Shown here piece by piece: positions 1-64,000 of a DNA stretch of 64,000 nucleotides (within the stretch, counting starts at the first letter, position 1; the number at the start of each line of letters is the position of its first letter). The notes under the pieces are model-generated. The model did no database searches and had not been told where the DNA came from. It was given only the letters and a program-made list of their open reading frames with translations. The translations under genes and the position numbers were made by a program. Source of the DNA: a virus; the IMG/VR virus record IMGVR_UViG_3300037704_000085, positions 26,834 to 90,833 of that record; one strand, given 5' to 3'.

Positions 1-2
1 AC

Positions 3-395
3 TTGAACAAAGACGCGGAAGGCATGAAGGCGCTGCTGACTCGCGCCTGCTGCTATCTGCAAGACATCAGCGGAATCGCCGGCAAGGCCATCGTCATCAA
101 TGCGAGGAAACAAACCAACGACGTGCAGGCGGTCATTCAGCAGCGCGACGACCTGCTGGCAGCAATGGAGGATATTGCCAGCCAGATGCGCAAGGCCGGC
201 GCAAGCGTTCCAGCCCCGGAAAACAAAGGGACCATCGAAAGCGCGATGGCTACCGGATTGAGCCTTGGCCTGCTGCTGGTTCAAGACGCTATTGCCAGCG
301 CCAGAAAAGCGTATGGAATGTGCTACTACGCCCCGGACGGCACGCTGATGAACCCGGACGGTACGCGCAGCATCTTTGACGACGTAGACCAATGA
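3..395 (+). CDS. hypothetical phage protein (may be 5-prime truncated)
   Basis: ORF whose stop overlaps the next start (ATGA at 392-395). Confidence 0.6.
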   Translation: MNKDAEGMKALLTRACCYLQDISGIAGKAIVINARKQTNDVQAVIQQRDDLLAAMEDIASQMRKAGASVPAPENKGTIESAMATGLSLGLLLVQDAIASARKAYGMCYYAPDGTLMNPDGTRSIFDDVDQ

Positions 396-574
396 GCCCA
401 GAAACCGCCCGCTGCTTTGCCCTGATCGTCGCGGCACAAGCGCGCATCGCTGGCATGTCGGCAGAAAACCAACTGGCCGCAGCCGTGGGCAATTCACCGC
501 CCTACGGCGAGGCCGCTTTTAACAACGAGGCCGGCCACATGGAACAGATTGCCCAACAGGTGATCAACCAATGA
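392..574 (+). CDS. hypothetical phage protein
   Basis: ATGA overlaps at both ends, tightly packed operon. Confidence 0.65.
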   Translation: MSPETARCFALIVAAQARIAGMSAENQLAAAVGNSPPYGEAAFNNEAGHMEQIAQQVINQ

Positions 575-942
575 GCCGCGCCGAGTGGGTAGAGCGCCAC
601 CTGAAGCGCACGCTGACCGAGTTTCAGCGCAGCGCCGTCGAACTGATCTGCGAGGCGCAGCGTTGTGGGCCGTATGACTTCACCCAAACCTTTGATCACG
701 CCGATTGGGAGTATGGTATCGGCGTGCGCTTCCTGATCGGCCCGAAGTGCCTGTCGACATGGGATAGCAACGGTCTGACCAATCTCGTCATCGGCGCGCA
801 CGACCGCTGTATCAGGGTCGAAATCGAGCCCTGCAACTTCTCGCGAATCGCGGTCATCATGCACCCGCGAGAGCGCGACAAGCCATCCATGTGTCAGCGC
901 CATCCGACCATCGAGCAGGCGATTGAAATCTACCGATCATGA
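571..942 (+). CDS. hypothetical phage protein
   Basis: ATGA coupling; protein-like sequence (STWDSNGLTNLVIGAHDRCIRVEIEP). Confidence 0.75.
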   Translation: MSRAEWVERHLKRTLTEFQRSAVELICEAQRCGPYDFTQTFDHADWEYGIGVRFLIGPKCLSTWDSNGLTNLVIGAHDRCIRVEIEPCNFSRIAVIMHPRERDKPSMCQRHPTIEQAIEIYRS

Positions 943-1139
943 GCGAGATTATTTTGGCCGGGCATGTCTTCGAACAGCGCGACTTGATCGAACGGGCGCT
1001 GCGCAACTTGCGGCGCAGTCGCGGCAGTCGTTCAAAAGAACGCTGGGTCGCCGTGATGGAGACTTTTGCCGTGGGTAGCACCGTAGCGCACGCGCTTTGT
1101 CATGAGTTCAACTTGGACCCGGAGGAAAAAATCAAATGA
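939..1139 (+). CDS. small hypothetical phage protein
   Basis: ATGA coupling. Confidence 0.7.
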   Translation: MSEIILAGHVFEQRDLIERALRNLRRSRGSRSKERWVAVMETFAVGSTVAHALCHEFNLDPEEKIK

Positions 1140-1531
1140 ACCAGAACACCCCACCAATGCGGATATTTGGCATGCGCGTCTTCGCCAATCCGCTGCTTGA
1201 TCCCAAGCCGAAGGTCGCGTTTTCGCCGGCCTGTCCGGCGTCCGACCAGTGCCGCGCAGAGTTCAACGCGTGGGCGCTGAAGCTGTTCGGCATGACGGAA
1301 GCGCAGTGCATCGTCAGCAAACCTCTGAACGCAGTTTTCTGCGGGGCATCGATCTACGAGAAGCTGAAGGAAGCGACGCAGACCAGCGGCACGGCGACGA
1401 CGGCTGAGACAAAAGCGCCGAGCGTCAAGGACATCGAACGGTCGGTGAAAGAACTGCGGGCACTGCGCGCCAAGAGCAACATCGTCGCCAACGATCCGGG
1501 CGACTATAGCCCGTTCATTCGCCCATATTGA
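1136..1531 (+). CDS. hypothetical phage protein
   Basis: GGAGG SD and ATGA overlap. Confidence 0.7.
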   Translation: MNQNTPPMRIFGMRVFANPLLDPKPKVAFSPACPASDQCRAEFNAWALKLFGMTEAQCIVSKPLNAVFCGASIYEKLKEATQTSGTATTAETKAPSVKDIERSVKELRALRAKSNIVANDPGDYSPFIRPY

Positions 1532-1537
1532 CCTGAT

Positions 1538-1579
1538 CGGAAAGCAACCCAGAAGCCCATGCCCGGACGCCCCTATGAT
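1538..1579 (+). promoter_or_regulatory. putative late promoter (CGGAAAG ... TATGAT) for the portal operon
   Basis: CGGAAAG at 1538, TATGAT at 1574; same 36-nt offset as five other sites. Confidence 0.75.
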
Positions 1580-1605
1580 GCAAGCTGTGCAATTTGGGGC
1601 GCGGC

Positions 1606-3204
1606 ATGGCAAAAGATCAACAATCAGCGGGCTTGTGGCAGAAAGCCAAGGCATGGCTCGCCGGTAACGACAAGGCCGGAGAAATCAGGGAATTGGACGC
1701 TGGTTTCGAAGGCGTGTCCGTGTCCATGCTGCTGGGCAGCGGCAAGCGCTCCTCTAGGTCCCGCGCGTTCCTGTACGAGAACTACCACTACATGGCCGGC
1801 GACGGGATTATCTCGTCGGCGATCCGCCTGCACGTCACGCAAGCGCTGGGCGGGCACGAAACGACCGGCGACGTGGTGTTCATCGAGCCGGTGGCCGAGG
1901 ATGCGACCGGCGAGCCGAAACGCATTGTCGAAGAGCTTCAAAGAGACCTTGGCCCGCTGTTCAACCGCGTGGCCTACCCGACCGCCTTCAATGGTGCGAC
2001 CTTCGGAGACGCCTACGCGCGCATTTATGCCAAGGACAAATTCGGCGTGGTCGATCTGTGTTGCGACGAAATGGTCTATCCGCCACTGGTGCAACCATTC
2101 GAACAAGGCAACCGCACGGTCGGCTACACCATCAGCACCGGCACCAAATTCACCGAGAAGCTGAGCGTCAAGCAGATGGCGCGCATGAAGATGCCGCGCA
2201 TGCTTTACGTCGCGCAAAACCGTGTGATCGAAAAGTCGATGCGCATCGCCATTCAAGAGGATGACATCGACAAGTTGCCGATCCTGCCGGCGCTGGTCGG
2301 TGGTTCCTTCCTTGATGCGGCCGAAGAGTCTTATTACAACCTGATTTCCGCCCTGACCGGACTGGTCGGCCAGCGCGTGTTGAACTCCATTGACGAATCG
2401 ATGATCGGCGTCAACATGGAGTCGATGACGGTCGAGCAGCGCAAGGAGTTCATGGGCTCGCTGAAGGCCATGCTGACCAACAGCAAGGCCCGCGCCGAAA
2501 AGGCCGTCAAGGACGGCAAGCCGGTCCTTGAGCGCCTGTATCACATCATGCCGACGTTCAACGAAAAGCAGATGACGCGGATCGAAGGCTTCCAAGGCGG
2601 GTCCGGCGGCGCGAACATTAGCATTGACGACGTGATGCTGCACGCCAAGATGCTGGCCGGCGCGCTGGGTATCGACCTGTCAATGCTGGGCTTCTCCGAC
2701 ATCCTCTCCGGCGGCTTGGGTGATGGCGGTTTCTTCCGCGTGTCGGCGCAAGCGGCCGAGCGCAGCCGGATCATCCGCAACGCGCTCTCCAAGTTCTTTG
2801 ATGACGTGATCGACATTCACACGTTGAACAAATACGGATTCGTGTTCGCCGATGGCGAGCGGCCGTACAAGGTTAATTTCTACGGCTCGATTTCGGCACT
2901 CGAAACCGAGAAGCAGCACACCAAAGAAACGGCGACGAACACCGCCATGGCGCTGGTCACGGTGCTGACGCAACTGCGCGACTTGGGTATGAAGCCGGAA
3001 GCGAACGAGCATATTTTTTCGAAAGTCATGCAGATGGACAAGGACGCCGCCAAGCTGCTGGCCGAAGGGATCAAGAACGCCAAGCCGCCGGGCAACGAGG
3101 ACGGCATGGGCGGCTTCGGCGGCGGCGCACCGGGGCAACCCGGCGGCATTCCGCCGTTAGAAGACACGGGCGACGAACCGCCCGACAATCGCGTACTGCA
3201 ATAA
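1606..3204 (+). CDS. prt: portal protein (P1 Prt-like)
   Basis: about 530 aa, first gene of the head operon, precedes the protease; FGDAYARIY and LAGALGIDLSMLG portal-like segments, Gly/Pro-rich tail. Confidence 0.8.
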   Translation: MAKDQQSAGLWQKAKAWLAGNDKAGEIRELDAGFEGVSVSMLLGSGKRSSRSRAFLYENYHYMAGDGIISSAIRLHVTQALGGHETTGDVVFIEPVAEDATGEPKRIVEELQRDLGPLFNRVAYPTAFNGATFGDAYARIYAKDKFGVVDLCCDEMVYPPLVQPFEQGNRTVGYTISTGTKFTEKLSVKQMARMKMPRMLYVAQNRVIEKSMRIAIQEDDIDKLPILPALVGGSFLDAAEESYYNLISALTGLVGQRVLNSIDESMIGVNMESMTVEQRKEFMGSLKAMLTNSKARAEKAVKDGKPVLERLYHIMPTFNEKQMTRIEGFQGGSGGANISIDDVMLHAKMLAGALGIDLSMLGFSDILSGGLGDGGFFRVSAQAAERSRIIRNALSKFFDDVIDIHTLNKYGFVFADGERPYKVNFYGSISALETEKQHTKETATNTAMALVTVLTQLRDLGMKPEANEHIFSKVMQMDKDAAKLLAEGIKNAKPPGNEDGMGGFGGGAPGQPGGIPPLEDTGDEPPDNRVLQ

Positions 3205-3213
3205 GGATTGACG

Positions 3214-4089
3214 ATGGCAACCACGACCAAACGCATTAGCTTCAACGTCACGAACCGCCACCGGAAGTTTCGCGGCCAGAACCGCAACTTCGACACGGCC
3301 GCGCTCGCGGCGCTGATCAACGGCGGCGAGACACAGGAAAAGGTCAAGCACCGCGACATGCTGGGCTACTTCGGTCACTGGCCGCGCGTGCGCTTCGGCA
3401 TGAACCCCGGCGAGGGCGCGATTCTCGACGGCAAGCACGTTTCGATTGAGCCGGCGATTGTGACGACGCACCTGAAGGCGTTGCCGGATGGCACCATCGA
3501 ACACGAAACCGAGTTTCTCGATACCGCGTCCGGCCGGCTGGCTGAGCGCCTGTACCTGTCGAATGCCGGCGGCTTCAGTTCGGCCATCGACACCCGCAAG
3601 TGCGGCGACAAGCAGGTGCCGTTGGGCTTCTACGGCTTCGACTACGTGTTGGAGCCGAACTTCACCAAGAATCGCGGCTATGACGTGGCGCTCGACGGCG
3701 TTCAGGACGAGGCGATGCTAATGATGCTGGACGACGTGGCCGAGTATCGCGGCATGTTCGACGCCATCAACGGCCTGTACGACTCGCTGCAAGGGGCCTA
3801 CGACCTGCAAAGCGCGGCGATGCAGCGCGTGGTCGAAGAAAACGAAACCCTCATGTCGATGCTCGCCAAGCAGGGGCGCTCGCCGCATGCGCTGGCGCTC
3901 GACGGGATCGAGGCCGAAGCCTTCGGCGGCGGCGAAAGCCGCGTGCTGCGCGTATCGGATCGGTTCATGGCGACCGACATCAAGGACTTGCCGGGGTTTC
4001 AGGCGCTCGATTCGGTGGCCGAGGAAGAGCGCAAGGCCGAAGAAAAGGCCAAGCCGACTGACAACCTGCTGCACCGCATGTTTCGCTAA
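3214..4089 (+). CDS. pro: prohead maturation protease (P1 Pro / T4 gp21-like)
   Basis: candidate catalytic motifs LGYFGH, GGFSSA and FDYVLEPNF; follows portal. Confidence 0.8.
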   Translation: MATTTKRISFNVTNRHRKFRGQNRNFDTAALAALINGGETQEKVKHRDMLGYFGHWPRVRFGMNPGEGAILDGKHVSIEPAIVTTHLKALPDGTIEHETEFLDTASGRLAERLYLSNAGGFSSAIDTRKCGDKQVPLGFYGFDYVLEPNFTKNRGYDVALDGVQDEAMLMMLDDVAEYRGMFDAINGLYDSLQGAYDLQSAAMQRVVEENETLMSMLAKQGRSPHALALDGIEAEAFGGGESRVLRVSDRFMATDIKDLPGFQALDSVAEEERKAEEKAKPTDNLLHRMFR

Positions 4090-4092
4090 GCC

Positions 4093-6294
4093 ATGGCCGC
4101 GCTGAAGCACGACAAGGACGGCTTCCTGCAAGGGGAGCCGGTTGCCATTGAATCGCAGAACTTCGCCAAGGCGCTCGAAGTCTGGTCGTCCATCAAGAGC
4201 GACACGGCGGCGATTCGCGCCGCGCTGACTGGCAGCAAAGAGGGGACGAAGACCGCAGCGACGCCGACGCCGAGGATCACGCTCGCCCCGGTCATTGCCT
4301 TCCCGGTGAGGAACGCAAGGCCGGACGCCGAGCGCGCCGCGCCGCAATTGGCCGAGCGCCGTGAAGTGGTGCGCGCCGCCCGCGCGCCGCAGCCGCGAGA
4401 CAGTCTCGGCCGCTTCGTGGTCGCGCCATCGCAGCCGGTGATCAACGCCGGCAGTCGGTTTGCGACGCCGGTCCCGGTCGATGCGGTCGGCGATGGCGCT
4501 GTTCCGGTTGCTGTTCCGGTTGCTGCGCCAGTTGTGCCGCAGGATGTGATGACGGGCGCGGTGCCGGTTGCGATTCCGGTCCCGGCCAACAAAACCAAGC
4601 GCGAAGTCCAGAACCGCGAGCGCGGCAGCGACGGCCGGTTCGCAGGCGACCCCAAGGACGAAGGCTCCAGCCGCGTTGGCGGTGACGGTCCATTGGGTCG
4701 GGCGGCAGACGCGATCAGCAACGCGGCCGGCGAACTGCGCGGCCTGACCGATGGCACCGAACAGATTGACCCGGCAATTGCAGCAACCAAGGAAGTCGGC
4801 GATATCGTCAAGCCGGCGATCACGGCCGCGAGTTCGGTGGCGAAGAGCGTTTTCGGTTTCTTCGGCAAGAAAGACGACCCCGCCGCCGAGGCCATCGAAA
4901 AGACCATTCCTTGGCACAAGCGCATTTTTAAGGTACTGCGCAGCATTGAGACCGCCAGCAACGCCGATGTAGGCGGCGGCGGTGGTTTGCTGGCGATGAT
5001 TTTCGGCGGGCTGATGGCGGCGATTGGCTCCGGCGTCGCGGCGGTCAAGTCGTTGCCGCTGATGATCGGCCGCATGGTCGGCGGCTTCGGCGGCTTCCTG
5101 AAGGTGTTGGGCTGGGCCGGCAAGGTCATCGGCAAGCTGGCGCTGCCGGCGATGATGATCTATTCGGCATTCAAGTCGCTTTTCACGTCGACCGAAGAGT
5201 TCGCCAAGCGCATGGGCATGAATGCCGGCGAAGGCTTCTTCAAAGACTTGGCGATCCGCTTCATGGGGACGCTGGGCGATCTGGGTAACACGATCACCTT
5301 CGGGCTGGCCGGCAAGTTCGGCGAGGCCATCGCGCCGGCTGTGGCGTCGATGGTGGAGGGCATCGTCAATGCGTGGAACGGCGCGCTCGACGGCATGGCG
5401 GCAGTCTGGCAGGGCATCACCGATACGTGGAACTTCACTATTGACTGGTGGAAAGGCGCGTGGGATAGCTCGCTGGGCGCGGTCGTGGAAGTGGTCGATG
5501 CGGTCAAGAACTGGCTTTCGAACAAGGTCGGCGGTGCGAAGAAAGCCGTTAGCGAGACATGGAGCGCCGTCAAGGGCTCCGCGTCCGAGGCGTGGGACAA
5601 GGCCAAGAGTGCGGTCGGCAAGGTGCTGGAGACCGGGGCCGGGTACAACGTGGTGCAGCGCCCGGATGGCACGGTGGAGCGGCAGGAAGGGGCGCGCAAC
5701 TGGCGCAACAACAACCCCGGCAACATCGAGGCCGGCGACTTCGCAACCAAGATGGGCGCGGTCGGGACCGATGGCCGGTTCGCGATCTTCCCCGATTACC
5801 AGACCGGGCGCAGCGCCAAGGAAAAGCTGATTTTCGAGGGCGGCAACTACAAGAACAAGACGCTGACCGAGGCTATCGCGCGCTATGCTCCGGCCGGCGA
5901 GAACGATACCGGCCGCTATCAAAAAACCGTGCTGGGCGCGGTCGGCGGCGCGAACAAACCCATGGCGGAATACACGCCGCAGGAACGCGGCGCGATCATG
6001 GACGCCATGGAGCGCGTCGAGGGCTTCCAAGTCGGCAGAACTTCGGTGCTGTCGCGTATGTCATCGACCGCCCCGTCGCTGGCCCTGCCGCGCCTGCCGC
6101 CCTTCAGCGCAACCGCCGCGCTCTCCGGTGCGGCGCGGCAAGTGCCAGCCGCCCCGGCAACGGCGATGCCGCTGGCGTCGAATGCGGGAGCGCCCAACGT
6201 CAACGTCCGCCTCCCGCAAGAGCTTTCGCAGAACGTTTCGGACCGGGGCGTAGCGCATATCGCGACCGGCGGCATGGGCTATTTCAACAGGTGA
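4093..6294 (+). CDS. tail tape measure protein with C-terminal lysozyme-like domain (Sit-like)
   Basis: Trp-periodic helical repeats, hydrophobic segments, RNNNPGNI...GRFAIF...YAPAGEND lysozyme-like domain. Confidence 0.75.
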   Translation: MAALKHDKDGFLQGEPVAIESQNFAKALEVWSSIKSDTAAIRAALTGSKEGTKTAATPTPRITLAPVIAFPVRNARPDAERAAPQLAERREVVRAARAPQPRDSLGRFVVAPSQPVINAGSRFATPVPVDAVGDGAVPVAVPVAAPVVPQDVMTGAVPVAIPVPANKTKREVQNRERGSDGRFAGDPKDEGSSRVGGDGPLGRAADAISNAAGELRGLTDGTEQIDPAIAATKEVGDIVKPAITAASSVAKSVFGFFGKKDDPAAEAIEKTIPWHKRIFKVLRSIETASNADVGGGGGLLAMIFGGLMAAIGSGVAAVKSLPLMIGRMVGGFGGFLKVLGWAGKVIGKLALPAMMIYSAFKSLFTSTEEFAKRMGMNAGEGFFKDLAIRFMGTLGDLGNTITFGLAGKFGEAIAPAVASMVEGIVNAWNGALDGMAAVWQGITDTWNFTIDWWKGAWDSSLGAVVEVVDAVKNWLSNKVGGAKKAVSETWSAVKGSASEAWDKAKSAVGKVLETGAGYNVVQRPDGTVERQEGARNWRNNNPGNIEAGDFATKMGAVGTDGRFAIFPDYQTGRSAKEKLIFEGGNYKNKTLTEAIARYAPAGENDTGRYQKTVLGAVGGANKPMAEYTPQERGAIMDAMERVEGFQVGRTSVLSRMSSTAPSLALPRLPPFSATAALSGAARQVPAAPATAMPLASNAGAPNVNVRLPQELSQNVSDRGVAHIATGGMGYFNR

Positions 6295-6298
6295 GGCA

Positions 6299-6604
6299 AT
6301 GCAGAACATCGTAACCGCGCAGGAAGTGCAAGGCATGGTCAGTCACTGGCTGGCAACGCCGGTCAATGGCTACTTGGGGTCGAGCTACGGCAACGATCTG
6401 GCCGCGCTGTTGCAGCGCCCAATGAGCGCCGGGCTGGCCGATAACTTCCTGCAAAAGATGATTACCGACATCCCGATTCTCGGCGCGTTGCCGGAAGGGT
6501 CGGTCAACATCTATCTGGTCGATAAGGCCGGGTACAACGACAAAAAAGAACTGACGCTGGAAATTCTTGGCGACTTGATTCCTCTCGGACTGGTGAATGC
6601 TTGA
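6299..6604 (+). CDS. baseplate wedge protein (gpW/gp25-like)
   Basis: about 100 aa, WLATPVNGYLGSSYG motif, directly upstream of the J-like gene. Confidence 0.65.
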   Translation: MQNIVTAQEVQGMVSHWLATPVNGYLGSSYGNDLAALLQRPMSAGLADNFLQKMITDIPILGALPEGSVNIYLVDKAGYNDKKELTLEILGDLIPLGLVNA

Positions 6605-8010
6605 TGAAAACGAAGGCTGACTTTCAAAACGCTATCGCGGCGGCGATTTCGAACTACCCGACCGCCGCGCAGTTTTACCGCGCCAAAGACCCGCGCCTGC
6701 TGGCCCAGCTTGACGCGATGGCGACCATGCTTGCGATGCTGTCGCAGGAAATGGAAACGGCGGCGATGGAGCCTTTCACCAAGGCGCGCGACACGACCGT
6801 TCTCGCCGACGCAGCGATCAAGGGCATCCTCCCCTTCGCGCGCCCGGTGCGTATTAAGGTGACCATCGACAACACCCGCGCCGAAGCGCTGAACGTGCCC
6901 GCAGGACGGCGCTTGCTGGATGCGCAGGGGCGTATCTACGTGGTCGATCAGGGCGCGGTCATTGCGGGGCTGGGCAGCGGCTTCGTGACGGCCGTTCAGA
7001 AGACCGAAGCCGCCTTTGAACATACGGTCTCGGCGTCGCAGCCGTTCTACGCCATCGACATCCCGCAACCGGAAGGTGGCAAGTTCATCGCCGAGGTCAG
7101 GCTATCGATTGGCGGCGTACCGTTTGTCTTCGCCGAGGATTTCGTGAACGTGGCGATTGACGACAAGACGTTCCATCTGGAAACCGACGAATACCGGACG
7201 CTGAAGATTGTTTTCGGCGCGGCCGAGATTGCGGGCTATCAGCCGGACGTGGGCGAAGTCGCCACGGTGACCGTGGTGGAGACCGAAGGGGCCTTCGAAC
7301 TCGCGTCGGAAAGTCCTTTCTCGTTCGAGTATTCCTACTCGCTGTACGACTCCGGCGCGACGCTGAAATTCGATTCGGTGCTGACCGTGGGCGCGTCGCC
7401 ACTCGACATCGCGACGCTGCGCGAAATCACGAACTACCCGTCGGTCTACGACAGCAGCGCGGTTTATCTCGGCAACTTCGACTTCCTGATCCGCCGGCAA
7501 CTGTCGCCGCTGCGCTTCCTGTCGGTCTGGAACGAACAGACCGAGGAAAGCGTTCGCGGGGCCAACATCGACAACATCAACCGGCTGTTTGTGTCGGCGC
7601 AGGCGGACGGCATCGTGCAAGGCACCTTGGAAACCAGCATCGCCAACATCATCAAGGCAGCAGACGACTCCTACCGAATCACCTTCGTTACGCCCGTGGC
7701 GACGCAGATTGTCGTGGTGATCGACGCCGAGGTCTCTGCAATTTATGACTTTGCGGTAGTCGAGCAGCAGATTCGCGAAGTGGTCGCGGCAGAATACGGC
7801 CCCGATTCGCTGTTCGCCAAGCACGGCTCCAACCGCGTGCTTTACAAGCGGCTGTACGACATCATGACGACGCAGGTCGAAGCACTGCAAGGTAATGGCA
7901 GCGACCTGTCGCTGACCATCACCGACCCCGGCGGCAGCATCCTGCCGGAGCAGTACCGCTACATCGCCGACGCCAGCCTGACCGTCAACATCACGCAAGC
8001 GACCTTCTGA
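6604..8010 (+). CDS. baseplate wedge protein (J-like, P1 BplA-like)
   Basis: size and position; FTKARDTTVLADA and IVFG...G baseplate-like motifs. Confidence 0.7.
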   Translation: MKTKADFQNAIAAAISNYPTAAQFYRAKDPRLLAQLDAMATMLAMLSQEMETAAMEPFTKARDTTVLADAAIKGILPFARPVRIKVTIDNTRAEALNVPAGRRLLDAQGRIYVVDQGAVIAGLGSGFVTAVQKTEAAFEHTVSASQPFYAIDIPQPEGGKFIAEVRLSIGGVPFVFAEDFVNVAIDDKTFHLETDEYRTLKIVFGAAEIAGYQPDVGEVATVTVVETEGAFELASESPFSFEYSYSLYDSGATLKFDSVLTVGASPLDIATLREITNYPSVYDSSAVYLGNFDFLIRRQLSPLRFLSVWNEQTEESVRGANIDNINRLFVSAQADGIVQGTLETSIANIIKAADDSYRITFVTPVATQIVVVIDAEVSAIYDFAVVEQQIREVVAAEYGPDSLFAKHGSNRVLYKRLYDIMTTQVEALQGNGSDLSLTITDPGGSILPEQYRYIADASLTVNITQATF

Positions 8011-8011
8011 C

Positions 8012-8596
8012 ATGCTGACCGCCCTTGAGAATAGCCACTCGGCCACCGAGCTTGAGGAAGAGTTGCAGGCCCTGTTCATCGAAGTGTTTGACGACCTACT
8101 GAAGGCGCAGGCCGACGAACTGAACGTCTATGGCATGCCGCATTTGGGCTCAAGCAGCCTGATTGCCAAGAACCTCAAGGCCGATCAACTGACCATCTTG
8201 CAAGACGAGGAATACCGCGTTCGCCACCTGTTCAAAGCGTGGCGGCACCAGAACCCGGAACGGGGCCTGCATTTCTTGCGGACCTACCTGCAAACCCTGT
8301 GGGGGAATAGCTGGACCGTCGAGCAGCTTTGGCAGAAAAAAGCCGATCCGTACCCGACGAACCTGAAGGAAAAAAGCCAGATTTTGGAAAGCGATTATTT
8401 TCTGACATCGCGTCTGCGGGTAGATTTAGATGCTGCGGACATCGTTCCGGAAAACATCATCGTTTCATTGAAAACGGCCGTCGCGGCGCGTTTCGTTTTG
8501 CAGCTTCGTATCGCCAAGTTTGCCCAAACCACTATTCGCTTGGGAACGGTGTTTAGCCAAGTGGCTTGCGTTATCCATACCGAATCAGGAGCCTGA
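8012..8596 (+). CDS. baseplate protein (I-like)
   Basis: lies between the J-like gene and the tail fibre; RGLHFLRTYL motif. Confidence 0.6.
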   Translation: MLTALENSHSATELEEELQALFIEVFDDLLKAQADELNVYGMPHLGSSSLIAKNLKADQLTILQDEEYRVRHLFKAWRHQNPERGLHFLRTYLQTLWGNSWTVEQLWQKKADPYPTNLKEKSQILESDYFLTSRLRVDLDAADIVPENIIVSLKTAVAARFVLQLRIAKFAQTTIRLGTVFSQVACVIHTESGA

Positions 8597-8599
8597 CCC

Positions 8600-10744
8600 A
8601 TGCCTGTTGTTATCTTCAACCCCACCGTCACCGCCGCCGGCCTCGCGGCGGCGATGAACGCCGATACGACCGGCATCGATCTGGCGATTACCCATGTTGC
8701 GTTTGGGACCGGGGCTTACGACCCGACCGGCGCAGAACCGGCGCTGGTGGCCGAGCAGAAGCGCGTGGCGATTGGCGGCGGATCGTTGGTCGCGCCGACG
8801 CAAGCGCGCATTCTCGCGATATGGTCGAGCGCGGTCGATGTTTGTGCGATCAGCGAAGTCGGGTTCTTTGCCGGCGACATCCTGTTCGCGGTCTGGTCGC
8901 GCGCAACCGGCGGGCCGATTGGATACAAAACGACCGGCGTCGATTTTGTCATGTTCAACGACATCAAGTTCGACGGCATCCCGGCGGGGTCGATTACAGT
9001 ATCGATTGATAGCAGCGGTACGCCCGCTGCGCTGGCGGCGATTATTCAGCATGAAACAGCCGGCGATCCGCATGCGCAATACGAGCTGCGCGACGCGACG
9101 CTGACCGCGCTTGCTGCGCTGGTCACTGCTGCCAATCAAATGGTTTATTCGACCGGGGCCGATACTTTCGAAATGACCGGATTGTCGGCGTTCATGAGAA
9201 CGCTGTTGGACGACGCCGATCAGGCAACGGCACGCGCTACGCTAGGAGCGGCATCGCCGGCTGATATTACAAATGCAATCAACAATTTACTCGGAGCAGT
9301 GCCCGGAGCGCTAGACACGCTGGATGAACTGGCTGCGGCGCTTGGCGATGACGCAAACTTTTCCGTCACGATGACCAACGCGCTGGCCGGCAAAGCGGCC
9401 TTGAGTGGTGCGAACTTCACCGGGCAAGTGCAGGTTCCTGCCGGACTGATAATCAAGTCGCAAGGGGGCGTAGAAGGCGGAGAGTTCCATCTACAAAAGC
9501 CGGACTCCGGCTCTTTGTTGGAAGGGAACTTGTGCATCGACTTGATTGGCAACACGCTTCGGGTTTTCGAGTATGGCGGGGGGGAGCATGGGTTTCTAAT
9601 TGACCTAATGTCGTGCTCCACAGGCATCGGGTCACTGTTGATCACCAACGACAACGTTGCGACACTGAGCAACAAGACGTTCATCTCTGCGGCCCTGACC
9701 GGCACCTCGACTGCACCAACGGCCGCATTCGGCACCAACACGACCCAGCTTGCCAATACCGCATTTGTTCAGGCGGCCGTCGCGGCGATTTTGGATTCCA
9801 CCCCGGATGCCCTCAATACGCTGAATGAACTGGCCGCTGCCCTTGGCGATGATGCGAACTTTGCGACCAACGTCAACAACGCCTTGGCGCAACGCGTGCG
9901 AAAGGACGCCAGCAGCGAATTGGCGGCCGGCGTGATCATTGGTGCACTCACCAACAGCAACAGCGGAATGCCAACGATTGTCGGCGAGCATACCTACGTC
10001 GTGCGGGGCAATGGCGTCGGCCCGGCGCTGATGACGTTCCACCGGCCGGGGGTCTATGCGTCATATTTTGGCCTTGACACCGACAACATTTGGAAGGTCG
10101 GCGGGTGGTCGGCCGGTTCGGTCGCTTACGCGTTATTGCACGAAGGGAACTACACCAGCTATTCGCCATCACTGGTCGGCGGCGGCGCCTCGGGCACGTG
10201 GGGGATCGGCATCACCGGCAACGCGGCGACCGCGACCAAGGCCAGCACGCTGGCGCTAGGTGGCGGCGACGGCTTGGCGATGACCTTCAACTGGACCGGT
10301 CAGGTCGGCCAGCCGACCTGGTTGTGGGGCAGCGACGAAGGGACCACTCACCAGGTTTACAACCCGTCGAACTTCAACGTCAATTACGCGACCTCGGCGG
10401 GGACGGTAACGGACAACGCGATCACCGTCGCCAAGCTCGGCACGACCGAAAAAAAGCAGATCGCCAAGGCCTGGGTCAATTTCGACGGCACCTTGAGCGG
10501 GACGATCACGCCGCGCGCCAGCCACAACGTCAGCAGTGTGACGAAGACCACCACTGGCGATTACACGGTGAACTTCAGTGTGGCAATGCCGGACGCCAAC
10601 TACACCCCAGTCGGTATGTCGCTATTTGACCGATTCATCGGCATCTACAGCATGAGCACCACCGCCGTGCGGGTGGTCAATCGCAACGGGGGAGGTACGT
10701 CTTATGACTCTACGACAATCGCAGTCGCTGTTTTTGGGAACTAA
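8600..10744 (+). CDS. tail fibre protein
   Basis: N-terminal baseplate-attachment domain, DPHAQY, two LDTLxELAAALGDDANF repeats, APTA...TQLANTAFV, C-terminal AKAWVNFDG domain. Confidence 0.9.
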   Translation: MPVVIFNPTVTAAGLAAAMNADTTGIDLAITHVAFGTGAYDPTGAEPALVAEQKRVAIGGGSLVAPTQARILAIWSSAVDVCAISEVGFFAGDILFAVWSRATGGPIGYKTTGVDFVMFNDIKFDGIPAGSITVSIDSSGTPAALAAIIQHETAGDPHAQYELRDATLTALAALVTAANQMVYSTGADTFEMTGLSAFMRTLLDDADQATARATLGAASPADITNAINNLLGAVPGALDTLDELAAALGDDANFSVTMTNALAGKAALSGANFTGQVQVPAGLIIKSQGGVEGGEFHLQKPDSGSLLEGNLCIDLIGNTLRVFEYGGGEHGFLIDLMSCSTGIGSLLITNDNVATLSNKTFISAALTGTSTAPTAAFGTNTTQLANTAFVQAAVAAILDSTPDALNTLNELAAALGDDANFATNVNNALAQRVRKDASSELAAGVIIGALTNSNSGMPTIVGEHTYVVRGNGVGPALMTFHRPGVYASYFGLDTDNIWKVGGWSAGSVAYALLHEGNYTSYSPSLVGGGASGTWGIGITGNAATATKASTLALGGGDGLAMTFNWTGQVGQPTWLWGSDEGTTHQVYNPSNFNVNYATSAGTVTDNAITVAKLGTTEKKQIAKAWVNFDGTLSGTITPRASHNVSSVTKTTTGDYTVNFSVAMPDANYTPVGMSLFDRFIGIYSMSTTAVRVVNRNGGGTSYDSTTIAVAVFGN

Positions 10745-10747
10745 ATC

Positions 10748-11224
10748 ATGACCAACATTGTGTGGCGACAGCCAAGCCAAACCCTTGCCGTGACCAGCAT
10801 CCTAGATGGCTCCGACCCAACCGAACACGCCGCCCTGCTGCAGTCGCGCGGCGATGTGCCGGCCGACTGGGAGGTGGCGGCGCTCAATGTCGGCGAATTC
10901 CCCGAAGGGCCGCAAGAAGCTTGGCGTTTCGTCGGGGGCGTGATCGTGCGCGATGCCGCCGCAGCGACCGCGCTGGCACGCGTGGCAATGGTTGTGTCTC
11001 GACGCCAGATCCGGCAGGCCATGAGCCTCACGCCGTATCAAGCCGGAACGCTCCGCGAAGCTGTCGAAGCGGCGGTCGCTGCCGGCGACCAGAATCTCCA
11101 AGACTGGTGGAATGATGCCAATGAGTTTGAGCGATTGCACCCGGTAGTCGTGGCGATGGCGCAGGCTCTTGGGCAAAGCGACGAACAGGTCGACACGCTA
11201 TTTACGTTGGCGGCATCGCTGTAA
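10748..11224 (+). CDS. tail fibre assembly chaperone
   Basis: follows the fibre; VSRRQIRQA and W..ANEFERLHP...QVDTLF motifs. Confidence 0.65.
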   Translation: MTNIVWRQPSQTLAVTSILDGSDPTEHAALLQSRGDVPADWEVAALNVGEFPEGPQEAWRFVGGVIVRDAAAATALARVAMVVSRRQIRQAMSLTPYQAGTLREAVEAAVAAGDQNLQDWWNDANEFERLHPVVVAMAQALGQSDEQVDTLFTLAASL

Positions 11225-11292
11225 TGATGTACGCCACGGGAGGCGAATCTCACCTTTTTTTGTTCGATCAATCCGATGATGGGGCTTTCTGA

Positions 11293-12069
11293 ATGAACGG
11301 CGCATTTCACCACGTCAAGGTCGGGTTGGGGGAATATCTGACCAAGTGGAAAGAATTTCTGGTCGCCGACACGCCGGGGTTGCAAGCCTACGCCGCCCGG
11401 CCGCTGGCCGAGTCGATTATCTTCGTGCCGGGCCGGCTGGTCGATGCCGCCGAAGAAATGCTGGCTGCGTACCGTCGCAACGACAACCCCGGCGAGTCCG
11501 GCCACAAGTCAAAGCTGCCGGTGGTCCTGATCGGGCTATCGAAGGATTACACACCGACCGATCCGAGTTGGAACCGCCAGCTTGGCGACCGCATGCTGAT
11601 CAAGATCGAAGACGATACGACCGAAGCGCCCGCGTCGATCTACGGCTACCGGCAGGCGGCGGGCGATGTTCGCGCGCAAGTGGTGATCGTCGCCGCCGAC
11701 GAGCCGACCGCGCGCAGCATGACGATTCAGTTCTGCTTGTTCATCGGGGCCGTGGGCAACCGGACCTTCTACGCGGCGCATACGTGGGGGCAGTACGAGA
11801 TTCCCATGGGCACGATGCTCGAAACCCCGGACGTGCCGTTCATGGAGATTGCCACCGATCAGAAGAATCTCACGATGCTGGCCGGCGACCTGAACCTGCG
11901 GGTCGTGATTCCTTACTTCGACGCGCCGGCCGAGGGCGAGCCGAACGACGGCACGGCCAACAATCCGCCGGGCTACCCGTATGTCACCGAGGTTCAGACG
12001 ATCAACAACGTCGCGCGGACAACGGGAACCACGACCGACGCCGGCACGATCTTTACGCCGACCGTATGA
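11293..12069 (+). CDS. virion completion / tail terminator-like protein
   Basis: position in the P1-type tail module; KLPVVLI segment. Confidence 0.45.
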   Translation: MNGAFHHVKVGLGEYLTKWKEFLVADTPGLQAYAARPLAESIIFVPGRLVDAAEEMLAAYRRNDNPGESGHKSKLPVVLIGLSKDYTPTDPSWNRQLGDRMLIKIEDDTTEAPASIYGYRQAAGDVRAQVVIVAADEPTARSMTIQFCLFIGAVGNRTFYAAHTWGQYEIPMGTMLETPDVPFMEIATDQKNLTMLAGDLNLRVVIPYFDAPAEGEPNDGTANNPPGYPYVTEVQTINNVARTTGTTTDAGTIFTPTV

Positions 12070-12959
12070 ACGTCTGGCTGTCCGAGAATAACGAACTCCT
12101 GCCGGGCGATCTGGTCGCGCGGCTGGTGGTGCGTTCCGACCTGACGCCCGTACCGCGCACGGTCGAACTGTCGGTCCGGTTGACCGCCGAAACCGAGGCG
12201 CGCATCAAGGAAGGCGAGTCGATTTGGACCGGGCAAGAGGCGTTGCGCTATCGCATCGTCAAGGTCTCGCGCTCGCCGTCGTCCGGGCTGATTCAGGGCG
12301 ACCGCGAAATGGCCGTTCTGAATGCGACCGCGATCCTGCACATGAGCCATCGCATCGGCTTCCGGGCCGAAAAGGCGGTGATCAAGGAACGGGCGCGCTT
12401 CAGCGACATCTACCGCGCGTGCGGCGCGCAAGTGGCCGTCGCCGATGACTTCGTGGTGCGGCGCTTCTCTTGCTTTTTCGGCCAAGTGCCGAGCTTCCAT
12501 CTGGCGCAGGCGCTGCAAGAGGAAGGCGGCGCGCTGGTGTTGCGCGACAAGAAAATCCGCTTCATGCGCCTGCCGGACCTGTTCAAGCAGGCCCCGGTGA
12601 CCGAACTGGTTCAGTCGGACACCACGGAAACCGATGCCAGCGAGTTCATGGAGCGCCATGAAATCCCCAGCTTCTTTTCGACCGACGACGCCGGGGCCTT
12701 CGTGCGCGGCGACTTCGATCAGGTGCGGGCGGTCAATTACGCGCCGCGCGCCGACGTGCGGACGCTGCGCAACATGAGCCGCGTGCTGGTGACCCGGCGC
12801 GTTCTGAACTCCAACGCCGCCGGAAACATCAACGCGGGCGACCTGATCCGGATCATGGACAAGAATCTGGTGGTCGTGACGGCGGCGCATGCCTTCGAAC
12901 AATCGGACGGAGCGACCGAGGCACGTAGCCGGTTCTGGCTGGCGGAACTCAACAAATGA
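12066..12959 (+). CDS. baseplate hub protein
   Basis: ATGA overlap gives the start at 12066 (the longer ORF call is a shadow extension); directly precedes the spike gene. Confidence 0.6.
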   Translation: MNVWLSENNELLPGDLVARLVVRSDLTPVPRTVELSVRLTAETEARIKEGESIWTGQEALRYRIVKVSRSPSSGLIQGDREMAVLNATAILHMSHRIGFRAEKAVIKERARFSDIYRACGAQVAVADDFVVRRFSCFFGQVPSFHLAQALQEEGGALVLRDKKIRFMRLPDLFKQAPVTELVQSDTTETDASEFMERHEIPSFFSTDDAGAFVRGDFDQVRAVNYAPRADVRTLRNMSRVLVTRRVLNSNAAGNINAGDLIRIMDKNLVVVTAAHAFEQSDGATEARSRFWLAELNK

Positions 12960-13687
12960 GCCTCTATGGCAAATATCCCGCCATCGTGCGGACGTGGGAC
13001 CGGGCGCGGCGCGAATGTCGCGTCGAAATCCCCGGCGTAACGGACGGGGCCGAAGTCCTGCCGCTGGCTGAAATCGCCTACCCGATTGGCGACAAAAGCG
13101 AACACACCGAAATCTACGTGACGCTGGGCGACCGGGTTTGGGTGGAGTTCGAGCGCGGCGACCCGCGTTTCCCGATCATCACCCACTGGCGCACCAAACA
13201 CACCGGCAACGCGCCCCTTTGGCGCAAGTTCCACCATGAGAACCATGAGCGCGAAGCGTTCGACGGCGACATCCACGACACGGCCAGCAACAACATCAAC
13301 ACCGAGGCCGGCAACAACGAGCAGCGGACCATCGGCACGGCATTCACGCTCGACGCCGGTACGACCATCACCCTGCATGTCGGCGGCTCGACGCTGGTCA
13401 TCGACGGCAGTAGCGTGACAATCACGACCGCCGAGGTGACCGTTGATTCGCCGCAATCGACCTTTACCGGCGCGGTGACCGTGCTGGGGCTGCTGACTTA
13501 CGCGGCCGGCATGTCGGGCTCGCCGGGCGCGGGCGGCGGGGCCGGGGCGACCATTTCCGGCAACATCGCCGTGACTTCCGGAAACATCACCACGGACGGC
13601 GACGTGACGGCGGGTAGTATCAGCCTCAAGAATCACACTCACGGCGGCGTACAGCCGGGCGGCAGCAGCACCAGTCCGCCGACATAA
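12956..13687 (+). CDS. baseplate spike protein (gpV/gp5-like)
   Basis: GDRVWVEFERGDPRFPII OB-fold motif, beta-repeats, SLKNHTHGGV tip motif. Confidence 0.9.
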   Translation: MSLYGKYPAIVRTWDRARRECRVEIPGVTDGAEVLPLAEIAYPIGDKSEHTEIYVTLGDRVWVEFERGDPRFPIITHWRTKHTGNAPLWRKFHHENHEREAFDGDIHDTASNNINTEAGNNEQRTIGTAFTLDAGTTITLHVGGSTLVIDGSSVTITTAEVTVDSPQSTFTGAVTVLGLLTYAAGMSGSPGAGGGAGATISGNIAVTSGNITTDGDVTAGSISLKNHTHGGVQPGGSSTSPPT

Positions 13688-13697
13688 GGACTTGACC

Positions 13698-14189
13698 ATG
13701 AAAGACCTGATTTTCTCATTCGATGAAATGGGCTCCCAAAAGGATGCCGCAACCAAGCGCGTGGTCAAACTCTTCGCGCAGGCCAGCACGCCGATTGCGC
13801 AGGGCGAAGTGACGCCCGGCACCAAGCGGACGGCCGGCGTCAGCTACCGCGAAATGCTGCTGACCTTTGTCGACGGGCAAACGATCCTCTTGCGGGTCAA
13901 AAGTACCGGCGACATCTTCCAAGTCATGCTGAACGGCAAGCTGACGCCGATCAAGAACCAGACCGATCATGCCAAAGCGGTTAAGGAACTGGTTGGCATG
14001 CTCGACGCCGGCCGCGCGAAGTACCAGAAGAAGCTTTCGCTGGTCCGCGCCGAACTGCCGAAGGGCATCAAGACCGCCGCGCCGAAAATCGAGGAAGCGC
14101 TGAAGCAGCATAGCGACGAACTCGACACGGCGATTGCCGGCGCACGCGAGAAAATCACCGAACTTCGTACTGAATTGGAGGCCGCATAA
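13698..14189 (+). CDS. hdf: Hdf-like protein (DarA N-terminal domain homologue)
   Basis: KRTAGVSYR...FVDGQTILLRVKSTGDIFQVMLNGK; resembles the FELSDGQTV...LLNKK domain in darA. Confidence 0.65.
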   Translation: MKDLIFSFDEMGSQKDAATKRVVKLFAQASTPIAQGEVTPGTKRTAGVSYREMLLTFVDGQTILLRVKSTGDIFQVMLNGKLTPIKNQTDHAKAVKELVGMLDAGRAKYQKKLSLVRAELPKGIKTAAPKIEEALKQHSDELDTAIAGAREKITELRTELEAA

Positions 14190-15298
14190 TGGCTGCTGTC
14201 TGGGGTAAAACGTCCGCGCCGAAAGGCCCGGTCTTCGATTCCGTCAAAGTGGTTGGCGGGGCCGTATGGGAACGCGCCTTGCCGGCGCTCGATGCGGCTG
14301 ATCCGGTGCTTGATGCCGCCCGCAAGATGAACCAGAAGACCTACGCCGTCTATGTCGTGGTCAATGGCAAGATTGAGTCGGGCTGGGATTTCAACGAGGA
14401 CGCCAAGGAACACAAGGCCGAGAGCCTGCCTGAGAAGTTCAAGGCCACGGCCAAGATCGTTCGCAAGGGCGGCATGAAGGCGCTAGGCATCGACCCGGAC
14501 GACAACGCCAGTTGGATGACCACGGCCGACATGGACGCGGTTGCCGAGGGCGACGGCAAGGAAAAGGAAGGCGACGACGAAGACGACGACACCGACCCCG
14601 AGAAGGAATGGAGCGAGACGCCGGACGAAGAGCCCAAGGACGGCGAGGAAAAGGTTCTCGACGGCGATTTTGTCGGGCACCCGTTCAGAGGGAATGGCTA
14701 CCGAAAAGCCAGCCGGGAATCGGGCGCGGCCGTCAATACGTCGATCCGCGCCAAGCGCGCCGAGAAATCTGGCGACGCCAAGGCGACCAAGACCGCGCAC
14801 AAGGCCGCGCATCACGCGCACGCCGCCGCCGCGCTGACGGCCGACACGAAGAAGGCCAAGAGCTATCACGCGAAGATGGCGACGTTCCACGGCTCGCGGG
14901 CAGGCGGCGCGCTTGACTCTGCCGACGCCGGTATTCCCAACGGCGACGGCATCGCGCTTGACGAGGACGACAGCGCGGCCGACGTATCCGACAGCCAGCC
15001 GGGCCTGTTCGACAGCGCTGCGGCGCTTGACGCGGCCAACGACTACCCGATCTATCACAAGACGTTCTCCGCTGCCGTACAGGCCGCTGCCGCCTACGCC
15101 GAGAAGAAAGGCTTCGCGGTCGATGACGAGGATTGGGATCACAAAGTCGCGATGGGGCCGCGCAAGCCCGACGAAGGCAAGACCAACAGCTACTCGGTGG
15201 CGCTGACCAAGGACGGCAAGGCGAAGAAAAAGGCGCTGCAAATTCAGGTCTACGGCCGGGGCGAGCAGGGCTACGAACTGAATTGCTACGTGTCCTGA
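14189..15298 (+). CDS. putative internal head polyprotein
   Basis: three small modules separated by acidic linkers with many [LFM]D[SAG] motifs. Confidence 0.65.
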   Translation: MAAVWGKTSAPKGPVFDSVKVVGGAVWERALPALDAADPVLDAARKMNQKTYAVYVVVNGKIESGWDFNEDAKEHKAESLPEKFKATAKIVRKGGMKALGIDPDDNASWMTTADMDAVAEGDGKEKEGDDEDDDTDPEKEWSETPDEEPKDGEEKVLDGDFVGHPFRGNGYRKASRESGAAVNTSIRAKRAEKSGDAKATKTAHKAAHHAHAAAALTADTKKAKSYHAKMATFHGSRAGGALDSADAGIPNGDGIALDEDDSAADVSDSQPGLFDSAAALDAANDYPIYHKTFSAAVQAAAAYAEKKGFAVDDEDWDHKVAMGPRKPDEGKTNSYSVALTKDGKAKKKALQIQVYGRGEQGYELNCYVS

Positions 15299-15456
15299 TG
15301 CGATGACCGGACGCCTGATCGTCATCGCTGAGTGGAAGGCCGCGCACCGGCCTTGCCTGACGCGCTGGTGGTGCGGCTTCTGGTGGTCCGGGCAGTGCCT
15401 GAACTGCGCCAAGTTTTCAGCAGGTCAATCGATTCACAACGAAAAGGGGTAGTCCG

Positions 15457-16353
15457 ATGGAAATTCAATTCAAAGATGGTTTGCCGGTGATCTTCGATCC
15501 GGAGACCGGCGAAATGGAACAGTTGGTGACGTGGAAGCGCAACGCCAACAACGAGCGTATCGGCGTCATGGGCAACAACGAGGCGACCGATACGCTGCTG
15601 CCGATCACGCAGTACGACGCGAACGGCAAGGCGACCGGCATCAAGGCCGGCGGCAAGACTGTTCCCGGCACGGCGGCGCTGTCCGGCGGCAGCACGGCGG
15701 CGGTCAGCGTGATCGAAGCGGCGGCGACCTTCACGGCGCAGACGCTGGCCGACAACGGCGGCAACGCGCAAATCGCATCGGCCGGCGTGCATGGCCTGAC
15801 GACCAATCCGGCCGTGGGTGCGAGCGTCTATGTCGCATGGAGCGGCGCGGACCATGCCGGCGTCGATGGCCTGTACGAAGTACTGTCGGTCGATACGACG
15901 CTGGCAATCACGATTGACCTCGCTTACGACGCCGATCTGGGCGTTCCGGCCGTGGCGCTCGCCAATACCGAACTGACCGTCGCGTCGGTGACGGTGCCGG
16001 GCGGCGCGATGGGCGTGAAGGGCAGCTTGGCCGTCGAGGCCCTGCTGTCGCATACCAACAGCGCCGGGGGCAAGACCGTGGGCGTCAAGCTGGGTGGTTC
16101 GGCCGTGGTGACCTACACGGGCGCGGCCAGCAACGACGCGACCATGATCGAGCGCAAGGTCTACAACCGTGCGGCGGCGGTGCAGGTTTCCGCCCCGGTG
16201 GCGCAGGCCGGCGCGGGCTCCGGCGGCGCGCTGGTGGCGTTGACCGTCAATACCGCCGTCGATCAGGCGTTGATCGTGACACTCAAGCCGGCGGTGGCGA
16301 ACGAAGTGATGACGCTGGAAGCCCTGTCGGTGAAGGCGTTTTACGCCGAGTAA
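15457..16353 (+). CDS. putative virion structural (beta-rich) protein
   Basis: GGGG SD; Ala/Val/Thr/Gly-rich; last gene before the terminator. Confidence 0.6.
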   Translation: MEIQFKDGLPVIFDPETGEMEQLVTWKRNANNERIGVMGNNEATDTLLPITQYDANGKATGIKAGGKTVPGTAALSGGSTAAVSVIEAAATFTAQTLADNGGNAQIASAGVHGLTTNPAVGASVYVAWSGADHAGVDGLYEVLSVDTTLAITIDLAYDADLGVPAVALANTELTVASVTVPGGAMGVKGSLAVEALLSHTNSAGGKTVGVKLGGSAVVTYTGAASNDATMIERKVYNRAAAVQVSAPVAQAGAGSGGALVALTVNTAVDQALIVTLKPAVANEVMTLEALSVKAFYAE

Positions 16354-16372
16354 TCGCGGTCAGTAGCGCAAC

Positions 16373-16400
16373 AAAAAGCCCGCTTCGCGCGGGCTTTTTT
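16373..16400. terminator. bidirectional intrinsic terminator
   Basis: AAAAAGCCCGC-TTCGC-GCGGGCTTTTTT between convergent genes. Confidence 0.85.
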
Positions 16401-16410
16401 CATAGGGCGG

Positions 16411-16869
16411 CTAAATCGTCTGAATGCCGTAGAACTCGGCCAGTTCGGACATGCCGCGCACGGCCGAGCCAATCGCCTTCTGCTTGTTGGCGTAGCGCAC
16501 CATGGCAAGGACGGCGATCTGGCCGTTATCCACGTCGGGCGCGACGGCGTATTTGGGGCCGTTGGCATCGACGCCCTGCATTTCGATCTTGTTGGCCGGG
16601 TTGTAGCGGCCAATGGCTTCCACAATATCGACCATGCCCTGCGACTGGCCGGCAAAAAACTCGGCGATGGCCTGCTTCATGTCGGCGTCGATGAATCGGT
16701 AATCGACTTCGGGCAGGTCGAGGTTCGAGACCATCGCGAAGTCGGGCAGCTTCGCTTCGGAGAAGGAAACCTGCTTGGCGATCACAAGGACGCCGGTATC
16801 GTCGTCCAATACGCCGACTAGGGTTATCGGTTGGCCGGCGAAGCCAGCAACTGAGGCCATGATTTTCAA
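16411..16869 (-). CDS. hypothetical protein (lone antisense gene in the late region)
   Basis: AGGAG SD before TTG start; protein-like composition; shares the terminator. Confidence 0.8.
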   Translation of the reverse strand: MKIMASVAGFAGQPITLVGVLDDDTGVLVIAKQVSFSEAKLPDFAMVSNLDLPEVDYRFIDADMKQAIAEFFAGQSQGMVDIVEAIGRYNPANKIEMQGVDANGPKYAVAPDVDNGQIAVLAMVRYANKQKAIGSAVRGMSELAEFYGIQTI

Positions 16870-16923
16870 GGAATTCTCCTGTCGTTAAATTAGCGAACGT
16901 ATAATACGGCTCCGGGGCCGAAT

Positions 16924-16965
16924 CGGAAAGCCCGGCCGCTGCATTTGCCATGGAAAAACGATAAT
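16924..16965 (+). promoter_or_regulatory. putative late promoter for the darA operon
   Basis: CGGAAAG at 16924, GATAAT at 16960. Confidence 0.75.
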
Positions 16966-16971
16966 CACGTC

Positions 16972-19530
16972 ATGGACGACATCTACGCCAAAATTGAATC
17001 CGCTGCGCATTCCGGTGCGAACGGCCTGAACTCTCGGCCTGTGCCGACCGACGCGCAGAAGAAGGCCGGCAACTATGCCAAGGGCCGCGCCGCGTGGCAG
17101 GGCTTGACGCTGGTTATCGAGTGCCCGCGCAACAGCTACCGTAGCGGCACCGATCCGAACGGCAAGGCGTGGTCCTGCCGCATGGCGGCGCACTACGGCT
17201 ACTTCGGCCAGAGCAAGGGCGCGGACGGCGACGCGGTGGATTGCTTCATCGGCCCGCTGCCGGAGTCCGACCGGGTGTTCGTGATCAACCAGAAAGACCC
17301 GGCCAGCGGACGTTTCGACGAAACCAAGGTGATGATCGGCTTTCCTGACGCCGAGACCGCCAAGCTGGCCTATCTGCATTCCTACGACCGGGGCTGGCGC
17401 GGGCTCGACTCCATGATTCCCTGCACGGTCGAACAACTCAAATGGTGGCTGAAGCACGGCAACCATCGCCGCCCTTTAACCGCTGAATCTTTGCCCTACG
17501 AAGGAACCGAGACAATGGATGCTGTGAAATGGAACGAGAACGCCGAGCCTGTCGGTACGACGCTGGCCCACCTGATCTACGGCTTGCGCCAGCACGACGA
17601 CGGCCTGCTGTTCGATGCCGTTTCGGTCGCCGACATCCTTGAAGACTCGGACGGGGCGCTGCCGGAAGCGGCGCTTGATGCCCTGATCGCGCCGTATGCC
17701 AAGCTCGAACGCAAGATGACGCAACTCAAGGCGATTATGGGCCTTGCCGGCGATGCCGTGAAGCCCTTGGCACTGACCGTGACGCCGCCGTTCAAACAAC
17801 GCGGCACAACCAACGTCGCCGCCGTGTTCGAACTCTCGGACGGCCAGACGGTGACGGTCTATTTCCACAACCCGGACACGAACCCGAACAAGCTCGCGCC
17901 GGCCGACGAAATGATTTCGTGGAAGTGGCTGCTGAACAAGAAAGACATCACCATCATCGTTGCGCCGGAGCGCGGCGAAGACCTTAATCCGCGCGAAGTA
18001 GCACGCCGGATCATGCGCCTCGCCGAAAAGAACAGCGCCCGCTTTGCGCAGGCCAACACCAAGCGCGCCGAGCGGCTGGCGTCGATTGCGACACTCAAGG
18101 ACGGCGTGGCGGCGAAAGAGGCCGAGTTGGGCAAGCTCGAAAAGGAAATCGAGGTTCTGGAATTTCAGGTCGAAGAGAAGCGGGCGACGAAGCCAGTTAC
18201 CGTCAGCGGCCGGAGCAAGCAGTTCGAAGCCTACGCCAAGATGATCCGCGAAACGACGCGGCAAGAGGATTTGCCGGCGGGCCTCAAGCAGACCATCGAA
18301 GCCGACGCTGACCTGTTGCCGGGCGAGCCGGGCGATCTGATTGAAATGATCCGCAACGCATGGAAGCAGGACGAGCAACCCGCGTGGAAATCGGTTGATC
18401 CGACCACGGCCGAAGGCTATGCCGCAGTGGTCGCGGCCGGCGAAGAGGCGTTGCTTTACTGGCAAGACACGCTCGACGCATTCTTTGGTGGGCGCATCGT
18501 GGATGTTCGCAACGCGCTGCGCGAACGTGGATGGACAGGCGAGCAGAACAGCGACCTTTACAAAGGCGATGCCATGTATCAGCCGAGGTTCAAACAGACT
18601 GGAGCCGGGGCGAACATCGTTGGCGTAACCAACACCGTCTACGGTATCGGAGCGGTGCCGTTTGAATTAACCGACGATATGACCAAGACCGCCGCCGTAA
18701 TTGCCGACGCTGTTGATGCGGCCGTGCCGAAATCTGCCGCCCCGGCCTATGATGCTGACGCAATCGGCCAGCAGCTTGCGGCCAGCGGCTGGGCGGCGAG
18801 CGCGACCGGCGGCTATCCGTACCAGAAGGCGGCAGAGGGCCGGCAGTTCATCGTGACCATCGGCACCTTCGAAGGCGAAACGATGCCGCGCGCCCACTTG
18901 CAGGAAATCAACGTCGGCGCGGCGCGGGTGACCGAGAATGTCAGTAGCTTCGAAGTTGCCGGCGTTCCTGCTGGCGACGTGGTGGCGGCTATCGAAGCGG
19001 CCTTGCCGAAGGTCGATCCCGCGATAGCCAAGGGGCAGATCGAGCAGCGCGTGGCGATGGAAGATCACGCCGAGAAAGCCGCCCGCGAACTCGGCGGCAC
19101 GCTGTCGGCGTGGGAACAGTCGGCAGCGAAGGAATGGCAATACGCGACCTTCACGCAGGGCGTGAAGACGCTGCGCATCGGCGCTTCGACTGGCGGCGTG
19201 GTTTCGGTCGACGGCCATCCGTTCGATCCGGACAACCAGTTGATTTTGTCGCTCAAGCAGACCATCGCGGCGATGCAGGCGGCGCTCGACAAGCAACTGA
19301 GCGCCGAAGACCTCGCGCGCAACGAGCGCGAAAGCCTGCTGTCGGCCGACCGCGCGTTCATCCAGTCGGCGATTGACGGCAAGGCCGACTTCTACGACAA
19401 GGCGGTGACCGACCGGCTGGCCGAACTCGCCAAGACCTACCCGGACGGCGACATGGCCGACCTAATGAAGCAGGCCAAGACCGCCGCCAAGAACTTCTTC
19501 ATGGCCGAGTTCAAGAAAAAGGCCGGCTGA
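16972..19530 (+). CDS. darA: DarA-like antirestriction head protein with N-terminal InPase-like domain
   Basis: AGNYAKG...YGYF...GADGDAVDCFIGP...FDETKVMIGF (InPase-like); FELSDGQTVTVYFHNPD...SWKWLLNKKDIT (DarA_N); C-terminal DRAFIQSAIDG (DarA_C). Confidence 0.8.
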   Translation: MDDIYAKIESAAHSGANGLNSRPVPTDAQKKAGNYAKGRAAWQGLTLVIECPRNSYRSGTDPNGKAWSCRMAAHYGYFGQSKGADGDAVDCFIGPLPESDRVFVINQKDPASGRFDETKVMIGFPDAETAKLAYLHSYDRGWRGLDSMIPCTVEQLKWWLKHGNHRRPLTAESLPYEGTETMDAVKWNENAEPVGTTLAHLIYGLRQHDDGLLFDAVSVADILEDSDGALPEAALDALIAPYAKLERKMTQLKAIMGLAGDAVKPLALTVTPPFKQRGTTNVAAVFELSDGQTVTVYFHNPDTNPNKLAPADEMISWKWLLNKKDITIIVAPERGEDLNPREVARRIMRLAEKNSARFAQANTKRAERLASIATLKDGVAAKEAELGKLEKEIEVLEFQVEEKRATKPVTVSGRSKQFEAYAKMIRETTRQEDLPAGLKQTIEADADLLPGEPGDLIEMIRNAWKQDEQPAWKSVDPTTAEGYAAVVAAGEEALLYWQDTLDAFFGGRIVDVRNALRERGWTGEQNSDLYKGDAMYQPRFKQTGAGANIVGVTNTVYGIGAVPFELTDDMTKTAAVIADAVDAAVPKSAAPAYDADAIGQQLAASGWAASATGGYPYQKAAEGRQFIVTIGTFEGETMPRAHLQEINVGAARVTENVSSFEVAGVPAGDVVAAIEAALPKVDPAIAKGQIEQRVAMEDHAEKAARELGGTLSAWEQSAAKEWQYATFTQGVKTLRIGASTGGVVSVDGHPFDPDNQLILSLKQTIAAMQAALDKQLSAEDLARNERESLLSADRAFIQSAIDGKADFYDKAVTDRLAELAKTYPDGDMADLMKQAKTAAKNFFMAEFKKKAG

Positions 19531-21461
19531 TGCAAGCGGCCGGGGATGAATTTTTCGCGCTGATCGGCGAAGGCGCGGGGCTGCTGAAGGAGCTGGACGA
19601 AAACGACGCCGGCTTTTTCGACAGCCTGAACCGGCTGCGCGAAATCCTCGCCATGCTGGGTGATCCCGCGCCTGCGTTGGTCAAGCTGGATTTCAATCTG
19701 GCCGACAAGGACGCCTCACTGGTGGCACTGGCCGGCTACCTCGACGGGCCGCTGCAAAGCCTGCCGGCGGCGCTCCGTCCGTATGAGGCATCAACGGTGC
19801 ACGATTTGACCGTGATCGTCGCAAGCAACAGCGACGGCCCGCTGATCAGCCAAAACGCGAACAGCCTGATCGACAAGACCACGGCCATGATCAGGGATAT
19901 TGCGCAAAGCCCGGAGCGTCGCCATCAGCAACAACTCGACGCTTTTGAGGAAATCAAGTCGCGCGGCGTGGTGCATGGTCTTGACGTTGAAATGCTGAAA
20001 AACAACGTCGAAGAAAGCGGGAAGCTGCTTGCCCAGAGCCGCGACGACAACCCCGAATACAAAGCGGCGAATGACGAATATATCAGGCTGGTGAGCGAAC
20101 ACAGGGAAATGACCAGACGGTATAACCAGCTAATGGTTGATGCCGACAAGGCGGGGGATACAGCGGAAGGCGACCGGCTTGGTGCTGAGTATGTCGCGGC
20201 GCAAAAAGCATCAAGGGAAGCCCGAGAAAGGGCTTGGACTGCTGCCGCGAAGGCGAGCGCTGATTTCAACGACACCAAAGCCGCCAAACACGCGGCGCTT
20301 TTCTTGGCTGACGGTATCGAAATTATCAATGCCGTCATGGCGGCGTCGCCGATCAGCGAAGAACAGGCAACCGCATGGGCGAGCGAGCAGGTTATTGACG
20401 ACAACGCCAAGGCCAAGCTGAAGCGGCTGGGCTACGCGCCGGCCGACGTGCTGCGCGACATGGCCGAGTTCTACCGGCTGTCCGGCGGAAAGTCGTCGGC
20501 GATCCGCATCGGCATCGACGGTGGCCGGCGCGCGAACGCCAGCGGGATATCGGCCCGGCTCAATGAAAAAATCATCAATCTGGGATCGCGGTTCAACAAG
20601 ACCGTGCTGTTCCACGAACTCGCACACCATCTGGAAAACGACCCGATTGCCAAGGCGGCGTCGAACGGCTTCCTGCTGAAGCGGCGCGAGAGCGACAAGA
20701 CCTACCGCCTGAAGGAATTGACCGGCAACGGCGGCTATGACCGCCGCGAGATTGCCTACAAGGACAGCTTCACCGATCCCTACGTCGGCAAGGTCTATAC
20801 GGACGGCGTAACCGAAGTGTTTTCCATGGGCGTGCAATACCTCTCGACGCCCAAAGACGCCGCGATCTTCGCTGGCAAAGACCCGGAAATGTTCGCGCTG
20901 ATCACCGGCTACCTGACGAGCCCGCTGACGCCGGCCATGGACGCCAAGCTGCATATGCACCGGGGCGCGATTGGCGCGCTGCAAGAGAAGCGGCAGGGCG
21001 AGGCCGACATGTACGACAAGGCCGTCGAACTGATGGCCGGCAAGGTGGAAATCGCCAAGGACAACTGGTATTCGACGCTCGACAAGGACAGCAGGTTCTA
21101 CGACCTGCTGCTGGCCTACGTGTTGAGCAAGGAAAAGAAATCGAACCCGGAATACATCGGATCGGCCGGCGAGTTCAAGGTGTTCTCCGGCGTCTTCCGC
21201 AACCGGCAGAGCAAGCGCTACGGCAAGGGCTTCCTGATCGTCAAGAATGAACCATCCGAACAAGGCGTGACGGGCGGCTGGTCGATTCCCGAATATGAAA
21301 CGGTCAATGGCGACCTCGACCAAGCCAAATTGATGATCGCGCTGGCCGGGCTAAATGGCGTCGGGCTCAACAAGGTCTATTACGACTATTTCATGAAGAG
21401 CAGTTGGGGCAATATCAAGCAGAAACTGATTGAAGCCGTGGGCGCGGAGAATCTGCAATGA
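19530..21461 (+). CDS. virion cargo protein with zincin-like metallopeptidase domain (DdrB-like position)
   Basis: LFHELAHHLE (HExxH) plus downstream TEVFSMG. Confidence 0.7.
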   Translation: MQAAGDEFFALIGEGAGLLKELDENDAGFFDSLNRLREILAMLGDPAPALVKLDFNLADKDASLVALAGYLDGPLQSLPAALRPYEASTVHDLTVIVASNSDGPLISQNANSLIDKTTAMIRDIAQSPERRHQQQLDAFEEIKSRGVVHGLDVEMLKNNVEESGKLLAQSRDDNPEYKAANDEYIRLVSEHREMTRRYNQLMVDADKAGDTAEGDRLGAEYVAAQKASREARERAWTAAAKASADFNDTKAAKHAALFLADGIEIINAVMAASPISEEQATAWASEQVIDDNAKAKLKRLGYAPADVLRDMAEFYRLSGGKSSAIRIGIDGGRRANASGISARLNEKIINLGSRFNKTVLFHELAHHLENDPIAKAASNGFLLKRRESDKTYRLKELTGNGGYDRREIAYKDSFTDPYVGKVYTDGVTEVFSMGVQYLSTPKDAAIFAGKDPEMFALITGYLTSPLTPAMDAKLHMHRGAIGALQEKRQGEADMYDKAVELMAGKVEIAKDNWYSTLDKDSRFYDLLLAYVLSKEKKSNPEYIGSAGEFKVFSGVFRNRQSKRYGKGFLIVKNEPSEQGVTGGWSIPEYETVNGDLDQAKLMIALAGLNGVGLNKVYYDYFMKSSWGNIKQKLIEAVGAENLQ

Positions 21462-23731
21462 TCGAGACGAGCTACCAAGTCATGACGCCGCACGGCGCAT
21501 TCGAAGCGTCATGGGACGCGGCCGAAGATTCGCCCGTGCGCTACGCCGGGAGCCCGGACGGCATCGCTTTTTTCCGCGCCTGTCTCGACCTGCAAAGCCT
21601 GTCCGGGGCCGGCGGCGCGCTGCTGCAATTCGATGCGTTGGAACCCGCCGACCTTTACGGCTACTGCCAGTCCGTAAAATACGGCATCACCGTACAGCCG
21701 CTACGGGATGACCTGTTGGACGCTGCACAATCAAAGGACGAAGAAATGAGCCCAACGATGGATGCTGCCCCGGTCAGCGATTACAAGCCGTGCCCGGATT
21801 GTGGCGGCGACATGTTCAACTGGCCCATCGGACAAGATGGCTCCAATTTGCGATTCAGGGGCACGATTCAGTGCCACAAATGCGGGAAGGAAATGAGCGG
21901 GATGGGATGGCGAAAAGAAACCGGCGCACTGGATGCAGTCGATGATTCACAGGCGTTCCTGCTGATCGGCGAGGGCGCGCAAGTGCTGTCGCGACTTAGC
22001 GAAGATGCTGACACGTTTTTTACCGACATCGGGCGGCTGCGCGAAATCATCGTGCTGCTGGGCGACGACGCAGATCCGGCCGAAGAGGCGTTCGAGCATG
22101 TTGGCCTGCGGATTTATCCGACGACTTGGCGTTCCGGCGATCAGGTGAAAACCGGCTGGGGGGTTCAGAAGCCGGAGAACGTCGGCACCGAACGCACGTT
22201 CGGCGACAGTCTGATGGAGACCAAAGACGCCGCGATCAGGGAGGCCGAAAGCCTTGTCAATCGCGCCAAGCTCGATAAGGAATGGTCCGACAAGATGGCC
22301 GCAGACGAAGCCGCCGCGACCGCCGCGCGCAATGCTGTTATCGCCATGTTCGCCGACTTCGTTGCCGCCAAGGGCATGTCGCCGGCCAGCGCCGAGAAAG
22401 CGCGCCAAGTGCTGATGAAACGGGTCTTGGCGGACGGCAAGGAAATGACGCTCAAGGAACTGGTGGAGAAAGACGTGGCCGATGGCCGCACCATCGGCGA
22501 ATACGAAGGAAAGCGAACGCTGGAACATTCGGACGGGCGTTTCCGCGAGGAAAAGAAGATCGGCAAGATCGCGATGGATTACGCCGCGTGGCTGATCGGC
22601 AAGCGGCCGGTGGCGCAGGACAGTCCAGAGCCGAAGCCGGGCGACGCGGTTTATGTCGTCGGCGGAAAGTACAACGGCACGATTCGGACGCTGATCGAAA
22701 AGGTGCCGTTTGGCTTCAAGGTCTCGGACACGATTTCAGGCTACATTACCGTTCCGGGCGTCGAGTTCTATCGGTCCGGAGAGCCGGCCAAGCCGACTGC
22801 GCAAGACGGCGACGCCGCCATCAAATACCTGTCGCCGTTCCTGTCCGGGGCGCAGCGCCGCACCGTCAAGGACGCCATGAAGGGCGAGGAAGGCAACTGG
22901 TTCGTCGCCAAGATGATCGAACTCGCCGAGCGCATCAAGACCATGCCGAAGACCTACGATCAGGACGGCAAGGGCGATCAGGCGGTGGCCTACCTGCACT
23001 ACTTCACGGGCGGCGCGGACTTCTGGATCACCGAAAAGGACAAGGCCGGCGACGGCACCGAACAGGCGTTCGGCCTTGCCAAAATCCATGAGGCCGAGTT
23101 GGGCTATATCAGCATCGCCGAAATCGTCAGTGCGGGCGCGGAACTCGATTTTCACTTCGAGCCGAAGACGCTGGCGGTCTTGAATGGCGGCGACGCGCCG
23201 GAAGTCGATACCTACCTGCCGGAAGGCTGGACCGAAGCGACGCCGGGCGGCTTGGCGACCAACACCGACAAGGAAGCCGGCGGCATTGTCGATCAGCGCA
23301 TGGGCACGGGCGAATGGTTCTTGGTTGCCGAGAACGACGCCGCAGCGGCCTTGCTGAAAGACCGTGATTTCGAGAGCCGGAGCGAAGCCTTCGCGGCGCT
23401 GCACGAAGCGATTGCGCAGGTTAAGGCGGCGGTTCCTGCCGATCCGGCACCGCAACCGGAGCCGCCGGCCCCGGAAAACACCCCGGCCATCGACCCGCCG
23501 GCCGCAGCCGATCCGAAACCCGCCGGGAACGCCGAAATGGACGCCGACAAAGCCTTTATGCAATCCGTGGTGGATCGCACGACCGACATGTACGCGCCGG
23601 AGCTTGCCGACCGGCTGGCCGCGATCCACGACAAGTATCAGGGCGATCCGGACATGGTTGCCGCCTTCAACGCCGCCGTCGATGCCTATTCGAACTACAT
23701 GATCGAAGAAGCCAAGAAAGCGATGGGCTAA
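21458..23731 (+). CDS. modular polyvalent cargo protein (Zn ribbon, DUF2958-like domain, DarA_C-like end)
   Basis: CPDC..CHKC; YLHYF..DFWITE...AFGL...ELGYIS; C-terminus similar to that of darA. Confidence 0.7.
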   Translation: MIETSYQVMTPHGAFEASWDAAEDSPVRYAGSPDGIAFFRACLDLQSLSGAGGALLQFDALEPADLYGYCQSVKYGITVQPLRDDLLDAAQSKDEEMSPTMDAAPVSDYKPCPDCGGDMFNWPIGQDGSNLRFRGTIQCHKCGKEMSGMGWRKETGALDAVDDSQAFLLIGEGAQVLSRLSEDADTFFTDIGRLREIIVLLGDDADPAEEAFEHVGLRIYPTTWRSGDQVKTGWGVQKPENVGTERTFGDSLMETKDAAIREAESLVNRAKLDKEWSDKMAADEAAATAARNAVIAMFADFVAAKGMSPASAEKARQVLMKRVLADGKEMTLKELVEKDVADGRTIGEYEGKRTLEHSDGRFREEKKIGKIAMDYAAWLIGKRPVAQDSPEPKPGDAVYVVGGKYNGTIRTLIEKVPFGFKVSDTISGYITVPGVEFYRSGEPAKPTAQDGDAAIKYLSPFLSGAQRRTVKDAMKGEEGNWFVAKMIELAERIKTMPKTYDQDGKGDQAVAYLHYFTGGADFWITEKDKAGDGTEQAFGLAKIHEAELGYISIAEIVSAGAELDFHFEPKTLAVLNGGDAPEVDTYLPEGWTEATPGGLATNTDKEAGGIVDQRMGTGEWFLVAENDAAAALLKDRDFESRSEAFAALHEAIAQVKAAVPADPAPQPEPPAPENTPAIDPPAAADPKPAGNAEMDADKAFMQSVVDRTTDMYAPELADRLAAIHDKYQGDPDMVAAFNAAVDAYSNYMIEEAKKAMG

Positions 23732-23994
23732 TGGGCGTCGGAAAAAACGTCATGATCGGGCTGGATCAAACGCTGAATTGCGTGATCCGGCTCGATGACG
23801 GCCGGGGCCGGCCGGACGAAATGCTTTCGGCGAGGGCGTGGCGTTTACGCGAGCGCCATCCGAAGCTGCGCCTGTGGATCGACCGGCTATTCTTCTGGGA
23901 TGCCAACCACTGCGAAGAGTGCTACTGGATTGAGCGACGACGGCAGCAACTGCCGGCCGAGTATTCGGAACCGGAAAACCAAAGGACTTCATAG
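23731..23994 (+). CDS. conserved small phage protein
   Basis: LDQTLN...PDEMLSARAWR...IDRLFFW..NHC motif. Confidence 0.7.
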   Translation: MGVGKNVMIGLDQTLNCVIRLDDGRGRPDEMLSARAWRLRERHPKLRLWIDRLFFWDANHCEECYWIERRRQQLPAEYSEPENQRTS

Positions 23995-24013
23995 GGCTTA
24001 AATGCCCTATTAT
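23972..24013 (+). promoter_or_regulatory. putative late promoter
   Basis: CGGAAAA at 23972, TATTAT at 24008. Confidence 0.7.
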
Positions 24014-24020
24014 TTTGACG

Positions 24021-24788
24021 ATGGCCGAGCCGACAAAAAACCCCGCTGAACTCCTGAAAAACGCCGCTGCGATGCGCGAAACCGCGCTAGTTGCCGGCGT
24101 TGTTTCTGAGCTTGACAGCATCGCGTCGCGCACCGACTCCAAGCCGGAGTTTTTGCGCCGGGCCGGCGCGAAGCTGCTGATTGCCAAGGGCAAGGTCAGC
24201 GGCGCGGTTTTGGACGCCGCCGTGGGGCCGCTTGACGAGTTCTGGCAAGGGCGCAGCGATGCCCGCGCGAACCGCTTGCGCGTGATCGTGACGCCGTCGG
24301 AAGCCGTACCGAAACCCGTGGTTGATCCAGTGATTGACGCCGTGGCCGAAGCGCCGCCGGAGCCCGCGCCGGAGCCGGAGATTCGTTCCGGGGCGCGCAT
24401 GATCCGAACGGCCTATCTCGACTTCATGATGGGCCTGCATACGCCGTTCGGCGACTACCGCTTGGCGCTCTACCCGGAAGCAATCGCCGATGCCGAAACC
24501 TACTTCAGCGTCGGAGAATGCGTCGGCGGCGGCTACCCAGTGGGCGGCGTGCCGCTGACTGGCTACCGGGCCAAGATGATCGGCCGCGAGGCGGTGCTGT
24601 CATTCGATGACGCCGTTATGAACAATGTCAGCGTCCGGGCGCGCAACGGCCTGCTTTACAACGCGACGAACCAAAAGGCGATTGCCGTGATTGAGTTGGG
24701 CCGGGTGTTCGCCGTCGATGGCGGCGTGTTTGTGCTGAAGATGCCGGCCGATGGTCTGGTGGCGATTGGGGACCGTAACGATGCGTGA
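24021..24788 (+). CDS. putative structural protein (C-terminal beta-sandwich)
   Basis: YRLALY...GGGYPVGG...ARNGLLYN...AIAVIELG domain typical of phage structural proteins. Confidence 0.6.
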   Translation: MAEPTKNPAELLKNAAAMRETALVAGVVSELDSIASRTDSKPEFLRRAGAKLLIAKGKVSGAVLDAAVGPLDEFWQGRSDARANRLRVIVTPSEAVPKPVVDPVIDAVAEAPPEPAPEPEIRSGARMIRTAYLDFMMGLHTPFGDYRLALYPEAIADAETYFSVGECVGGGYPVGGVPLTGYRAKMIGREAVLSFDDAVMNNVSVRARNGLLYNATNQKAIAVIELGRVFAVDGGVFVLKMPADGLVAIGDRNDA

Positions 24789-24819
24789 GAACGACCACTT
24801 GACGCTGGAGTACGTGTAA

Positions 24820-27804
24820 ATGGCCGCACGTTTCGCAGCAGCTTCCGGCAACTGGTCGGGCGCGATCTGGGCAGCGACCATTGACGGCGCGGCAGGGTCG
24901 GCCGCAGTCCCGACTTCCGCAGATGACGTAACGATTGTCGGGCCGCGCACGGCCTGCACGATCAATACAACTACTGACGTAATCACGGCGGTCGGCTCGA
25001 ACTTGACGAACGGTGAAGCCATTACCCTCACATACACCAGCGCCCCGACGCCGCTGAGTGCAAACATTCTTTATTACGTGCGGGATGCCACGGCAGATAC
25101 CTTCAAGGTCAGCACCTCGCCGGGGGCTGCAGCGGTAAACATTACGGCAGCAGGTTCGGGGGTGTTCTTCTCCCGATACGACCCTGCGTACAAGGTCATC
25201 CTTGACTCGACGGCGTGCGCCTGTAACACCTTGACGATCAGTAGCCACGGCATTCTCAGCGGCATTACGACGGGCAATCACGCGTTGGCGGTGCAGCTTG
25301 GCGGGGCGATTCTGCCCAGCGGCCTGATCGACATCGACATGCGGACCAGTGCCTACGTGTCTACGCTAATCCTGAATAATTCCGGCAACGCCACGGCGCA
25401 AAGTTTCCTGATCAGCGCTGGCGGTCATATGCGTTTGCGCGGGAAAACAAAGAAGGCGTTCACGCGAATCAACGGGGGAATCGCGGCGGCGGCAACCAGC
25501 GTTGCGGTCGATGATGCTGGCGATTGGGAGGTTGGCGATACCATTGTGCTGGCCCCCACAGAAACGAACTTCAACAGCGGCAATGGCTGGATACCCAGAT
25601 ACGACCGGGTAGTGCTCGACGCCGCCTACACGCCGGGTAGTGGCAACTTGAGTTGGGCGGCGGGAGCCACCTATTCTCATGCGGATAATGCACACGCGGC
25701 GAACGTCACGCGAAACGTCATCGTCACGACACCGGGGGCGGGTGGCAAGGCATTTATTCGCTACGGTTCCGGGGGTGTATTTGCGGCGATTGCCCCGGAA
25801 ATTAGCTATACCAAGTTTGCAGACTTGGGAATCGACCCGTTATCGCCGAACGCCTCTTTTTTGATTCAAGCCCCTTCCCCTGTGGTGCCGTGGAATGCCT
25901 TCACGGGAAACGTGTTTGAAGATGCGTCGCACTCGCACTACTCGCCCGTTCAAGGGCTGTTTATCGAGACGTGGAGCGTCTATACCCGGACTGGAAGCAC
26001 AAAACCGACAGGCCGAGGTGGGACGAACTACCTCAGCCCCTCTGACGGGATTGAGGACTGTTGCTTTATCGGATCGCTGCTGGGTGGCGGTTTCGCCAAA
26101 ATGTCAACGAGTCGCCGGGTTGTGCTGTGTGGGGCGTCGTGGTCTTCTGTGTCTACGGCTTTTGGGGCCGGTGGTGATGCGACCAATAGTTACAATGACT
26201 TCGAGTTCTACTGTAATCAGATGGACATTGATGGCTCGTATGCTGCGATGCCGGACGCGATGTTCATCAATCCGGTCTTCCAGCAACTCGCCCAAAGTTA
26301 CCGGATGTTTCACAGCGGCTACGCGCAGCGCTACCGCTTGGTTAATCCGCAAATGGCAGGGATCGGGACGCTAACCCCTTCGATCATGACAATCTGGTCG
26401 AAACTCGTTTTTGAAAATAAAAACGGAAATATCGATCTTCAAGAAGTCTACACATCAGAGAGTGTCGCCGTTCCTACGGTGCAGCGCGATACCGTAGAAA
26501 AGAAAAACGCAGACGGGTCGATCAAGCTATTTGGCTCGACCTACGGCGTAGTTGATCGTGATGTGGTGTTCGCTGTGCTGGTCGCGGTCGGCGCTACGTT
26601 GACGCTGCGCGGGTCGTGTAAGGTTGATGCGAACTTCTACAACAGCGGGGATTGGTACGCACCGACGCTACGGTTTCATGTGGATGGAGCCGAGGTTACC
26701 AGCGGCGTCACCAACTACACGGCCACAACATCTGCCTCTGCCGGCTGGGAAACCTTCGTTGCCACAATGACGAACGGAGCCGCATCAGCCAAGGTGGTTA
26801 CGGTAAAACTTCGTGCTGACAGGAAAGGCGTCTCTGGTTTCTGCTGGTTTAGCGGGATTCCGGTGTATCCGTATGTTAGAGCGGTACGCCACTACGGCTA
26901 CATCTTTGACGAAACCAATCCGGTTCGGGTAGTCAATCCTACGGTCAGCGCCAGCGAAGCGACGGCCGCAGCCTATACCAGCATCGCTGTGACGTGGGGC
27001 GCTGCGTCGTCTTCGGTATCGATTACCGAAAACTGCACGCTGCAAAAGCTCTACGACTATACGCAGGCGCAAGGATGTCTCAACGTCGGGTCGGCGATGC
27101 CGCTGACTGGTGCAGGGGCGGCAGGGGCTCCCGCTCTCTTCGCGGCGGGAGACATTACGGTGACCGATGCGGTCGTGCTGAACGGTGGTGGCTCGTTGTC
27201 GATGGGTTCGAAGGTGCTGATCACCGAGTTTGCCAGCGGCAGCAACTACACCTACACAGGCGGAACCTGGAGTCAGCTTTCGACCGTGCCAACCTTCAAC
27301 GGCGGCACGCTGACGCTCGGCGTTGAAGACACGTTTGTCTTCTCCGCGACCGCCGCGACCGTGACCTGTGCCCCGAGCGCCGACGCCGTGACCTATGAAA
27401 TGGGCGGCTGCACGTTCTCTGGCGCGATGGTCTTCCGCAACACCCACGCCACTCGCGGCATCACCGTGAAGGTGCCGGCTGGAACTGACTACACGACCAC
27501 GACGGCCGGCGGTTCGATCACCGTCACGGTCGCCAGCGCCGCGCTGACCATCGCCGCCAACGTCTCACTCGTAGGTTCCGAAGTCCGCATCTACGACCTC
27601 GACTCGACCGGCAACAACCTTGGCGCCGAACTGACCGGCGTTGAGTCGTGCCCGACTGCGACCTACGCCTATTCCGGCGCGGCCGGGAATGTCGTCTGGG
27701 TTCAGATTCTCAAATCGGGTTATGTTGAGTTCGGCCAGCAGATCATCCTGCCGGCAACCAGTTCGACCTTTACGGCAACGCTTCGCCCGGACAAAAACGC
27801 ATGA
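24820..27804 (+). CDS. large beta-rich virion appendage protein (G8-like N-terminus, possible beta-helix)
   Basis: SGNWS...VPTSADDVTI and TSVAVDDAGDWEVGDTIVLAPT G8-like segments; Thr/Gly/Ala-rich. Confidence 0.6.
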   Translation: MAARFAAASGNWSGAIWAATIDGAAGSAAVPTSADDVTIVGPRTACTINTTTDVITAVGSNLTNGEAITLTYTSAPTPLSANILYYVRDATADTFKVSTSPGAAAVNITAAGSGVFFSRYDPAYKVILDSTACACNTLTISSHGILSGITTGNHALAVQLGGAILPSGLIDIDMRTSAYVSTLILNNSGNATAQSFLISAGGHMRLRGKTKKAFTRINGGIAAAATSVAVDDAGDWEVGDTIVLAPTETNFNSGNGWIPRYDRVVLDAAYTPGSGNLSWAAGATYSHADNAHAANVTRNVIVTTPGAGGKAFIRYGSGGVFAAIAPEISYTKFADLGIDPLSPNASFLIQAPSPVVPWNAFTGNVFEDASHSHYSPVQGLFIETWSVYTRTGSTKPTGRGGTNYLSPSDGIEDCCFIGSLLGGGFAKMSTSRRVVLCGASWSSVSTAFGAGGDATNSYNDFEFYCNQMDIDGSYAAMPDAMFINPVFQQLAQSYRMFHSGYAQRYRLVNPQMAGIGTLTPSIMTIWSKLVFENKNGNIDLQEVYTSESVAVPTVQRDTVEKKNADGSIKLFGSTYGVVDRDVVFAVLVAVGATLTLRGSCKVDANFYNSGDWYAPTLRFHVDGAEVTSGVTNYTATTSASAGWETFVATMTNGAASAKVVTVKLRADRKGVSGFCWFSGIPVYPYVRAVRHYGYIFDETNPVRVVNPTVSASEATAAAYTSIAVTWGAASSSVSITENCTLQKLYDYTQAQGCLNVGSAMPLTGAGAAGAPALFAAGDITVTDAVVLNGGGSLSMGSKVLITEFASGSNYTYTGGTWSQLSTVPTFNGGTLTLGVEDTFVFSATAATVTCAPSADAVTYEMGGCTFSGAMVFRNTHATRGITVKVPAGTDYTTTTAGGSITVTVASAALTIAANVSLVGSEVRIYDLDSTGNNLGAELTGVESCPTATYAYSGAAGNVVWVQILKSGYVEFGQQIILPATSSTFTATLRPDKNA

Positions 27805-28136
27805 ACGACGAGAACATCGTCAAGATTCGCAGCCAGCAGATCACGATTGACCTTCCGGTGGAGGACGCGTTGCCGTGGGTGCGCGCAACGCTGCAACGCT
27901 GCATCAAGGACGCCGATTACAAGACGGTGCAGACGATTGACCGGGTTGGCTTTGTGCATCGAAGTGCCGAACAGTTCGCGATGCAAATGACCACCGTGGT
28001 TGATCCGCTGACCGGGCAGCAACACACCTTGAGCGGTGTTGCGGTGGCGATCCTGATTCGCGACATGGTATCGGCATGGATTGTGGAAGATCGCGGCGGC
28101 GTCATCAACGAATATCAAGACATCATCGAAGGGTAA
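27801..28136 (+). CDS. hypothetical protein
   Basis: ATGA coupling. Confidence 0.65.
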   Translation: MNDENIVKIRSQQITIDLPVEDALPWVRATLQRCIKDADYKTVQTIDRVGFVHRSAEQFAMQMTTVVDPLTGQQHTLSGVAVAILIRDMVSAWIVEDRGGVINEYQDIIEG

Positions 28137-28140
28137 AAAA

Positions 28141-29613
28141 ATGCTGATCACGCACCTGAATTTTGCGGCAAACCTCAAGCAGTCGGCCAATCCGCGCGGC
28201 GGCGCAGTTGATGGCAATATCCATTTCAACCAGACGACCGGAGAAGTGGAGTTCATCACGGTCGATCAACTGGCGACGGTGGATTTCGGCGCTGGCCCGG
28301 TAGCCAACCCGCTGACGGCGGCGGATGGCATCACCATGCGCGCCCTCTACAACTTCGAAAACCAAGAACGCGCGGTCGATAACACGCTGGCCGGGTTCAA
28401 GCGTTTCACCAGCGGCGACTATCGTTTTGCCGGGGCCTACTCGTTCGTCAATGGCAACAAGCCGGCGGCGGCGGACCGGGGTAAGATTCGCAATTCCGGG
28501 TGGATCGAATACGACGCGGCGGTCGATGGCGAAACGACGGTCAATCGCATCTATCACGGCGTCAAGTCGCTGAACCCGATTCAGGCCACAACGACGCCAT
28601 ATTGGACGCTGGTCACTGCGACCGACGAAACGACGCTGCAAGCGGCGGCATGGGCTGACTTCGGACGGCCGGGGCCGGTTGACGAGGCGGTTCAGGTGTT
28701 CGGCGCGGCCGGGCATGGCGACTTCGACTACACCGCGCGCGTTCTGGCGGTTCGCGTGCGCTCATGGGGCTACAACGCCGGGGAAACCACGTCGGTTTTG
28801 ACCGGGATCGCGGAGTTTTCCGGCTTCTCGGCCGGCTACGGTATCGGCGAGTCGCTGAACAGCAACAACTCCTATGCGCTGGCCGATGTTTATGGCGGCG
28901 CGGCGGTCGCACCGTGGACCGGCATGACACTTGAAATGCTGGCTGTGCCGCAGACCGAAACCGGCTTCAACGAGGCGGACGGCGATTTCACATGGGTTTT
29001 GCACAACGCGGCTGTCGGCACGGTGCAGCAATGCGCCGCTTATCTCGATGCGGTGATGTTGCAGGACGCCGACATTGACGTTGGCACGGGGGTTTACAAC
29101 GGAAAGAAAGGCCGGGTCTGGTACTCCCGCGATACGACCGGCCGGGTGGTGACCAGTCGCGGCCTGTTCATCGAAGGTCTGTCAACGGCAGAGAAACAGA
29201 ACGCCGTGATGACGGCCGACGACAACTCGGCGAAGACATCCCCCTTCTTCCCCGAGATTCGGCTGAATGCCGGCGCGGTTGCCGTGTCCGATCCGGCGGC
29301 ATGGTATCGCCTGATCTATGTCGATGGGGCGGGCGGGGCCGACTACGACACGGCAACCGCCGTGACCGTCAACAACGCGGCGGGCACCCCGATTTATGGC
29401 AACGTCGCGGCTGACGTGGTGGGAACAATCATCTTCAACGACTACGACTACGACGGCAACACGCAAGCCGGCTTGGCGGCGGGGGTCGATAAGAACGTGG
29501 TGGCACTGGTGGAGGGGAATGGCATCGCCGCGCAAGCCATCGCCTACTTCACGATCACGCGAACGCCGATTATTACGGTGACCTGCGCGCCCGGCACCGA
29601 TACGAACGCCTAA
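28141..29613 (+). CDS. putative structural protein
   Basis: long ORF with phage-typical codon usage, beta-rich. Confidence 0.65.
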   Translation: MLITHLNFAANLKQSANPRGGAVDGNIHFNQTTGEVEFITVDQLATVDFGAGPVANPLTAADGITMRALYNFENQERAVDNTLAGFKRFTSGDYRFAGAYSFVNGNKPAAADRGKIRNSGWIEYDAAVDGETTVNRIYHGVKSLNPIQATTTPYWTLVTATDETTLQAAAWADFGRPGPVDEAVQVFGAAGHGDFDYTARVLAVRVRSWGYNAGETTSVLTGIAEFSGFSAGYGIGESLNSNNSYALADVYGGAAVAPWTGMTLEMLAVPQTETGFNEADGDFTWVLHNAAVGTVQQCAAYLDAVMLQDADIDVGTGVYNGKKGRVWYSRDTTGRVVTSRGLFIEGLSTAEKQNAVMTADDNSAKTSPFFPEIRLNAGAVAVSDPAAWYRLIYVDGAGGADYDTATAVTVNNAAGTPIYGNVAADVVGTIIFNDYDYDGNTQAGLAAGVDKNVVALVEGNGIAAQAIAYFTITRTPIITVTCAPGTDTNA

Positions 29614-29616
29614 GCC

Positions 29617-30309
29617 ATGCCGCTCGTTGCTTCCGTCAACTACCCGGACAAGCGGATTTTTCTGTCGGCCGATTCGGTCGGCGTCGATCTGGACACGATT
29701 GCCGTGTATCGCGAGGTTCGTGCCCTGCGCGCGGTCACCGAAGCGCACCAGAACTTCGACCCGATCATCGAAGCCGGCGGCAACATCACGAAAATTCCGG
29801 GGGTCAGCGCGACCCCGGCGTATGCCCGCCTGCTGCATGGCTGTCGCATCGTTCCTTACAACGTGTCGCATTCGATTCGCCTGATTCGCGATACCTTCAC
29901 GGATGACGGGTTGGCAGGGCGCGACTGCTTCGACCGGACCCCGTTGTCGGCGTCGGTGGCGGTGGATATCGACGTGGATATCGCCGAAGTGGAAATTCGC
30001 TACGTGACGACCGGCGGCGGCGTAGTGCTTACGCAGTCTCAAGCCGATAAGCTTATGAGCTTGCCGAGTTCGACCGCGATCCGCGAGGCGGTTTGGAGCG
30101 CCGACGAGGCCTTGGCGCTGGCCGACAAGATCAACATCAGCGCGGCCATCCTGCGCAACAAGACGGTGACCGATCCGGCCACGGGCTTGATGACGGTTTA
30201 TGCCGATGACGGCGTGACGCCATTGCTGACCGCGCAGTTGTGGGAGAACGCCAGCGGGCCGCAGAAATATCGCGGCCAAGGATCGGAGCGAAGGGACCGG
30301 CTCGCATGA
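29617..30309 (+). CDS. putative structural protein
   Basis: AIREAVWS and TGLMTVYADDGVTPL segments. Confidence 0.6.
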   Translation: MPLVASVNYPDKRIFLSADSVGVDLDTIAVYREVRALRAVTEAHQNFDPIIEAGGNITKIPGVSATPAYARLLHGCRIVPYNVSHSIRLIRDTFTDDGLAGRDCFDRTPLSASVAVDIDVDIAEVEIRYVTTGGGVVLTQSQADKLMSLPSSTAIREAVWSADEALALADKINISAAILRNKTVTDPATGLMTVYADDGVTPLLTAQLWENASGPQKYRGQGSERRDRLA

Positions 30310-30665
30310 TCGTGACACGTGGGTTGGGCAAGGGGATGTATCGCGGCGCGATTGTTGCGGCCGGGCTCGCGTTCGTCGTGGCAAGCGCGCCGGTCGAACA
30401 GGCGACTGCGCCGATGGTGCCGACATGGGTCGGCCTGCCGGAGCGCGGCAAGATCAGCCGGACGGGGCTGCACGTCTGCCAGCTATCGCGGGCGGCGGCG
30501 GGCGTCCGGGCGAGCCCGGCGGCGCTGGCAACGGTACAAACCGCGTATCTCGACCGGGTAGGCGCGGGCGCTCGCGCGTCGCCGCCAAGCGTCGATTGTG
30601 CAACCGTGGTGCCGCTGCGCCGGGTGGCGGCAAAAGTAGCGATTCGAACGCCGGTTGTCGCGTAA
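30306..30665 (+). CDS. hypothetical protein
   Basis: ATGA overlap; MIVTRGLG start. Confidence 0.5.
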   Translation: MIVTRGLGKGMYRGAIVAAGLAFVVASAPVEQATAPMVPTWVGLPERGKISRTGLHVCQLSRAAAGVRASPAALATVQTAYLDRVGAGARASPPSVDCATVVPLRRVAAKVAIRTPVVA

Positions 30666-30668
30666 AAC

Positions 30669-30710
30669 CGGAAAGCCGCGCCGAAGCGCAACGCGGCCAG
30701 CCTTTACCCT
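30669..30710 (+). promoter_or_regulatory. putative late promoter for darB
   Basis: CGGAAAG at 30669, TACCCT at 30705. Confidence 0.7.
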
Positions 30711-30737
30711 AGCGGGAGTTCATTGGAGACCTCCCGC

Positions 30738-33700
30738 ATGTTCCGCTCGTTCCTTGATGACGCCACCAGCAAGCTCAGTAAACTGAGCCTTTCCTCGCTG
30801 CTGGCGCAAAAAATCGTGCCCTTGATGGGCGAAAAAAAGAAAGAATCACCGAACCGAATGACGGTGCTGTCGCTGACGCGCAGCATGGTCGATATCCTCT
30901 CGCAGTTGGGCGCGATGACGGCGAAAGCGGTCGAAGTCGTGGCCGGGGCGGCGAAGTTTTTCCCGCAAGAGCAGCGCCGTACCAAGGGCGCGCGGCAGAA
31001 AGACAATGACGCCGCGCTGGCGCTGATGGCGAAGCTGCGCAGCGAAGGCCGCGAGGCGACCGATCAGGAACGCGCCGTGCTGGCGCGCTTCTCTGGCTAC
31101 GGCGGCGGGCTGGTCGATCCGGAAGGCAAGGAAGGTTCGCCCTACGAGTATTACACCCCGACCCCGGTAGCGGCCGGCACGTGGGAACTCCTGAAGGGCT
31201 TGGGTTTTGCCGGCGGCAAGGTGTTGGACCCCTGCGCCGGCTCCGGCGTCTTTGCGGCGACCCGGCCGGATAACGCCGTCATCGATCAGGTGGAGCTTTC
31301 CAGCCTGTCCGGCGGCGTCAATGCGCTGGTCAATGCCGGTCCCGGCGTGACGACCAAAATTAGCCCCTTCGAAGCCGTCGCGGCGACGCTGCCGGACGAG
31401 TCCTACGATGCCGTGGTGACCAACGTACCCTTCGGCGACGCCGGCCTGCGCGAACACGCGCACAAGGACGACAAGCTGCAAAGCGCCTCGCTTGAGGCGT
31501 ATTTCATCCTGCGCACGATGGACAAGCTGAAGCCGGGCGGGCTGGCCGCATTCATCACGCCGCCGCGCATCGTGTCGGGCACTGATGCCGCGATGGAAGA
31601 CCTGCGCTTCAAGGTTTCTCTGCGCGCCGAGTTTCTCGGCGCGTACCGCCTGCCGAACAAGGTTTTTCAGGACGCCTCCGACGCCGACACGATTGTCGAT
31701 ATCATCGCGTTCCGCAAGCACTCTCGCGGGGCCAAGCAGAAAATTGACGAACTCGCCGCCGAAAACATCGACGTGCTGCGCGACAAGGCCGTGTTGTGGC
31801 CGGAGTTCCTTGAAGGCAAGTATTTCCGGGGCGAGGGCCTGAAGTTCCAGTTGGGCGAGTTCAAGGCCAAAGACCCGGCCAAGCTGCGCGACGTTGACCG
31901 GGTGATTTCGGACGAGAAAGACACGGCCGCAATCGCCAAGATGATCCGCAAGTTTCCGGGGTCGCGGATCGATTGGGCCGGGCTAGATGCCGAGGAAACC
32001 GCGCCGATCCTCTATCAAGACGGCGACGTGCTGTATCAGGACGGCCAGACGCTCGAATACCGCGCCGGCAAGTGGCTGGTCCGCGAGCAGGATGCGAGTA
32101 GCGTCAACCTCGCCGAGACCGGCAACCAACTGACCACGGCCCTGAACGCCGTCAATGCCGGGATCAGCTTCGCCGACGCCGAATCGTGGCTACGTTCGAT
32201 GAACGTCCGCGCCATGGGCGGCGACGTGCCGGAGTGGGCGCGCAAGTCCATCTATGCCGTCGCCAAGCAGGCGGTCGGCGAGCGCGAAAGCTGGTGGCAG
32301 GCCGTGACGGCGGCGCTGGCGGCGAAGGCGGTATTGGAAGAGAACTTCGGGGCCGAGCCGTTTCACTACAACATGGCCTACCCGGTGCTGTCGGCGCGGC
32401 TGCTGGCGGTGTCGCACTACGGCAACCGCACGATTCAAGCGCCTGACGACATCAAAGGCGCGCTCAAGCTCTTGCGCGTGATCGTGCCGCGCAAAGGCGC
32501 GTTCTATGCCCGCTGGCTGGGCAACGTCAAGGCCGACGTGGATATGGGCGACCTGACGCCCGAGAAAGCCTACGAAAAGATCAAATACCAGTCCGGCGAC
32601 GACTTCGGCTACGTGCCGCTAGACCGCCTGAAGACCTCGCAGGGCGAAGCCTTCGACCCGCTGAACGATGACGACTGGTGCCTCAACCCGGACGGGCAAT
32701 CCGTGATGCGGGCCGGCGACTACTATCAGGGCAACTACGCCGACTTCCTGAAGCATTCGGACGAGGAACTGAAGGCGGCGGCGGACCCGGTGATTGCCGC
32801 CAAGATTCTGCGCCAGCGCCAAGTCGCGGGCGAGCGCGTGGCGATGCCGGCCATCGAGAAGATGACCTTCACGCTCAATTCGCCGTACCTGTCGCAGAGC
32901 CAGAAGCTCGACTTCCTGCGCGAGAACGTCGATCCGCGTTTCTCGTTGGTGCCGGAAATGACCACGGAAGGCGTCGAAGCGATCAACGGCAAGAAAGAGC
33001 CGGTGCCCACGGGCAGGATGTTGATCGACTTCCCGAAGATCAGCAGCGCCAAGGAAACGCGCCGCGATCAGGCGTTGCGCCGCTTCGCCGTGTCCTACCT
33101 CAAGAACGGCACGATCACGACCGGCAGCAAAAACGACGTGGTACTGGCGAACGCCGAGGCCGAGTCGGCGCTGATTCAGGAAATGCGCGAAATCGTCCAA
33201 AGCTCGAACGCGAAATTCAATATCTGGGCGAAGACCAACCCGGACGCCTTTGATTCGCTGAAGGCCCGCCTGCACGATCCGGCCAACCTGTTTTTCCCGC
33301 AGGTCGATGACGATTCCGACTTGGAAATCGAAGGCATCGGCGAGCGCAAGCCGCACGGCTATCAGAACGTCTCGATTCGCCGCTACAGCCGGCATTTCTC
33401 CGGCATCTTGGGCGACGACGTGGGGCTGGGCAAGAGCCTACAGGCATTGCTCGCCGTGTTGCACGTCCAGAACATCGGGGCCAAGCGCAAAACGATCTTT
33501 GTGGTACCCAATTCTGTTCTTTCGAACTGGAAACGCGAGTCGGCGATGGCCTACGCCTCGACCGACGACTGCCTGTACGTCGGCCTGACTTTCGACAAGG
33601 CCGGCAAGCCCATCGTGGACAACAAGCAGCGCGACCGCGATATCCATGCGATCTTGGAAAACCGGCACCGCAAGATTTTCATGACGCTGGAAGCCTTCAC

Positions 33701-36700
33701 GTCGATTCCGATGCGCGAACCGACGCTGGAAGCCTACAAGAGCCATATCGCCAGCACCGATCCCTCGTTTTTCGAAGCCAGCGAAAAGAAGGCCGACGAA
33801 ATCCGCGCCGCGAAGAAACAGCAAGCCCTGATGGACACCGGCAAGAAGTCGGCGGCGCTGCCGTATTTCGAAGACATGGGCGTCGATTCGCTGGTCATAG
33901 ACGAAGCGCACATGGCGAAGAATAGCCGCCTGTTAAGCGACTTTAAGAGCGCCAAGTATCTGGCCTCGTCGGTGGCGTCGGATCGCGGACTGGATATGCA
34001 GATCAAGTGCTGGTTCGTGCGCAGCCACAGCGCCAACAAGGACGGAGTGCTGGCACTTTCGGCCACTCCGATCACCAATAGCCCGCTGGAAATCTACTCC
34101 ATGCTGACGCTGGCGGTCGGCGAGCAGGAATTGAACCGCCGGCTGGGCATCATGGGCGGCGACGACTTCATGAACGCCTTCACCGACGTTCAGGAGCAGG
34201 AAGAGCCCGACCTGATCGGCCGTCCGCGCGCCGGCCGGGTGTTCTTGGGCCTGCAAAACGTCACCATGTTGCGCACAGCGCTGCAACAGATCGCGATCAT
34301 CCGCGACAAGAACGACGTTGGGATGGCGATTTCCGTGCCGGAAGAGGACGGCGTTTCGACCAAGGTCGAACTCGACGCCGAGTCAAAGCGCAAGCTGGCT
34401 TATTACAAGTCGATTTACGAAGCCGCCCGGCTGATGCAAAAGGACGAAGCGCTGCCGGAACAGGAACAGGCGGTCGAAGCCTACTGCGCGCAGAGCGGCG
34501 AGTCGGTCGATTTGGTGGCGCACCCGTTCAACCTGATCAACAAGATGGCGAAGTTGATCATGGATCAGGAACTGGACAAGGACGGCAGTTTTTACCAGTT
34601 CAGCGCCGCACAGGGCGACGCGGCCAAGGTCGCGGTCGGCCAGTTCAACAACAAGAACTTCAAGGAAAAGCGCGACCGGCCGGGCCTGCTGACCGATCCG
34701 AAAAACGTGTCGATGAAGGTCCGCAAGGACGACAACGACAACGAGAAGGCGGAATACACGATTCTGGTCAAGGCGTGGATCGACGGCAACCAGATCGTGA
34801 TCGATACCGACGACCACAACACCCAAAGCAAGTTTTTGGAGATTGCCGACAAGGCCGGGCTCGACCTCGACGTGAAGATCAGTCCGAAGCTCGCGGCGAT
34901 GCTCGAAAACGTCAAAAAGGAACTGGCGAACCCGAAGGCCGGGCGCGGCACCGATGCGCAGGGCAACCCGCTGCCGAGGCTCGCCAAGCAGATCATCTTC
35001 TGCGACATGCTGGGCATGCACAACAAGATCAAGCTGGCGCTCAAGCGGGTCGGTATCAAGCCGTCGCAAGTCGCCATCGTCAATGCGCAGGCGATCAGCG
35101 ATCCGGCCGACATGCAGGACGTGCAGGACGGCTTCAACGCCGAACACGAAGAGAACCGCTATCGCGTCATCATCGCCAACAAGAAAGCCGAAGTCGGCAT
35201 TAACCTGCAAGTCGGCACGCAGGCGATACATCACCTGTCGATTGGCTGGACCCCGGACAGCCTGCAACAGCGCAACGGGCGCGGCGTCCGGCAGGGCAAC
35301 TACCTGCAACGCGTGACCGTCTATCACTACGACGCCAACGGCTCGTTTGACGAATACAAGCGCATGCTGGTCGGCAAGAAAGACGACTGGATCGGCAAGG
35401 TGATCGGCAAGCATGGCGATGTCGAGAATATCCAGATCGGCGGCGAACTGTCCGAGAAGGAAATGCACGACCTGATCATGTCGTCGGGCGACGCCGGGGC
35501 GATGGAGAAGGCGCGCGAGCAGATCGAACGGCGCGAGCGCGAACGCATGCGCGACGCGGCGCGTGGCAATCAGGTACAGATTCTGCGGATCATTGAAGGG
35601 CAAAACAACTGGCTGAAGAATCACGCCGACGCGACCGCCTACCGCAACGCCAAGATTTTCGAATATCTCGACCTGACTTGGCAGGCCGAGGAACTGGCGG
35701 CGAAGATTGGCCGCAGCACCAGCGAGCGCGTGATTGCGACGCTGAAGAAGCAAAAGGCCGATGTGGACGCGCGGGCGGCGACGCTGGGCGGCTTATTGGA
35801 GGGATCGAGTTTTGTTCCGGCCGGACAATACGACTACCAAGGCAACGGACACGCCAAGGTCGATACGCCGATCAGCGGCAAGGGCTACAAGCTGCAAGAA
35901 TACGGCCGCGACAAGGGGCAACCGCAATTTCGCGGCAAACTCAATCCCGACTCGGCGCTGGGCCAGCGCTACGCCGCCGAGCGCGCCGGCAAGGGAAAGG
36001 CGCTGCAACAAGCGCGCGACGACTACAAGGGCCAAGCCGCACGGCAAGGCGCGTATTCCGACAGCACCCTGAAGGCATTCGAAACCGGCGAAGGCAAGAT
36101 TATCGGCGGCGTGCTGCTGATGCAGGGCATGGTGGGGATTCACAAGGGCGAATACTGGATTGCCGAAACACCGTCGAAGCTGGTCCTGCCGATTGACGGT
36201 CGCAGCATGCCGTCCGGCGCGGCGGTCAGCGGCTTCGAGTTCGTCGGCCCGGCCGATGCAGACGAGGATTGGCTTCCGGTCGCAACGAATCTTGCACGGG
36301 TCGATGAACAGACCATCGCGCAGAACAAGGCCGATGGCTTCGAGATTGGCGACAAGCGGCTGTATTCGACCTGCTCGCCGGAAATCGCGGCGCTGGTCAA
36401 GCTGGTTCCGACCGGCAAGCTCGCCTATCCGAACAACCTCTACCTGAAGGCCCCGTTGTTCCGCTTCCCGATCAACCCGGAGCAGGCAACGACGCCGCTA
36501 CTGAAGGCGATTGTCGCGCAGCAGGCCGAGGCGATTGAGTGGAAACACGAAACGGACCAGTGGGAAAGAAAAACCTCACGCGTCCGGGCGCTGAACATCC
36601 ACAAGGTCGAACCGGAAGGCGTGCGCTACGACGGCCGTTCGGCGGCGCTGATCACGTTCGCTATCGCCAACGGTCTGAAGGTCGGGTATGACGATTTCGA

Positions 36701-37697
36701 ATACTTCCTTGAGGGTAATCGAAGCTTCACCATTCTGATTGACTCCAAGCCGGGTTTCCAGAAGCAATTCGATTCCGGGCTCGCTGACGCCGTGGCTGAA
36801 GCCAAGACCGGAGACGACCTGACCTTGTGGGCCGATGGCTTTGTGCGCGCCGCGTTCGACTTTGTGGCCTTTGACGAAGTGATGACGCCGCTTTCGCTGA
36901 TGGGTGTCGGCCTGAAGGCACGATTGGGTCGCGCTGTCGAGACCCTGAAGGCTGGCGGCAAGCCGGTGATTTGGCTCGATGAAGTGTTGGCTACAGGCGC
37001 GGCGTTTTACGTGGCCGATTTGGTTGGCCGGGCGCTGGCAGAGCGGGCTGGCGATTTTGTCAAGGACGGCACGGTAGTTGATCGCGGAACGATCCGGGAG
37101 GCGGCGCTGGCGGAAATCACCGCAGAGCCGTTTGACGGGTTCGCCGGGGCCTTCGTGGTGCCTGCCAGCGTGCGCGACGTGGCGCTGAGCAACTACTACG
37201 GGCCGAAGCCGGATGGCGCGATCCTGCTGGCGCGGGCCGAGGCGGCAATCACCGCGTTGTGGAATCGACACATCACGACCGTTTGCATTCCGGTCGAAAA
37301 CGCCGCTCGCGCTATCAATGTCGCCAAGCATTCCTCCGGCTACGGCATGGACTACGAAGCCCTGCTGCAAGCGATCTACGACAAGGCCAAGCTCGACGGG
37401 TTTGCCGGCGGCAAGATTTCCACCGAAACGATCACCGGGGCCGCGCGCAGCGGATCGAAGGGCGCTTACGCCTTCCGCGCCGGGCACAGCCTTGCGGTCG
37501 AAACGAAATACAAGTCGGCCGCATCGGAGAAGGTGCAGACCATCAAAACGCGCTTCTGGGCCAAGGAAGAAGCGGTTTGGCTGTTCGCGCTGAAGCCCGG
37601 CGAAAAGGATAGCAAAGGCGGCGAGATTGCCAGCGTGATCGACCTTTGCCGGGCCTTCGGAATCGACCCCGGAGAGTTCAAAAATTCCGAGGATTGA
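30738..37697 (+). CDS. darB: DarB-like antirestriction protein: adenine methyltransferase plus SNF2 helicase
   Basis: EYYTP, VLDPCAGSG and VTNVPF (MTase); DDVGLGKS, VIDEAH, LSATPITNS and QRNGRGVRQGN (SF2 helicase). Confidence 0.9.
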   Translation: MFRSFLDDATSKLSKLSLSSLLAQKIVPLMGEKKKESPNRMTVLSLTRSMVDILSQLGAMTAKAVEVVAGAAKFFPQEQRRTKGARQKDNDAALALMAKLRSEGREATDQERAVLARFSGYGGGLVDPEGKEGSPYEYYTPTPVAAGTWELLKGLGFAGGKVLDPCAGSGVFAATRPDNAVIDQVELSSLSGGVNALVNAGPGVTTKISPFEAVAATLPDESYDAVVTNVPFGDAGLREHAHKDDKLQSASLEAYFILRTMDKLKPGGLAAFITPPRIVSGTDAAMEDLRFKVSLRAEFLGAYRLPNKVFQDASDADTIVDIIAFRKHSRGAKQKIDELAAENIDVLRDKAVLWPEFLEGKYFRGEGLKFQLGEFKAKDPAKLRDVDRVISDEKDTAAIAKMIRKFPGSRIDWAGLDAEETAPILYQDGDVLYQDGQTLEYRAGKWLVREQDASSVNLAETGNQLTTALNAVNAGISFADAESWLRSMNVRAMGGDVPEWARKSIYAVAKQAVGERESWWQAVTAALAAKAVLEENFGAEPFHYNMAYPVLSARLLAVSHYGNRTIQAPDDIKGALKLLRVIVPRKGAFYARWLGNVKADVDMGDLTPEKAYEKIKYQSGDDFGYVPLDRLKTSQGEAFDPLNDDDWCLNPDGQSVMRAGDYYQGNYADFLKHSDEELKAAADPVIAAKILRQRQVAGERVAMPAIEKMTFTLNSPYLSQSQKLDFLRENVDPRFSLVPEMTTEGVEAINGKKEPVPTGRMLIDFPKISSAKETRRDQALRRFAVSYLKNGTITTGSKNDVVLANAEAESALIQEMREIVQSSNAKFNIWAKTNPDAFDSLKARLHDPANLFFPQVDDDSDLEIEGIGERKPHGYQNVSIRRYSRHFSGILGDDVGLGKSLQALLAVLHVQNIGAKRKTIFVVPNSVLSNWKRESAMAYASTDDCLYVGLTFDKAGKPIVDNKQRDRDIHAILENRHRKIFMTLEAFTSIPMREPTLEAYKSHIASTDPSFFEASEKKADEIRAAKKQQALMDTGKKSAALPYFEDMGVDSLVIDEAHMAKNSRLLSDFKSAKYLASSVASDRGLDMQIKCWFVRSHSANKDGVLALSATPITNSPLEIYSMLTLAVGEQELNRRLGIMGGDDFMNAFTDVQEQEEPDLIGRPRAGRVFLGLQNVTMLRTALQQIAIIRDKNDVGMAISVPEEDGVSTKVELDAESKRKLAYYKSIYEAARLMQKDEALPEQEQAVEAYCAQSGESVDLVAHPFNLINKMAKLIMDQELDKDGSFYQFSAAQGDAAKVAVGQFNNKNFKEKRDRPGLLTDPKNVSMKVRKDDNDNEKAEYTILVKAWIDGNQIVIDTDDHNTQSKFLEIADKAGLDLDVKISPKLAAMLENVKKELANPKAGRGTDAQGNPLPRLAKQIIFCDMLGMHNKIKLALKRVGIKPSQVAIVNAQAISDPADMQDVQDGFNAEHEENRYRVIIANKKAEVGINLQVGTQAIHHLSIGWTPDSLQQRNGRGVRQGNYLQRVTVYHYDANGSFDEYKRMLVGKKDDWIGKVIGKHGDVENIQIGGELSEKEMHDLIMSSGDAGAMEKAREQIERRERERMRDAARGNQVQILRIIEGQNNWLKNHADATAYRNAKIFEYLDLTWQAEELAAKIGRSTSERVIATLKKQKADVDARAATLGGLLEGSSFVPAGQYDYQGNGHAKVDTPISGKGYKLQEYGRDKGQPQFRGKLNPDSALGQRYAAERAGKGKALQQARDDYKGQAARQGAYSDSTLKAFETGEGKIIGGVLLMQGMVGIHKGEYWIAETPSKLVLPIDGRSMPSGAAVSGFEFVGPADADEDWLPVATNLARVDEQTIAQNKADGFEIGDKRLYSTCSPEIAALVKLVPTGKLAYPNNLYLKAPLFRFPINPEQATTPLLKAIVAQQAEAIEWKHETDQWERKTSRVRALNIHKVEPEGVRYDGRSAALITFAIANGLKVGYDDFEYFLEGNRSFTILIDSKPGFQKQFDSGLADAVAEAKTGDDLTLWADGFVRAAFDFVAFDEVMTPLSLMGVGLKARLGRAVETLKAGGKPVIWLDEVLATGAAFYVADLVGRALAERAGDFVKDGTVVDRGTIREAALAEITAEPFDGFAGAFVVPASVRDVALSNYYGPKPDGAILLARAEAAITALWNRHITTVCIPVENAARAINVAKHSSGYGMDYEALLQAIYDKAKLDGFAGGKISTETITGAARSGSKGAYAFRAGHSLAVETKYKSAASEKVQTIKTRFWAKEEAVWLFALKPGEKDSKGGEIASVIDLCRAFGIDPGEFKNSED

Positions 37698-37701
37698 GTT
37701 T

Positions 37702-37743
37702 CGGAAAAAAGCGGAAAAGCGGGGCATTCCACCCGCCTACTAT
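37702..37743 (+). promoter_or_regulatory. putative late promoter for the capsid/tail operon
   Basis: CGGAAAA at 37702, TACTAT at 37738. Confidence 0.75.
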
Positions 37744-37808
37744 ATGTTCGTCTGTACGGCCCCCGTAGGCCATGACGATTGTTTGTTTATCAACTGAGGG
37801 AAAAAGAT

Positions 37809-39455
37809 ATGTCGCGTGCCATTTACACCAACAGCGGGGCCGAAGAAACCGAACAGTTTTTCGACTCGCTTTTCAGTGAAGTCAAGGGCGAGAGCAAAGA
37901 GTCTGCCGTTCTCGATTCCGCAACCAGCAAGCAGGTCTCCAAGACCAAGATTCAGGCCGGCGCGGACATGCCAGCTTCGGTCCAAAAGGTGCTTGGCGAA
38001 CTCGATGACGACAACAAGTCGCGCGTTCTCGATGCCGTGACCTACGGCATGCACATCTACCAACGCGAACACGGCTTCCTGCCGACCGCCGACGTTCTCG
38101 ACGCCGCCTTGGCGCAGGGCTACGCCGCCGCGCTCGACCCGAAAAAGCTGTTCGACTCAGTGGGTTCGACCGGCCATCATGACGTGATTTCGGCCCAGCC
38201 GAACCGCGTTGTCGTGGCAATCACTTCGGCCATCGCCGAAGCCTTCCCGGCCGCCACCTACCTGCCCGCCGACATCAACAGCAACGAATCGCGCCTCGCC
38301 ATCGTTTCGCATCTGGCCGGCTCGACTTTCGGCGCTTACACGCAAAACGACCTGCTCGACGGCATTAATTGCGGCTCGCCGTACATCGGCTCCGAGCGTG
38401 TGTTGCAACTGACCGCCGACGCCGAGCGCGACGCCTACACCGGCCAGTTCATGACCACCGTTGGCGGCGCGACTCCCGTCGAACTGCTGCGCGGCCGGAC
38501 CATCATCTTCGTGAATGGCTTCCCGTGCGCTTTCGAAAGCCAGAACGCGGCTTCGTCGGTCGCCAACGTGCCGGTTGCCGGTTCGATTGCCATCGCTGGC
38601 ACCGAATACACCGTGACTGGCACCGTGACCCCGGCTACTGGTGCGGTTGCACTCGCCATCGCCCCGGCCTTCCCGGTGGGCACCGAAGTTCATGCCGAAG
38701 GCTACATCGACTACGAAAAGCAGCCGCAGCTTTCGCCGGAACTGGTGACTCAGGTGACGACCTACCAACTGTTCGCCTCGCCGTGGCGCGCTCGCGTTCG
38801 CCAGACCATCGATTCGAAGACCCAATACAACAACGAATTGGGCCTCGACCTCGCATCGGAATCGCTGATCGCCGTGCGTAACCAGTTCAGCATGGAACGT
38901 CATTACAACGTGCTGAACAAGGCATTGCGCATCGCCAAGGGCAACGTCCAGACCTACGACTTTGACAAGGCCACCCAGATCGCGGAGAAGACCCGCGCTG
39001 AAATCTGGCAGGACTTCCAAGCGACGCTGGGCATTGTCGATCAGCAGATGGCTGAAGACACGATGGATCACGGCATCACCCACATGTACGTGACCAAGAA
39101 CGTCGCCGCGCAGTTCCTGTCGCTGCCCTCGACGCTGTTCGTGCCGTCCGGCCTGCAAGCGCGCCCCGGAATCTTCCGTCTGGGCACCTTCCTTGGCCGC
39201 TACGAGGTGTACTACACCCCGAAGGTGCTGACCGAGACCGCCACCACGTCGCAAATCCTCTGCATCGGCCGTTCGGCGCAAGTCGCACGCTGCCCGTTCG
39301 TGCTGGGCGATGCCGTGCCGCCGACCTACCTGCCGCTCGCTTTCGGCGACGACATGAAGTACGGCAACGCGTTCTACGCCCGCAACTTCACGGCGGTCAA
39401 TCCGCACCAGCCGTCCAGCAAGGGTGCCGCGTTGATCAGCGTCATCAATATGTAA
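37809..39455 (+). CDS. major capsid protein (P1 gp23-like)
   Basis: GAGGG SD, strong codon bias, about 550 aa with inserted domain, LGTFLGRYEVYYTP. Confidence 0.8.
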   Translation: MSRAIYTNSGAEETEQFFDSLFSEVKGESKESAVLDSATSKQVSKTKIQAGADMPASVQKVLGELDDDNKSRVLDAVTYGMHIYQREHGFLPTADVLDAALAQGYAAALDPKKLFDSVGSTGHHDVISAQPNRVVVAITSAIAEAFPAATYLPADINSNESRLAIVSHLAGSTFGAYTQNDLLDGINCGSPYIGSERVLQLTADAERDAYTGQFMTTVGGATPVELLRGRTIIFVNGFPCAFESQNAASSVANVPVAGSIAIAGTEYTVTGTVTPATGAVALAIAPAFPVGTEVHAEGYIDYEKQPQLSPELVTQVTTYQLFASPWRARVRQTIDSKTQYNNELGLDLASESLIAVRNQFSMERHYNVLNKALRIAKGNVQTYDFDKATQIAEKTRAEIWQDFQATLGIVDQQMAEDTMDHGITHMYVTKNVAAQFLSLPSTLFVPSGLQARPGIFRLGTFLGRYEVYYTPKVLTETATTSQILCIGRSAQVARCPFVLGDAVPPTYLPLAFGDDMKYGNAFYARNFTAVNPHQPSSKGAALISVINM

Positions 39456-39466
39456 GGAGCCGATGA

Positions 39467-39874
39467 ATGGCACGCCAAGGCAAAAAAGTAGCAAGCCTTG
39501 GCGCTCCTTCCGCCAACGAGGGGAGCGCCAAGGCTGCGGCCAACAGCGCTCCCGTCGTCGTTGTGGAGAGCGCCAATTCGCCGCCCGTGATCGAGGACAA
39601 GATTGCGCCTGTGGCCGAAATTCAGGCCGTGGTCGAAATCGCCGCGACTGCGCCGACCTATCCCTGCGAGCGTGTGGTGAAAAACAACACGCCCTCCGAC
39701 CTGATGCTGCCGTCTGTCGGCGTGCTGGTTCGGGCGTACTGCGAGAGCCCTGTGGTCTTCCTCAGCAAAGAGCAGATGAAGCGCTTTGAGAACGACGCGC
39801 GCCAACTGTGCGAGTTGAACGGCTGGCAAGACGGCATCGTAATTGAACCCAGCGACGAAGCCGTCGCCAAGTAA
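39467..39874 (+). CDS. hypothetical head-associated protein
   Basis: AAGGAG SD; lies between capsid and sheath. Confidence 0.65.
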   Translation: MARQGKKVASLGAPSANEGSAKAAANSAPVVVVESANSPPVIEDKIAPVAEIQAVVEIAATAPTYPCERVVKNNTPSDLMLPSVGVLVRAYCESPVVFLSKEQMKRFENDARQLCELNGWQDGIVIEPSDEAVAK

Positions 39875-39884
39875 GGAGCATTGA

Positions 39885-41492
39885 ATGGTTCCCTTTACCC
39901 GCCAGTTGGGGCCGCGCAGCGGCATCCAGCTTAACCCGCTACTCGACAATAGCGAACGTGCTGTCTCCGGCAATGCCGATCAGACGTTCGCGGTCGTCGG
40001 GCGGTTTGAGCGCGGGCGCATTGACAAGGCGTTCCGCGTCAATCGCTCCAATCTGCAACGCCTGTTGGGCACCCCGAGTTCGCTGCAAGTCTCGGCGCTC
40101 AATGAAGCGTTTGTCCACATCTACGACACCCTGCAAAACGGCGGCTACGAGGCGGTGGTTTATCGCCTGAACGTCGCGGGCGCGACAAATAATTTTCTGG
40201 TCGTCAGCGACGCGCTGCTGCTGGCCGACGCACTCAAGGCCGAAGCGGTTCCGACCGCCGGCTACGCCTTCACGCTGAAGCATCTGGAATGTTTCAACGA
40301 CGGCATCGTGTTGGAAGTCAATGCGGACAAGACGTTCGACGTGGACGGGATCACCCCGATTGCGTCGAAGATGGTCAACGTCCGCCTGCGCGACTCTGGC
40401 AGCAACGAGATTCTGTACGAATTCTCCGGCTCGCTTGATCCGACCGCGAAAGACGACTTCGGCCAGTCGATCTACCTGACCGACGTGGTTGCGATGCTGA
40501 CCGACAATCTGGAATGCGTGGTCGCGGCCAGTGCGGACATTGCCACCACGGCGATTTTCTACGGCCTGAACGGCGATGGCACGAAGAAGTGGGCAACGGC
40601 TTCGCTGGCCTACTTCACCGAAGGCGGCACCGCCTACGAATTGACCGATTACGACCGCGCCTGCGCCGCCCTGAAGTACGGCGACCACAGTTTCGGCTAC
40701 ATGATCGGCGGCGGTACGCGCGCTGTCCCGCTGCTATCGAAGATGATCCTGCTGGGCAAGGACATCAACAAGCAATTCGCGTGGGACGTGCCGGGCGAAT
40801 ACACCGTCGAGCAGGCTATTGCGTTCGTTGAGCAGTTGAGCGTCGACACGCATTATTCGCAAGCGTATTGGGCTCCGCTGAAGTCTGATGATCCGGTCAA
40901 CGGCGGCAAGGCGTATCTCGGCACGTCCTGCATCAACATCGGCAAGCGTTGCCTGCGCAACGCCAGCACCGACTCCAACGGCATTCCGCCGATGAATTGG
41001 GTCGTCGCCGGCAAGGAATTCCCGCTGGAACGCACGGGCATCATTCAGGTGCTGACTCCGACCGAGCAGGAATTGGACGATCTGGCCCGTGCCAAGATCA
41101 ACCCGGTGCTGTTCCAGCGTTACGCCGATGGCGGCAAGTATGTTTTTGTCGACTCCCTGACCGGGGCCAAGACCGAAGCCGACCGCAAGCTGATCGCTGT
41201 CGCCGACATGAGTAGCCGCACCGACGATCTGGTCACGCAGTTCGCGCAAGGCGTGATGCAAAAACCCATGAAGGCGGCAATCAAGATGACGACCGACTTC
41301 ATGCAAAAGCACTTCGAAGCCTTGGAGACGGCCGAGTGGATCAAGCCGTCGAAAGACCTCGACGGCGCGGCGTTTGCCTTCACGGTTGCGCCGAACGGCC
41401 AGCGCCCGTCCGACCGTCTCGACGTGTCGTACTGGCTGAAATACGACGGCACGGTGCGCGCGATCTACGTTCAACAGACCATTTCTCGATAA
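39885..41492 (+). CDS. contractile tail sheath protein
   Basis: VVGRFERG at N-terminus, ELDDLARAKINPV, C-terminal sheath-like domain. Confidence 0.8.
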   Translation: MVPFTRQLGPRSGIQLNPLLDNSERAVSGNADQTFAVVGRFERGRIDKAFRVNRSNLQRLLGTPSSLQVSALNEAFVHIYDTLQNGGYEAVVYRLNVAGATNNFLVVSDALLLADALKAEAVPTAGYAFTLKHLECFNDGIVLEVNADKTFDVDGITPIASKMVNVRLRDSGSNEILYEFSGSLDPTAKDDFGQSIYLTDVVAMLTDNLECVVAASADIATTAIFYGLNGDGTKKWATASLAYFTEGGTAYELTDYDRACAALKYGDHSFGYMIGGGTRAVPLLSKMILLGKDINKQFAWDVPGEYTVEQAIAFVEQLSVDTHYSQAYWAPLKSDDPVNGGKAYLGTSCINIGKRCLRNASTDSNGIPPMNWVVAGKEFPLERTGIIQVLTPTEQELDDLARAKINPVLFQRYADGGKYVFVDSLTGAKTEADRKLIAVADMSSRTDDLVTQFAQGVMQKPMKAAIKMTTDFMQKHFEALETAEWIKPSKDLDGAAFAFTVAPNGQRPSDRLDVSYWLKYDGTVRAIYVQQTISR

Positions 41493-41506
41493 GAAGGGGA
41501 ACATAA

Positions 41507-42271
41507 ATGTCCAATATGAGCGGCCACCCGGCCGGCGGTTACCTGATCCAGATGGTCCGCGACCAGAAGGAGCAGGACAAGAAGGCAGCAACCAAAAAGG
41601 CGGACGCCGCGCTCGACGCCGCCAACCCGGCGCTGGCCGTGGCGGTGTTCGACGCGGCCGAGCAGTACGCCGCGTCCGACATTGCGCTGAAGGCCGGCGC
41701 AGCGCTACACCAGTGGGCCGAAACGTCGGCTGACGACCTCGATGAAGGCGAGACCATGGCGACCCGCCTGTCGTCGCTCTTCGTCGGCATTGTCGATGCT
41801 GACCTTGACGGCGAAGTCGGCGAAGACGAAGCGGATGCCCTCGAAGTCGTGCTGGAATCGGCGTGGGACTACCTCGCCGGCAAAGGCGTCGGCGAGGACG
41901 ATATCAGCGCGGTCCTGAACGATTGGGACGACGCTGCCGCCGCCCGCGTGCAAGAACTGCTGGCTTCCTCGTTGCCCGATGGTGAAGACGCCGCCGCCGA
42001 CGATCTGGACAGCTTCGCTTTCAAGGCTGGCGACGGCTCCGACGAATCGGCCATGGACAGCCTGCAAACCATGGACGCGGTCTACAAGATGAAGGTCGCG
42101 ATCCGGGGCGGCAAAAAGGTCCGGATCAAAAAGCGCATCGCCGGCCACGTTCGCCTGTCGGCCAAGCAAAAGCTCGCCGTCCGCAAGATGCTGCGCAAGA
42201 CGCATTCGGCCGGCGCGCAGATGAAGCGTATGAAGTCGATGCGGGTTCGTCGCCGCATGATGGGCAGCTAA
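41507..42271 (+). CDS. prohead core-like protein (acidic body, basic tail)
   Basis: D/E-rich N-terminal part; K/R-rich C-terminus reminiscent of T4 gp68-type core proteins. Confidence 0.55.
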   Translation: MSNMSGHPAGGYLIQMVRDQKEQDKKAATKKADAALDAANPALAVAVFDAAEQYAASDIALKAGAALHQWAETSADDLDEGETMATRLSSLFVGIVDADLDGEVGEDEADALEVVLESAWDYLAGKGVGEDDISAVLNDWDDAAAARVQELLASSLPDGEDAAADDLDSFAFKAGDGSDESAMDSLQTMDAVYKMKVAIRGGKKVRIKKRIAGHVRLSAKQKLAVRKMLRKTHSAGAQMKRMKSMRVRRRMMGS

Positions 42272-42274
42272 GTC

Positions 42275-43093
42275 GTGGCAGTTCGCGCCAGCGCGGATGC
42301 CATCAAAAACGGGATACCGCTTCAGTGGAGCGGTATTTCGCGGCACCTGATCGCATCGCTTTTCGCGGTCGAGCAGGATGATGGCACCGGCTACCAAGAA
42401 CTGGTGGCCGAGGGGCGAATCGACGCCCCCGCGACTGACATGAACTTTGACGCGACGATGAACTGGCAAAGCCCGTTCGAAAACTCCGGGCCAGAAAGCA
42501 AGGCCCCGGCGTTGATGGCGATGGTGCAGTCCGGGCAGTTGGGCGTGGTGATGCAGGCGCTTCAGGGGCTCGCCCCAGAGGCGCTGAAAGGGACGGCGAT
42601 AGGCGATTCGGTTTCAGGCGCGACCGACTCTCTGATCAAGAAAGCGCAGGAATTGCGCGGCCGGACCGGCATTACCAAGCTGAACTCCCGGCAGATTTTT
42701 TCCGGCATGCCGCCGATCAAGATCGCGATGACGTTGCATTTCCGCGCGATCAAAGACCCGCTGAATGAGGTTGAGGCCCCCTACCGTCGTCTGGTTTCGT
42801 GGGCCTTGCCGCAGGAAGTGGCGAGCGATTCGGTGGTGATTGCAGCCGCCAAAGCCGCGAAGGAAGGCGGCAGCTTTTTGAAGGCGCTTTTTCCTTCAAA
42901 ATCCCCCCTGATGGTTGGGCTCGAATACGCCGCCAAGCGTTACTTGCCGATGGTCATCGAACACGTTTCAAACCCGATGGACGGGCCAAAAGACGAACAC
43001 GGGAACAACCTTTACCTCGCGGTACAGGTGCAACTCTCGACGCTCACGGCCCTTGACCGGGCGGATTTCAAGCAGATTTATAGGAGGAATTAA
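42275..43093 (+). CDS. baseplate / tail tube initiator-like protein
   Basis: NWQSPFE, QIFSGMPP, PMVIEHVS; tail module position. Confidence 0.5.
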   Translation: MAVRASADAIKNGIPLQWSGISRHLIASLFAVEQDDGTGYQELVAEGRIDAPATDMNFDATMNWQSPFENSGPESKAPALMAMVQSGQLGVVMQALQGLAPEALKGTAIGDSVSGATDSLIKKAQELRGRTGITKLNSRQIFSGMPPIKIAMTLHFRAIKDPLNEVEAPYRRLVSWALPQEVASDSVVIAAAKAAKEGGSFLKALFPSKSPLMVGLEYAAKRYLPMVIEHVSNPMDGPKDEHGNNLYLAVQVQLSTLTALDRADFKQIYRRN

Positions 43094-43096
43094 GAA

Positions 43097-43570
43097 ATGA
43101 CCGTTTCGACTGGTAGCCAACTCAAGGCGCTATTCAACGCAAATCAGGCGATGGGCGAGAAGGCCGTCAGTTCCGACGCCTATTTCGAAATTCAGGGGCA
43201 CGAAGGTATCGGCCTGCTGATCAAGCAATTCCCGTGGCCGGTGCTGACTTCCGGCGGCGAGATTGAATCGTCCGGTCCGATGGGTTCCGTGATCTGGCAA
43301 CAGCAGCAACTGAAGACCGCGCAGCAGGGTCAGGTGGGCTTCGTGGAAACCCAGAAAGGCCATATCGCCGAGTTCTTGGAGCGGATTGTTGCCGGTGGCG
43401 GTTACTTCGAAGCGACCGTCTACGAAGGCACGCCGGACAACTTTGCGCGCAAGGCCCCGATCCACAAGTGCTTTTTGCAGTTGGACAACCCGGACCGCGA
43501 TTGGGAAAACCGCGCGCAGTTGGTGTTGATCACGGGTACGTTATTTTTCCACTATTTTGGTGAGAAGTAA
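43097..43570 (+). CDS. tail tube protein
   Basis: 157 aa, strong AGGAGG SD, tube-like beta pattern. Confidence 0.6.
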   Translation: MTVSTGSQLKALFNANQAMGEKAVSSDAYFEIQGHEGIGLLIKQFPWPVLTSGGEIESSGPMGSVIWQQQQLKTAQQGQVGFVETQKGHIAEFLERIVAGGGYFEATVYEGTPDNFARKAPIHKCFLQLDNPDRDWENRAQLVLITGTLFFHYFGEK

Positions 43571-43575
43571 GCCGC

Positions 43576-43974
43576 ATGACGCTGGCTGAAATCGTTGCCG
43601 ATTACGTCGCTCGCCTTCCGGCGGGCGTCGTTTTGTCGCAAGAGGATGTCGAGCGGCTCTTGCTGAAGGCGGTCCGCTTCTATGCCGGCTTCGCGGTGAT
43701 CAAGAGCGTGCCGCCGGCCGATGGCGAGTACAGTTCGGCGATTCCGGCGGGGTTCAATAACTCCGGAGTCGACTTGACGCCGGGCGAATACGCGGTAATT
43801 TCGCCGCTGTGGCTGCTGTACGTCGAATACGAAAACGCGACCAACCTCGAAGCGTCGCGCGGGATGGGGGTCGATGTTTATGGCCGGTCCTCGTCCGAAG
43901 TCGCCAATGATATTGCCCAGACGGAATTGGACATGCCGCACCGCGTCTTTATCGAGTTGCCGGAAACCATCTGA
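43576..43974 (+). CDS. head-tail adaptor-like protein
   Basis: helical, tail module position. Confidence 0.45.
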   Translation: MTLAEIVADYVARLPAGVVLSQEDVERLLLKAVRFYAGFAVIKSVPPADGEYSSAIPAGFNNSGVDLTPGEYAVISPLWLLYVEYENATNLEASRGMGVDVYGRSSSEVANDIAQTELDMPHRVFIELPETI

Positions 43975-44756
43975 TGGCGCTTTTTGACGACGCGGCAGCA
44001 GTAGCGGCCAAGCGCGCCGGCAGCAACCGGCTGGCCGACATCGCGTCCGGTGCGCTGCGCAAATACGCGCCGATGGTGCCACAGTCGCCGACCGAAGCGC
44101 TCTCGATGCTGAAGAGCATCGCGGCGCGGCGGGTCAGTGCGATCCTTGGCCCGCTGTCGGGGCTCCTGTCCGACCTTGAAAACGGCGTGCCGCGCCAGCG
44201 CAAAACGCCGTTGACGGGTGGGGTCAGCCTCGTTAATGCCAAAGAGATTTTCGACAAGTTCTCGGCGATTGAACTCGCGCGCAAGAACCTGTTTATCGTC
44301 GCGGTCTCGCCACTGAGCGGCATGGTGCCGTTCGGTTCCGACAACTACATCAACCTGCTGGCAACCGAAGTTGGCTATGCGCCGACGACGATTCAGGGCG
44401 ATGCGGTCAATATCGGCAGCGCGGTCTTCGACGCATTGAAGGCCACCGAGCGGGTGGAGGTTCGGCTGACGACCTACGACGATGCCATGGGCAGCATCAA
44501 GCGATTTTTCGAGACCATGGCCGGTAAGGTCGCGCACGAAGATGGCACGTTCGGCTTGCCGATTGACTACCTGTGCAAGATCGACATCGTGCATGGCGTG
44601 GTCAGCGAAGACTCGACCAACTTTCAAATTTCCAAGCGCGACCGCTACATCTGCCGGCCGGGCCAGATCGAATACAGCCTGTCCCGGCGCGAAGAGGGGT
44701 TTCAGGAATTGCAGATGACCTTCACGCAATGGGATACTTTTTCGAAGATCGTCTAA
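43974..44756 (+). CDS. tail tube-like baseplate protein
   Basis: DGTFGLPIDY and ELQMTFTQWD tube-fold-like pattern. Confidence 0.5.
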   Translation: MALFDDAAAVAAKRAGSNRLADIASGALRKYAPMVPQSPTEALSMLKSIAARRVSAILGPLSGLLSDLENGVPRQRKTPLTGGVSLVNAKEIFDKFSAIELARKNLFIVAVSPLSGMVPFGSDNYINLLATEVGYAPTTIQGDAVNIGSAVFDALKATERVEVRLTTYDDAMGSIKRFFETMAGKVAHEDGTFGLPIDYLCKIDIVHGVVSEDSTNFQISKRDRYICRPGQIEYSLSRREEGFQELQMTFTQWDTFSKIV

Positions 44757-45539
44757 ATGCTCGCTATCACGCCACTGCGCACGCGTCGCCTATCGGTTCA
44801 GCTTCAGGAACTTTCGATAGGCGACATTATTTTTCTTTGCGAACTCCGGCCCGACATGTACGAAGCGGGCACCACGGCGCTGCTACAGCGCGTCGTTGGC
44901 GACGATCCGAAGCCCCGGCCCGGCCAAGTGACCGATCCGCGCCTATGGACCGTGCAGGAACGCGCGCTGGCCGTCGCGCACTACATCGCGCATACGCAGG
45001 AAAGCGACCCGGATTTTCCGGTGGGAGAGGGCCGCTATTCCGACTATCTGGTCGAAGGCGTCGATTTTGCGCCGGACCGGATCGAGTTGGGCGAAGTCGG
45101 CGGCGACGAGTGGAGCATGGTTCCGCTGCTTGGGGTGCATGCCGACACGATTGAGCGGCTGGTGTTGGACGGACGGTTGAAGCAGGCGCGGCATGGCTGG
45201 TGGTTGGGCGCGATGGCGGCGCAACTGGTCCGCAAGGGCGAGAGCCTGCCGGATGCCGCGACGATCAGCGAGGCCGAGCTTGAGGAAATTATTGCCGGCC
45301 GGGCGGAAGTCTTTCGCGCTTTTCCTGAGTCCGACTTCATGCGCCTGCTGATGCTGTTTATCGACGGCAACGAGCGCCTGACCCATATTTTCCGACTCGC
45401 CTTCACCGACGACGGTGTCGCGTTCGCCCCGGTCAAAGCAAAGGAGGCCGGATTGCCCCCGGCCCGATTTCCATTTGATTCCGCCATTTCCGACGCAGCG
45501 AAAGCAGTATTTGGAAAGCCTGAACGAGCAAACGGCTGA
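44757..45539 (+). CDS. putative tail assembly chaperone / morphogenetic protein
   Basis: WTVQER motif; position; overlapped by a second open frame at its 3-prime end. Confidence 0.5.
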   Translation: MLAITPLRTRRLSVQLQELSIGDIIFLCELRPDMYEAGTTALLQRVVGDDPKPRPGQVTDPRLWTVQERALAVAHYIAHTQESDPDFPVGEGRYSDYLVEGVDFAPDRIELGEVGGDEWSMVPLLGVHADTIERLVLDGRLKQARHGWWLGAMAAQLVRKGESLPDAATISEAELEEIIAGRAEVFRAFPESDFMRLLMLFIDGNERLTHIFRLAFTDDGVAFAPVKAKEAGLPPARFPFDSAISDAAKAVFGKPERANG

Positions 45540-45553
45540 GCTAACCCTATACT
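45512..45553 (+). promoter_or_regulatory. possible late promoter upstream of the lysis region
   Basis: TGGAAAG at 45512, TATACT at 45548 (36-nt offset); lies within coding sequence. Confidence 0.5.
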
Positions 45554-45582
45554 GCCATCAACCCTACCGCGACGTGCTGGCG

Positions 45583-45750
45583 ATGTCCCTGTCCTCTGTG
45601 CAGGGTCTTTTTTCAAGCAAGGCATTTGCGGGATGGAAGAAGGCGCGCGAGCAGGATATCAAACTCCAGATCGCGATCATTGAACGACTCGACGGCGTAA
45701 CGAAAGCCATCGGCAACCTCGCGAAAATCATCGCCAAAAAACCATCATGA
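45583..45750 (+). CDS. small protein, or frameshift extension of the upstream chaperone
   Basis: frame open from 45415; ATGA coupling to the next gene. Confidence 0.5.
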   Translation: MSLSSVQGLFSSKAFAGWKKAREQDIKLQIAIIERLDGVTKAIGNLAKIIAKKPS

Positions 45751-46142
45751 GCGAACTCTACCGCTACGACGCATCGGAACTGATGGCAGAGCGCAATGGG
45801 CTCGCCGCCGCCGTGGAATCGCCGCTGCTGGCCGTCCTTTGCAAAAACGTCGCGATCCGCGCCAAGGCCAAGGGCTATCTGGAATTCGGCCCCTACTGGT
45901 TTGCCGTCAAGGCAGCGCTGACCGAGCAGGGCTACGTGATGGGTAATCACACGTCGCCCTACATGCAGAAGAATTACACCGTCATGGAGAACGACCAGCC
46001 GAGCCCGGCGCTGACGCTGATCGCTGCTTGGAAATGTGCCGATGAAATCCGTTCTGCTTTTTTCAGAGGGTCAAGAGAGTTTCCGCTTGATGACCTTGGC
46101 GAAAACACCTATTCGCTTTTTGACCCCGACATGGAAGGCTGA
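45747..46142 (+). CDS. hypothetical protein
   Basis: YLEFGPYWFAVK motif; ATGA coupling. Confidence 0.7.
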   Translation: MSELYRYDASELMAERNGLAAAVESPLLAVLCKNVAIRAKAKGYLEFGPYWFAVKAALTEQGYVMGNHTSPYMQKNYTVMENDQPSPALTLIAAWKCADEIRSAFFRGSREFPLDDLGENTYSLFDPDMEG

Positions 46143-46148
46143 TCGGTA

Positions 46149-46508
46149 ATGCCTATCGAAACGACGCGCGAATTGCACCCGATTGTGGCCTTGATCTTTT
46201 CCTTCTTCGGTCTGGGGGCGCTGGTCGCCAACTCGCCGAAAATGACCAACCGGCAACTGACGTTCGCGGCCATTTGCGCGGTCGTGTTTGCGCTTTTGGT
46301 TCCCGAAATCGCGGTTCCGGCCATCGTGAATTACGCGCCGTGGTCGTGGGTGAAACAGGTTCCGGTGCTGGCGTTGGCCGGGTTGACAGGCTTTCTTTCG
46401 GGAGCCCTTGGCGGCAAGGTAGTGGCGGCGCTGATGGTGGCGGGCGACAGCCTGCCATTCTTCGCGACGCGCTGGCTGGGTCGGTCCGGGCGCGAGGATC
46501 AAAAATGA
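46149..46508 (+). CDS. putative holin
   Basis: three hydrophobic segments, upstream of the endolysin. Confidence 0.55.
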   Translation: MPIETTRELHPIVALIFSFFGLGALVANSPKMTNRQLTFAAICAVVFALLVPEIAVPAIVNYAPWSWVKQVPVLALAGLTGFLSGALGGKVVAALMVAGDSLPFFATRWLGRSGREDQK

Positions 46509-46900
46509 ACACCATCATGGCCGGCTTGCTGGTCCAAGTGCCGTTTCCGCTGGTTGTTGGGCTGCTGATTCATATCCTTTCTGCCGTGGCGGCGTTCGTG
46601 GTGTCTCTCGCCGCCTATGTCGCACTTAATCGGATCAACAAGACGACGATGCGGGTGATCAAGACGGCCTATGTTCTGGTCTTCGGCGGCTGCGCGGGCG
46701 CGGCTGTGCTGTCGCTGTGCGCGATCTTCATTGCCGACGACATGATCAACGAACTGATGCACCTATTCATCCTGATCACGCTGGCCGGCTTCTCGGCGCT
46801 CTTCATCGGCTCAAGGCGGCGGGATTGCCTCTGCACCGACTGCCCGGCCCGCAAGCTGCCCGAGCCCTGCGGCGACTGCGACCTGCGGGGCAGCGATTAA
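46505..46900 (+). CDS. membrane protein with Cys-rich C-terminal tail (holin/antiholin candidate)
   Basis: three TM segments followed by CLCTDC...CGDC. Confidence 0.55.
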   Translation: MNTIMAGLLVQVPFPLVVGLLIHILSAVAAFVVSLAAYVALNRINKTTMRVIKTAYVLVFGGCAGAAVLSLCAIFIADDMINELMHLFILITLAGFSALFIGSRRRDCLCTDCPARKLPEPCGDCDLRGSD

Positions 46901-47061
46901 TAAAGACTGCAAGAAATGCGGAAAGCATCGCGTGCTGTATAGCGCGGTGCTGTGTAGTGCGCTGGTCAGCGTTCCCTTGGCGTCGGCGGTGCGCCATCCG
47001 AAAGGAAAGTGCGGACCGGATGCCAAGTTGTTTGTTCCACTACAAGAAAAGGATATTTCCG

Positions 47062-47610
47062 ATGCTCGACGCCAAGCTTAATGCCACTTTGGACGCCCTG
47101 ATTGCCAAAGAGGGGGGCTACTGCAACGATCCTGATGACCTTGGCGGCGAAACATGCTGGGGCGTCACGGTCGCGGAAGCGCGGCTTGATGGCTATACCG
47201 GCCCGATGACCGATCTTCCTCAGTCGCGAGCGCGCGACATTTACCGCCGCAAGTATTGGTTCGGTCCGCGCTTTTCCGACGTGTCCGCGCTCTCCGAGTC
47301 AGTGGCCGAAGAGTTGTTCGACACGGGCGTAAACATGGGCATCGGCAAGGCCGGCGAGTTCCTGCAAATCGCGCTCAACGCGTTCAACCTGCGAGGCACC
47401 AAATACCCGGACATTGCCGAGGATGGCGACATTGGCAACAAGACGCTCGCGGCGCTCAAGGCGTATCTCGATTGGCGCGGCAAGGAAGGTGAAACGGTGC
47501 TGCTGCGTGCCTTGAATTGCCAGCAGGGAATGCGCTATCTCGACATCAGCCGGGGCCGTCAAGAGAACGAGACGTTCACCTACGGCTGGTTCAAGGAACG
47601 CGTCGCGTGA
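47062..47610 (+). CDS. endolysin, glycoside hydrolase family 108 with peptidoglycan-binding domain
   Basis: KEGGY.NDPDDLGGET.WGVT, FDTGVNMG, DGDIGNKT, FTYGW. Confidence 0.92.
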   Translation: MLDAKLNATLDALIAKEGGYCNDPDDLGGETCWGVTVAEARLDGYTGPMTDLPQSRARDIYRRKYWFGPRFSDVSALSESVAEELFDTGVNMGIGKAGEFLQIALNAFNLRGTKYPDIAEDGDIGNKTLAALKAYLDWRGKEGETVLLRALNCQQGMRYLDISRGRQENETFTYGWFKERVA

Positions 47611-47840
47611 TCGCGCAAGTTGGCATCGCCATGTTCGGCGTGACGGCGATTTTTCTAAGCCAGTCGCCGAGCGACAGGACAAAGAAATATGCCTGTCTCT
47701 TCGGTCTGGCCGGGCAACCGTTCTGGTTCTGGTCGGCCATCGCGGCTGAGCAGTGGGGAATCGTTTTGCTGTCCTGTTTTTACACAGCGGCGTGGGCGCG
47801 CGGCGTCAAAACGCATTGGTGGAAACGGAGCGCCGCATGA
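47607..47840 (+). CDS. small membrane protein
   Basis: GTGA overlap; FGLAGQPFWF; hydrophobic. Confidence 0.7.
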   Translation: MIAQVGIAMFGVTAIFLSQSPSDRTKKYACLFGLAGQPFWFWSAIAAEQWGIVLLSCFYTAAWARGVKTHWWKRSAA

Positions 47841-48070
47841 GCGCCTTCTTCTCTTGGTTGGATCGTCGGCACTTCGTCAGCGTCCGCGCTGGCATGCAAT
47901 ACGCCGTCGCGGCCATGACGTGGCAGGTCACCGTCTGGGCGTTTGAATTTGCCCGCACCAGTCCGCTTCCGGGGCTTGAGGTTGCGGCGGTCTTGGCGGC
48001 AGTGACCGTGCCGTTTTGCGGGCTGCAAGCGGCGATTTTCTCTCAATACATGGGGGCCAAAAAGCCATGA
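47837..48070 (+). CDS. small two-TM membrane protein (holin candidate)
   Basis: GGAG SD, two hydrophobic segments. Confidence 0.6.
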   Translation: MSAFFSWLDRRHFVSVRAGMQYAVAAMTWQVTVWAFEFARTSPLPGLEVAAVLAAVTVPFCGLQAAIFSQYMGAKKP

Positions 48071-48618
48071 ACCATTGGGTAGTTGCTATTCGTGCCACTT
48101 GGCCCTATTTGCTCTCCGCTGGGATTGGATTCAGCGCGGCGTGGTGGTTGCAGGGCCTCAATGTCACCGCTGCCGAGAATGACCGGGACAAGATCACCAA
48201 CCAATTCACCGCCTACCGGGTCGAGCAGCAACGCCTGACCAACGAGGCCATCACTAAAGCCGACCAACAACGACAGGAGACCGCAGATGCTTGGGCCAAA
48301 AACCTCGAACAAATTCTCAAAGACAAAGGCGCTTACGAACGCTGCGTTGCTGCTGGGCGTTGCGGTCCTGTTCAACGGGTGTGCGTGGCTCTGCCCGTCT
48401 CCCGCCCCGCAGCCGCCGGTGTTGCCGAGCCCATATCGCCCCCCCGCCAGCCTGATGGTGCCGGTGCCGGGACAATACCTGCTCCCGCCGGAACTGCAAC
48501 GTCCGCCGATGAAAGCGCCGTCGCCGGGCTGATCGCTGACTGCAAACAAGCCATCGGCATGGCGAATGGCTTGCAGGCGGACATTGAAAGCCAACCCGGC
48601 TACCGAAAGACGAAATGA
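48067..48618 (+). CDS. i-spanin (Rz-like)
   Basis: N-terminal TM segment, coiled coil, nested lipoprotein gene. Confidence 0.75.
   Translation: MNHWVVAIRATWPYLLSAGIGFSAAWWLQGLNVTAAENDRDKITNQFTAYRVEQQRLTNEAITKADQQRQETADAWAKNLEQILKDKGAYERCVAAGRCGPVQRVCVALPVSRPAAAGVAEPISPPRQPDGAGAGTIPAPAGTATSADESAVAGLIADCKQAIGMANGLQADIESQPGYRKTK
48287..48532 (+). CDS. o-spanin (Rz1-like lipoprotein), nested in Rz
   Basis: AGGAG SD, basic N-terminus, hydrophobic stretch, lipobox-like FNGC, Pro-rich mature part. Confidence 0.75.
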   Translation: MLGPKTSNKFSKTKALTNAALLLGVAVLFNGCAWLCPSPAPQPPVLPSPYRPPASLMVPVPGQYLLPPELQRPPMKAPSPG

Positions 48619-48839
48619 TCGCATCCGATCCGCTGGATTGCGCGGTCGAACTACAGGCCCGCGAGAACGCCAATTCAGAAAAGCAGGTTCGCGACCGGGT
48701 GCCGGAGCCCGGCCAAGGTCGCGAACAGTGCGAGCAGTGCGGCCGGTCGATTCCCGAGCAGCGCGCGGCCAGTGGCTACACCCGCTGCGTTCCCTGCGTC
48801 GAACTGGAAGAGCGGCGCGGGCAGACGCATCGCCGCTAA
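48615..48839 (+). CDS. TraR/DksA C4-type zinc finger protein
   Basis: DPLD.A ... CEQCGRSIPEQR...RCVPC. Confidence 0.85.
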   Translation: MIASDPLDCAVELQARENANSEKQVRDRVPEPGQGREQCEQCGRSIPEQRAASGYTRCVPCVELEERRGQTHRR

Positions 48840-49006
48840 ACGTTGCGGCGCGGCGTCTTGAGCTTGCGCAAGTGAGAGAGCGAGAACCCGGCCGGGGCCT
48901 GTTTCAGAGCAGCTTCGTAAGCCGCCAGCCGGGTTTCTGCCGAGAAGGTCTGCCGGCGCATCGCCTTGCCGTCCGAATAGGTGGCGGCGAAGTCGATGCT
49001 ATGCAC
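48836..49006 (-). CDS. small hypothetical protein
   Basis: GTG start overlapping the upstream gene end. Confidence 0.5.
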   Translation of the reverse strand: MHSIDFAATYSDGKAMRRQTFSAETRLAAYEAALKQAPAGFSLSHLRKLKTPRRNV

Positions 49007-49316
49007 CTTTGCCGAGCCGCATTTTTTCCAGCGTTGCGGGGTCGTCTTGGCGGTGCGGCGGCGCGTCCGGGTCGCCCTTGCCGTGCGTCGCGCAGTATTC
49101 CTCGAACTCGTCGGCGAGCCGGCGAACGTCGGCGACAAATTCCGGGGCGTACCCCCGGCGCTCGCCTTCATCAGCGTAGGCGCGCAGGGCAGCGGGCGCG
49201 GCCGGGTCTTTGGCACCAAAAACCATGTTCGGCCATTCAGGGACCGAGCCATCGCGGCGCGTCACCAGATACTTGCCTTCCGGCGCTTTGTCGCCGTATC
49301 TCCAAAGCCCGCTCAT
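48999..49316 (-). CDS. hypothetical phage protein
   Basis: GKYLVTRRDG...AKDPAAPAALRAYA motif. Confidence 0.7.
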   Translation of the reverse strand: MSGLWRYGDKAPEGKYLVTRRDGSVPEWPNMVFGAKDPAAPAALRAYADEGERRGYAPEFVADVRRLADEFEEYCATHGKGDPDAPPHRQDDPATLEKMRLGKGA

Positions 49317-49317
49317 T

Positions 49318-50457
49318 TCAAGCCACCGTAGCCGTGGCAACCACGGTCCGCGCGCCCTTTGCATCCGGCGCGCTGACGATGCCATCGCTTTCCATGCGTT
49401 CGATCAGGCGGGCGGCGTAGTTGTAGCCGATCTGGAGCTTGCGCTGAACCGTCGATATCGACGCGCGTCCGGCCTCGACCACAATCGCCTTGGCTTCGGC
49501 GTAGGCGGCTTCCGTATCCTGCGTGTCGGCGGGCGCTGCTTGCGCCTCGTCGGAGCCGTCCATGTCATCCATGTTGCCGCCGAAGGCTTCGGCCAGCAGG
49601 CCATAGACCTTGCGGATTTCGCCGGCCGACAGGATCAGTTCGGCGTCATCGCGGGCGTCTTCCATCAGGTCGCCTTGTTCCTCGCGCACCTTGATAATGT
49701 CCAAGAACGCGATGCGCTTGATCACCAGCTTTTCGGTCATCACGAACGACATGCGCTCGTTGTAGGTCATCGCCAGTTCGCTGATGCTGTTGCCGATAAA
49801 AAGCTGCTTGAACTGTTCGCCGCTGACATCGTGGCCGCTGACCCGCACCTTGCCGCCGGTAATGTCTTCGAAGAGCGCGCTCTTGTCGATGCTGAAGTGT
49901 TCCGGCGCGTCTCCTTCGCTGGCCCATGCGGTAAAGCAGGCGTCCGGGCTGCTGTTGGTTTTCCAGCTACGCAGCTTGCCTTCGTGGCTCCACAGATCGG
50001 TGCGGCGCAGGGCATTCAGTACCACGTCGACCTTGCCCGGCGTCGCGGCATTGACGACCAGCAAGCCGCCTTCGAAGTCGAACCATGCGTGGATCAGCGT
50101 CGTGCGAATGAACGCCTTCGCCAGCAATTCTTGCGTGACGCGTTCCTTGACCTCCTTCGTTTCCTTGCGTCCGAGCTTGCGCCCCTCGTTTTCCTCGATG
50201 GTTTCAACGCACTTGGCGGTTTCGGCCTTGACTACGCAGGCGGGAAGCAGCTTTTCGTCCAGCCGCACGGTGACCAGCGTCAGTTTTCCGACTGAGCGGA
50301 ACAGCGATTCCGGGTGGAGGCTCGACGGCGGCACAAAGCCCACGGACGAGACCGTGCTTGCGCCGCATTCCAGAAACGGTTTTCCGGCGGCGGCGGTTTC
50401 GACTTCGGCTTGAGTGACCCCGGCAAAGCGGAGAATCGTTGCGTTTTTGACCAGCAT
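49318..50457 (-). CDS. rdgC: recombination-associated protein RdgC fused to an FtsK gamma domain
   Basis: SVGFVPP, EKLLP..VVK, ELLAKAF (RdgC); ASISTVQRKLQIGYNYAARLIERME (FtsK gamma). Confidence 0.9.
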   Translation of the reverse strand: MLVKNATILRFAGVTQAEVETAAAGKPFLECGASTVSSVGFVPPSSLHPESLFRSVGKLTLVTVRLDEKLLPACVVKAETAKCVETIEENEGRKLGRKETKEVKERVTQELLAKAFIRTTLIHAWFDFEGGLLVVNAATPGKVDVVLNALRRTDLWSHEGKLRSWKTNSSPDACFTAWASEGDAPEHFSIDKSALFEDITGGKVRVSGHDVSGEQFKQLFIGNSISELAMTYNERMSFVMTEKLVIKRIAFLDIIKVREEQGDLMEDARDDAELILSAGEIRKVYGLLAEAFGGNMDDMDGSDEAQAAPADTQDTEAAYAEAKAIVVEAGRASISTVQRKLQIGYNYAARLIERMESDGIVSAPDAKGARTVVATATVA

Positions 50458-50459
50458 CG

Positions 50460-50738
50460 TCATTCCTTTTCTGCGCACTTGGCGCTCGTTTGTTTGGCAT
50501 AGGCTTCGCCGGTTCCCTTGCGCGGACACGGGGCGCATTGCGGGTCGGTCAGTGACTTGTCGTAGCGACACTCGCGGCTGGATCGGTCGATGATGTAGTT
50601 GGTCACTGGCACCGGCAGGCCGTTGATAACCTCGACGCCACTGTGCCAGTAGCCGTCTTTTCGAACCGCGTTGGCGCAGGCGTCGTAAAACGCTGGGGCG
50701 ATGGTCGATTCATGGACCGGGCTATCGGGAACGGGCAT
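50460..50738 (-). CDS. Cys-containing hypothetical protein
   Basis: SRECRYD...DPQCAPC. Confidence 0.6.
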   Translation of the reverse strand: MPVPDSPVHESTIAPAFYDACANAVRKDGYWHSGVEVINGLPVPVTNYIIDRSSRECRYDKSLTDPQCAPCPRKGTGEAYAKQTSAKCAEKE

Positions 50739-50925
50739 GTTTCTTCCCCTTCGCGCCGGGCCAAGAGCGCTTGACGTTCTGCTTTTCCGGCATCTTCCCG
50801 GTCGGGCTGGTATTGCGCGCGGTCTGCGGCCCCGTGCCGAAGTCGTTGCGGCGCATGGGCGCGCTGATCGACTGCGCCGATGCCAGAATGGCGAGCGTGG
50901 CGAGCATGATTCCCGGCTGGCTCAT
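50722..50925 (-). CDS. small hypothetical protein
   Basis: GAGG SD; packed operon. Confidence 0.5.
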   Translation of the reverse strand: MSQPGIMLATLAILASAQSISAPMRRNDFGTGPQTARNTSPTGKMPEKQNVKRSWPGAKGKKHARSR

Positions 50926-50927
50926 GG

Positions 50928-51529
50928 CTACTTCCTCACCGGCATCAACACGCCTTCGCCGCCGGCAAACCGAAAACTGGCGGTGCCGTTCTCGCTAAAG
51001 ACGGCCAGTTCGGCGTCGCCGAGCGACTGAAGCAAGGCGAGGTAGCGATGCTGAAACCCGGCGATGCCGAACGGAACCCGGCCGCGCTGGTTTTTGCCGG
51101 TGCCGGCGCAGTCCGGACAGGCCAGTTGTGATTGCCTTTTTCCGCAACGCCGTCGCCGTCGCATTCCTTGCAGTCATAGTTGTGCGAGCCGTGGTCGAAC
51201 GAGCCTACGCCGTCGCAGTCCGGGCACTTCGCGAACTTACCTTTACCGTGGCAAGTGATGCAGGCCGGCGGCTCCGGCAGGGTGATGTCCAGCCGCACAA
51301 AGCCATCGTCCTTGAACGCCTGCGTGAACAGCAGTTCGCAGTTCGGCACGCGCAAGTCCGGGTGGGTCTGGTGGCTGACCGCCTCGACGGCCGTATCGTC
51401 GGAAATACGAACCATGATTTCGCCATTGGTGCCATACAGAAAGCCGCCCTGCCGGATCGGTGTTCGAATGGCCGGGTTGAGGCCGTAGCTCGGGTCGATG
51501 AACTTGGCGAGTAGTTCGGCCGGGCTCAT
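50928..51529 (-). pseudogene. DnaJ-type CxxCxGxG zinc-repeat protein split by a frameshift near 51120-51145
   Basis: three CxxCxGxG repeats in one frame; the fourth repeat and the natural C-terminus (GGEGVLMP) lie in the -1 frame. Confidence 0.7.
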
Positions 51530-52377
51530 ACTTCCGCCTTCCCGGTGAGGGCGAGCAGGGCCTTCAGGTGCTTGGCCGGGATCGCGACCATATCGTCGTC
51601 GTGCGCCTTCTCGATGCTGACAACGCGCACGCCGGCCGCTTCGATGCTGGCGCGCAATCCGAAGACAACGCCGGTCACGGCCTTGATAGCCTTCGGCGGC
51701 AGACGATCAGAAACGTGCTTGGCGGTGACTTTGGAGGCCCCGGCTTGCTTGGCCTTGCCCAACTTCTCCTGAAGCACGCCAAGGGCCTTTGCGCCGTGCT
51801 GGCGGATCATTGCCACCGCGACGTGGGCGGCGACTTCGTTGCGCTCGATCATCGCTTGCAATTCGCGCGGCGCTTCGGCGAGGATCAGGCCGTTGCCGAT
51901 AGTGGTTTCGCTGACGCCGAGGCGTGAAGCGATGGCCGGCGCGGCGTCGCCGTAGCGGAGCAGGCGCAGGTAGCCGCGACCGGCTTCGAGCGGCGGCAGG
52001 GGCTTGCCTTGCGCGGTGCCGAGCATGTGATACACGCCGTCCGAGTCGTTGCCGCGAAAGTGGCGGGCTTCGAGCGCGTATTCAATGCCTTCGGCGACCA
52101 GCCGGTTCGCGGCGCGCGTGCGGCAGTGCCCGTCTCGGGCGATCACGCGGCCGTCGACCACAATCACGTCGACCGGCGGGATGTAAGCGCCGGCCTTCAT
52201 CGCCCGGTAGAGCGAGTCGATATGCGCGTCAAGCTCCGGCCCTTCGGTGCGCAGGTTCCAGCCGGGCTCGAACTCGATCACGCCCGGATGCAGCTTGAAA
52301 TACGTGGCTTTCTGTACGCCTTCGGCCTTGCCTTCGGCGAGCGCCTTGAGGGAAACGGGTTTCTTTTCGGTGGTCAT
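51526..52377 (-). CDS. ParB/Srx N-terminal domain protein with HTH
   Basis: GWNLR, IPPVDV, DGHCRTRA, IASRLGVSETTI. Confidence 0.8.
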   Translation of the reverse strand: MTTEKKPVSLKALAEGKAEGVQKATYFKLHPGVIEFEPGWNLRTEGPELDAHIDSLYRAMKAGAYIPPVDVIVVDGRVIARDGHCRTRAANRLVAEGIEYALEARHFRGNDSDGVYHMLGTAQGKPLPPLEAGRGYLRLLRYGDAAPAIASRLGVSETTIGNGLILAEAPRELQAMIERNEVAAHVAVAMIRQHGAKALGVLQEKLGKAKQAGASKVTAKHVSDRLPPKAIKAVTGVVFGLRASIEAAGVRVVSIEKAHDDDMVAIPAKHLKALLALTGKAEV

Positions 52378-52380
52378 GGT

Positions 52381-52842
52381 TCAATCCTTTCCAGTGCTGC
52401 CGAAGCCGGCTTCGCCGCGCACCGAGTCCGGCAATTGATCGACCAAACGAACGGAGCAGCGCATGACAGGAACGATCAGCAATTGCGCAATGCGGTCCTT
52501 GGGATTCACGTCGAAGCGGTCGTAGCCGTGACAGGTCAGGATCACTTCGAGTTCGCCACGGAAATTTGCGTCGACAACTCCGGGGGCATTCCCCACGGTG
52601 ACATTGAACTTGTCGGCCATGCCCGAACGCGGGCAGACGAGGCCGACGAAGCCGGCAGGAATCGCCGTCTTGATACCTGTCGGAATGCGAATCTTGCTGC
52701 CGCGCTGCATGGTGAACGGCTTGTCGATGCGGGCGCGCAGGTCAAGCCCGGCGTCCCCGGCCTTGGCGTAGTTCGGCGCGAAACCGGCTTCAAGCTCGAC
52801 CAGCAGCAATTCCAAGCCGTGATGGTGTTGTGGTGCGTTCAT
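52381..52842 (-). CDS. dut: dUTPase
   Basis: AGLDL, PRSG, GVVDANFRGE, RIAQL, RGEAGFGSTG. Confidence 0.97.
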   Translation of the reverse strand: MNAPQHHHGLELLLVELEAGFAPNYAKAGDAGLDLRARIDKPFTMQRGSKIRIPTGIKTAIPAGFVGLVCPRSGMADKFNVTVGNAPGVVDANFRGELEVILTCHGYDRFDVNPKDRIAQLLIVPVMRCSVRLVDQLPDSVRGEAGFGSTGKD

Positions 52843-52922
52843 TCGGTGTTTTCTCCAATTGTTTTGATGCGGTTAAGCGGCTATATGATCGCTGTTTTCA
52901 TGCGAGCTGTAAATAGCATTTG

Positions 52923-53384
52923 CTAAAACGGGATATCGTCGTCTAGGTCGTCAAAGTTCGGCGACGGTTTCTTGGCTTGGCCTTGGGCCGGGTTGCTGGC
53001 CGGCGCGCGGCGCGGTTCCGGGGCCGGTTGGTCGCCGCTGCCACCTGACGGCTTCGATCCGAGCATTTGCATGCTGTCGGCTTTCAACTCCCACGACTGG
53101 CGCTTGTTGCCGTCCTTGTCTTCCCAATCGCGGGCCTGCATCTTGCCCTCGATCAAAACGGACGAGCCCTTGACCAGATATTGCGAACAGATTTCGGCCA
53201 GCTTACCGAATGCGTTCACGCGAAACCAAGTCGTGTTCTCGCGTTTTTCGCCCGAGTTCTTGTCTTTCCACGACTCAGAGACGGCGACAGAAAAGTTTGC
53301 TACTGCATCGCCGGACGGCAAGTAGCGCGACTCAACCTCTTTGCCAAGATGCCCGACGATGATTATTTTCTGATAACTAGCCAT
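52923..53384 (-). CDS. ssb: single-stranded DNA-binding protein
   Basis: OB-fold SSB motifs and DDDIPF tail. Confidence 0.97.
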   Translation of the reverse strand: MASYQKIIIVGHLGKEVESRYLPSGDAVANFSVAVSESWKDKNSGEKRENTTWFRVNAFGKLAEICSQYLVKGSSVLIEGKMQARDWEDKDGNKRQSWELKADSMQMLGSKPSGGSGDQPAPEPRRAPASNPAQGQAKKPSPNFDDLDDDIPF

Positions 53385-53404
53385 TTGGAATTCCCTTTGT
53401 TCGA

Positions 53405-54205
53405 TTACTTCGACCGCGCCGCAATGGCGGATTCCGGGTAGGCGCGGATGCCGGCGATGTTGGTGTCTTTCTTCAGCGCCTTGACCACTTGGCCGATCTT
53501 TTTTTCATCGACCAACATGTATTCGCGCGGGATCAGGTTGATGTCGGTGATTTCGAACTTCCAGTTCTCGCGGGTGCTGATGCCCTTCGCGGTCGGTGCC
53601 GTGTTGGCCGTTACCGGGGCGCTGATCACCGCAGCGGCAACTTCGAGCGTTGCTGCAACAGACTGTTTTTCCGACTCGACGGCCCGCGCCGACTCGACGA
53701 CGGTTTCAGCCTGCGCGATGACCGCAGTATCGCCGCTGGAAATGGCTTCGTTCAGAGTGACTTCGGCGGCAACGCGGTTTTGTTCAGCCAGATCAGCAAT
53801 CGCCTGCTTTTCTTTGGCCTGCGCTTCGACCGCGCGGCGTTCGGCGTCGGCAATGGCCTGCCGGCGGGCTTGCTCTTCGCGCGACTTTTTATTCTCTGCC
53901 TCCTGATAGGTCAGCATCGCTTTCTTGATAACCGTCTCCGCTTCCGCCAGCGTTTCGAGCGGCTTGCGGAACAAGCTCATGACCGCTTCCTTGGCGGCGT
54001 CGAGCGGCCGGGTAATGGTCAGGCGCTGTTCGTTCAGCGTCTTGATGCGGCCTTTGATCGTGGTCAGGTCTTCGGCAGCGAGCGCGAAGGTTTCGGACGA
54101 GTCGATTTTGTACGACTTGGCGACGGACAGGTGGCCGTTCGACTCTTTCGTGAGTTCGGCGGCGTCGGGGTTTTGATAGGTTACGGTCTGGGTGGTGGCG
54201 GACAC
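53405..54205 (-). CDS. coiled-coil phage recombination-module protein
   Basis: GGAG SD before GTG; C-terminal WKFEITD..IPREY..DEKKI...IAGIR. Confidence 0.7.
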   Translation of the reverse strand: MSATTQTVTYQNPDAAELTKESNGHLSVAKSYKIDSSETFALAAEDLTTIKGRIKTLNEQRLTITRPLDAAKEAVMSLFRKPLETLAEAETVIKKAMLTYQEAENKKSREEQARRQAIADAERRAVEAQAKEKQAIADLAEQNRVAAEVTLNEAISSGDTAVIAQAETVVESARAVESEKQSVAATLEVAAAVISAPVTANTAPTAKGISTRENWKFEITDINLIPREYMLVDEKKIGQVVKALKKDTNIAGIRAYPESAIAARSK

Positions 54206-54249
54206 AAGGGTTCTCCGGGTTATCAAACGATAAAATTAAAAGCTTAGCG

Positions 54250-54277
54250 ATTGTATAGAAGCACAGTGAAATGTCAA
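54250..54277 (-). promoter_or_regulatory. sigma70 promoter, leftward
   Basis: TTGACA-N16-TACAAT on the minus strand. Confidence 0.75.
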
Positions 54278-54879
54278 ACGAAATTGACGCTTTTTCCGTG
54301 CTGCGCAATGTAGTTGTTGACGGTCAGCAGCGACAGGAAGGTCGGCCAGTCGCTCTTCGCTTCCATCAGCGGCGCGCGGTAGGTGCCATCCGGCCGCAAC
54401 TGCACAACGCGACGGCGCACGATGGCCGGGTCTTTCGGGAAAGTCTTGGCGTAGGCTTCCCGGTAGGCCGAGGTTTGCACGCCGGCCGCAGGATCGATGC
54501 AGGCGCAGCTTTTGATGTCCAGTAACTCGAACAGGTCGCCGACATAGCCGGTGCGGTCCAAGGTGCCGGCGTATCGGTGGACCGGGTGATAGACGCGCGC
54601 CTCGACCCGGTACGGCACAAAGCCCGTGTCGTCGCGGAACCTGACCCAAGCATCGAGATAAGGCCGGATTTCCGGCGCGACGGAACTCTCGTCAAGCTCG
54701 CCTTCGTCATAGAGTTCGGTGGCGAGGTGGATCAGCGTGCCGAGCCGGCTTTTTGCCGCCAGCACGTCGGCCGGGACCATACTGAAGTCGTAGAGCGGAG
54801 ACAAAACCTGCGTTACGCTTGGCACGGGTTGCCCCTGCCAAGTGTATTTGTGCGCCGCATCGTCAAAGACGAGGCTCAC
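54274..54879 (-). CDS. PD-(D/E)XK exonuclease (partner of Bet)
   Basis: PSVTQVL, GTLIH, YAGTLD, LDIKS, QTSAY. Confidence 0.85.
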   Translation of the reverse strand: MSLVFDDAAHKYTWQGQPVPSVTQVLSPLYDFSMVPADVLAAKSRLGTLIHLATELYDEGELDESSVAPEIRPYLDAWVRFRDDTGFVPYRVEARVYHPVHRYAGTLDRTGYVGDLFELLDIKSCACIDPAAGVQTSAYREAYAKTFPKDPAIVRRRVVQLRPDGTYRAPLMEAKSDWPTFLSLLTVNNYIAQHGKSVNFV

Positions 54880-55841
54880 GCCTGCGGGTCTCGCGTCCAA
54901 GCGATGATGTCATTCGCCATGCTGGTTTTGATGCCGTCGAAGCTCTCGATGCCGAATTTCTTGAACGCGTCGGCTTCGTTCAGCGAGGCGGCGGCGATCT
55001 TGGCCTTGACGACGTTGATCAAGCCGGCGCTGGCCGGGGCCTGATTGCCGCCGTTGGTTTTGGCGTCGCCGGCCGGGGGCGTTTTCTTGTCGGGCGCGGC
55101 CTGCGTTTTCTGTTGCGCGTCGCCGGCCGGTTGGTCGATGACTTCGCCGGATTGGCCGTCGATGGTCGCCCCGCCTTCGCTCTTTCTGCGTGGGGTTTCG
55201 ACGTTAGGCTTGGCCGGCTCCGCGTTGATTTCAATTTCGAACTCTTTGCCTTCCATTTCGTCGGCAGTCGGCTGCGCGCCGAACTCAGGGAAGGCTTTTC
55301 TCAGCGCCTGCGCTTCGGAACACTTGGCGATCTGACCGTAGGGCCGGCGCTGCCACATGGCGTTCGGGGCGATGCTTTTTTCCTGACCGCCCTTGACGGC
55401 ATAGTTCTCTTTCCAGCGTTCGGTTGCCGCAAACTCGACAATCTGGCCGCTGGGAAGCAGGCGCTTGACGACGGTTCGGCACCACTGCGGATAGGTGATT
55501 TCGACGCCGCCGATTTTTTCGGTGATGTCCGGACCGAACTCGGCATCGCTGACGCCCGCGTAGTTGCCGGAGCGGGCTGCTTGCGTCCGGTAGAGGCCAA
55601 TGCCGGGCATGATCACGTCGCGCATGGACTTCGCTTTCGAGTCCCAGATAGGCACGATATGGACGGGTTTTTGCATCGGGTCAAGATGCGCGGCGCGGCA
55701 GTAATTGACGACCATCTTGATTGAGCCGAGCGCCGCGCCGGGATAAAGCGACGACTGCAAAACGTCAATCAGTTCGGTTTCATCCATCGAGAATGCGGCG
55801 ATGGCGGTGTTTTGTAATGCGGCTTTAACGGGGTGATTCAT
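54876..55841 (-). CDS. bet: phage recombination protein Bet (Red-beta/RecT family)
   Basis: LDPMQKPVHIVP, GIGLYRTQAARSG, W..RPYGQIAKCSEAQALRKAFP. Confidence 0.92.
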   Translation of the reverse strand: MNHPVKAALQNTAIAAFSMDETELIDVLQSSLYPGAALGSIKMVVNYCRAAHLDPMQKPVHIVPIWDSKAKSMRDVIMPGIGLYRTQAARSGNYAGVSDAEFGPDITEKIGGVEITYPQWCRTVVKRLLPSGQIVEFAATERWKENYAVKGGQEKSIAPNAMWQRRPYGQIAKCSEAQALRKAFPEFGAQPTADEMEGKEFEIEINAEPAKPNVETPRRKSEGGATIDGQSGEVIDQPAGDAQQKTQAAPDKKTPPAGDAKTNGGNQAPASAGLINVVKAKIAAASLNEADAFKKFGIESFDGIKTSMANDIIAWTRDPQA

Positions 55842-55850
55842 TGAGCGCTC

Positions 55851-56183
55851 CTATTTTTCGTCGTGGTAATGCGCGATGGCCTGATTGCTGTCGCGCTCCT
55901 TTTGCAATTGCGCTTCGGCCGCGACAATCGCGGCTTCAATCACAAGGTCATGCAGGGAAGCCATTGGGCAACCCTTCTCGCAAGTGCCCGGCAGGCGGAC
56001 GCATAGCACGCCGTCGGTCACAAGCATGGTGATGTCTCTGCCGCCGTGGAACACATGGGTAATGACAAAATCAGCCGGATAGTCATCGTGCGCTTCCGGG
56101 CCTGATGCAACCGCCTGCTGTTTCGGAATGAACACCCCGGAAACCTCAAGCGCCAAGCCCGCTACGTTGATTTGAACATCCAT
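55851..56183 (-). CDS. hypothetical protein
   Basis: AAGGGG SD; first gene of the leftward operon. Confidence 0.65.
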   Translation of the reverse strand: MDVQINVAGLALEVSGVFIPKQQAVASGPEAHDDYPADFVITHVFHGGRDITMLVTDGVLCVRLPGTCEKGCPMASLHDLVIEAAIVAAEAQLQKERDSNQAIAHYHDEK

Positions 56184-56220
56184 TTTGCTACCCCTTTCTG
56201 GCGATACAGAGCCGCCGCAA

Positions 56221-56249
56221 ACTTTAGCAAATAAAAAGCCGCGCGACAA
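56221..56249 (-). promoter_or_regulatory. leftward sigma70 promoter (PL-like)
   Basis: TTGTCG-N17-TAAAGT with TGn extension on the minus strand. Confidence 0.65.
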
Positions 56250-56291
56250 GTCATTTGTAAAACCGTAGCGGGCTTGTCGGTTTTCGACCTG

Positions 56292-56320
56292 TTGCATTGC
56301 CAAGCTGCAAATGCTAAATT
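56292..56320 (+). promoter_or_regulatory. rightward sigma70 promoter (PR-like)
   Basis: TTGCAT-N17-TAAATT with TGn extension. Confidence 0.65.
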
Positions 56321-56351
56321 AGAAGGCGTTACAACGTGATCAAGGTATCCC

Positions 56352-56690
56352 ATGAAAAAAGACAACCAGAGCCCATACGCACGACGCCCATACACCGACC
56401 AGAAAGGCCGGTGGAACGTGCCGCTGCATGCCTACGCGATGGAGTATCTGGGCTCCAAGCGGGTGCAAGAACAGTTCGCCAAAGACTGCGGAACAAGCTA
56501 CGGCAACATTCAGCAAGTGATGTACGGCAACCGTTCTCTCAAGATCGAATTGGCAATCGAAATTTCCAAGGCGAGCGGTAGCAAAGCCTCGTTTCTGGAT
56601 ACCATGCCGGAAATCGATTGGGACTACGTGCAGCGCGAAATCAGGCGTTACAAGCGCGCCAACAAGCAAGAAAAACTGGCGCTGGCGTAA
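56352..56690 (+). CDS. Cro/YdaS-like HTH regulator
   Basis: FAKDCGTSYGNIQQVMYGNR...ELAIEI...PEIDWDY. Confidence 0.8.
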   Translation: MKKDNQSPYARRPYTDQKGRWNVPLHAYAMEYLGSKRVQEQFAKDCGTSYGNIQQVMYGNRSLKIELAIEISKASGSKASFLDTMPEIDWDYVQREIRRYKRANKQEKLALA

Positions 56691-56822
56691 GCTACTAGCC
56701 GCACTCACTCCGGCCGGGGCGATCCCTTTTTCGCTCCGGCCGGATCAACAACAAAAAGGGGATCGGGGAGTTATGCAAGCCAGATGCAAGGGTCGTTCGC
56801 GCCTGCCTGAAAGGATTGGCGC

Positions 56823-57214
56823 ATGAGGGATGGCAATCGTAGCACCGAAGAAACATGGACAGACTACCGAGGGGCTGTTTGGCGCGTTATCAAAAGCCGG
56901 AGACGCCTCAACTTCATGTACCCGTTACATGCCGCCATCAGGGCGCATGTCCTCCATCAAGCAGGGTACAAGTGCGCCCACTGCGGGGTGCCTGCCGCTG
57001 CTGTTCCTAAGTTCTATGACGGAAGGGAAGCGCTCACAACAGCAAAGATGAAAAAGGGCGGATATCCCATCGTTTTGCTGGTGGATCACATCCTGACGTT
57101 GAAGGCTGGAGGACTGAACGTGATCAAAAACTTTCAGTGCTTGTGCGAGACATGCAATAAACACAAGTCGCGAGAAGACAGGTTGGCAATCGCCGACTAT
57201 CGGGAGGGCGCGTT

Positions 57215-57218
<4 letters not shown>
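56823..57218 (+). CDS. HNH endonuclease
   Basis: CAHCG...VDHI...GG.N...NFQCLCETCNKHK. Confidence 0.9.
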
Positions 57219-58077
<859 letters not shown>

Positions 58078-58081
<4 letters not shown>

Positions 58082-58854
58082 GCGGCATGGAAAAAGCATC
58101 GGAATCGAACGGCGGTATTGGCAAGGAATTGCGCGTCTGTGAGCAGCACGGCGAGTATGAAAGCCGGAACCTGTTTCGCACCATTTGGAGCCGCTGCCCG
58201 CGCTGCACAGCCGCTGAAGACGCGGCCGAACATGTCGCCAACATCGAGCGCGAGCGGCAGGAAAAAATTCAACGGTGGGAGCGGACGATTGGCGAGTCGG
58301 GTATTCCGGATCGTTTTCAGGACCGTTCGTTCGACAACTACACCACCGAGACAGACGGCGAGAAGCGGGCGCTGCTGTTTGCGATGGACTACGCACAACG
58401 GTTCAGTGAATGCCGACGGTCTGGCCGTTCGGCGATCTTCTGCGGCCGTCCGGGCACGGGCAAAACGCACTTGGCGGCGGCGATTGGCCTGCATCTGCTG
58501 CGCCAAGGGAACGCCGTGCTGTTCCAGACCGTTTTTCGGGCCGTTCGGCGAGTCAAGGACACATGGAGCCGTGGCAGCGCCGAGAGCGAGTCGCAGGCGG
58601 TCGCCGGGCTGGTCTTTCCTGACCTGCTGATTCTCGATGAAGTCGGCGTTCAGTTCGGGTCCGACGCCGAGCGCGTGATTCTGTTCGACATCCTGAACGA
58701 GCGCTACGAGCGCATGAAGCCGACGCTGCTGCTGTCTAATTTGCCGCTGGCCGGGGTCAAGGATTTCTTGGGTGAACGCATCTTTGACCGCATGCGCGAA
58801 GGCGATGGCGCTTACATCCCGTTCGATTGGGAAAGCCGGCGTGGCAGCGTCTAA
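58078..58854 (+). CDS. dnaC: DnaC/IstB-like helicase loader ATPase
   Basis: GRPGTGKTHLAAAI, LLILDEVG, ERYE..PTLLLSN. Confidence 0.9.
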
Positions 58855-59062
58855 GGTGCTTTGCATCGAGTGCGAGCGTATTGACCTGAAAAACTGCGAC
58901 ATGGCGAAGCACGGTTGCGGACGCTGCCGACTGGACAAGATCGCGGCGCAGTCGAAGAGCCTCAAGTTTCCGCGCGACTGTACGATGTTCAGCGCGGCCG
59001 ATCCGGCAGTCGTCGCCGAGCGCGCCGCGTGGTATGACAAACGATTCGTGAGAGGGGTTTGA
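58841..59062 (+). CDS. small Cys-rich protein
   Basis: CIEC...CGRC...C; fills the gap in the operon. Confidence 0.55.
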   Translation: MAASKVLCIECERIDLKNCDMAKHGCGRCRLDKIAAQSKSLKFPRDCTMFSAADPAVVAERAAWYDKRFVRGV

Positions 59063-59533
59063 GTGATTATTCTGGCGATTGATCCGGGCACCGTTGAAAG
59101 CGGATGGTGCGAGTATTGCGACGGCAGCGTCATCGATAGCGGCGTGTTCGATAACGGCGACATGCTGGAAAAAGTAGCGAACTCATTCGCTGATATTTTG
59201 GCGATTGAAATGATGGCGTCGTTAGGGATGGCGGTCGGGAAAGAGGTTTTTGAGACCGTGCGCTGGACTGGGCGGTTTCAGCAGGCATGGCGCGACCCCG
59301 ATGCCGTGAAGCTGGTTTATCGCAGTGAAGTGAAGATGCACCTGTGCGGGTCGATGCGCGCCAAAGACGGAAATATCCGCCAAGCGATCATCGACCTGTT
59401 CCCCGCGACCGGCGGCGGCAAGGTGCGGCAGATCGGCACGTCAAAGGCCAAAGGGCCGCTGTACGGCGTGGCGAGTCACGCATGGCCGGCGCTTGGCGTG
59501 GCGCTGACAGTTATTGGAAAAACATCGGCCTGA
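59063..59533 (+). CDS. RuvC-like Holliday junction resolvase
   Basis: ILAIDPG..SGW, LAIE, RNase H-like pattern. Confidence 0.75.
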   Translation: MIILAIDPGTVESGWCEYCDGSVIDSGVFDNGDMLEKVANSFADILAIEMMASLGMAVGKEVFETVRWTGRFQQAWRDPDAVKLVYRSEVKMHLCGSMRAKDGNIRQAIIDLFPATGGGKVRQIGTSKAKGPLYGVASHAWPALGVALTVIGKTSA

Positions 59534-59546
59534 GTGCTGATTCCCT

Positions 59547-59575
59547 TTGCCTATTCCGCTACCATCCGCTAAAAT
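59547..59575 (+). promoter_or_regulatory. sigma70 promoter
   Basis: TTGCCT-N17-TAAAAT in an intergenic gap. Confidence 0.6.
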
Positions 59576-59663
59576 GTTCGGCATGCCAAACGATAGATAT
59601 CTGCATCGAATGCCCGGCCGTTTAAGAAAGGCCATCATCATCTTTTTGGCGGTACTTTTCTTA

Positions 59664-60098
59664 ATGGCAGAAATCTATCTAGTCAAGCTTCCGAACGGTA
59701 CGCTCAAACCCGATACCGAAGATGATGAAGAGGCGCTAAAGCGGTTCAAGGTTGGCGAAGTCGTCAAGGCCGAGGTCAAAAAACCGCGCAACTACCAAAA
59801 CCACAAGCGCTTTTTTGCGCTGTTGCAAGTGGTCGCGAGCTATCACGAAATCTACAACAACGTCGAGAAGGCAAAGCTTGCGGTAACCGTGGCGAGCGGG
59901 CATTGCGACTTCATCGAGAACCCGCTTATTCCGGGTGAGCTGATCGCGCAGCCGAGGTCGATCAGCTATTCGCGAATGGATGAAATTCAGTTCGCCAAAT
60001 TCTTCAATGACGCCGTTCAGGGGGTCATTTCTCACATACTCCCCGATCTTGACGAAGACTCGCTGAACGCGGCCGTCGAGGAAGTCATCAGGTTCTGA
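59664..60098 (+). CDS. DUF1367 family protein
   Basis: KKPRNYQNHKRFFALL, PRSISYSRMDEIQF. Confidence 0.8.
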   Translation: MAEIYLVKLPNGTLKPDTEDDEEALKRFKVGEVVKAEVKKPRNYQNHKRFFALLQVVASYHEIYNNVEKAKLAVTVASGHCDFIENPLIPGELIAQPRSISYSRMDEIQFAKFFNDAVQGVISHILPDLDEDSLNAAVEEVIRF

Positions 60099-60100
60099 CC

Positions 60101-60367
60101 ATGGCAACCAAAGGCATCACCGTAATCGACGTGTTCCGTGCGCTTGGATTGGAGCCCGAGAAGACCAAGACATGGGCGGTCGGCGCGGCGGTTGCCAAGC
60201 TGTACCTGAAGGATCGCGGCGAGTTGCCGCCGAAAGACAACCGGGTAAAGACCAGCGGTTCCGGCGTTCATTGCTTCGCGATCTATCCCGAGAGCTACCG
60301 CCAGAAGATCAAGGATTGCATCGGCCGCATGAAGGCCGACGCAACAAAGCAGCCGGAGTTTATCTGA
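60101..60367 (+). CDS. hypothetical protein
   Basis: packed operon. Confidence 0.65.
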   Translation: MATKGITVIDVFRALGLEPEKTKTWAVGAAVAKLYLKDRGELPPKDNRVKTSGSGVHCFAIYPESYRQKIKDCIGRMKADATKQPEFI

Positions 60368-60807
60368 TGGCGCTGCGCCGGACCGGCTTCAAGAATCGCG
60401 GCACCGGGCTCAAGCGGTCCGGCGACGGCCTGAAGCGCGGCGGGCCGATCAAGGCCAATGGACCAACGAAATCGAAGCGGCGTTCGAACGCCCTGCACGG
60501 GCGGGCGGCGGCGGTGGCGTACATGGGCGCGGTGGCGGCGACGGGCTGCGCGCTGTGTCGGCATCTGGGGTTGGGCGCGACGCCGGGGCAAGTGCATCAC
60601 CAGCGAACAGGAATCGGGGCTGGGCAGAGGGCGACGGACTTTCAAACCGTCTGCCTCTGCGACCTGCACCATGAAGGGAAAGACGGCATCCACGGCATGG
60701 GCCGCAAGGCGTGGGAAGCAAAGCACGGAATCACCGAGCTTCAACTAATCGAACAAACCCGGCATGAACTGGCCGAACAAGGAGTGGTGTATGGCGATAT
60801 TGCTTGA
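60367..60807 (+). CDS. Ref-like recombination enhancement HNH nuclease
   Basis: basic N-terminus, GCALC, QVHH, CLCDLHH, GIH, WEAKHG.TE. Confidence 0.75.
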   Translation: MALRRTGFKNRGTGLKRSGDGLKRGGPIKANGPTKSKRRSNALHGRAAAVAYMGAVAATGCALCRHLGLGATPGQVHHQRTGIGAGQRATDFQTVCLCDLHHEGKDGIHGMGRKAWEAKHGITELQLIEQTRHELAEQGVVYGDIA

Positions 60808-61423
60808 CAAGGAAGGCACGCAGGCGCTGGCGAAGCTGATCGGCAAGCGCATGCGGGCGGCGCGGATGGCGGCGAACATCGGCGAGGAAGAGGCGGGGAA
60901 AATCATCGGCCACAAGGGCGCGACCCAAATCTGCCTCTGCGAGTCGGGCGAACGCATCCTGCCGGTCCTGTCGCTGGTCAAGCTGGCCGATAAGTACGGC
61001 GTGTCGATGGATTACGCGCTGGGGCGGATAGACGACCCGCTGGCTGATCCGTTCGAGACCAATCAGGGCGCGATTGCGCGCACGGTTGCCAACGGCGTGG
61101 AAAGCTGCTTTCGGCAGTTTTCGGCAAGCGTCGCGACCTACACCGTGGCGAGCTTGGAAGAGCGCCGCAAGGACATGCACGACATCCGGCGGATCACCGA
61201 GCGGGCGCAAGAGGTCAAGGACGCTTTGGAGCGGTTCGCGAGCCTCAATCCAGAGTTCGAAGAAGACATGCGCGGCGGCGCGCGGCTGGTCGCATCGATT
61301 GGAAGTCTCAACGCCTTGACGACCGAGGCGGCGACTAGAATTGAGGCTGAGAAAAAGGCGCGGAAAATTCGCCAATTCGAGGCGTCAATCGAGGTCGAAC
61401 ATTTTTGCTTGACGCCCCGCTGA
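60791..61423 (+). CDS. XRE-family HTH regulator with C-terminal coiled region
   Basis: IGKRMRAAR...ESGER...LADKYGVSMDYALG. Confidence 0.8.
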   Translation: MAILLDKEGTQALAKLIGKRMRAARMAANIGEEEAGKIIGHKGATQICLCESGERILPVLSLVKLADKYGVSMDYALGRIDDPLADPFETNQGAIARTVANGVESCFRQFSASVATYTVASLEERRKDMHDIRRITERAQEVKDALERFASLNPEFEEDMRGGARLVASIGSLNALTTEAATRIEAEKKARKIRQFEASIEVEHFCLTPR

Positions 61424-61428
61424 AAAAG

Positions 61429-61457
61429 TTGCTTTGCTAAAGATAGTCCGGTATCAT
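61429..61457 (+). promoter_or_regulatory. sigma70 promoter driving the RNA cluster
   Basis: TTGCTT-N17-TATCAT. Confidence 0.65.
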
Positions 61458-61697
61458 TTGCGGTGTTGTAAGTCAGTAGCTTTGCATCATCAGGAAAGCA
61501 CCTGTGCCCATCCTGACGCCTAGCAAACAGGCGGCTTTCGGGGTCAATCGAAAGCAACTCCCACCGGCGCGTGTCCGGGCGGTTTGTCACCGATAAGGCC
61601 GTTCCTGCGGACCGTCAAAAGCGGCCCGGAGTCGAGTGAAATAACTCGGCAGTTTTCACCGTCGCCATGGGGTGAGAATGGCATAAGGAAACAGTGG

Positions 61698-61774
61698 GGC
61701 GGGTTAGCTCAGTTTGGTAGAGCGCGGGACTCATAATCCCGAGGTCGATTGTTCAAGTCAATCACCCGCATCCA
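61698..61774 (+). tRNA. tRNA with CAT anticodon (Ile2/Met type), encoded CCA
   Basis: full cloverleaf; anticodon arm CGGGA-CTCATAA-TCCCG; T arm GATTG-TTCAAGT-CAATC. Confidence 0.9.
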
Positions 61775-61815
61775 CAAGCAAGGCGCTTGTCTCAGGCCCC
61801 TTTCTTGTGGTGGCA

Positions 61816-61883
61816 GTGTTAGACACACGGCTGGCGGATACAGGAAACGCCGGTAGTTCCGGGTGAGAGTCCCGGCCAACACG
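61816..61883 (+). ncRNA. D-arm-less tRNA-like element
   Basis: 7-bp acceptor-like stem with one mismatch, 5-bp T stem with 7-nt loop, one internal arm. Confidence 0.45.
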
Positions 61884-62282
61884 CTGTACGCTCTTGGGAG
61901 AGAGGTTCGACACGCGCGGAAGCCGCCGAAATGACGGTGAAAGCGTGGGGCGGGTGAAGTTAGACCGCCGCGTTGGGAAAGGCTACCCGGTCTGTCCCTG
62001 ATGCGAAGTGCGGCCGGGGGCTTCTGGCGGCTACATGCACCAGACGGGCGCAGCGGACGTTATGCGTTGCCGGTGTGTAAAGAAACACCGCCGTTGCAAT
62101 CGGGAGACCGAGAGGCAACTCCGCACACGGCAAGCGGATGCAGGGCGGGCGGCGGCTGGAATCTCCTTTGGGGATGCCTGTGCTACGGGGACAGTCGCCG
62201 CCATGTTCTGTTGCAATACGGGAGACGGCTCGCCTCGTCATGGGTGGAGGCAAAACATCGCCGCTGAGTCGTCTGCCGTATT

Positions 62283-62363
62283 GCGGGGTTAGCTCAGGGA
62301 GAGCGTCCGGTTCCTAACCGGAAGGAGTGCCGATAGGCCGTGGTTCGAGTCCACAACACCGCT
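62283..62363 (+). tRNA. atypical tRNA-Arg(CCT) with long variable arm
   Basis: GCTC/GAGC D stem, TCCGG-TTCCTAA-CCGGA anticodon arm, GGTTCGAGTCC T arm; mismatches in acceptor and T stems. Confidence 0.7.
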
Positions 62364-63048
62364 TCAGAATTGCGCAGCACTTCGGCCACAAGCCGATAGA
62401 GGCAAGACCATGGGAGTAGGACTGCATAGGCCCGTGGCGTGCCGGTGGAACACCGGGGGCCGTGACGACAAGATACCGGCCGGTCCTGCCTTCGGGCAGG
62501 GCCAACACAAAGGCGGCAGCGGGGATTGACCCGCCTAAGCGCAAGGCTGGAGCAGCAGGCGGCGAAGGGAAAACAACGGCACCAGTAGGTTAGATCGCAT
62601 CAAACCGAAGCCCGGACCCCTGAAGCACCGTAGCTGACGCGGAGTACCAGAGCCGGGTAACCGGCCCGCCTTTGTGTTGGTGATCGTGGCTCTACCATGC
62701 GGCATTGCCGCGACGCCGTAAGGCGCTGTGACGACAGGCCCAACCCCAACCCCGCGCCGGGTAAGAGCGCGGGAAGCTCGATTGCTGGTGGCCTAGCTTT
62801 GGGAACCAGACGCTGACCAAAGCGCGAGAGGTGACGAGCCGAGAAAGAGCGGCGCTGTTGGTGTAGGCCAGTATTGCCAACATACCGGACCTGTGGGGGA
62901 AATCGGTGCGATACCAGCAGAGGCGCGTATCTGCGGCAGGAAACGGCGCTGGCAGGGCGGAACAGTACGCCCAAGGATTCGCAGGGTGCAACACTGAAAC
63001 GCAAAACCCTGATCAACGCCCGCGAGGGCAACGACAGGAGAAGTAACC

Positions 63049-63408
63049 ATGAAGTTCAGGATGACGAAGGAGTGGTTGGAGCGGAAGCTGAAGGAAATGG
63101 CTGACGCCGGGGTGGATGAAGCGACGTGCGAGGCCGGCGGCGGGCTGACGGTGATCGAAGCGCCGCACGTGGTCGCCAAGTTCCGCTGCAACAGCGTGGA
63201 TACATCAAAGTGGGGGAAGAATCAGCAGTACCACAAGGTCAATCTCGGCGCGATCTACGGCACCGAAGGCGAGAACGCCGACTTCGCGAAGGCAACGCCG
63301 TCCGGGGCCGCGTGGATGCAGATTGACGACGGGGTGCGGGCTCATGAGTTCTTCGAACCACAGGAAGACTACTACCTGAAGTTCTTCAAGGCACCGAAAA
63401 AGCAGTAA
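63049..63408 (+). CDS. hypothetical phage protein
   Basis: AGGAG SD; AKFRC...ENADFAKATPSG...YYLKF. Confidence 0.8.
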   Translation: MKFRMTKEWLERKLKEMADAGVDEATCEAGGGLTVIEAPHVVAKFRCNSVDTSKWGKNQQYHKVNLGAIYGTEGENADFAKATPSGAAWMQIDDGVRAHEFFEPQEDYYLKFFKAPKKQ

Positions 63409-63419
63409 AGCAACCAGAG

Positions 63420-63444
63420 AGGCCGGGGCGATCCCGGCCTTTTT
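63420..63444 (+). terminator. intrinsic terminator
   Basis: AGGCCGGG-GCGAT-CCCGGCCT followed by a T run. Confidence 0.8.
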
Positions 63445-63461
63445 CACTCACAAGGGACGGT

Positions 63462-63764
63462 ATGGACCAAGAGCAGCAGATTGACCGCGTGGTGTGTTCC
63501 GCGCTTCGCAACAAGGCCGGGGCGATTGTGACCGGCGTTCGGCACTTCGATACCCTGATGCGCGACCAGATCAGGGCGCAGGCGGTCGATAGCAAGCGTG
63601 CGAACGCATGGGCAGTGGCTGAGCAGGGTTTCGTCAATCAGCGGGGGGAGTTCCTGACCCGGCTCGAAGCGTGGCACGTCGCGGCCAATGCCTGCCAGAT
63701 CATCCGCCGCGTGGGCGGGGACGACCGGGACGGCGGTATGCTCTACTCCGAGAACATTTACTGA
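63462..63764 (+). CDS. conserved hypothetical phage protein
   Basis: G.RHFD...EQGFVNQRGEFLTR.EA...LYSENIY. Confidence 0.8.
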   Translation: MDQEQQIDRVVCSALRNKAGAIVTGVRHFDTLMRDQIRAQAVDSKRANAWAVAEQGFVNQRGEFLTRLEAWHVAANACQIIRRVGGDDRDGGMLYSENIY

Positions 63765-63774
63765 GGGCCGCGCC

Positions 63775-64000
63775 ATGTCATGGTTTGGACTAAACACGAT
63801 ACTCAAGCTTGCCGGCCGGCGCGAAGAGCAGCCGGCACTGTCAGCCAATCGCACGGAGCCCACCAAGAGCGTGGTCGAGTTCCTGCCGTCGATTCCCGAC
63901 GAGGGGCTGGTGTTCATCCGGGTCAATACGTCGCACTTACGGCACCAGCACGCCATGGACTACCTGCAAGCCATCCGGCACGGGCTGGACGAGGCGAAGG
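63775..64000 (+). CDS. hypothetical protein (runs off the window end)
   Basis: GAGGG SD; frame open to the end of the window. Confidence 0.5.
   Translation, partial: MSWFGLNTILKLAGRREEQPALSANRTEPTKSVVEFLPSIPDEGLVFIRVNTSHLRHQHAMDYLQAIRHGLDEAK

What the first reader, a model, noticed from the sequence alone, without database searches (positions are those of the whole stretch)
61429..63035. About 1.6 kb promoter-driven array of structured non-coding RNAs interleaved with atypical tRNAs
Seen: a TTGCTT-N17-TATCAT promoter is followed by about 1.6 kb without a credible ORF, in a genome that is otherwise wall-to-wall genes. Nearly the whole stretch folds into adjacent hairpins on the + strand. Many have stable RNA tetraloops (TCGG-GAGA-CCGA, GTCCTGCC-TTCG-GGCAGGGC, GCCGG-GTAA-CCGGC, CGCC-GTAA-GGCG, GCCC-GCGA-GGGC) and G-U wobble pairs, which favours selection on RNA structure. 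It contains two odd tRNAs, a tRNA mimic and several multibranch domains. Known: phage tRNA clusters can neighbour large ncRNAs such as GOLLD and ROOL, and phage tRNAs can counter anticodon-nuclease defences. Inference: this is a polycistronic phage RNA operon, either one large RNA or a set of processed RNAs acting as decoys, sponges or anti-defence factors. It is my best candidate for an undescribed system.
Basis: partly seen in the sequence, partly recalled or inferred. Interest (0 to 1): 0.85.

Follow-up and report, generated by a model that had tools for sequence, protein, structure and literature searches.

The report
Orphan structured tRNA-bearing phage leader
A 1.6-kb stretch of an uncultured 91-kb phage really is non-coding, carries two real but unusual tRNA genes and shows a strand-specific signature of folded RNA. 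It has no relatives anywhere, so it is best read as the processed leader of the phage's late (packaging) operon, not as a proven new RNA system.

Summary
Window 61424-63048 is confirmed as non-coding. It is the longest stretch without codon periodicity in the 90.8-kb phage record.

It holds two real + strand tRNAs, CAU at 61698-61774 and Arg-CCU at 62283-62363, both with odd features. No other Rfam family matches, even at E<=10.

The non-tRNA segments fold better than shuffles on the + strand (z -1.7, -2.3, -1.9). Two domains stand out, at z -5.2 and -3.3. GNRA/UUCG tetraloop hairpins are enriched on the + strand only (5 against 0.8 expected). A 15-bp perfect long-range complement is the longest in the genome.

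The "tRNA mimic", the G-U argument and the promoter are not supported or are weak.

The stretch is an orphan: no DNA homologue was found in any collection searched, so covariation cannot be tested.

It sits between an HTH regulator and small genes followed by terminase, at the head of the late operon. Distant relatives keep a 0.5-3.6-kb mostly non-coding slot there. That slot holds sparse tRNAs, the same + strand tetraloop bias (18 against 5.9 expected) and a conserved, covarying ~160-nt RNA motif unknown to Rfam. The motif is absent from this window.

Earlier notes of this scan describe unannotated leader RNAs beside phage tRNA-Arg on other DNA; none shares sequence with this one.

Verdict: a real, transcribed and structured tRNA leader. 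Its function is inferred. The decoy or anti-defence reading has no evidence.

The parts
60764..61423 (+). HTH-type regulator gene (219 aa) that ends just before the stretch. It is the anchor used to find syntenic loci.
   Evidence: Coding periodicity. PHROG 7396 and a phrog_8 transcriptional regulator match. Homologues carry HTH_3/HTH_31.
61429..61457 (+). Promoter-like TTGCTT-N17-TATCAT. Weak and unverified.
   Evidence: 8 of 12 consensus positions. Not reported by the sigma-70 scan. No conserved counterpart in relatives.
61490..61555 (+). Three abutting small hairpins at the start of the leader.
   Evidence: MFE and partition function, pair probabilities 0.61-0.86. Segment 61460-61697 has z -1.69.
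61698..61774 (+). tRNA with anticodon CAU (Met or Ile2 type). It has a G1-A72 mismatch and an encoded CCA.
   Evidence: ARAGORN. Rfam tRNA 59.8 bits. Cloverleaf. Comparison with CAU tRNAs of relatives.
61772..61810 (+). Imperfect 16-bp hairpin that starts at the 3' end of the tRNA.
   Evidence: Inverted repeat I2. Pair probabilities 0.95-0.99.
61830..61854 (+). 7-bp hairpin with an 11-nt loop.
   Evidence: Pair probability 0.99. No tRNA hit.
62093..62119 (+). Hairpin with an inner GAGA tetraloop stem.
62136..62290 (+). Twin Y-shaped domains (62140-62211 and 62212-62285). Each has a stem of about 19 bp topped by two small hairpins. The second abuts the first base of tRNA-Arg. Candidate RNase III-type processing or stabiliser elements.
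   Evidence: strand folding z -5.16, 0 of 200 shuffles as stable. Pair probabilities 0.95-1.0. Inverted repeat I1.
62283..62363 (+). tRNA-Arg(CCU) with a ~16-nt variable arm (GCC-GAUA-GGC hairpin), a 5-nt D loop, and G5-A68 and C49-A65 mismatches.
   Evidence: ARAGORN. Rfam 48.5 bits with an insertion in the variable region. Drawing.
62361..62553 (+). Multibranch domain after tRNA-Arg, including a 9-bp UUCG hairpin at 62482-62503.
   Evidence: Pair probabilities 0.93-1.0. Tetraloop list.
62498..62684 (+). Domain of about 187 nt, closed by the 15-bp perfect complement 62502-62516/62666-62680 (18 bp with extensions). It encloses a GUAA hairpin at 62652-62665. It competes with other pairings of 62667-62684.
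   Evidence: Longest perfect inverted repeat in the genome, 0 of 400 shuffles. z -3.26. Alternative pairing in the global fold.
62700..63006 (+). Distal part of the leader, with a GUAA hairpin (62714-62725), a 7-bp hairpin (62751-62773) and several long-range helices. These are predicted only.
   Evidence: Segment 62364-63048 has z -1.92.
63007..63051 (+). 5'-UTR hairpin of the 119-aa gene. A CCUG/CAGG stem with a GCGA tetraloop arm overlaps the Shine-Dalgarno sequence and ends at the ATG.
   Evidence: Sub-threshold match to Rfam Mu-gpT-DE (18.1 bits, E 0.5, gathering score 49), aligned to the start codon. Tetraloop.
63049..63408 (+). First gene after the leader (119 aa, unknown function). A 100-aa gene follows. 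After the contig break come the terminase small and large subunit genes.
   Evidence: Periodicity. PHROG hits. Homologues are short proteins of unrelated low-GC phages.

Best explanation
The stretch is the transcribed, untranslated leader of the phage's late (packaging/structural) operon. It has served as a landing place for two tRNA genes.

Proposed mechanism (inferred):
- RNA polymerase comes from the co-oriented early/nin genes, from a weak regulator-dependent promoter at 61429-61457, or from both. It makes one long + strand RNA.
- RNase P and 3' trimming release the CAU and Arg-CCU tRNAs, which read codons that are rare in a high-GC host.
- The long stems of about 19 bp just upstream of tRNA-Arg, the domain closed by the 15-18-bp stem, and the many GNRA/UUCG-capped hairpins act as processing sites (RNase III/E type).
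- They also act as exonuclease-resistant ends that set the half-lives of the tRNA precursors and of the downstream mRNA.
- The last hairpin gates the ribosome-binding site of the first late-side gene.

Shown: the non-coding nature, the tRNAs, the + strand structural signature and the genomic position. Inferred: transcription, the processing enzymes and the stabilising role.
For: - Non-coding: no codon periodicity and the longest such stretch in the genome. No protein-family match and no credible small ORF.
- Two bona fide + strand tRNAs.
- + strand RNA signature: GNRA/UNCG-capped hairpins, 5 against 0.8 expected, 1 on the - strand. Segment z-scores are -1.7 to -2.3 on +, weaker on -, and about 0 to +1.3 in coding controls. 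Domain z-scores are -5.16 and -3.26. The 15-bp perfect long-range complement is unmatched in 400 shuffles.
- Position: O-like, DnaC-like, RusA-like, NinB and HTH regulator genes lie upstream on the same strand. Small genes follow, then TerS and TerL at the start of the record.
- In relatives L009 and L011 the same slot is followed directly by TerS.
- No convincing intrinsic terminator lies inside the stretch, so read-through into the downstream genes is expected.
- The slot is conserved as a kind. Of the 11 viral loci found through the regulator (two pairs are near-duplicates), most have 0.5-3.6 kb of mostly non-coding sequence after it.
- Tetraloop hairpins in the slots are again biased to the + strand: 18 against 5.9 expected (p 5e-5), and 18/111 against 2/99 on -.
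- In L006 and L008 a tRNA starts about 22 nt after the regulator's stop codon. This implies co-transcription with upstream genes.
Against: - No RNA data exist. The only sequencing run holding the stretch is the DNA sample it probably came from.
- No homologue of the non-tRNA sequence was found, so no helix has covariation support.
- Energy z-scores of the strongest domains are similar on both strands, and G-U pairs are not enriched. Strand assignment therefore rests on the tRNAs, the tetraloops and the segment-level z-scores.
- 1.3 kb is long for a mere processing spacer.
- The RNase III/E roles are inferred from stem geometry only.
Confidence: 0.45

Rival explanations
1. One or more of the discrete domains are autonomous functional RNAs of undescribed classes, carried as cargo beside the tRNAs. 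They might be riboregulators, protein-binding or decoy RNAs, or parts of a larger ornate RNA. Candidates are the twin Y-shaped domain 62136-62290, the 187-nt domain 62498-62684 and the multibranch domain 62361-62553.
For: - Domain z-scores of -5.16 and -3.26 exceed what simple spacers need.
- Tetraloop enrichment.
- In relatives the same slot carries a truly conserved RNA motif of about 160 nt, with compensatory changes in several helices and no Rfam match. It occurs in at least 12 phage contigs, usually next to a tRNA. Such cargo RNAs therefore exist in this slot.
- Known precedent, from my own knowledge: GOLLD and ROOL lie next to phage tRNAs, and T4 co-transcribes stable RNAs with its tRNA cluster.
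Against: - No homologue, hence no covariation for any domain of this window.
- The conserved motif of the relatives is absent here (best E 0.35).
- No associated protein gene.
- No Rfam match even at E<=10.
- Nothing points to defence or counter-defence.
Confidence: 0.25
2. The non-tRNA sequence is decaying filler. It would be remnants of former tRNAs, morons and RNA modules in a recombination hot spot, with structure left over or incidental and no present function.
For: - The content of the slot turns over completely between relatives, from 0.1 to 3.6 kb. Blocks are shared in a mosaic and nothing is shared with this window except tRNA.
- L006 holds a sub-threshold tRNA relic (27.3 bits).
- The stretch is an orphan in every collection searched.
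- Short internal repeats look like duplication debris, for example the tRNA-Met leader motif repeated at 61939.
Against: - + strand-specific tetraloop enrichment and negative z-scores in all three non-tRNA segments are not expected of drifted sequence.
- A perfect 15-bp complement would decay quickly.
- Phage genomes are packed: this is the only long non-coding stretch in 90.8 kb.
Confidence: 0.15
3. The promoter-proximal hairpins form a cis-acting processive antitermination RNA of the HK022 put kind. It would let RNA polymerase read through the structured leader into the late genes.
For: - Abutting hairpins lie directly after the promoter-like site, at the head of a long operon.
- Earlier notes of this scan propose put-like leaders before phage tRNA-Arg in other phages. 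This is a lead only.
Against: - No convincing terminator needs overriding.
- The promoter is weak and not conserved.
- No model or annotated put sequence was available for comparison; the HK022 record lacks the feature.
Confidence: 0.07
4. The inverted repeats act at the DNA level, as a packaging (cos/pac) site, a plasmid-partition site, an origin or a recombination site.
For: - The stretch lies about 2 kb upstream of the terminase genes.
- Relatives carry an HU/IHF-like gene in the slot.
- Energy z-scores of the main stems are strand-symmetric.
Against: - Three small genes separate the stretch from TerS.
- There are no iterons, tandem repeats or AT-rich tract.
- Tetraloop identity is strand-specific, which DNA sites do not require.
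- The repeat arms are 34-149 nt apart, unlike operator palindromes.
Confidence: 0.05
5. The stretch encodes several very small proteins.
For: A 39-codon ATG ORF with a GAGG upstream lies at 62410-62529.
Against: Flat GC1/2/3 throughout. No family match. The peptides look like random high-GC translations.
Confidence: 0.03

Closest known systems
tRNA cluster in the late-operon leader of lambdoid Shiga-toxin phages (ileZ-argN-argO between Q/pR' and the late genes of 933W; my own knowledge)
   Same: CAU-anticodon and rare-codon Arg tRNAs sit just after the late regulator, ahead of late genes, on the same strand, within a moron-rich leader. The genome layout is lambdoid.
   Different: The regulator here is an HTH_3-type protein, not Q. 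No pR'/tR' pair is recognisable. The tRNAs are about 500 nt apart and embedded in 1.3 kb of structured non-coding RNA. There is no sequence similarity.
Phage T4 tRNA cluster with co-transcribed stable RNAs (species 1 and 2, rnaC/rnaD; my own knowledge)
   Same: tRNAs and other folded, non-coding RNAs are made from one precursor and released by host RNases.
   Different: T4's tRNAs are tightly packed and the extra RNAs are about 120-140 nt. Here the non-tRNA part is ten times larger and its products are unknown.
GOLLD and ROOL large ornate RNAs (Rfam; structures in bioRxiv 10.1101/2024.12.08.627333)
   Same: Large structured RNAs of phages and prophages, often adjacent to tRNA genes and rich in stable tetraloops.
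   Different: No match to either model, even at E<=10. No evidence here for a single large RNA or for multimer formation.
RNase III processing hairpins of phage polycistronic RNAs (T7 R sites, lambda sib; my own knowledge)
   Same: Stems of about 19-20 bp with internal irregularities sit between functional units of one transcript. Stable 3' hairpins are left on the products.
   Different: Cleavage is not shown. The stems here branch into Y shapes. They flank a tRNA, not mRNAs.
Conserved ~160-nt tRNA-adjacent RNA motif of related phages
   Same: Same genomic slot (after the regulator, before TerS) in L003, L011 and L033. Same strand as the tRNAs, GNRA-capped helices, not in Rfam.
   Different: Absent from this window. 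Unlike this window's stretch, it is conserved in at least 12 contigs and has covariation support.
Theta (HDV-like) ribozymes next to phage tRNAs (PMC10879173)
   Same: Structured RNA elements abutting phage tRNA ends, thought to shape tRNA maturation.
   Different: No HDV-family Rfam hit. My loose double-pseudoknot descriptor was no more frequent than in shuffles. The first base after each tRNA does not start a recognisable P1.
Rfam Mu-gpT-DE motif (for 63007-63051 only)
   Same: The flanking sequence and a hairpin that overlaps the Shine-Dalgarno sequence align to the model, ending at the start codon.
   Different: 18.1 bits against a gathering score of 49. The inner 28 nt of the model are replaced.

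Membership tests
tRNA (Rfam RF00005) | Cloverleaf scoring above the gathering score of 29 bits, with an anticodon loop. | tested here: met
   61698-61774 scores 59.8 bits and 62283-62363 scores 48.5 bits. ARAGORN agrees.
tRNA-like element ('tRNA mimic' 61816-61883) | Any detectable similarity to the tRNA model or an ARAGORN call at relaxed thresholds. | tested here: not met
   No further tRNA hit at E<=10. ARAGORN at 80% thresholds gives only spurious tmRNA calls.
GOLLD / ROOL / other large Rfam RNAs (OLE, HEARO, raiA, group I and II introns, RNase P, tmRNA) | Covariance-model match at or near the gathering score. | tested here: not met
   cmscan of 61300-63200 against 4227 families at E<=10 gave only the two tRNAs and chance-level hits.
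HDV-like / theta ribozyme | Nested double pseudoknot (P1, P1.1, P2, P3, P4) with a catalytic C in J4/2, starting at a tRNA 3' end. | tested here: inconclusive
   My own loose descriptor gave 492 hits against 153-397 in shuffles, so it is uninformative. No Rfam HDV-family hit. The published RNArobo descriptor was not available.
Module C RNA motif of related phages (model R1) | Significant match to the covariance model built from 10 sequences. | tested here: not met
   Best window hit E 0.35 with filters off. The true members score E 1e-30 to 1e-35.
HK022 put-type antiterminator RNA | Two stem-loops just after a promoter that act in cis on RNA polymerase to suppress downstream terminators. | not testable with these tools
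   Hairpins exist at 61490-61555. No put model or annotated put sequence was at hand and no terminators are evident.
RNase III substrate | About two turns (about 20 bp) of near-continuous double-stranded RNA. | tested here: met
   Stems 62140-62158/62192-62211 (19 bp, one bulge) and 62212-62231/62266-62285 (19 bp), with pair probability >=0.95. Only the geometry is met; cleavage is not testable here.
Intrinsic terminator / attenuator array | GC-rich hairpin directly followed by a U run. | tested here: not met
   Only two weak + strand candidates (61785, 62654), no more than in shuffles. None of the five tetraloop hairpins is followed by a U tract.
Sigma-70 promoter | Good -35/-10 hexamers with 16-18-nt spacing, conserved in relatives. 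| tested here: inconclusive
   TTGCTT-17-TATCAT matches 8 of 12 positions. It is below the scan's threshold and has no conserved counterpart.
Rfam Mu-gpT-DE (63007-63051) | Score at or above the gathering score of 49 bits. | tested here: not met
   18.1 bits, E 0.5.

The most novel reading that the evidence does not exclude
This phage group, whose known relative sits in a Pseudomonas MAG, uses the head of its late operon as a depot for fast-evolving, tRNA-linked structured RNAs. The discrete domains of this window would be autonomous functional RNAs of undescribed classes. These are the twin Y-shaped domain 62136-62290 and the 187-nt domain closed by the 15-18-bp stem. The conserved module C of the relatives would be a sister example.
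Probability: 0.25. Interest if true: 0.65.

Novelty: new variant of a known kind. Interest (0 to 1): 0.45.

Why it matters
Phage tRNA genes are usually annotated as isolated add-ons. Here, and in a set of distantly related 80-95-kb phages, they lie in a kilobase-scale non-coding slot at the head of the late operon. That slot carries a statistically clear, strand-specific signature of selected RNA hairpins. In relatives it also carries a conserved, covarying RNA motif that no database names.

If the non-tRNA parts prove functional, they would add a new layer of RNA cargo to temperate phages. Possible roles are RNA processing and stability control, antitermination, or something else. They would also add new families for RNA databases.

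If they are only processing spacers, the case is still a useful example of how phages embed tRNAs in mRNA leaders. As it stands, the window's own sequence is a singleton and cannot yet be tested by comparison.

Tried and rejected
HOMOLOGUE SEARCHES FOR THE 1.6 KB (only tRNA-Met or chance matches)
- blastn against 50,697 phage records and 72,556 plasmids.
- Three exact or degenerate pattern scans of IMG/VR: the tRNA-Arg variable arm gave 0 hits; the repeated 21-mer gave 2 chance hits; the repeated GTTGCAAT..CGGGAGAC motif gave 1 chance hit in coding DNA.
- 401 genomes of the order of the Pseudomonas MAG that holds relative L029: one 40-nt chance match.
- Earlier-findings look-ups by sequence.

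FLANKING PROTEINS
- The regulator has no relative above 46% identity among 5.8 billion proteins.
- The homologues of the 119-aa protein lie in unrelated low-GC phages without tRNAs.
The contigs of the closest regulator homologues (P0002, P0003, P0005, P0006) therefore could not be fetched.

SEQUENCING RUNS
- No RNA holder is listed. The single DNA run is probably the source sample, and its contigs show no variants.

CHECKS THAT LED NOWHERE
- The first 'conserved non-coding block' among relatives turned out to be an HU-like gene.
- Module C model against the window, P1 and HK022: no match.
- blastn of module C against cultured phages: no match.
- HDV-like descriptor: non-specific.
- G-U against A-C asymmetry: none.
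- Tandem duplication of about 300 nt between 61800 and 62400: not significant.
- The HK022 record carries no put annotation to compare with.
- Complex prediction, structure prediction and the protein atlas were not relevant and were not used.
Full report
WHAT THE WINDOW IS

The window is the last 64 kb of a 90,833-base IMG/VR phage record. The record is classed as linear and estimated complete. It has 60.8% G+C. The only sequencing run that holds the stretch is a sediment metagenome, which is probably its source.

The genes around the finding are laid out in lambdoid fashion on the + strand:
- a repressor-like gene (56352)
- an O-like replication initiator (57215)
- a DnaC-like loader (58078)
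- a RusA-like resolvase (59063)
- NinB (59547)
- two unknown genes
- an HTH-type regulator (60764-61423)

The finding comes next. It is followed by small genes of 119 and 100 aa. After the contig break come terminase small (record 75-1163) and large (1980-3548) subunit genes. Elsewhere the phage has a P1 DarB-like giant methylase-helicase.

CHECK OF THE OBSERVATION: NON-CODING NATURE AND tRNAs

The stretch from 61424 to 63048 is non-coding by every test I could run.
- Codon-position GC periodicity is 0.3-0.46 in the flanking genes. It collapses to <=0.16 from about 61240 to 62960.
- This is the longest such stretch in the whole record.
- The longest ORFs in it have flat GC1/GC2/GC3 and no Pfam match at E<=1.
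- No small ORF preceded by a Shine-Dalgarno sequence has coding-like composition.

ARAGORN and Rfam agree on two + strand tRNAs.
- A CAU tRNA lies at 61698-61774 (59.8 bits). It has a G1-A72 mismatch and an elongator/Ile2-type anticodon arm.
- An Arg-CCU tRNA lies at 62283-62363 (48.5 bits). It has a 5-nt D loop, two stem mismatches and a ~16-nt variable arm with a small hairpin.
- These are the only tRNAs of the phage.

A permissive Rfam scan at E<=10 finds nothing else beyond chance-level hits. There is no GOLLD, ROOL, intron, ribozyme or riboswitch. The proposed tRNA mimic at 61816-61883 has no support from the tRNA model or from ARAGORN at lowered thresholds.

IS THERE MORE STRUCTURE THAN CHANCE GIVES?

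Yes, moderately overall and strongly in places.
- Local 150-nt windows have a mean z of -1.03 inside the stretch, against -0.20 in the flanks (p 2e-4).
- Taken as whole segments without the tRNAs, the three parts give z -1.69, -2.25 and -1.92 on the + strand.
- The - strand gives -1.19, -0.16 and -1.22. Four coding controls give -0.59 to +1.35.
- The 155 nt just upstream of tRNA-Arg fold into two Y-shaped domains, each with a stem of about 19 bp. Their z is -5.16.
Their z is -3.26.
- That complement is the longest perfect inverted repeat within 400 nt in the entire genome. It is never reached in 400 dinucleotide shuffles.

The best strand-specific evidence is the identity of the tetraloops.
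- Hairpins of at least 4 bp capped by GNRA or UNCG number 5 on the + strand. The genome-wide rate predicts 0.8 (Poisson p 0.0014).
- Only 0.35% of other windows of equal size reach 5.
- The - strand has one.

- G-U positions do not outnumber A-C positions in candidate helices (107 against 107).
- The promoter matches only 8 of 12 consensus positions and is not conserved.

RELATIVES

The stretch itself is an orphan. Apart from tRNA-Met similarity, it has no match in any of the following:
- phage and plasmid records
- IMG/VR pattern scans
- 401 genomes of the order of the Pseudomonas MAG that holds relative L029
- other sequencing runs

Covariation, the decisive computational test, therefore cannot be applied.

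The regulator gene did lead to distant relatives. Its homologues are at most 46% identical. It gave 11 viral loci, one locus on a Pseudomonas MAG contig identical to L008, and a few metagenome fragments.

Most of these relatives have the same kind of slot. After the regulator come 0.5-3.6 kb with little or no codon periodicity.
- L006 has four tRNAs spread over 3.4 kb.
- L008 has two tRNAs.
- L004, L031 and L033 have a CAU tRNA.
- An HU-like gene is often present; my first 'conserved block' was this gene.
- In L009 and L011 the terminase small subunit gene follows.
- In L006 and L008 a tRNA begins about 22 nt after the regulator's stop codon, so it must be co-transcribed with upstream genes.

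The tetraloop bias recurs in the pooled slots of seven relatives. There are 18 on the + strand against 5.9 expected (p 5e-5), and 18 of 111 tetraloop hairpins on + against 2 of 99 on - (Fisher p 3e-4). The RNA signature is thus a property of the slot in this phage group, not an accident of one sequence.

A CONSERVED RNA IN THE RELATIVES' SLOT

L003, L011 and L033 share a block of about 160 nt.
- A pattern scan found it in nine more IMG/VR contigs.
- It has a nearly invariant 58-nt core and compensatory changes in several helices; 13 of 34 predicted pairs show double changes.
- By eye it has a 3' pseudoknot with an A-rich linker.
- It lies 8-10 nt upstream of a tRNA in five contigs and directly after tRNA-Met in L033.
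- It has no Rfam match at E<=1 and no blastn match in cultured phages.
- A covariance model built from it (R1) finds its members at E 1e-30 to 1e-35. It finds nothing in this window (best E 0.35), in P1 or in HK022.

This shows that structured RNA cargo does live in this slot. It also shows that the window carries something else.

MOST LIKELY MECHANISM

Given the position, the co-orientation, the lack of internal terminators and the tRNAs, I read the stretch as the untranslated leader of the late/packaging operon. It would be transcribed as one + strand RNA.
- The tRNAs would be excised by RNase P and 3' trimming.
- The long stems match the geometry of an RNase III substrate. They and the many tetraloop-capped hairpins would serve as cleavage sites and as protective ends. 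These would set the stability of the tRNA precursors and of the downstream message.
- The final hairpin (63007-63051) overlaps the ribosome-binding site of the first downstream gene. It aligns, below threshold, to the Mu-gpT-DE 5'-UTR motif.

This is inference from anatomy, and I give it 0.45. Decaying filler in a recombination hot spot gets 0.15. Put-like antitermination, DNA-level sites and small proteins share the rest.

COMPARISON WITH WHAT IS KNOWN

The nearest analogues are these:
- the tRNA cluster in the late leader of lambdoid Shiga-toxin phages
- the T4 tRNA cluster with its co-transcribed stable RNAs
- RNase III hairpins of phage polycistronic RNAs
- GOLLD and ROOL, which also neighbour phage tRNAs

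Membership in any described RNA family other than tRNA was tested and not met.

Earlier notes of this scan report unannotated structured leader RNAs next to tRNA-Arg in enterobacterial and T1-like phages. They are a parallel, not a match, because no sequence look-alike exists.

VERDICT

The stretch is non-coding, bears tRNAs and is structured on the + strand. The strong interpretation, a new RNA system of decoys or anti-defence factors, has no evidence. The sequence is a singleton that cannot be tested by comparison. I rate it a new variant of a known kind: a phage tRNA operon or leader with unusually long structured RNA. Interest is moderate. The conserved module C of the relatives is the more tractable lead for a new RNA family.

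Noticed in passing
L011:7350-7512, L003:2016-2163, L033:2826-2979; also L035-L038, L040, L041, L043-L045 (alignments A7, A8; model R1): A conserved structured RNA motif of about 160 nt ('module C'). It has a nearly invariant 58-nt core, compensatory changes in several helices and an apparent 3' pseudoknot with an A-rich linker. It usually lies 8-10 nt upstream of a tRNA, or directly after one. It has no Rfam 15 match and no blastn match in cultured phages. It is a candidate new phage RNA family.
   Followed up: partly
L006:7686-7882 and L008:8107-8302: A second non-coding block is shared at 82% identity between two relatives. It begins with a GGC-GAAA-GCC hairpin motif that also occurs in L011. 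With only two full copies, covariation could not be judged.
   Followed up: no
window 62283-62363: The CCU tRNA has a class-II-like variable arm of about 16 nt with a 3-bp hairpin, a minimal D loop and a U73 discriminator. Bacterial tRNA-Arg is normally class I, so its charging identity is uncertain and worth an aminoacylation test.
   Followed up: partly
window 63007-63051: A 5'-UTR hairpin overlapping the Shine-Dalgarno sequence of the 119-aa gene aligns end to end with Rfam Mu-gpT-DE, including the start codon. It scores only 18.1 bits (gathering score 49). It may be a divergent member or a chance match.
   Followed up: no
L006:6784-7056, L008:6795-7070, L009:708-1010, L011:6719-6991; also L003:2824-3198: Relatives carry an HU/IHF-like DNA-binding protein gene (PHROG 379) in the slot, or in L003 just after it, a short way upstream of the terminase genes. 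This window's phage has none there.
   Followed up: partly
L006:7305-7377: A sub-threshold tRNA-like sequence (27.3 bits, gathering score 29) lies between two real tRNAs. It is probably a decaying or unusual tRNA and shows turnover in the slot.
   Followed up: no
window 61415-61440; L006:6655-6680; L008:6655-6675; L009:700-720; L011:6682-6702: Just after the regulator's stop codon several relatives have a short GCAA..TTGC-type inverted or repeated motif, and the window has GTTGC-TTTGC. It may be the regulator's binding site. It overlaps the -35 of the proposed promoter in the window.
   Followed up: no
L008 / L029: The IMG/VR relative L008 is identical over 4.5 kb to a 94.9-kb contig of a Pseudomonas sp. 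MAG (NZ_DASVUM010000243.1). This suggests Pseudomonas as host for at least that relative, possibly as an extrachromosomal or unintegrated element.
   Followed up: no
window 39494-39535 and 29275-29360: These are the next-longest perfect inverted repeats of the genome (14 bp each), outside the finding. They were not examined and may be terminators between late genes.
   Followed up: no
G000 record ends (window 64000 / record position 1): The record has no terminal repeat, and the terminase small subunit gene starts 75 nt after its first base, while open frames run off its last base. The break may be an assembly end or lie near a physical genome end.
   Followed up: no
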